Shown here piece by piece: positions 1-12,995 of a stretch of DNA of 12,995 bases. Every line of letters begins with the position of its first letter. Positions within the stretch are counted from its first letter, which is position 1. Below the pieces are notes generated by a model, which worked only from the letters and a program-made list of their open reading frames with translations, did not search any database and was not told the DNA's origin. Made by a program: the position numbers and the translations under genes. This DNA comes from a candidate division WOR-3 bacterium (GTDB taxonomy: Bacteria > Hydrothermota > Tepidihabitantia > Tepidihabitantales > Tepidihabitantaceae): positions 1 through 12,995 of the forward strand of contig CBFGIT010000051.1 in assembly GCA_965648905.1 (NCBI GenBank). The letters run 5' to 3'.

Positions 1-22
1 CCAGCTCACGCAGACCACCGGG
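1..22 (+). repeat. Terminal direct repeat, left copy (identical to 12974-12995)
   Basis: ccagctcacgcagaccaccggg is both the first and the last 22 nt of the window. It also occurs inside the internal target paralogs. Confidence 0.95.
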
Positions 23-333
23 TGATCCGCTTTCTCCGGAGGAAACGTCCTGCCTTTCCAGACCGGCTCACCCCAGTCGGCCTCATCCGGCGGACGGTGC
101 CCGGTCTCCTGCACAAACTTGAGATACTGCGCGTTGGTCACCGGGTGAATCCCGAGATAGAACCCGGGCAGCTCGACCGGAAACGGCTCGTCACCTTCAT
201 TGCTTCCCTTGTCTCCAGCAAGGAACTGGCCGCCGGGGACGAGCACCAGCAGGCTGCCGTCTTTCGGGTTCTCGATGAGGACGTTGTCTCTGCCTTCGGT
301 GAAGGCCAGGTAGCTGCCTGAGTCAGCGGCCAT
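1..333 (-). CDS. FGE-sulfatase/CLec-fold DGR target paralog, 5' part (runs off the left edge)
   Basis: Not in the ORF track. Manual translation from ATG at 333 (GGAG upstream, in-frame TGA at 339-337) gives [111 protein letters not shown], near-identical to the N-terminal half of 5490-6233. It is open to base 1. Confidence 0.92.
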
Positions 334-388
334 CACTCAACTCCACGTTCGCAGCGTCGGGAAGGACCCCTTGCCTCTACCCGGTCGT

Positions 389-532
389 GGGGCCGGGAAA
401 CCTTCGCATTCCCGCTACCAGCCTCCCGGCCCCTCTTCTGTATTCGGCCGCGCACGCGGCCAGGAACCGGCCTGGACTGCGGGCTGCACGCCCGGGTTGT
501 CCGTGGACCGCCCGGTTCCGGCGCCCCGAGTG
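389..532 (-). ncRNA. Structured spacer (Sp-like) segment of the DGR RNA, 3' of TR
   Basis: Non-coding gap directly 3' of TR with several inverted repeats: 389-398/424-433 (10 bp, GGGGCCGGGA), 446-452/455-461 (7 bp), 463-470/512-519 (8 bp, GGAACCGG). The position matches the spacer that primes cDNA synthesis in the Bordetella BPP-1 DGR. The boundaries are inferred. Confidence 0.65.
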
Positions 533-658
533 CTGGCACAGCGAAAACCGTTGTTGTTGTTGCGGTTCGACGGGTCATTGTTGTTGCGATACGCGCACCG
601 GAAGTTGTCCGGATTGTCGTTGTTCCACGACCCGCCGCGCACCACGCGGTTGTCGCCA
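533..658 (-). repeat. DGR template repeat (TR)
   Basis: 126 nt starting just downstream of the avd stop. In target frame it reads [41 protein letters not shown] with 13 AAY, 4 GAC and 1 TAT codons. It aligns to three VRs with mismatches at its adenines. Confidence 0.97.
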
Positions 659-669
659 TCGGCCGGGCC

Positions 670-1029
670 CTATTCATCATCATCTCGCATTTCTCTTATG
701 CTTCTCTGCCAGCCGCCGATCATGCGGCCGACATCATCCACAATCCTGGCCACGTACTCATACTGCCGGACGCTGATAAGACGTTCCTCCATGCACAGCC
801 GCACCTGGAACCGCAACCGCTCCAGCAGAAGGTTAGCCTGCCGCAACCGGGGCATACGGTCCCGAGAGTACCGCGCCTCGATGAGCTGGTCAAGCACGTC
901 GTAGGTCGTTCCGAGCATACGGTCGCCGAGCACGAACTTAAGGTCGCGCGGCAGTTTGCGCACGCGCTGCGTCATCTCACGGCACAGGTCATACGCCCTG
1001 GTGATCACAATCAGGTCGTCAGTCGCCAT
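670..1029 (-). CDS. avd: DGR accessory variability determinant (Avd, four-helix-bundle family), 119 aa
   Basis: MATDDLIVITRAYDLCREMTQRVRKLPRDLKFVLGDRM...LERLRFQVRLCMEERLISVRQYEYVARIVDDVGRMIGGW has the bAvd-like pattern (P+..+F.LG.R, C-terminal G+MIGGW), is basic, and lies immediately 5' of TR. Start moved from 1098 to ATG 1029 because the upstream part is the non-coding post-VR element. Confidence 0.93.
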   Translation of the reverse strand: MATDDLIVITRAYDLCREMTQRVRKLPRDLKFVLGDRMLGTTYDVLDQLIEARYSRDRMPRLRQANLLLERLRFQVRLCMEERLISVRQYEYVARIVDDVGRMIGGWQRSIREMRDDDE

Positions 1030-1058
1030 AGACTCATCCGGTTTCCTTGGCAAAATCG

Positions 1059-1116
1059 GCCGCTCGCTTCGCTCGCGGCACAAGTGGTAAAGCAGCAAAG
1101 CAGCAAACGGTAATCA
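1059..1116 (-). promoter_or_regulatory. Post-VR cis element, copy 1 (IMH-like tract plus hairpin)
   Basis: TGATTACCGTTTGCTGCTTTGCTGCTTTACCACTTGTG followed by the hairpin GCCGC-GA-GC-GAA-GC-GA-GCGGC (1059-1079). It is present after VRs and absent after TR, as expected for the IMH versus IMH* asymmetry. Confidence 0.75.
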
Positions 1117-1887
1117 TCGGACAGTCCTGGCACAGCGAAAACCGTCGTTGCTGGCGCGGTACGACGGGGCATCGCGGCCGCGATACGCGCACCGGAAGAC
1201 GACCGGACCGTCGTGGAAGTGCCACGACCCGCCGCGCACCACGCGGTTGTCGCCACTTTTCGGCAGTGTCAGGTCCCCTCGCTTGTACCGGTCATAGGCT
1301 TCCCTATCATACCAGTCTTCACACCACTCCCAGACGTTTCCGGCCATCTGGTAGAGTCCCCAAGGACTGCACCCTTCAGGATACTGCCAAACCCCACAGG
1401 TCGTATCACCACCCCTGTTCCCGTAATTCCGGCACCGGCGCCCAGCTTCCCAGTCGTTTCCCCACGGATACTCTCTTCCATCCACGCCCCGCGCGCCTTT
1501 CTCCCATTCCAGCTCGGTCGGCAGGCGCAGACCCGCCCACCTGCAGTACGCAGTCGCATCGCCCCAGCTCACGCAGACCACCGGGTGATCCGCTTTCTCC
1601 GGAGGAAACGTCCTGCCTTTCCACACCGGTGTGCCAAAGTCTGCCCGGTCCGGTGGCCGGTGGCCGGTCTCGTCCACAAACCGCTTGTACTGCGCGTTGG
1701 TCACCGGGTGAATCCCGAGATAGAACCCGGGCAGCTCGACCGGAAACTTCTCTTCCCCGGCCAGGAACTTCCCTGCCGGCACAAGCACCAGCAGGCTGTG
1801 GTCTTTCGGGTTCTGGATGAGCGGCTCGGCGCCGGCTTCATCAAGTACCCAGTCCCAGCATCTAATGGTGACCTGCTCCTCTACCAC
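1114..1887 (-). CDS. DGR target protein 1, stand-alone FGE-sulfatase/CLec-fold domain, 257 aa
   Basis: Motifs [70 protein letters not shown] start overlaps the Hsp70 TAG stop. C-terminal VR. Confidence 0.95.
1127..1255 (-). repeat. Variable repeat VR1
   Basis: 129 nt. Versus TR: 18-19 substitutions (depending on gap placement), all at TR adenines, plus one extra codon in the W-N-N-D-N-P segment (WHFHDGP). Confidence 0.96.
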
Positions 1888-3509
1888 TACAGCCTTACAA
1901 CCGGATGGTCCTTGAGCATGGTCTTGCTGGTCAGGTTGTCAATCACCGTGACCAGCAGGCGGCGGTGTTCGTCGACCCGGAACGAACACAGGAAACGCTT
2001 CTTGTCGCGCTCCAGGTTGACAGGCGGGTCCGCCACAATGAACGTCGGTGATTTCCGGTTCAGACACCGGTACTCGAACTGGGTCTGCACCCGGCTTGTG
2101 CCGCACAGCCTGCCGTCTTCACCGATAATCGGGCCGGTTGCGTCGCGGCGTTTCATCTTCGAGACCTCGTAGATGAACAGCCCGAGCCGGGTCTGACCCT
2201 CGACACTGCCCGGCAGCCAGAGCTGCACCGGCGCTTGCGGGTCAGTCGGGTACTCATCACCACTCTTGAAGAGCACGGTGAAGACGTACCGGTTCTGGCT
2301 GCGGCTGAACCCCTCGATGGCGTAGTCGTGCTGAAGGAACGGCAGCACGACGCCGCGGCAGGCACCGCGCGCCACCGCGTCGAACGGCCGCTCCAGGTCC
2401 ACCCGGGAATCGAACTCACTGGTCAGGTACTGCCTTACGCACGGCATTAGGCTCGTGCCGCCGATCACCATCACGCGGGTTACGTCGGCCCGACGCATGC
2501 CGGCCCTGAGCGTCGCGTTCTCCAGCGCCAGCTCCACGGTCTCGCGCACGCGCCGGGTGAAACCGCGCGCCAGGAGCAAACAGCCGAGACAACCCCGGGT
2601 CGGGTCTTCGTTCCGGCCGGGCTCGCCCCGGCGGCAGGCATCACAGTGGCACGTGTAGGTGGTCTGAAACAGCCGGGAGCGCGCGTCGGCCAGCACCGTC
2701 ATCTGTGCCTCCGACTCTCTGGAAAGCTCAATCTTCACCTGCTCGGCCTGGCGCAGGATGACTGCGTCGAGCTCCCGACGCTCGGCCCCTTCCAGCCCGT
2801 GCCTTGAGCAGAAGTCGTCGGCCAGCCACTGGTCGATGTCCATCCCACCGAGGTCGGCTCCGGCTTTGCCCAGTTGCACGGCTTTGGGGTTACCCGGGTC
2901 GGTTCGGTCGAAGCGGACCGCAGATACGTCAAGGGTGCCGCAGCCGAAGTCAAAGACGATGAACCGGTCGTCGGCCCGCGCGCCGTCCTGGTACCCGAAG
3001 ACCGAGGCGGTCGGTTCATCCAGCACCCTCAGCCGTCTGATACCCAGCGACTCGGCGATGCGGCGCAGCCAGTCCTCGAAGTGCTCGAACGCCTCGACCG
3101 GCACGGTGAACGTGAACTCGTCGTCCCGGAACGAGACCAGGTTCCCGGCATAGCCGAGAAGCAGTTTGAGGAAGTCCTCGCCGGCCTGGGCCGGGCTTTT
3201 GTGGCCCTGCGGGGTCGGCCGGCGCTGGGTGTGCTCTTGAGCGATGCCGCGCTTCATCCAGCGAATCGTGTGCCGGTGCTCGGCCAGCCCGCGGGAAAGC
3301 ACCTGGTCGCCAATCAGGGTCTCTTTCTCCGAGTAGTGGATGAGCGACGGCGCCACATGCACCACCTGCTCCGGATGGTTCGGCCCGAGCCGGTACCGGA
3401 ACTCGGTCGTGATGCCCGGCATCGCCATCGTCTCGACCGCGCCGTTCGCTTCGTTCAACCGGGCCATCACGGTATTGCCGGTGCCGAAGTCTACCGCGAC
3501 CTTGCCCAT
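1887..3509 (-). CDS. Atypical Hsp70/DnaK-family protein, 540 aa
   Basis: Hsp70 nucleotide-binding motifs [64 protein letters not shown]. Short divergent C-terminal region with no evident helical lid. RBS AAGGAGGAG upstream. Confidence 0.92.
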
Positions 3510-3510
3510 C

Positions 3511-4059
3511 CTACTCCTCCTTTGCGCTCACCATCGCCTTCTGGAGCACCTTCTCGCCCAGACGGTATCCGGGCAGGCGCACGGTCACCGGCGTGCCGTC
3601 GTGTACCGTGCCGCCGCTCATCCGTTGGTGAAACCGGACGTCGAACCTGCCTGTTTCGCCGACTCGGCCGACCGGCTCCAGCCCGGCGCGGGCCAGTTCC
3701 TTTTCCAGGCTGCGAACCAGCCCGGCCATGTCTCGGGCCTGGACGTCTTTGCCGGCCTCGGCGAGCGTGGCCAGCGCATCGAGATTCGACAGCGGCCCGC
3801 ACAGACGCCGGAACAGCTTCTCCATCTCCGACTGCCCGGCCTGGCCGAATGCGCGGTCCCGCTCGGCGCGCAGCGCCTCGTACTCCCGGCGCAACCGTTC
3901 GATCTGCTCGTCACGCTCGCGCAGGTCCATCTCCAGCGTGGCGACTCTAGCCTGTGCCTCGGCGACCCGTACGTCGTCCGGGCCGCCTGGCGCAACCGCG
4001 CGGCTGCAGAATGCCTGCCACAACCTCGTCCAGTAACCTGGCTTGCTCCTGCTCGTCAT
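3511..4059 (-). CDS. GrpE-like nucleotide exchange factor, 182 aa
   Basis: N-terminal coiled coil followed by GrpE-like C-terminus GLEPVGRVGETGRFDVRFHQ...TVRLPGYRLGEKVLQKAMVS. Directly upstream of the Hsp70 gene, with GAGGAGG RBS. Confidence 0.85.
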   Translation of the reverse strand: MTSRSKPGYWTRLWQAFCSRAVAPGGPDDVRVAEAQARVATLEMDLRERDEQIERLRREYEALRAERDRAFGQAGQSEMEKLFRRLCGPLSNLDALATLAEAGKDVQARDMAGLVRSLEKELARAGLEPVGRVGETGRFDVRFHQRMSGGTVHDGTPVTVRLPGYRLGEKVLQKAMVSAKEE

Positions 4060-4068
4060 GGTACCTCC

Positions 4069-5343
4069 TCAGTGCTCGCGGTCCGCAAACACTGGCTCTG
4101 CCGGCATGTACTCATCCGGCGTGACAACAACCGGCTCGGGCGGGGCCGGTGCTGTGGTCCGATACGCCAGAATTGTCCGCAGCACCTTGCGCGCCGCGCC
4201 CAGACGTCCGGCAAAGGCTTCGGCCGGGGCCGCGTTCAGCGATTCAAGGTCGTTTGGGGTCGCCTTAGCCGGCCAGAACTCAAGCACCCCCGCGGCCTTG
4301 CACAACTCCTTGACCCAGCAGTTGTCATCCTCGACCTTGTCCTTGAGCAGAGCTGCTGCCCCAAGCCCGGCAGCGTGACCGGCCAGGCGCACGAGCCAGT
4401 GCGGACTTGAGTTCACCGCTGCGGCAGCGGGTGACCCGGGCTGGACCTTTGTCGCCAATGCCGAGGCCAGCCTGACACCCTCAGGCGGGTCAGCGGACTT
4501 GAGCTGCTCGGCAAGCTCAGAGTCGCTCATCCCGGCATACTTCGGGTCTTGGCCCTCGGCCAGCCAGCGCTCGAACAGGCTGCTCGTGGCGTCCGGCTTC
4601 TTCGGTGCGGCCAGGTCTGGCCCGAGCGTGTCGGCCAGCACCTGCTTGAGCAGACTGCGCAGTTCCGGGACGTCCGGCTCCCAGCCCGCGTTCTGCAGCT
4701 TCTCCAGCATCGGCAGCGAGTAGCGGAGTGGTATCTGAAGGCAGGCATCAAGCACCCGGCCCCACTCCTTGTGCCGGACAAACGACTCCAGCGCAAACCC
4801 GATTTCCCGCTCGTTGCACTCGACCAGCGGCTTGGGCCCGACCTTGCCGCCGGTCTGGCCGGTCCCGATGAACCCGACGCAGCGCTGGTCGCCACTGCGT
4901 ACCACTTCCATTACGTGCTCTTTCACGGTCGCATCGGCCCGATCGTACTCCATCCGGAGCGCCTGGAAGTCATAGTCCTCCTTGAAGTACTCGTCCAACT
5001 GACGGGTGACAAACAGGAACAGGCAGCGGCGCTCGTGGTCCTGCGGCCGCAGCTTACTGCTCACTGCTATCCGTGCGGCCGCGCCGGTCGGGTCGCCAAT
5101 CGCGACGTCGCAGAGCGCGTCAACCGCGGGCTGGGCCGCAAGCGAACTCAGCGCATCCTCGGCCGCGAGCGCGACTGCGGGGTCAGGGTTCGCAAGCGCT
5201 GCGACCAGAATCGGCACTGCTTCGGGTGAGTCCCGGTTCTCGGCCAGCCGGTGTACTGCCCGGCGCCGCCGCATCCGGCCGATGAGCGGAAACGTCGCGT
5301 CCAGAGCGCGCCGCCACTTCTCAAACTGCTTCGTTGAAGCCAT
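4069..5343 (-). CDS. HEAT/PBS-lyase-like repeat protein, about 424 aa
   Basis: AVHRLAENRDSPEAVPILVAALANPDPAVALAAEDALSSLAAQPAVDALCDVA is HEAT-like and the rest looks largely helical. ATG 5343 chosen because AAGGAG lies 6 nt upstream of it but abuts ATG 5349. Confidence 0.72.
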   Translation of the reverse strand: MASTKQFEKWRRALDATFPLIGRMRRRRAVHRLAENRDSPEAVPILVAALANPDPAVALAAEDALSSLAAQPAVDALCDVAIGDPTGAAARIAVSSKLRPQDHERRCLFLFVTRQLDEYFKEDYDFQALRMEYDRADATVKEHVMEVVRSGDQRCVGFIGTGQTGGKVGPKPLVECNEREIGFALESFVRHKEWGRVLDACLQIPLRYSLPMLEKLQNAGWEPDVPELRSLLKQVLADTLGPDLAAPKKPDATSSLFERWLAEGQDPKYAGMSDSELAEQLKSADPPEGVRLASALATKVQPGSPAAAAVNSSPHWLVRLAGHAAGLGAAALLKDKVEDDNCWVKELCKAAGVLEFWPAKATPNDLESLNAAPAEAFAGRLGAARKVLRTILAYRTTAPAPPEPVVVTPDEYMPAEPVFADREH

Positions 5344-5434
5344 TGTCATCTCCTTTCACAATCTGCACAATTCTCCAAGCCACTGCCTGGCCGATGCAAC
5401 ACAACATGTGATGCGCTTCAAGAAAAACCGCGCG

Positions 5435-5492
5435 GCCGCTCGCTTCGCTCGCGGCACAAGTGGTAAAGCAGCAAAGCAGCAAATGGTAATCA
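5435..5492 (-). promoter_or_regulatory. Post-VR cis element, copy 2 (IMH-like tract plus hairpin)
   Basis: Same as 1059-1116 except one base in the tract. Hairpin at 5435-5455. Confidence 0.75.
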
Positions 5493-6233
5493 TCGGACAG
5501 TCCTGGCACAGCGAAAACCGTAGTAGTAGTAGTAGCGGAACGACGGGGAAATGAAGTAGCGATACGCGCACCGGAAGGAGCCCGGATAGTCGTAGTTCCA
5601 CGACCCGCCGCGCACCACGCGGTTGTCGCCACTTTTCGGCAGTGTCAGGTCCCCTCGCTTGTACCGGTCATAGGCTTCCCTCTCATACCAGTCTTCACAC
5701 CACTCCCAGACGTTACCTGCCATCTGGTAGAGTCCCCAAGGACTGCACCCTTCAGGATAGGCCCAGACAGAGCACGTGGTCTCGCTGCCCCTGTTACCCC
5801 AATTCCGGCACCGGCGCCCATCTTCCCAGTCGTTTCCCCACGGATACTCTCTCCCATCCACGCCCCGCGCGCCTTTCTCCCATTCCAGCTCGGTCGGCAG
5901 GCGCAGACCCGCCCACCTGCAGTACGCAGTCGCATCGTCCCAGCTCACGCAGACCACCGGGTGATCCGCTTTCTCCGGAGGAAACGTCCTGCCTTTCCAG
6001 ACCGGCTCACCCCAGTGGGCCTTATCCGGCGGACGGTGCCCGGTCTCCTGCACAAACTTGAGATACTGCGCGTTGGTCACCGGGTGAATCCCGAGATAGA
6101 ACCCGGGCAGCTCGACCGGAAACGGCCCATCGCCTTCATCGCCCCCCTTGCCCCCGGCCAGGAACTTCCCTGCCGGCACAAGCACCAGCAGGCTGCGGTC
6201 TTTCGGATTCTCGATGAGAGTAGAAGGACCCAT
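5490..6233 (-). CDS. DGR target protein 2, stand-alone FGE-sulfatase/CLec-fold domain, 247 aa
   Basis: Same FGE-sulfatase motifs as target 1, with a near-identical core. ATG overlaps the TGA of the kinase-AAA gene (TGATG). C-terminal VR. Confidence 0.95.
5503..5631 (-). repeat. Variable repeat VR2
   Basis: 129 nt. Versus TR: 16 substitutions at adenines, 1 non-adenine change (GAC to TCC), and one extra codon (5 TAC versus 4 AAC). Confidence 0.96.
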
Positions 6234-8569
6234 CAGCTCACGCTCGCCTGCCGGGCATTGACCGCGGCCCAGCGGGTGATTTCGGCAATCTCGCGCGCCC
6301 GGGAACGCGAAAGCGGATAAGTACGCCCGGCCGCGGCAACGATGTCCGCGGTCTGTAGCTCACGCCCTTGGTCAAAGGCGTAGAACAGCCCGTCGTGGAT
6401 GCAGTGCTCGATTTCCGCGCCCGAGAAGCCGTCGGTTGCCTTGACCACCTCGGTCAGGTTGAACTTCGCCGGGTCCCGGTGCCGTTTGGCAAGGTGAATC
6501 CGGAGGATGGCCTCACGTTCAGACGAGTCGGGCAACCCGACGAAGAATATCTCGTCGAACCGGCCCTTGCGCAGCAGCTCAGGCGGCAGGCGGCGGATTT
6601 CGTTGGCGGTGGCGACAACAAATACCGGGCTGGTCTTGTCCTGCAGCCAGGAGAGGAATGACCCGAACACCCGTGCGGCCACACGCCCGGACACCGGCCC
6701 GCTCACACCGGCAAAGCCCTTTTCGATTTCATCTACCCAGAGGATGCACGGGCTGACCGCCTCGGCCGTCGCAATCGCCATGCGCAGATTGGCCTCGGAA
6801 GCGCCGACAATCGAGCCAAAGATGCGGCCCACGTCAAGGCGCAGCAACGGCACGCCCCAGGTGCCGGCAAGGGCGCGGGCCGCCAGACTTTTGCCGCAGC
6901 CCGGGACCCCAACGAGAAGCAAGCCTTTGGGTACGGGCAGGCCGGCATAGCGGGCGGTTCGGGCAAAGGCCGGGTAGCGCTCCGCGAACCAGTGACGCAG
7001 GTTCTCGAGCCCGCCGATGTCGGCCATGGTTTCGCTGTTGTGGTAGTACTCAAGGATGCCGCTTTTGCGGATAATCTGGCTCTTGGCCTCAGCTACCAGT
7101 CGCGGCGTTGTGGAGGAAATGCCGTTCTCGCGGATGGCCACGGCACGCAGAGCACGGCCGGCCTCGGCCATGGTCAGCCCGCTGAGCGCACGGAGAAGGA
7201 CCTGCCGGTCATCGGCGCTGAGCCGGGACTCCTGCCCGCCGGTCTTGAGGTCGGCCAGTATGCCGTTGAGCAGCGGCTCGAACTCCTCCTGGTCCGGCAA
7301 ACCGTAGGCAAACAGCGTCACCTCTTTGTCAAGCTCGTCCGGCAAAGCATACCGGGGCGAGAGGAAGATGACGCTCTTGCGGGTCGTTCGGACCGCACGG
7401 GCGGTGTCACGGATGAGCCGCACCGTCACCGGCGAGAAGTGGCGGTGGATGTCGAGGAAGACGTAGATGGCGTCGTCCGGGCTTTCGATGGCGTGGACCA
7501 GGGCGGCAGTCGGGTCTTCGATCGTCCGTTCGCTCGTCAGGTTGCCCTGGGAGTCGCGCAGGCCCCGGGAGGCACTCCAGACCAGCACATGTCGCTCGCG
7601 CCGGCGCTCCTCGCCGAGGCGACCGGCGATTCGCCGGACCGCGTCAAGCACGCGCTGCTCCTCCCAACTGACAACATATACCAGGGGCAGACTGGCGCGG
7701 ATAGTCGTCTCGAGGCGGCCCTCGTCGCCGCGAACCGATCGGGTCCGGCGGGCGATGAGCTCCAGTTCGTTGGCCAGTTCCTCGGCAGTGAGGTAGCGGC
7801 GTTCCGGGTCCTTGTCCAGCATCCGGCGAAGTACGCGGATAAGGCGGACGTCGACTTCTGCCTCCAGCAGTGCCGATTCGTCCAGCGGCGAGTACATGAT
7901 GGCATGCATCAACTCGCCGGTCTCGCCGTTGAACGGCCGTTGACCGGTGAGCATCTCGTAGAACGTGACCCCAAGAGACCACAGGTCGGCATTGGTCCCG
8001 GCTGCGCCCTGGAACTGCTCGGGTGCCATGTAGGCCACGGTGCCGACCCGGGTGCTCGCAACCGAACTGGTGTGGGCAAGCACCCGCGCGATGCCGAAGT
8101 CAAGCAACTTGGGCGTGCCGGCACCGGCGAGGAAGATGTTGGCCGGCTTGACGTCACGGTGGAGGATACGCAGGCTGTGGGCAAAGGCGAGCGCCTCAGC
8201 CACCAGGCCGGCGTAACGCAGCGCCTCCTGCTGAGGCAGACGATGGTCGCGCCGCAACCGCGCGCTGAGGCTCTCTCCTTCCAGATACTCCATAACCAGG
8301 AAAGCGATGCCCTCGTGCCGCTCAATGCCGTAGACCCGCAGGATGTTGGGATGGATGAGCCGGCTGCTCACGGCAAGTTCCTTCTCCAGCTCGGCGATGC
8401 CCTCCGGGTCCTGGTGGTGCGGAAACCCGAGGGCGAAGACCTCGCCGTCGTCCCGCCGCGCCCGGTAGACGCTCTTGAATGCGCCGCTGCCGAGAAAAGC
8501 CTCCAGGACATAGGGGCCAAAGCGCTGGCCGAGCTTGTACGGGCCACCGGGCCGATTCATGCCGTTCAT
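6233..8569 (-). CDS. Hanks-type Ser/Thr kinase fused to a Ycf46-like AAA+ ATPase, about 778 aa
   Basis: Kinase motifs [42 protein letters not shown]+ motifs Walker A GVPGCGKS, Walker [26 protein letters not shown]. Start placed at ATG 8569 (GAGGT upstream, just after the previous stop) instead of 8644. Confidence 0.92.
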
Positions 8570-8570
8570 G

Positions 8571-10220
8571 CTATACCTCGAACACCCGCCGGCGCTTCTG
8601 GGGCACGGGCGGAGCTTCGGACTCGGGGAAGGCCGCTGCGTCAATCGGCTCGGCAGGCTTGACGGCGCTGGAGGCCAGACGCCACTTCTTCTCCGCGTCC
8701 TGACGCAGGCGCGCTATCCGGTCCGGCATCGAAGCCGAAAGCGGCACGGTATCGCGGATTGACTGTTCGAGGTGCCGGTCTTCGAGCCTGCTTGTCTCTC
8801 CCTCGGCAAAAGCAGCAAAGAGCGCGGATACGACTGCCTGTTCGATTTCGGCGCCGGAGAAGCCTTCGGTGGCGGCCACGTGCCGGGCAAGGTCGAAGTC
8901 GCGCGGGTCCCGGTGGTGCTTGGCCAGGTGGATGGCGAGAATCATGGCCCGCTCCTGCGGGTTGGGCAGGTCGATGAAGAAGATTTCGTCGAACCGGCCC
9001 TTGCGCAGCAGTTCGGGCGGCAGACCTTCGATATCGTTGGCCGTTGCCACGGTGAAGACCGGCTTGCGGTTCTCCTCCATCCACGTGAGCAGGCTGCCGA
9101 AAACCCGCTGGGAAACGCCGGAGTCACCGAAGTCGCCGCGCGAGCCGGCCAGGCCTTTTTCGACTTCATCAATCCAGAGGATACAGGGTGCCACCGCCTC
9201 AGCCAGCTTCAGCGCCCGGCGCATGTTCTCCTCGGACGAGCCGACCAGCCCGGAAAAGACCTTGCCCAGATCGAACTTCAAGAGCGGCATCTTCCATTCC
9301 GACGAGACCGCTTTGGCCGAAAGGCTCTTGCCGCAGCCCGGGACCCCGACCAGGAGCAACCCGCGCGGGTTGGGCAGACCGAACTCCCGGGCTGCCTCGG
9401 AAAATGCCTTCTGGCGCTGGCGCAGCCACTTCTTCAGTTCATCCAGACCGCCAATGCTGCCGAACCGTTCGGGCGTGGAGTAGAACTCGAGCATCCCGGA
9501 CTTGCGGATTATCTGCTCCTTTTCGGCCAGAAGCAGCGGGATGTCGTCCGGGTCAATCCGGCTCCGGGAGACGAGCACCTTGGCCAGAGCGTTCTCGGCC
9601 TCGGCTTCGGTCAGGCCCAAGAGTGCCTTGACCACTGCCTCGCGGCCGCCGTCAGCCAGTCTGACTTCGACCCGCGGGTTGTCGCGCACCTGGTCCACGG
9701 TGTCGTCGAGCACCCGGGCCAGCTCTTCCTCGTCCGGCATTTCTAGGTCGAGCACCGTCAGGTCCTTTTCCAGTTCGGGCGGTATTTTCAGCACCGGCGA
9801 AAGCAGAACCACGGTCTTGCGGGACGCGGCAAAAGGTTCGACCACGTCGCGCAACTGGCGCACGACCAGGGCCGAGACCGGGCTGCGTTCATCCATGAAC
9901 GTGTGGAAGTCGAGCAGGATGAACACGCCCGGGTCCCTTGCCTCGAGCAACAGGGGCAGGATGCGCTTCGGGTCGGCCGCCCGGGCATCGACCACCTTGC
10001 CGTCAAGGGTGCAGAGTCCGCGTGAGACCGACCAGACCAGGGGCCGGCGCTTTGCCAGCTCGCCGCCGGCGACCGCGCGGCCGATCAGCTTGATGGCACG
10101 CTCTTCCTCCGCGGTCACGACGTAGAGTATCGGATAGCCGGCCCGAACGTGAACCTGAAACTGCTGCTGAAACTCGGTGGTCTTTGAGGGCAGCACTGCG
10201 GTCTCTTTGGCCGCGCTCAT
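8571..10220 (-). CDS. Ycf46-like AAA+ ATPase, 549 aa
   Basis: N-terminal YPILYVVTAEEERA and degenerate ATPase-like domain, then [77 protein letters not shown] overlap with the DUF2997 gene. Confidence 0.92.
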   Translation of the reverse strand: MSAAKETAVLPSKTTEFQQQFQVHVRAGYPILYVVTAEEERAIKLIGRAVAGGELAKRRPLVWSVSRGLCTLDGKVVDARAADPKRILPLLLEARDPGVFILLDFHTFMDERSPVSALVVRQLRDVVEPFAASRKTVVLLSPVLKIPPELEKDLTVLDLEMPDEEELARVLDDTVDQVRDNPRVEVRLADGGREAVVKALLGLTEAEAENALAKVLVSRSRIDPDDIPLLLAEKEQIIRKSGMLEFYSTPERFGSIGGLDELKKWLRQRQKAFSEAAREFGLPNPRGLLLVGVPGCGKSLSAKAVSSEWKMPLLKFDLGKVFSGLVGSSEENMRRALKLAEAVAPCILWIDEVEKGLAGSRGDFGDSGVSQRVFGSLLTWMEENRKPVFTVATANDIEGLPPELLRKGRFDEIFFIDLPNPQERAMILAIHLAKHHRDPRDFDLARHVAATEGFSGAEIEQAVVSALFAAFAEGETSRLEDRHLEQSIRDTVPLSASMPDRIARLRQDAEKKWRLASSAVKPAEPIDAAAFPESEAPPVPQKRRRVFEV

Positions 10221-10414
10221 CGCTCAACCTCATGTTCTTGTTCCTGCTCGGTTTCGGTTTCGTGGAACTCGGGCTTGAGCACCCGCTCGCCGATGGGCGT
10301 CCCGAGCCGCTTCTCCAGTTCGGCGGTGAAGGCCAGGCACTCTTCGCCGACCGCGCCCAGGACCTCGACCTTCTGGGTCCCGTCCCTGTGCAGGGTGATT
10401 CTTATCTTTTTCAT
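10217..10414 (-). CDS. DUF2997-family small protein, 65 aa
   Basis: MKKIRITLHRDGTQKVEVLGAVGEECLAFTAELEKRLG...KPEF fits the I.I..DG.V..EV.G..G..C...T..LE..LG pattern. RBS AAGGAGG. Usual neighbour of DUF1257 and Ycf46-like AAA genes. Confidence 0.85.
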   Translation of the reverse strand: MKKIRITLHRDGTQKVEVLGAVGEECLAFTAELEKRLGTPIGERVLKPEFHETETEQEQEHEVER

Positions 10415-10429
10415 ATCATCCTCCTTTGC

Positions 10430-10846
10430 CTAGCCGCGTTCGGACAGCACGATGACCACGTCGCCGTTGGCAAGCCTCTCCTCTTCCTCGACGACGAGAT
10501 TCTGCTCGCGGGCCTGCGCGTGGATGAGATTGTAGCTGTACTGCTGGCTGACCTGCTCGATGAAGCTCTGCTGCCGAATCGGCTGGCCGTTGATTCGGAG
10601 CGGGCTGTGGGAGGCCACGCCAAAGTCCCAGTCGGCCACCGCCTCATAGACTTCGCCGCTCCGGCGCAGGCCGATGTCGTATTCGCATTGCGTATCGACG
10701 ACGATTTCGGCCCGCTCCTGGTTGCCGGCATAGCCGCGCACCACGAGGTTTTCACCTTCCCGGAACTGATAGTGCAGGTCGCGCAGGGCCTGCACCAGGT
10801 GCTCTCGCTCACGCATCTGGGTTCGGATTCTCAGAAAATGTGACAT
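10430..10846 (-). CDS. DUF1257 / Ycf35-like protein, 138 aa
   Basis: MSHF..I.T......L..AL.DL, VRGY.G, YDIG, YE.VAD, Q.Y pattern typical of Ycf35/DUF1257. RBS GAGGAGG. Confidence 0.87.
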   Translation of the reverse strand: MSHFLRIRTQMREREHLVQALRDLHYQFREGENLVVRGYAGNQERAEIVVDTQCEYDIGLRRSGEVYEAVADWDFGVASHSPLRINGQPIRQQSFIEQVSQQYSYNLIHAQAREQNLVVEEEERLANGDVVIVLSERG

Positions 10847-10858
10847 TTCGGTCCTCCT

Positions 10859-12418
10859 CTATCGTACGGTTTCTATCACGCGCCGGCCGGTGCCGGCTTC
10901 GGGTTTCTCTTCGCTTGAGGCCGAGAACGCGCGGCCTTCGGTTTTCCACTTGCGCAGCTCCTCGATGACCGCGACGTGCGACCGGCTGATCGGCACGGTT
11001 TCTTCGAGTTTGGCCAGCAGGTCCTGCTGGGTTATCTCCCGTTCACCGTCAATCAGGGCGGCGATTTCAGCCTCTCGTACCGCCCGCTCGATCTCCCGGC
11101 CGACAAAGCCTGTGGCCTTCTCCACCAACTCGTCCAGCCTGAACTGACGGTCGGGGAAGAGCACATGGGCCCGCTTGAGGTGAATTCGGAATATCTCGGC
11201 CCGCTCCCGCTTGTTGGGCAGGTCCACGAAGAACAACCGGTCGAACCGGCCGATGAACTCGGGCGGCAGCCCCTCGAGAAGGTTCGCGGTTCCGACCACG
11301 TAGACCGGGGTCCGGTGTTCCTGTGCCCAAGTCAGAAAGGTCCCGAGCACGCGCGTCGGCGCGCCGGCGTTTATCGAGCGCGGGTCGGCGCCGGCGAACG
11401 CCTTCTCCACCTCGTCAATCCAAAGCACACACGGGCTGACCGTGTCGGCCAGACTCAGGGCCAGCCGCAGGTGCTTTTCCGACTCGCCGAGCAGGCTGCC
11501 GAACACCGCGCCCAGGTCAAGGCGCAGGAGCGGCCACTTCCACAGCCCGGCAATCATCTTCGCCGAAAGGCTCTTGCCCGTGCCCGGAATCCCGGCTAAG
11601 AGCACGCCGCGTGGCAACCAGGAGAGTTTGTCGCGCTTGTCCGCAGCGAAGCACAGCTCCCGGCCCTTGACGTAGCTCTTGAACAGGTCCAGCCCGCCCA
11701 CGTCTGCTTCGCCGGCGGTCGCGGGCCAGAACTCAAGCGCCCCGCTTTCGCGGATGGCGCGCTGCTTTGCCCGGGTCACGAGGTCGATGCCGCGTTCGTC
11801 AAACACGCGGGTCTGGGCCCAGACCCGTGAGAACGCGAGCCGGGCCTGAGTTGTCGTCAATCCCAGAGCCGACGAGACCAGCTTGTCCCGAACTTCGCGC
11901 CGGGGCAGGCGTGACTTGTCCAGCTTCGACGTGAAGTCGGCGAAGAGTGCGTCGAGTTCGGCCTGATTCGGCAGCGGTACGTCCACGACTACCACCTCGT
12001 CCCGGAGTTCGAACGGCAGAGCATGGTCGCGGTCGAGCAGAGGAGTGAGAAAGACCAGGAACTGGCGCTGGGCGCGCAGGCGCGGAACCATGTTGCGCAG
12101 TTTCCTGATGATGGTGGACCGCACCTTCGACGTCCAACTGAGATGGAAGTCCTTGAGCACCACAAGGTGGTCGGGCGGCATGGCCGCGGCCAGATGCGGC
12201 AGTATCGTATCCGAAGTGCAGTCCTTTGACGGCAGGGGTTTCTCACCTTGCCGGAGCGGCTTAAAACCATCGGCAATGTCCCAACTGGTCACACCGAGCT
12301 TCGCGGTTTCCGCAAGTTCGGTCAGTATCCTCAGCGCCCGTTCTTCCTCATAGGTGACCAGGTGCACGAGCGGCACCTGGGCTTCAATCAAAGAAGCCAG
12401 CTCAGCTTTGAAGTCCAT
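10859..12418 (-). CDS. Divergent Ycf46-like AAA+ ATPase, 519 aa
   Basis: PLVHLVTYEEERA, VGGLDLFK, Walker A GIPGTGKS, Walker B VLWIDEVEK, shortened second region of homology LPPEFIGRFD. Start at ATG 12418 with AAGGAG RBS, not 12511. Confidence 0.9.
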   Translation of the reverse strand: MDFKAELASLIEAQVPLVHLVTYEEERALRILTELAETAKLGVTSWDIADGFKPLRQGEKPLPSKDCTSDTILPHLAAAMPPDHLVVLKDFHLSWTSKVRSTIIRKLRNMVPRLRAQRQFLVFLTPLLDRDHALPFELRDEVVVVDVPLPNQAELDALFADFTSKLDKSRLPRREVRDKLVSSALGLTTTQARLAFSRVWAQTRVFDERGIDLVTRAKQRAIRESGALEFWPATAGEADVGGLDLFKSYVKGRELCFAADKRDKLSWLPRGVLLAGIPGTGKSLSAKMIAGLWKWPLLRLDLGAVFGSLLGESEKHLRLALSLADTVSPCVLWIDEVEKAFAGADPRSINAGAPTRVLGTFLTWAQEHRTPVYVVGTANLLEGLPPEFIGRFDRLFFVDLPNKRERAEIFRIHLKRAHVLFPDRQFRLDELVEKATGFVGREIERAVREAEIAALIDGEREITQQDLLAKLEETVPISRSHVAVIEELRKWKTEGRAFSASSEEKPEAGTGRRVIETVR

Positions 12419-12440
12419 CTCTTTCTCCTTTTCGAATTGA

Positions 12441-12493
12441 TGTGGCAGAGGAATCCATTCCTCGATTCTTGCGGATAGGAGTCCGCTCCCACA
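12441..12493. repeat. REP-like inverted doublet (two GTGG-footed hairpins)
   Basis: Plus strand TGTGGCA-GAGGAAT-CC-ATTCCTC, and minus strand TGTGGGA-GCGGA-CTCCTA-TCCGC. Two hairpins face each other, each preceded by GTGG, like GTRG-family REP doublets. Confidence 0.55.
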
Positions 12494-12529
12494 CAAGTGG
12501 TAAAGCAGCAAAGCAGCAAATGGTAATCA
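12492..12529 (-). promoter_or_regulatory. Post-VR cis element, copy 3 (IMH-like tract)
   Basis: TGATTACCATTTGCTGCTTTGCTGCTTTACCACTTGTG is identical to copy 2, but the downstream hairpin is different. Confidence 0.72.
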
Positions 12530-12995
12530 TCGGACAGTCCTGGCACAGCGAAAACCGTAGTAGTAGGTGCGGTACGACGGGGCAGTGCTGTAGCGACACG
12601 CGCACCGGAAGTGGCCCGGAGAGTCGTTGAGCCACGACCCGCCGCGCACCACGCGGTAGTCGCCACTTTTCGGCAGTGTCAGGTCCCCTCGCTTGTACCG
12701 GTCATAGGCTTCCCTATCATACCAGTCTTCACACCACTCCCGGACGTTTCCGGCCATCTGGTAGAGTCCCCAAGGACTGCACCCTTCAGGATAGGCCCAG
12801 ACAGAGCACGTGGTCTCGCTGCCCCTGTTACCCCAATTCCGGCACCGGCGCCCATCTTCCCAGTCGTTTCCCCACGGATACTCTCTTCCATCCACGCCCC
12901 GCGCGCCTTTCTCCCATTCCAGCTCGGTCGGCAGGCGCAGACCCGCCCACCTGCAGTACGCAGTCGCATCGCCCCAGCTCACGCAGACCACCGGG
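12527..12995 (-). CDS. DGR target protein 3, FGE-sulfatase/CLec-fold, 3' part (5' end beyond the right edge or continued from 1-333)
   Basis: [33 protein letters not shown]...GNVREWCED...RVVRGGSW...GFRCARTVR, open to the edge of the window. Confidence 0.94.
12540..12665 (-). repeat. Variable repeat VR3
   Basis: 126 nt, colinear with TR. 17 substitutions, all at TR adenines. Confidence 0.97.
12974..12995 (+). repeat. Terminal direct repeat, right copy (identical to 1-22)
   Basis: Exact 22-nt match to the start of the window. Confidence 0.95.

Follow-up and report, generated by a model that had tools for sequence, protein, structure and literature searches.

The window analyzed here is one entire contig of 12,995 nt. 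Pfam searches confirmed the genes named in the original prediction and placed all of them on the minus strand across the whole window, in agreement with the single co-directional run that had been described. Each family singled out for HMM annotation (FGE-sulfatase, bAvd, DUF1257, DUF2997, AAA, Pkinase, HSP70, and GrpE) was matched. Read along the minus strand, the features are as follows.

12527 to 12994, minus strand: target T3, C-terminal 155 amino acids; the contig end cuts off the 5′ portion (Pfam FGE-sulfatase, 143.3 bits, profile positions 92 to 255)
12540 to 12664, minus strand: VR3, 125 nt (versus the TR, 18 A-to-N and zero other core substitutions)
10859 to 12511, minus strand: AAA1, a Ycf46-type classical AAA+ protein (Pfam AAA, 83.1 bits, plus AAA_lid_3)
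10430 to 10846, minus strand: DUF1257 (Ycf35-type) small protein (Pfam PF06868, 79.5 bits; cutoff, 22.2)
10217 to 10414, minus strand: DUF2997 small protein (Pfam PF11211, 37.9 bits; cutoff, 24.1)
8571 to 10220, minus strand: AAA2, a second Ycf46-type AAA+ paralogue (Pfam AAA, 108.5 bits)
6233 to 8644, minus strand: fusion of a Ser/Thr kinase with the third Ycf46-type AAA+ module (Pfam Pkinase, 172.9 bits, and AAA, 101.4 bits)
5490 to 6233, minus strand: target T2, a complete, free-standing FGE/CLec protein of 247 amino acids (Pfam FGE-sulfatase, 196.7 bits)
5503 to 5630, minus strand: VR2, 128 nt (versus the TR, 17 A-to-N, one G-to-T, and one 3-nt insertion)
4069 to 5349, minus strand: HEAT-like alpha-solenoid (HEAT_2, 27.1 bits, just below the cutoff of 27.7)
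3511 to 4059, minus strand: GrpE-like nucleotide-exchange factor (Pfam GrpE, 43.6 bits)
1887 to 3509, minus strand: lid-less Hsp70 paralogue (Pfam HSP70, 70.6 bits)
1114 to 1887, minus strand: target T1, a free-standing FGE/CLec protein (Pfam FGE-sulfatase, 190.6 bits)
1127 to 1254, minus strand: VR1, 128 nt (versus the TR, 19 A-to-N, one 3-nt insertion, and zero other core substitutions)
670 to 1098, minus strand: Avd, the DGR accessory protein (Pfam bAvd, 64.3 bits; NCBIfam DivGenRetAVD, 101.7 against a cutoff of 80)
533 to 657, minus strand (read from 657 to 533): TR core, 125 nt, 32 of them A
1 to 336, minus strand: target T4, N-terminal 112 amino acids; the contig end cuts off the 3′ portion (Pfam FGE-sulfatase, 52.4 bits, profile positions 5 to 98)

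The GTG start of T1 overlaps the Hsp70 stop codon (TAGTG) and the start of T2 overlaps the kinase-AAA stop codon (TGATG), both as predicted. The N terminus LLLYHLC, which open reading frames give to both AAA1 and Avd, was rejected; it comes from in-frame reading of a stretch of ~62 nt that the VRs have in common on their 3′ side. AAA1 orthologues from 14 loci are 56 to 70% identical to it, with alignments beginning at residues 23 to 34 in 12 of the 14. The true start of AAA1 is probably Met32 (near 12418), that of Avd probably Met24 (near 1029), and that of the kinase-AAA protein probably near 8569.

Both contig ends lie inside target genes, within exact repeats common to the target paralogues, so T3 and T4 are fragments and could represent one gene. 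They are the “target3” and last “target” of the original prediction. The N-terminal DNA of T4 is 92% identical to that of T2. Gene order in the window is a circular permutation of the order usual in related loci, neither a reverse transcriptase (RT) gene nor a radical SAM gene is present in the 12,995 nt, and assembly has captured this copy of a recurring system only in part. Its GC content of 0.643 is the highest among the 60 contigs of the assembly (mean, 0.624); at 13 kb, its binning is uncertain.

The TR and the three VRs differ almost solely at TR adenines. In the frame of the targets, the TR core translates to 41 residues, and it is followed by a G+C-rich noncoding spacer down to ~337. 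The near-identical paralogues T2 and T3 differ at 16 of 128 positions within the VR and at 6 of 344 outside it. The sole DGR-type RT of the assembly is encoded on contig C3 and shares 45% identity with the RT of system type found in a related locus, L008. It is part of another complete DGR, whose TR flank is unlike that of the window; this second DGR has three FGE targets, with a kinase-FGE fusion among its targets, and adjoins a PASTA kinase and an FHA-ABC transporter, and no private chaperone was found there. Since the window has no RT and the C3 RT belongs to another DGR, activity of the window copy cannot be asserted.

T2 matches Treponema denticola TvpA (PDB 2y3c) by sequence (E value of 1.4e-12). 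No membrane helix or signal-peptide core was evident in the window proteins, the 19-residue Kyte-Doolittle mean never exceeding 1.54, which agrees with the prediction that the targets carry neither signal peptide nor transmembrane helix. The AlphaFold model of the HEAT-like protein is all-helical (pLDDT of 81.3), and its fold matches to ARM/HEAT proteins are weak; it has 206 representative relatives at an E value of ≤1e-30 and is specific to the system. The Hsp70 model (pLDDT of 84.4) comprises a nucleotide-binding domain followed by an all-beta region past residue 395, with no helical lid, and its top fold matches are DnaK, Hsc70, and BiP (E values of 1e-29 to 1e-23). Across 31 sequences, its nucleotide-binding motifs are invariant and the cysteines of a Cys4 insert in the nucleotide-binding domain (C289, C292, C307, and C310) are ≥90% conserved. 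Pfam detected no J-domain protein in the window.

The three AAA paralogues are 56 to 84% identical to their own orthologues (68 to 84% for AAA2) and 37 to 44% identical to one another. This pattern of sequence identity is as expected for anciently diverged, fixed, nonredundant subunits. All three modules keep Walker A and Walker B (GIPGTGKS and VLWIDE in AAA1). Unfoldases usually carry an aromatic residue in pore-loop 1; because this position is Leu, Val, or Ile in all three modules, the idea that the AAA+ proteins thread their substrates is weakened. In 7 of 7 orthologues of the kinase, HRD, DFG, and APE are invariant, a Lys is present in the Gly-rich loop, and Gly or Ala occupies the usual β3 Lys position. 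The DUF1257 gene is the only copy in the genome. No death or nuclease effector was recognizable in the window by Pfam or PADLOC, the latter returning only domain-level matches (an IetA-like AAA and a PD-T4-6-like kinase).

Close relatives of the divergent Hsp70 were found in 3 MAGs (labeled unclassified bacterium, Acidobacteria, and Polyangiaceae) and 52 metagenome contigs; an Hsp70-like protein of at least 50% identity is present in 53 of the 55 loci, and L085 and L087 were dropped. The original prediction had allowed that orthologous operons might consistently lack CLec targets. Instead, 24 of the 27 related loci of ≥6 kb have between one and eight FGE/CLec genes, placed in differing slots among the HEAT, GrpE, Hsp70, AAA1, DUF1257, DUF2997, AAA2, kinase-AAA, and NrdG-like radical SAM genes. 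Among the 17 loci of ≥10 kb, AAA1 and DUF1257 occur in 12, DUF2997 and AAA2 in 9, the kinase-AAA gene in 8, and the radical SAM gene in 7. The proposed neighborhood search also found the gene set recurring beside DGR parts, with RT in 10 and Avd in 8 of the 27 loci of ≥6 kb. RT lies within the operon, between FGE and HEAT, in L008 (FGE>RT>HEAT), L044, L048, and L061. Mismatches between TR and VR are A-biased in all four loci in which a TR was found: 16 of 18 and 18 of 21 fall at TR adenines in L044, 24 of 26 and 18 of 21 in L057, 19 of 21 (nearest target) in L061, and 17 of 21 in L066. The genetic coupling of hypervariable lectin-fold targets to the AAA+/DUF1257/DUF2997/kinase/Hsp70/GrpE/HEAT set is thus real and conserved, as proposed, and the combination is not a chance neighborhood.

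Departures from the full arrangement also occur. L073 carries a minimal module, FGE>HEAT>GrpE>Hsp70, with the AAA part absent, linking the lectin proteins to the Hsp70 side of the system. A variant (L079 and L080) has HEAT-GrpE-Hsp70 without any FGE gene. One locus only, L008, ends its operon with an Stp1-type PP2C gene (242.5 bits; cutoff, 230). The system is conserved and patchily distributed, being present in 1 of 272 genomes from the phylum to which the window belongs and in 1 of 401 sampled genomes from that of L010, and it has probably spread horizontally. An integrase (L059) or transposase (L055) adjoins it in two of four upstream flanks examined. An Hsp70 query did not find the system on viral contigs, which speaks neither for nor against the reading proposed here.

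We read the contig as a conserved, DGR-diversified multireceptor system coupled to a chaperone/AAA+/kinase machine, whose most probable purpose is non-self recognition inside the cell; we give this reading a probability of roughly 0.45. The DGR (Avd, TR, and the RT encoded in relatives' operons) would hypermutate the C-terminal ligand-binding face of small soluble FGE/CLec proteins, whose genes vary in number and slot among those of a fixed machine: the HEAT-like solenoid, the GrpE-like factor, the lid-less Hsp70, three Ycf46-type AAA+ proteins (of which one bears a Ser/Thr kinase), DUF1257, and DUF2997, to which relatives add the NrdG-like radical SAM protein. From this arrangement we infer complex formation, a direction of information flow, and a role in defense. 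The lectin-fold proteins would serve as interchangeable variable receptors, the VR face binding a cytoplasmic macromolecule and the constant scaffold docking on the Hsp70/HEAT module. Hsp70 and a putative hetero-oligomeric AAA+ ring, with DUF1257 and DUF2997 as cofactors, may then remodel or extract the ligand or the receptor-ligand complex. The ring-fused kinase would respond to engagement with an output, either a phosphorylation signal or an effector response, which the PP2C phosphatase could reverse in the single locus showing such a gene. The non-self recognized might be, for example, intracellular proteins of phages or mobile elements. Several observations count against this reading: neither Pfam nor PADLOC revealed an effector in the window, Pfam found there no J-domain protein that could drive the Hsp70, the pore loops are nonaromatic, the window has neither RT nor radical SAM gene, and the L079/L080 variant has no FGE gene.

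Alternatively, the variable lectins may adjust which ligands, endogenous or environmental, are recognized, with the kinase (and PP2C in one locus) relaying to physiology and the chaperones acting as assembly factors. The intact catalytic motifs of the kinase, the PP2C gene of L008, and the kinase-FGE target of the C3 DGR beside its PASTA kinase and FHA-ABC transporter would all suit such regulation. We nevertheless consider it unlikely, since the patchy distribution and the integrase and transposase neighbors fit an accessory, conflict-type element better than core signaling, and output domains of the DNA-binding or second-messenger type are absent. Slightly less likely still is a buffering role, in which Hsp70/GrpE/HEAT and the AAA+ ring fold, triage, or dispose of hypermutated lectin variants whose function lies elsewhere. 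The minimal module of L073, the lack of an effector recognizable by Pfam or PADLOC, and a machine that stays constant while FGE genes range freely from one to eight are consistent with buffering; however, it does not account for DUF1257/DUF2997, PP2C, the radical SAM gene, or the fusion of a kinase to AAA+, and structural studies of DGRs indicate that the CLec fold tolerates VR variation. The three-target C3 DGR of the same genome also manages without a private chaperone, as do multitarget DGRs generally in the available text of PMC5758913. That DGR target cassettes merely inserted into an unrelated Ycf46/Ycf35/Hsp70 operon with which they share no function, as their differing slots might suggest, is scarcely credible when FGE genes lie inside the operon in 24 of 27 loci across MAGs of differing lineage labels, target starts overlap upstream stops, and four loci place RT between FGE and HEAT.

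Parts of the proposed non-self recognition system resemble known ones. Ycf46 (AAA+), Ycf35 (DUF1257), and DUF2997 form a gene module of cyanobacteria and plastids. The window DUF1257 and DUF2997 proteins score above the Pfam cutoffs, and AAA2 is 42 to 44% identical over residues 15 to 525 to three ~500-amino-acid cyanobacterial AAA proteins; the window differs in that its ATPases are three paralogues, one carrying a kinase, that they are coupled with lectin-fold targets, a DGR, and Hsp70/GrpE/HEAT, and that nothing connects them with photosynthesis genes. PMC4284462 mentions a DUF2997-ycf35-fed7 cluster. The Hsp70 fold, conserved nucleotide-binding motifs, and dedicated GrpE-like factor recall DnaK-DnaJ-GrpE, and a specialized Hsp70 with private partners recalls HscC-DjlB/DjlC, as far as these are outlined in PMC8215388. 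Unlike those chaperones, the window Hsp70 has a Cys4 insert and lacks both helical lid and J-domain protein; HEAT-like and FGE proteins occupy the expected place of a targeting J-protein. One TR serving several FGE/CLec targets, nonadjacent ones included, is shared with multitarget chromosomal DGRs such as T. denticola TvpA and its paralogues, as outlined in PMC5758913, whereas the window targets show neither signal-peptide nor lipoprotein features and sit within an operon of ATPase and chaperone genes. In its general outline, the ClpB/Hsp104-Hsp70 disaggregase offers a functional analogy only: Hsp70 and an exchange factor encoded with ring AAA+ ATPases, which by analogy suggests substrate hand-over from Hsp70 to the AAA+ ring. 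The window AAA+ proteins, in contrast, are single-module, classical-clade enzymes with nonaromatic pore loops and no ClpB middle domain, and specificity would stem from DGR-variable adaptors.

The closest parallels are the NTPase conflict systems with DGR-diversified FGS/CLec sensors (Kaur et al., eLife 2020, PMC7159879; Kaur et al., eLife 2021, PMC8195603; Dore et al., PNAS 2024, PMC10907252), for which those authors proposed an “adaptive-immunity-like” reading. The novelty originally claimed therefore does not extend to DGR-lectin sensors of NTPase systems, but our literature search found no published description of the present core with free-standing, multicopy sensors. In the available text of PMC7159879, Hsp70/GrpE accompany only GAP1-N2 GTPase systems, and two of its supplementary text files do not contain the terms DUF1257, DUF2997, Ycf46, or GrpE. 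Common to those systems, as far as they are described there, and ours are a cellular DGR that hypermutates an FGE/CLec domain tied genetically to NTPase “thresholding” components and, in some cases, to kinases, several possible targets per locus, predicted cytoplasmic location, and patchy distribution. In the published systems the lectin domain occurs as part of a fusion, its partner being a vWA protein (together with MoxR AAA+), a STAND NTPase, or a GTPase, and EAD adaptors or effectors can be recognized; in the window, the lectins are free-standing and Pfam detected no vWA, MoxR, STAND, or EAD domain. Its NTPases are instead three classical-clade Ycf46-type AAA+ proteins with DUF1257 and DUF2997, and its core includes the lid-less Hsp70, GrpE, and HEAT proteins. 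Against these published relatives, the system has the look of a variable-receptor surveillance machine of a kind not yet described.

All long domain-bearing open reading frames (ORFs) of the window lie on the minus strand, and Pfam assigned them as listed here. The window is one complete contig (12,995 nt) of a 3.0-Mb genome, G000, in 60 contigs with an estimated completeness of 99.6%.

Features of the window assigned with Pfam, in minus-strand order (T1 to T4, lectin-fold DGR target genes).
12994 to 12527, minus strand: T3, FGE-sulfatase, C-terminal fragment
12511 to 10859, minus strand: AAA (AAA1)
10846 to 10430, minus strand: DUF1257, above cut-off
10414 to 10217, minus strand: DUF2997, above cut-off
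10220 to 8571, minus strand: AAA (AAA2)
8644 to 6233, minus strand: Pkinase plus AAA (kinase-AAA)
6233 to 5490, minus strand: T2, FGE-sulfatase
5349 to 4069, minus strand: HEAT_2 protein, weak match
4059 to 3511, minus strand: GrpE
3509 to 1887, minus strand: HSP70, 70.6 bits
1887 to 1114, minus strand: T1, FGE-sulfatase
1098 to 670, minus strand: bAvd, followed by a noncoding stretch before T4
336 to 1, minus strand: T4, FGE-sulfatase, N-terminal fragment

The single codirectional run of named genes in the original prediction is thus borne out, and each family it proposed for HMM annotation (FGE-sulfatase, bAvd, DUF1257, DUF2997, AAA, Pkinase, HSP70, and GrpE) was matched. Avd is a DGR Avd by NCBIfam (DivGenRetAVD, 101.7 bits against a cut-off of 80); NCBIfam family matches of the remaining products were all subthreshold. 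Intergenic gaps are small, and the two predicted stop/start overlaps, TAGTG at the Hsp70-T1 junction and TGATG at the kinase-AAA-T2 junction, are present. A consensus promoter/terminator scan of the window placed no terminator-like site in the minus-strand intergenic gaps; the window as a whole held 14 such sites, compared to 9.2 ± 2.8 in shuffled sequence. As had been proposed for the targets, no window product contains a hydrophobic segment suited to a membrane helix or signal-peptide core. Pfam found no J-domain (no DnaJ match among 14 window products at an E value of ≤0.01), vWA, MoxR (AAA_3/AAA_5), STAND, nuclease, protease, or pore-forming domain in the window products, and no GTPase domain within the window. 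Matches in PADLOC-DB 2.0 were at the domain level only, the AAA modules being IetA-like (up to 102 bits) and the kinase domain PD-T4-6/mad6-like (228 bits), with none for the other 8 products.

The template repeat (TR; 125 nt, 657 to 533, with 32 adenines) lies directly after the Avd stop codon and, read in the frame of the targets, gives a string rich in Asn codons. It is matched by the C-terminal 125 to 128 nt of three targets, which depart from it by A-to-N changes, 19 in T1, 17 in T2, and 18 in T3; these 54 changes in the cores of the three variable regions (VRs) are accompanied by one other substitution (G to T in T2). VR1 (1127 to 1254) and VR2 (5503 to 5630) each carry one 3-nt insertion relative to the TR; the extra codon sits at different places in the two and is beyond what adenine mutagenesis alone explains. 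The near-identical T2 and T3 differ at 16 of 128 nt inside the VR and at 6 of 344 nt outside it. All three assembled targets have 13 nt between the VR end and the stop codon and share ~62 nt downstream of the VR (after GCCAG). Because this shared flank is read in frame, the "LLLYHLC" N termini of the AAA1 and Avd ORFs are spurious. A hairpin after the VR was no better than shuffled sequence for VR1 (z = −0.15) and VR2 (z = +1.08); VR3 gave a z of −2.5. The targets (247 to 257 amino acids) consist of an FGE domain alone, in which the scaffold is conserved and the tip variable, and match formylglycine-generating enzymes by sequence, with Treponema TvpA a more distant relative. These data show that several free-standing cytoplasmic lectin-fold proteins are, or recently were, subject to a DGR-type TR/VR system.

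The original prediction also held that the lectin-fold targets are coupled to the neighboring machine and suggested a search for the same neighborhood elsewhere. Using the window Hsp70 paralogue as a marker, a scan of one genome per species yielded three close relatives (57 to 60% identity) in metagenome-assembled genomes (MAGs) labeled unclassified bacterium, Acidobacteria, and Polyangiaceae; a cyanobacterial Hsp70-like protein with 30% identity (L011) was rejected, its neighborhood being unrelated. On metagenome contigs, 52 loci encode an Hsp70 relative. We mapped 55 loci by tblastn with the window proteins plus the reverse transcriptase (RT), radical SAM protein, and PP2C of relatives, dropping two (L085 and L087) with Hsp70 identity of <50%. 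The gene set recurred next to FGE genes in both MAGs and metagenome contigs: among 27 loci with a length of ≥6 kb, 24 contain FGE genes, one to eight per locus, so that the genetic part of the proposed coupling is strongly supported. The FGE-less loci are L079/L080, apparently one sequence found twice, and the fragmentary L082. An RT gene lies within the operon in 10 of the 27. All locus counts overstate independence, since at least five pairs look as if assembled twice (L041/L042, L048/L049, L070/L071, L073/L074, and L079/L080).

Gene order is well kept among these relatives. Usually, a block of FGE, Avd, TR, FGE, and RT is followed by HEAT, GrpE, Hsp70, (FGE), AAA1, DUF1257, (FGE), DUF2997, AAA2, (FGE), kinase-AAA, (FGE), and a small radical SAM protein. 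The score of this last protein, 113.8 bits, falls slightly short of the NrdG equivalog cut-off of 126.1 bits. The operon of one MAG locus (L008) ends with a Stp1-type PP2C. Three loci (L009, L061, and L066) have a short form, HEAT-GrpE-Hsp70-AAA1-DUF1257-FGE-radical SAM, and L073 has a minimal form, FGE-HEAT-GrpE-Hsp70. Relative to the usual order, the window genes are circularly permuted. The radical SAM gene is absent from the window, and G000 has no tblastn match to the radical SAM protein of the relative L010 at an E value of ≤1e-5. Where TRs could be compared with local VRs, mismatches fell mainly at adenines (L044, 16 of 18 and 18 of 21; L057, 24 of 26 and 18 of 21; L061, 19 of 21; L066, 17 of 21). 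In contigs and MAGs with different lineage labels, the lectin-fold genes form a conserved part of a fixed chaperone/AAA+/kinase operon.

Two of the unusual loci have surroundings of their own. In L073/L074 (3539 to 8942), an AmmeMemoRadiSam-type radical SAM gene precedes the FGE-HEAT-GrpE-Hsp70 genes, and the module is flanked by housekeeping genes (RtcB and DAHP synthase). L079/L080 encodes an 824-amino-acid HEAT protein, GrpE, and Hsp70, then ORFs of 994 and 852 amino acids that had no Pfam match, and then MutS; FGE, AAA, and DUF1257 genes are absent from it.

No reverse transcriptase (RVT_1) was found in the window. The first 77 nt of the contig are identical to T2 and the last 140 nt to T1, so the assembly broke in a long exact repeat common to the target paralogues, and the absence of an RT may reflect an assembly gap. 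The first and last 22 nt are identical, which could be read as a circle; the window has four copies of this 22-mer, however, so the overlap only marks the break and speaks neither for nor against a circular form. T3 and T4 may belong to a single gene or to separate ones, the sequence after T4 being absent from the contig. The order FGE-Avd-TR-FGE-RT-HEAT of L044, a metagenome relative, mirrors T1-Avd-TR-T4-[end] of the window; by this analogy, a system-type RT likely lies in the gap beyond T4. A candidate neighbor of the window contig is contig C11 of G000, which begins with an FGE N-terminal fragment (1 to 142) 76% identical over 54 residues to T2 residues 3 to 56. Beyond the fragment, C11 continues with an intergenic stretch and pyrimidine-synthesis genes.

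Elsewhere in G000, RVT_1 matches occur on two contigs, C3 and C31. The C3 RT (356 amino acids) is the only DGR-type RT of the genome and belongs to a separate and complete DGR that has an Avd and a TR of its own as well as three FGE targets, one fused to a kinase. This RT is a possible trans-acting partner of the window; the TR of its DGR is only 73% like the window TR over 97 nt, the downstream spacers do not align, and the Avd proteins of the two DGRs share 37% identity. The surroundings of this DGR (C3, 80000 to 95000) encode a PASTA Ser/Thr kinase, a Zn-ribbon-PEGA-FGE target, LEA_2 proteins, an FHA-ABC transporter, and a 23S-IVP protein, along with the kinase-FGE fusion target (648 amino acids), bAvd, the TR, the RT, and a Zn-ribbon-FGE target. 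The C31 match (9570 to 10259, 128 bits) lies in a 607-amino-acid open frame that may encode a group II intron protein. On contig C9 (~85919 to 87346), an FGE-sulfatase gene (238.7 bits) stands beside a 62-residue match to the C terminus of the C3 RT; together these may be a DGR remnant. Among incomplete MAGs of relatives, no TR was found in the L008 genome, where all 4 matches to the VR query were VRs, and neither G001 nor G002 yielded an Avd.

The AAA modules combine an N-terminal domain of ~250 to 290 residues with one classical-clade AAA domain (Walker A, GxPGxGKS; Walker B, LWIDE or LWVDE) and score with CDC48/FtsH/PAN models of NCBIfam. Pore-loop 1, where unfoldases usually have an aromatic residue, carries Leu, Val, or Ile. 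Each paralogue is 56 to 84% identical to its orthologues and 37 to 44% identical to the other two; since orthologue identity exceeds interparalogue identity, their divergence predates the spread of the system. AAA2, whose closest relatives of solved structure are p97/Cdc48 D2 modules, aligns end to end at 42 to 44% identity with ~500-amino-acid cyanobacterial AAA proteins, which we take to be Ycf46; this alignment is in line with a "Ycf46-like" label. DUF1257 and DUF2997 adjoin a ~500-amino-acid single-module AAA+ ATPase in the window, as they do in the Ycf46/Ycf35/DUF2997 module.

The kinase domain (window 6233 to 8644, residues ~45 to 300) keeps the HRD, DFG, and APE motifs. In 7 of 7 orthologues, the usual β3 lysine site is Gly or Ala and an invariant Lys stands in the glycine-rich loop (GxGAFKSVY), a placement that presumably resembles that of WNK kinases. 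In the Hsp70 paralogue, the phosphate-1, phosphate-2, and adenosine motifs are invariant in 31 sequences. In its structural model (pLDDT 84.4), an all-β domain comes after the nucleotide-binding domain, and the chain ends there with no helical lid; DnaK, Hsc70, and BiP lead the fold matches, with DnaK-type matches spanning nearly the whole length. An insert in the nucleotide-binding domain (window 1887 to 3509) has four cysteines (289, 292, 307, and 310; CxxC ... CxxC), each at least 90% conserved, and is possibly a zinc-binding knuckle. The HEAT-like protein was modeled as an α-solenoid (pLDDT 81.3, pTM 0.46); fold matches to ARM/HEAT proteins were weak, none with an E value of ≤0.001.

The system is sparsely distributed. 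With the Hsp70 marker (E ≤ 1e-40), G000 was the only positive among 272 genomes of its phylum, a genome of the same genus lacking the marker. Likewise, among 401 sampled genomes of the phylum of L010, only that of L010 had a true orthologue (1016 bits); 25 other Hsp70-like matches (132 to 176 bits, E values of 1e-38 to 1e-51) were set aside as distant paralogues and not as system members, because the 18 with fetched surroundings lacked other system genes. The HEAT-like protein had 206 representative relatives (E ≤ 1e-30) among 1.84 billion cluster representatives. The nearest ESM-Atlas cluster (74 members) is most commonly from Acidobacteriota. No relative turned up when viral contigs were scanned with the Hsp70 alignment. 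Four long upstream flanks were examined: in L059, a tyrosine integrase gene (3231 to 4388) is next to the first FGE gene, and in L055, a DDE transposase gene (4717 to 5892) is just upstream of the system. Overall, the distribution is that of a rare accessory system that moves horizontally.

We propose that the lectin-fold proteins would serve as variable receptors working with the Hsp70/HEAT half of the operon, a tie suggested by the existence of the minimal FGE-HEAT-GrpE-Hsp70 module. The three AAA+ paralogues may form a hetero-oligomeric ring with DUF1257 and DUF2997, the fused kinase would be the output, and the purpose would be recognition of non-self. We give this whole chain a probability of roughly 0.45. 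Its main weaknesses are the nonaromatic pore loops, the lack of a J-protein, and the lack of a recognizable effector. A more specific version, which we consider doubtful, is a proteostasis-based anticipatory immunity in which DGR-diversified lectin-fold proteins, as a repertoire of intracellular "antibodies," would capture foreign proteins and pass them on, a private Hsp70 and a hetero-hexameric Ycf46-type AAA+ ring then extracting or unfolding them and the kinase providing the output. Among the alternatives, the system could tune a regulatory pathway instead of acting in defense, which we regard as unlikely. It is rather improbable that the machine serves to buffer the hypermutated lectin-fold proteins. 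An accidental association of DGR targets and machine is hardly credible.

If the receptor-machine reading is true, this is a further class of bacterial hypermutating intracellular receptor system, built on a chaperone/AAA+ core as opposed to a STAND or MoxR-vWA module. Ycf46, Ycf35/DUF1257, and DUF2997 are conserved from cyanobacteria to plastids, and to our knowledge their function has gone unexplained for decades; they could then be tested as partners of a machine that selects substrates and, were the proteostasis-immunity version true, the module would gain its first function. DGR-variable free-standing binders of ~250 amino acids with a defined docking machine would also be attractive for engineering selectable binders. 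Mechanism aside, the conserved gene set is a compact system (~12 to 16 kb in the loci seen) that could be moved into a laboratory host. The subject touches the DGR, defense-system, and Ycf46/Ycf35 fields.

Several components of this arrangement have precedents. In the portions available to us of three papers (PMC7159879, PMC8195603, and PMC10907252), DGR-diversified FGS/CLec domains are described as the sensing or effector parts of MoxR-vWA ternary, GTPase-centric, and STAND NTPase systems, and their analogy to adaptive immune receptors is already drawn. Hsp70/GrpE appears in those conflict systems only with GAP1-N2 GTPase systems, as far as the available part of PMC7159879 goes, and the accessible part of a survey documents multitarget DGRs, nonadjacent targets, and action in trans (Wu et al. 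2018, PMC5758913). The same portions of the three papers, and two text supplements of PMC7159879, make no mention of DUF1257, DUF2997, or Ycf46, and a full-text literature search, with the supplements of PMC10907252 and PMC8195603 outside its scope, found no paper joining a DGR to this core.

Compared with a typical DGR, the window has adenine-specific TR/VRs, Avd, and C-terminal VRs in CLec/FGE targets but no RT at the locus. Compared with an Hsp70 chaperone system, its Hsp70 has the nucleotide-binding and substrate-binding β domains but neither a helical lid nor a J-domain cochaperone. Unlike the MoxR-vWA ternary and GTPase-centric systems (Kaur 2020, PMC7159879), the window lacks their MoxR AAA+/vWA pair or paired TRAFAC GTPases. 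Whereas CLec/FGS domains are fused C-terminally to the NTPase in STAND NTPase sensors (Kaur 2021, PMC8195603; Dore 2024, PMC10907252), here they are free-standing. DGR-variable lectin sensors coupled to NTPase machinery are thus already known; what appears to be new is the machinery itself and the use of free-standing, multicopy sensors.

Follow-up and report, generated by a model that had tools for sequence, protein, structure and literature searches.

In the window (the whole 12,995-base contig) a kinase-AAA+ fusion gene was found whose kinase domain is probably a catalytically competent Hanks-type Ser/Thr kinase with a displaced ATP-anchoring lysine. This lysine would have moved once, from strand beta3 to the Gly-rich loop, in convergence with the eukaryotic WNK kinases, the loop of which reads GRGSFKTVY and is locally similar to that of the family described here. 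Judged from its sequence, the kinase would carry out catalysis through the relocated lysine, K32.

The fusion gene and the two deviating positions of its kinase domain

All genes and protein motifs given in the following are encoded on the minus strand. The fusion gene covers positions 6233..8569, with its ATG at 8567-8569 and its stop at 6233-6235, and encodes 778 aa with Pfam matches to Pkinase (1.1e-50), AAA (7e-29) and AAA_lid_3; a database protein of 778 aa (P0002) is identical to its product. The TTG start of the mechanically derived open reading frame was rejected, and the ATG at 8569 is preferred, with a GAGG at 8576-8579. The Hanks-type kinase domain comprises residues 17-285 (7715..8521) and reaches 172.9 bits in the match to PF00069, compared to a curated cutoff of 31.7.

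The alphaC Glu, HRDxKxxN, DFG, APE, the alphaF Asp and the subdomain XI Arg are all present in this domain, and it departs from the Hanks-type pattern at exactly two positions: K32 takes the place of the third Gly, and G48 that of the VAIK lysine. K32 (AAG, 8474-8476) belongs to the Gly-rich loop GSGAFK (8465..8491) and opens strand beta2. G48 (GGG, 8426-8428) is part of strand beta3, VFALGFPH (8417..8440), and is directly followed by the family motif PHxQD. The stretch from the loop lysine to the alphaC helix (ELEKEL) contains no Lys. The alphaC glutamate, E64 (8378..8380), is the presumed salt-bridge partner of K32. The catalytic loop HRDVKPAN (H137-N144) is encoded at 8138..8161, the DFG motif (D157, F158, G159) at 8093..8101 and the APE motif (A182, P183, E184) at 8018..8026. 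A preliminary description of this DNA had named the same lysine and glycine codons and had regarded the HRD, DFG and APE motifs as intact; both statements hold on the minus strand.

HMMER alignments to solved PknB-type kinases leave the gap placement near beta3 ambiguous. The nearest canonical bacterial kinases read GSGGFG...VA[IL]K[VI]PHxQ and have the PHxQ motif in common with the family. G48 was assigned to the position of the beta3 lysine because the closest canonical kinases read VA[IL]K[VI]PH[RK]Q, compared to VALGFPHQQ here. In an AlphaFold2 model of the kinase domain (pLDDT 88.5, pTM 0.87) beta2 spans residues 32-39, starting with K32, beta3 spans residues 44-50, and alphaC residues 55-68.

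According to the mechanism we propose, the lysine left beta3 (K72 in PKA, G48 here) for the third-glycine position at the start of beta2 (G55 in PKA, K32 here), where it would reach ATP's alpha- and beta-phosphates and form a pair with E64, which is invariant. Room for K32 would be made at position 48, where the residue is small (G, C, A or S), while D139, K141, N144 and D157 would work as usual. A Lys at the PKA G55 position together with a small non-Lys residue at the PKA K72 position is the WNK-like arrangement that had been proposed in the preliminary description.

Conservation, covariation and origin of the lysine swap

Family loci were found with a degenerate DNA pattern that represents the beta3 motif: 23 of the 86 matched stretches belong to the family. 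Among the loci listed by searches with the whole protein or the kinase domain, most were AAA-only or carried generic kinases, and at least one (L001) was a family locus; in a whole-protein search of a 50%-clustered library stand-alone AAA proteins predominated. The family alignment contains 107 members from several phyla with 39-79% identity. Position 32 is K in 106 members and R in one (P0127), the latter counting against catalysis through K32, and position 48 is G in 93, C in 9, A in 4 and S in 1, but K in none. Every homolog with an N-terminus among the matches listed has the K32/G48-type pattern. E64, H137, R138, D139, K141, P142, N144, F158, G159, P183, E184, D195 and R258 are invariant in all 107 members; D157 is conserved in 106/107 and A182 in 104/107.

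This conservation makes it practically out of the question that the two deviations result from a sequencing or assembly error, or from a private mutation of one strain. All listed homologs carry both residues, across several phyla and in assemblies made independently; there is no break in the reading frame, and the codons read unambiguously. The view taken previously, that an error is improbable, is thus borne out by a pattern that is fixed throughout the family. One sequencing run (X1), which may be the source sample, yielded a single 285-nt contig covering 8150-8434 without any differences, the GGG codon included.

The two positions also change together. Among 89 kinase matches from outside the family the loop position is G in 84, A in 5 and K in none. 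A further 120 shorter matches comprise 18 with a loop lysine and a non-K beta3 residue, 87 with G in the loop and K in beta3 and 3 with A and K; the rest are 3 regex miscalls with a visible VAxK lysine and 9 without a loop found. Covariation of the loop lysine with loss of the beta3 lysine had been suggested as a check, and no mixed states were observed among these 120 matches. The three other N-lobe-bearing kinases of the same organism are canonical.

It was also considered that the kinase is active but draws the catalytic charge from another basic residue, namely R/K36 on beta2 or K63 beside the alphaC Glu, with K32 being incidental. R or K occupies position 36 in 92/107 members, and K or R occupies position 63 in 97/107. 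However, the basic residue of the VY[RK]A motif, four positions past the loop, is equally common in canonical relatives that keep the beta3 lysine, and position 36 is therefore not a family-specific compensation. K32 alone co-varies perfectly with the loss of the beta3 lysine, and its position is the one used by WNK. We regard a substitute for K32 elsewhere in the N-lobe as very improbable.

A stronger competitor, still clearly less likely than an active kinase, is a nucleotide-binding pseudokinase that sits on the AAA+ ring as an ATP-dependent conformational switch or scaffold and needs K32 for nucleotide binding or loop stability only. By sequence, a pseudokinase is defined by a missing VAIK Lys, HRD Asp or DFG Asp; the VAIK lysine is gone in the family kinase, so that it falls under this definition, while HRD Asp and DFG Asp are kept; the active WNK kinases fall under it as well. 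The conserved catalytic loop could serve nucleotide binding without phosphotransfer. According to a study on related conflict systems, kinase domains are frequently inactive there (PMC7159879). Two distant relatives with CHAT/EAD7 fusions (P0191 and P0220) keep a loop K/R and a non-K beta3 residue, but their catalytic loops are decayed (HCDLNDRN, DIG/NVG), which makes a non-catalytic role viable in the clade. On the sequence evidence, these relatives are a picture of relaxed catalytic constraint within the clade. In the family itself, by contrast, 107 members down to 39% identity show no change in D139, K141, N144, the FG of DFG, the PE of APE or the alphaC Glu, which is unusual for a dead kinase, and the exact positional swap is that of WNK, an active kinase. 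Since all other catalytic residues are invariant (D157 in 106/107), as opposed to the decay in the CHAT/EAD7-fused relatives, we infer that the family consists of active kinases and not of pseudokinases.

The relatives also give information on the origin of the swap. In a kinase tree, built without WNK sequences, the family falls to one side of a branch whose SH-like support is 99%. Its sister group is the canonical PHxQ clade (100%), and the pair is supported by 87%. These canonical kinases, found in Acidobacteriota and other phyla, are the closest outgroup (33-41% identity). PH[RK]Q follows beta3 in both groups, but the canonical kinases keep GSGGFG and VA[IL]K and stand alone, whereas the family is fused to AAA+; an example (L081) has 379 aa and a C-terminal zinc ribbon. 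As the sister clade is canonical (G in the loop, K in beta3) and shares the PHxQ motif, the sequences place the lysine swap within bacteria as a single event on the stem of the family. The ancestor would have been a canonical kinase of the type GSGGFG...VAIKVPHxQ.

Among the matches listed, the best fold matches by VIA were PknA (Z 30.8) and PknB (Z 30.7) of M. tuberculosis. At about 30% identity, PknA and PknB of M. tuberculosis and Stk1/PknB of S. aureus have the fold (Foldseek E about 1e-21) and every C-lobe motif in common with the family kinase, but carry GxGxxG and the VAxK lysine, and their C-terminal parts are PASTA or transmembrane regions, where the family has an AAA+ module instead. 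The best 60 of 2696 PDB sequence matches and the best 50 matches each from Foldseek and VIA contain PknB, PknA, Stk1, Aurora, CaMKII and RAF; WNK is absent there. Because bacterial PknB, PknA and Stk1 lead the listed matches by sequence and by fold, and because the sister clade is canonical, convergence with eukaryotic WNK is supported, as the preliminary description had thought probable.

The AAA+ part, the operon and the diversity-generating retroelement

The preliminary description mentions neither the AAA+ fusion nor the operon linked to a diversity-generating retroelement (DGR). C-terminal to the kinase domain, a middle region (about residues 286-540, 6950..7714), in which no Pfam family was matched, is homologous to the N-terminal domain of stand-alone AAA+ proteins, which we take to be Ycf46-like from the JGI label on homologs. 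Stand-alone AAA proteins of 500-550 aa align with residues 285-776 of the fusion at 40-50% identity. The AAA+ module and its lid (AAA_lid_3) are encoded at 6350..6922. With Walker A (GVPGCGKS, 6887-6910), Walker B (WVDEIE, 6722-6739), the sensor-1 Asn (ATAN, 6602-6613), an Arg finger (RKGRFD, 6554-6571) and the AAA lid, the fusion has all features of a classical AAA+ protein (PF00004).

Two paralogs of this AAA+ part are encoded nearby. Paralog b (549 aa, 8571..10220; Pfam AAA 4.5e-31) is 45% identical to the AAA part of the fusion and lies directly upstream of the kinase gene, its stop 1 nt before the kinase ATG; in 17/23 family loci it adjoins the fusion gene, either alone or with an FGE gene between them. 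Paralog a (550 aa, 10859..12511; Pfam AAA 3.1e-23) has intact Walker A and B motifs, and a match to R.GRFD is absent. A DUF1257 (Ycf35-like) protein of 138 aa (10430..10846; PF06868 2.5e-22) is present in 9/23 family loci. Three further genes are conserved in the family loci: one for a HEAT-repeat protein of 426 aa (4069..5349), for which the Pfam HEAT_2 match of 5.3e-06 is slightly under the curated cutoff, one for a GrpE-like nucleotide-exchange factor (3511..4059; Pfam GrpE 3.2e-11) and one for a divergent Hsp70-like ATPase of 540 aa (1887..3509; Pfam HSP70 1.1e-19). Together with several FGE/C-type-lectin-fold genes, the kinase-AAA+ gene, the two AAA+ paralogs and the genes for DUF1257, Hsp70-like, GrpE and HEAT proteins form an operon that is conserved across phyla. 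PADLOC gave no system match, only domain-level matches (PD-T4-6 and mad6 kinases, IetA AAA).

Four genes of the FGE-sulfatase/C-type-lectin fold are located in the window. The gene at 12527..12994 (Pfam 1.4e-41) is cut by the contig end, the gene at 5490..6233 encodes 247 aa (Pfam 7.1e-58, residues 16-244) with no space for a signal peptide, and the gene at 1114..1887 was recognized by NCBIfam. Of the fourth, an N-terminal part is present at 1..336, cut by the contig end; its positions 1-279 are 92% identical to 5940-6218. The first three have DGR variable regions (VRs) at their 3' ends, at 12536-12647 (85% identical to the template repeat), 5499-5613 and 1123-1237. The AAC-codon-rich template repeat (TR) lies at 500..640 on the minus strand, and a bAvd-like DGR accessory gene at 670..1098 (PF22296 1.7e-17). 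Mismatches between TR and VRs fall on TR adenines in 50 of 54 cases in total (18/19, 16/18 and 16/17 in the three VRs). No reverse transcriptase was found in the window, which ends in the cut FGE gene; reverse transcriptases occur elsewhere in the genome and within homologous clusters.

An operon with DGR-diversified FGE proteins points to a conflict or sensing system. Of the three paralogous Ycf46-like AAA+ subunits, which may assemble into a hetero-oligomer, one carries the kinase as its N-terminal arm. After a binder has engaged its ligand, the kinase would phosphorylate a target or a component of the system. The whole could be a system for conflict or surveillance that chaperones and AAA+ proteins drive, with cytoplasmic, DGR-diversified lectin-fold binders. 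A more far-reaching idea, based on analogy with the chloride pocket proposed for WNK1 and in our opinion improbable, is that the swap itself is functional rather than neutral: the vacated G48 site might be an anion or small-ligand pocket behind ATP, and the kinase a gated switch that couples the diversified receptors to the three-subunit AAA+/Hsp70 machine. If this idea were true, the operon would represent a surveillance system that has not been described before, is horizontally mobile, draws on an adaptive-like set of receptors and has a WNK-style sensor kinase as its central element.

Comparison with known kinases and conflict systems

The chloride site of WNK kinases involves a Leu-containing DFG variant. 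The family DFG has an invariant Phe instead (F158, 107/107), and chloride sensing by the family kinase was dropped as an idea, with no supporting feature found. The two groups share a Lys at the third Gly of GxGxxG (PKA 55) and, at PKA 72, a small residue other than Lys, and both retain the alphaC Glu, HRD and APE. The beta3 residue of WNK1 is Cys, which is also found in 9/107 family members. The family is nevertheless not WNK kin; it is fused to AAA+ and encoded in a DGR-linked operon, and its activity is a prediction.

For WNK, two papers describe a catalytic Lys located on beta2, where the third Gly would be, and a residue other than Lys on beta3, with K233 of beta2 being needed for catalysis (PMC1821047, PMC4718504); halide binding by WNK is reported in the latter (PMC4718504). 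In the former, WNK is treated as the sole functional protein-kinase family that works without a beta3 lysine (PMC1821047). No case of a relocated catalytic lysine in a bacterial kinase was found in the literature searched, and the main texts of the 2025 bacterial kinase atlas and review contain no bacterial equivalent of WNK. A second, independent and cleanly polarised swap, set against a canonical sister clade with the same flanking motif, would provide a natural experiment and suggest that the kinase fold can reach the 55/72 swap as a solution and that this solution is stable. The small bacterial domains suit structural and mutational work, including reverse-swap mutants. The family also cautions against an automatic pseudokinase label for every kinase that lacks the VAIK lysine.

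Other bacterial families differ from the family in how they deviate. In the pseudokinase families CP1, DYD, DLHK, GLW and ActPs1-3, Lys is changed to Arg, or HRD/DFG is lost; the main texts of the bSTK atlas preprint and the 2025 review contain no loop Lys or AAA fusion for them. This distinction was made by descriptions, and the family tables of the atlas may list our family under another name. The CAK-chloro choline/aminoglycoside-like kinases were listed as a comparable system; they are small-molecule-kinase-like and not Hanks-type, have Arg instead of Lys and have lost the alphaC Glu (Kannan et al. 2007, PMC1821047).

No description of an operon combining DGR-diversified lectin-fold proteins, three AAA+ proteins, Hsp70/GrpE and a kinase was found in the literature searched. 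The closest parallel is found in the MoxR-vWA 'VMAP ternary' systems, which combine chaperone-type ATPases with DGR-diversified FGS domains, cytoplasmic domains of the FGE/lectin fold, as is the case here (Kaur, Burroughs, Iyer, Aravind 2020, PMC7159879). Hsp70 and GrpE also occur in some of the NTP-dependent conflict systems of that text, and the EAD7, CHAT and TIR domains carried by distant relatives of the kinase-AAA protein belong to the vocabulary of the conflict systems described in it. DUF1257, Ycf46 and CDC48 are not mentioned in the covered portion of the article, nor is a three-AAA+/kinase architecture described there. The core of the operon presented here consists of three classical Ycf46-like AAA+ paralogs, DUF1257 and the kinase, whereas the systems in the covered text of PMC7159879 are built on MoxR-vWA or GTPases.

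The lysine swap in the kinase-AAA+ fusion protein

The fusion gene (6233-8569, minus strand) encodes 778 aa. A mechanical ORF on the same strand spans 6233-8644, and its TTG start was rejected. The ATG at 8567-8569 is preferred as the real start, because a GAGG precedes it by 7 nt and the upstream gene has its stop codon at 8571-8573. The database protein P0002 (778 aa) is identical to the gene product, and homologs share the same N-terminal start. Pfam placed a kinase domain at the N-terminus (PF00069, 1.1e-50) and an AAA module with lid at the C-terminus (PF00004, 7e-29), and matched no family to the approximately 250 residues between them. Residues 285-776 align with stand-alone AAA+ proteins of 500-550 aa (40-50% identity), the middle region corresponding to their N-terminal domain. 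The gene product thus joins a kinase to an entire Ycf46-like AAA+ protein, and Walker A, Walker B, sensor-1 and Arg-finger motif are all intact in its AAA+ module. Family members are publicly annotated just as 'protein kinase' or 'serine/threonine protein kinase/26S proteasome regulatory subunit'.

The preliminary description had placed a lysine at the third-glycine position of the Gly-rich loop and a glycine in place of the beta3 lysine, with the other kinase motifs intact, and all of this was read correctly from the minus strand. The loop reads GSGAFKSVY and beta3 VFALGFPH; the codons are AAG (8474-8476) for K32 and GGG (8426-8428) for G48. E64, HRDVKPAN, DFG, APE, D195 and R258 are present, and the stretch from K32 to the alphaC helix has no further lysine. 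When solved PknB-type kinases were aligned with HMMER, the beta2-beta3 gap was placed ambiguously. The closest canonical kinases read GSGGFG(T/A)VY...VA[IL]K[VI]PH[RK]Q, compared to GSGAFKSVY...VALGFPH[HQ]Q here, and since the shared PHxQ motif anchors the register, G48 occupies the VAIK-lysine position. Aligned in this way, G and K have exchanged positions relative to the PHxQ kinases.

We aligned the window protein with 106 homologs (107 rows), whose full-length identity to it ranges from 79% down to 39%. Left out were the identical P0002, four proteins with long beta2-beta3 inserts (P0025, P0029, P0061, P0083), the near-duplicates P0090, P0091 and P0092, and ten fragments (P0095, P0096, P0102, P0105-P0107, P0113, P0114, P0119, P0121); P0123 and P0125-P0127 were added from a separate homolog search. 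Position 32 is K in 106/107 rows and R in one. Position 48 is never K: 93 rows have G, 9 have C, 4 have A and 1 has S. A46, E64, H137, R138, D139, K141, P142, N144, F158, G159, P183, E184, D195 and R258 are invariant (107/107), and A182 is kept in 104/107. Among the 120 homologs listed, every one bearing the N-terminus has F-K as loop residues and G or C in place of the beta3 lysine. The swap is fixed in the family, and its presence throughout both sets shows that it is due neither to chance nor to error, in line with the earlier view that a sequencing error was unlikely.

Covariation of the two positions had been proposed as a check, and the loop lysine indeed tracks loss of the beta3 lysine. 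The 120 best shorter matches to the kinase domain were scanned for motifs by regular expression. Loop Lys together with a non-Lys beta3 residue was found in 18 (16 G, 1 C, 1 A), all of them fragments or relatives of the swapped family, while 87 were canonical with G in the loop and K in beta3, and 3 with A and K. Three were miscalled, the VAxK lysine being visible in each; in nine (fragments or variant loops) the loop was not located, and those bearing an N-lobe show the VAxK Lys. Mixed states, with lysine at both positions or at neither, were absent from these 120 matches. None of 89 non-family kinase matches from 81 loci has a loop Lys (G 84, A 5). The source genome encodes four other kinase-like matches, and the three with an N-lobe are all canonical.

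Catalytic potential and origin of the swap

The alphaC Glu usually pairs with the beta3 Lys. In the family this Glu and the other phosphotransfer residues, the beta3 Lys excepted, are invariant (D157 in 106/107). This favours activity, and we consider it likely that the kinase is active with K32 as catalytic lysine. In WNK kinases the catalytic lysine has exactly the position of K32. Position 48 of the family is always small, and nine sequences have Cys there, which a 2025 review (PMC12599244) gives as the beta3 residue of WNK. A nucleotide-binding pseudokinase appears improbable to us, given that the catalytic residues other than the beta3 Lys are kept family-wide, although one family member has Arg at position 32 and kinase domains in conflict systems are often inactive according to PMC7159879. 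Decay within the clade is apparent from the motifs of P0191 and P0220, distant relatives fused to CHAT/EAD7, whose loop still carries R or K and whose beta3 residue is G, but which read HCDLNDRN or HCDLSPDT and DIG or NVG at the catalytic motifs. These two, together with P0161 and P0201, are longer relatives that combine CHAT, EAD7 or TIR with a degenerate kinase-like domain and the same AAA+ module. Chloride or anion sensing would be a bold reading only. No hints of an anion site were found in the family, and the DFG Phe is invariant (107/107).

Two trees were built, both quick, with local supports and subsampled rows. For the first (FastTree, 92 kinase domains), 43 rows were taken from the family, every third one and the most distant, together with every second canonical row (46) and 3 distant architectures. 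All canonical rows were grouped to one side of a branch supported at 99% (SH-like). In the second (100 rows: 35 family, 40 canonical, 25 canonical PHxQ) one branch split off the family (99%), another the PHxQ group (100%), and both together were set apart from the remaining canonical kinases (87%). With a generic kinase as root, the PHxQ clade is the sister of the family. The simplest reading is a single swap on the family stem, from a canonical ancestor in which PHxQ was already present. Canonical kinases with PH[RK]Q after beta3 are encoded at 9851-10990 of locus L081 and in about 60 similar loci among L081-L160, mostly from Acidobacteriota; the L081 kinase has a C-terminal CxxC...CxxC zinc ribbon.

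An AlphaFold2 model of residues 1-290 (mean pLDDT 88.5, pTM 0.87) has an ordinary kinase fold, with beta2 from K32, beta3 at 44-50, alphaC at 55-68, and low confidence confined to the activation loop (161-174). In structure comparisons the model matched PknA (Z 30.8, rmsd 2.4 over 260 residues) and PknB (Z 30.7) of M. tuberculosis and Stk1 of S. aureus best; by sequence, the top PDB entries are Stk1, StkP and PknB, then Aurora A. Since the best sequence and fold matches are bacterial kinases and the sister clade is canonical and bacterial, the resemblance to WNK appears convergent and not inherited, as had been supposed. The data support a WNK-type relocation of the lysine that arose convergently in bacteria and is fixed throughout a kinase-AAA+ family spanning several phyla, with predicted catalysis by K32. 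Literature searches gave no match for a bacterial Hanks-type kinase with a loop lysine.

The operon, its spread and the retroelement

The fusion gene sits in a long minus-strand operon, between AAA+ paralog b (8571-10220) and an FGE-fold gene (5490-6233). Paralog b is preceded by an FGE-sulfatase-fold gene (12527 to the contig end), AAA+ paralog a (10859-12511) and a DUF1257 gene (10430-10846). The FGE-fold gene is followed by genes for a HEAT protein (4069-5349), GrpE (3511-4059), an Hsp70-like ATPase (1887-3509), a further FGE-fold protein (1114-1887) and bAvd (670-1098), then by a repeat (about 500-640) and the first part of a fourth FGE-fold gene (1-336). Pairwise identity among the three AAA modules is 37-45%. 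In paralog a, Walker A and B are retained, but the R.GRFD Arg-finger pattern of the other two modules gave no match; this fits a specialised subunit of a mixed ring. The DUF1257 (Ycf35-like) gene lies between the two stand-alone AAA+ genes; identity in nine related loci is 62-66%, with 55% in L162, and L175 has a second copy (31% identical). The Ycf35-like and Ycf46-like pairing is reminiscent of plastid/cyanobacterial gene names.

A pattern scan with one genome per species gave 86 stretches, 23 of which encode the swapped family. Going by their record titles, these belong to Planctomycetota (several families), Hydrogenedentota, Acidobacteriota, Polyangiaceae, 'Deltaproteobacteria', Nitrospiraceae and Verrucomicrobiota. 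AAA paralog b adjoins the fusion gene, directly or across an FGE gene, in 17/23 loci, the other six being short contigs. DUF1257 is present in 9/23; HEAT, GrpE and Hsp70 occur together in 6/23 and as a partial set in 3 more; FGE-fold genes are interspersed, from one to seven in number. Horizontal movement of the cluster is suggested by identities of 60-67% across phyla. In the Polyangiaceae MAG locus L001/L162, the stretch immediately 3' of the kinase-AAA gene (11319-16406 in L001) has genes for a radical-SAM activase-like protein (Fer4_12), for a CotH kinase-like protein and for another Pkinase protein, a canonical one.

The repeat at 500-640 beside the bAvd gene is the AAC-codon-rich template repeat (TR) of a diversity-generating retroelement (DGR). 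It is 81-85% identical to the 3' ends of three FGE-fold genes, the variable regions (VRs) at 1123-1237, 5499-5613 and 12536-12647, and mismatches fall at template adenines in 18/19, 16/18 and 16/17 cases (50/54 overall). One TR serves three FGE/C-type-lectin-fold genes of the operon, and probably the fourth as well. The window, which is the whole contig, contains no reverse transcriptase (RT); two are encoded elsewhere in the source genome, one of them DGR-sized with a weak TR-like copy alongside. DGR RT or bAvd genes lie within the homologous clusters at 6/23 family loci. The Pfam FGE match spans residues 16-244 of a 247-aa protein, and because the N-termini leave no room for a signal peptide, the FGE-fold proteins would be cytoplasmic hypervariable binders. 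Outside the VRs, about 300 nt of the paralogs share 92% DNA identity (1213-1512, 5589-5888, 12623-12922; also 1-279 versus 5940-6218), which suggests recent duplication or gene conversion of the DGR targets. A possible second signalling locus linked to a DGR lies at G000:C3:80776-91186 in the source genome, where two canonical Hanks kinases are found within 10 kb of a DGR-sized RT (387-aa frame) and of a weak TR-like sequence.

Proposed role and known systems

The host cluster is a DGR-linked AAA+/Hsp70 gene cluster for which we found no description in the literature searched; the main text of Roux et al. 2021 on DGR targets has no match for kinase, AAA, Hsp70 or DUF1257. A role in conflict or immunity is supported by the distant kinase-AAA relatives, as these carry EAD7, CHAT or TIR. 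The kinase could act as an arm of the AAA+ assembly that phosphorylates a bound target or a system component once a diversified binder is engaged.

In its logic the operon matches the NTP-dependent conflict systems described by Kaur et al. 2020 (PMC7159879), which likewise have DGR-diversified FGS domains, chaperone ATPases and, in some, Hsp70 and GrpE. Their ATPase core differs from the AAA+ paralogs of the operon, and the text of Kaur et al. does not mention DUF1257, Ycf46 or CDC48-type AAA. A loose analogy to our proposal is offered by ClpC/McsB/McsA, in which, according to a preprint (bioRxiv 10.1101/2022.09.15.508104), a kinase tags substrates for an AAA+ unfoldase.
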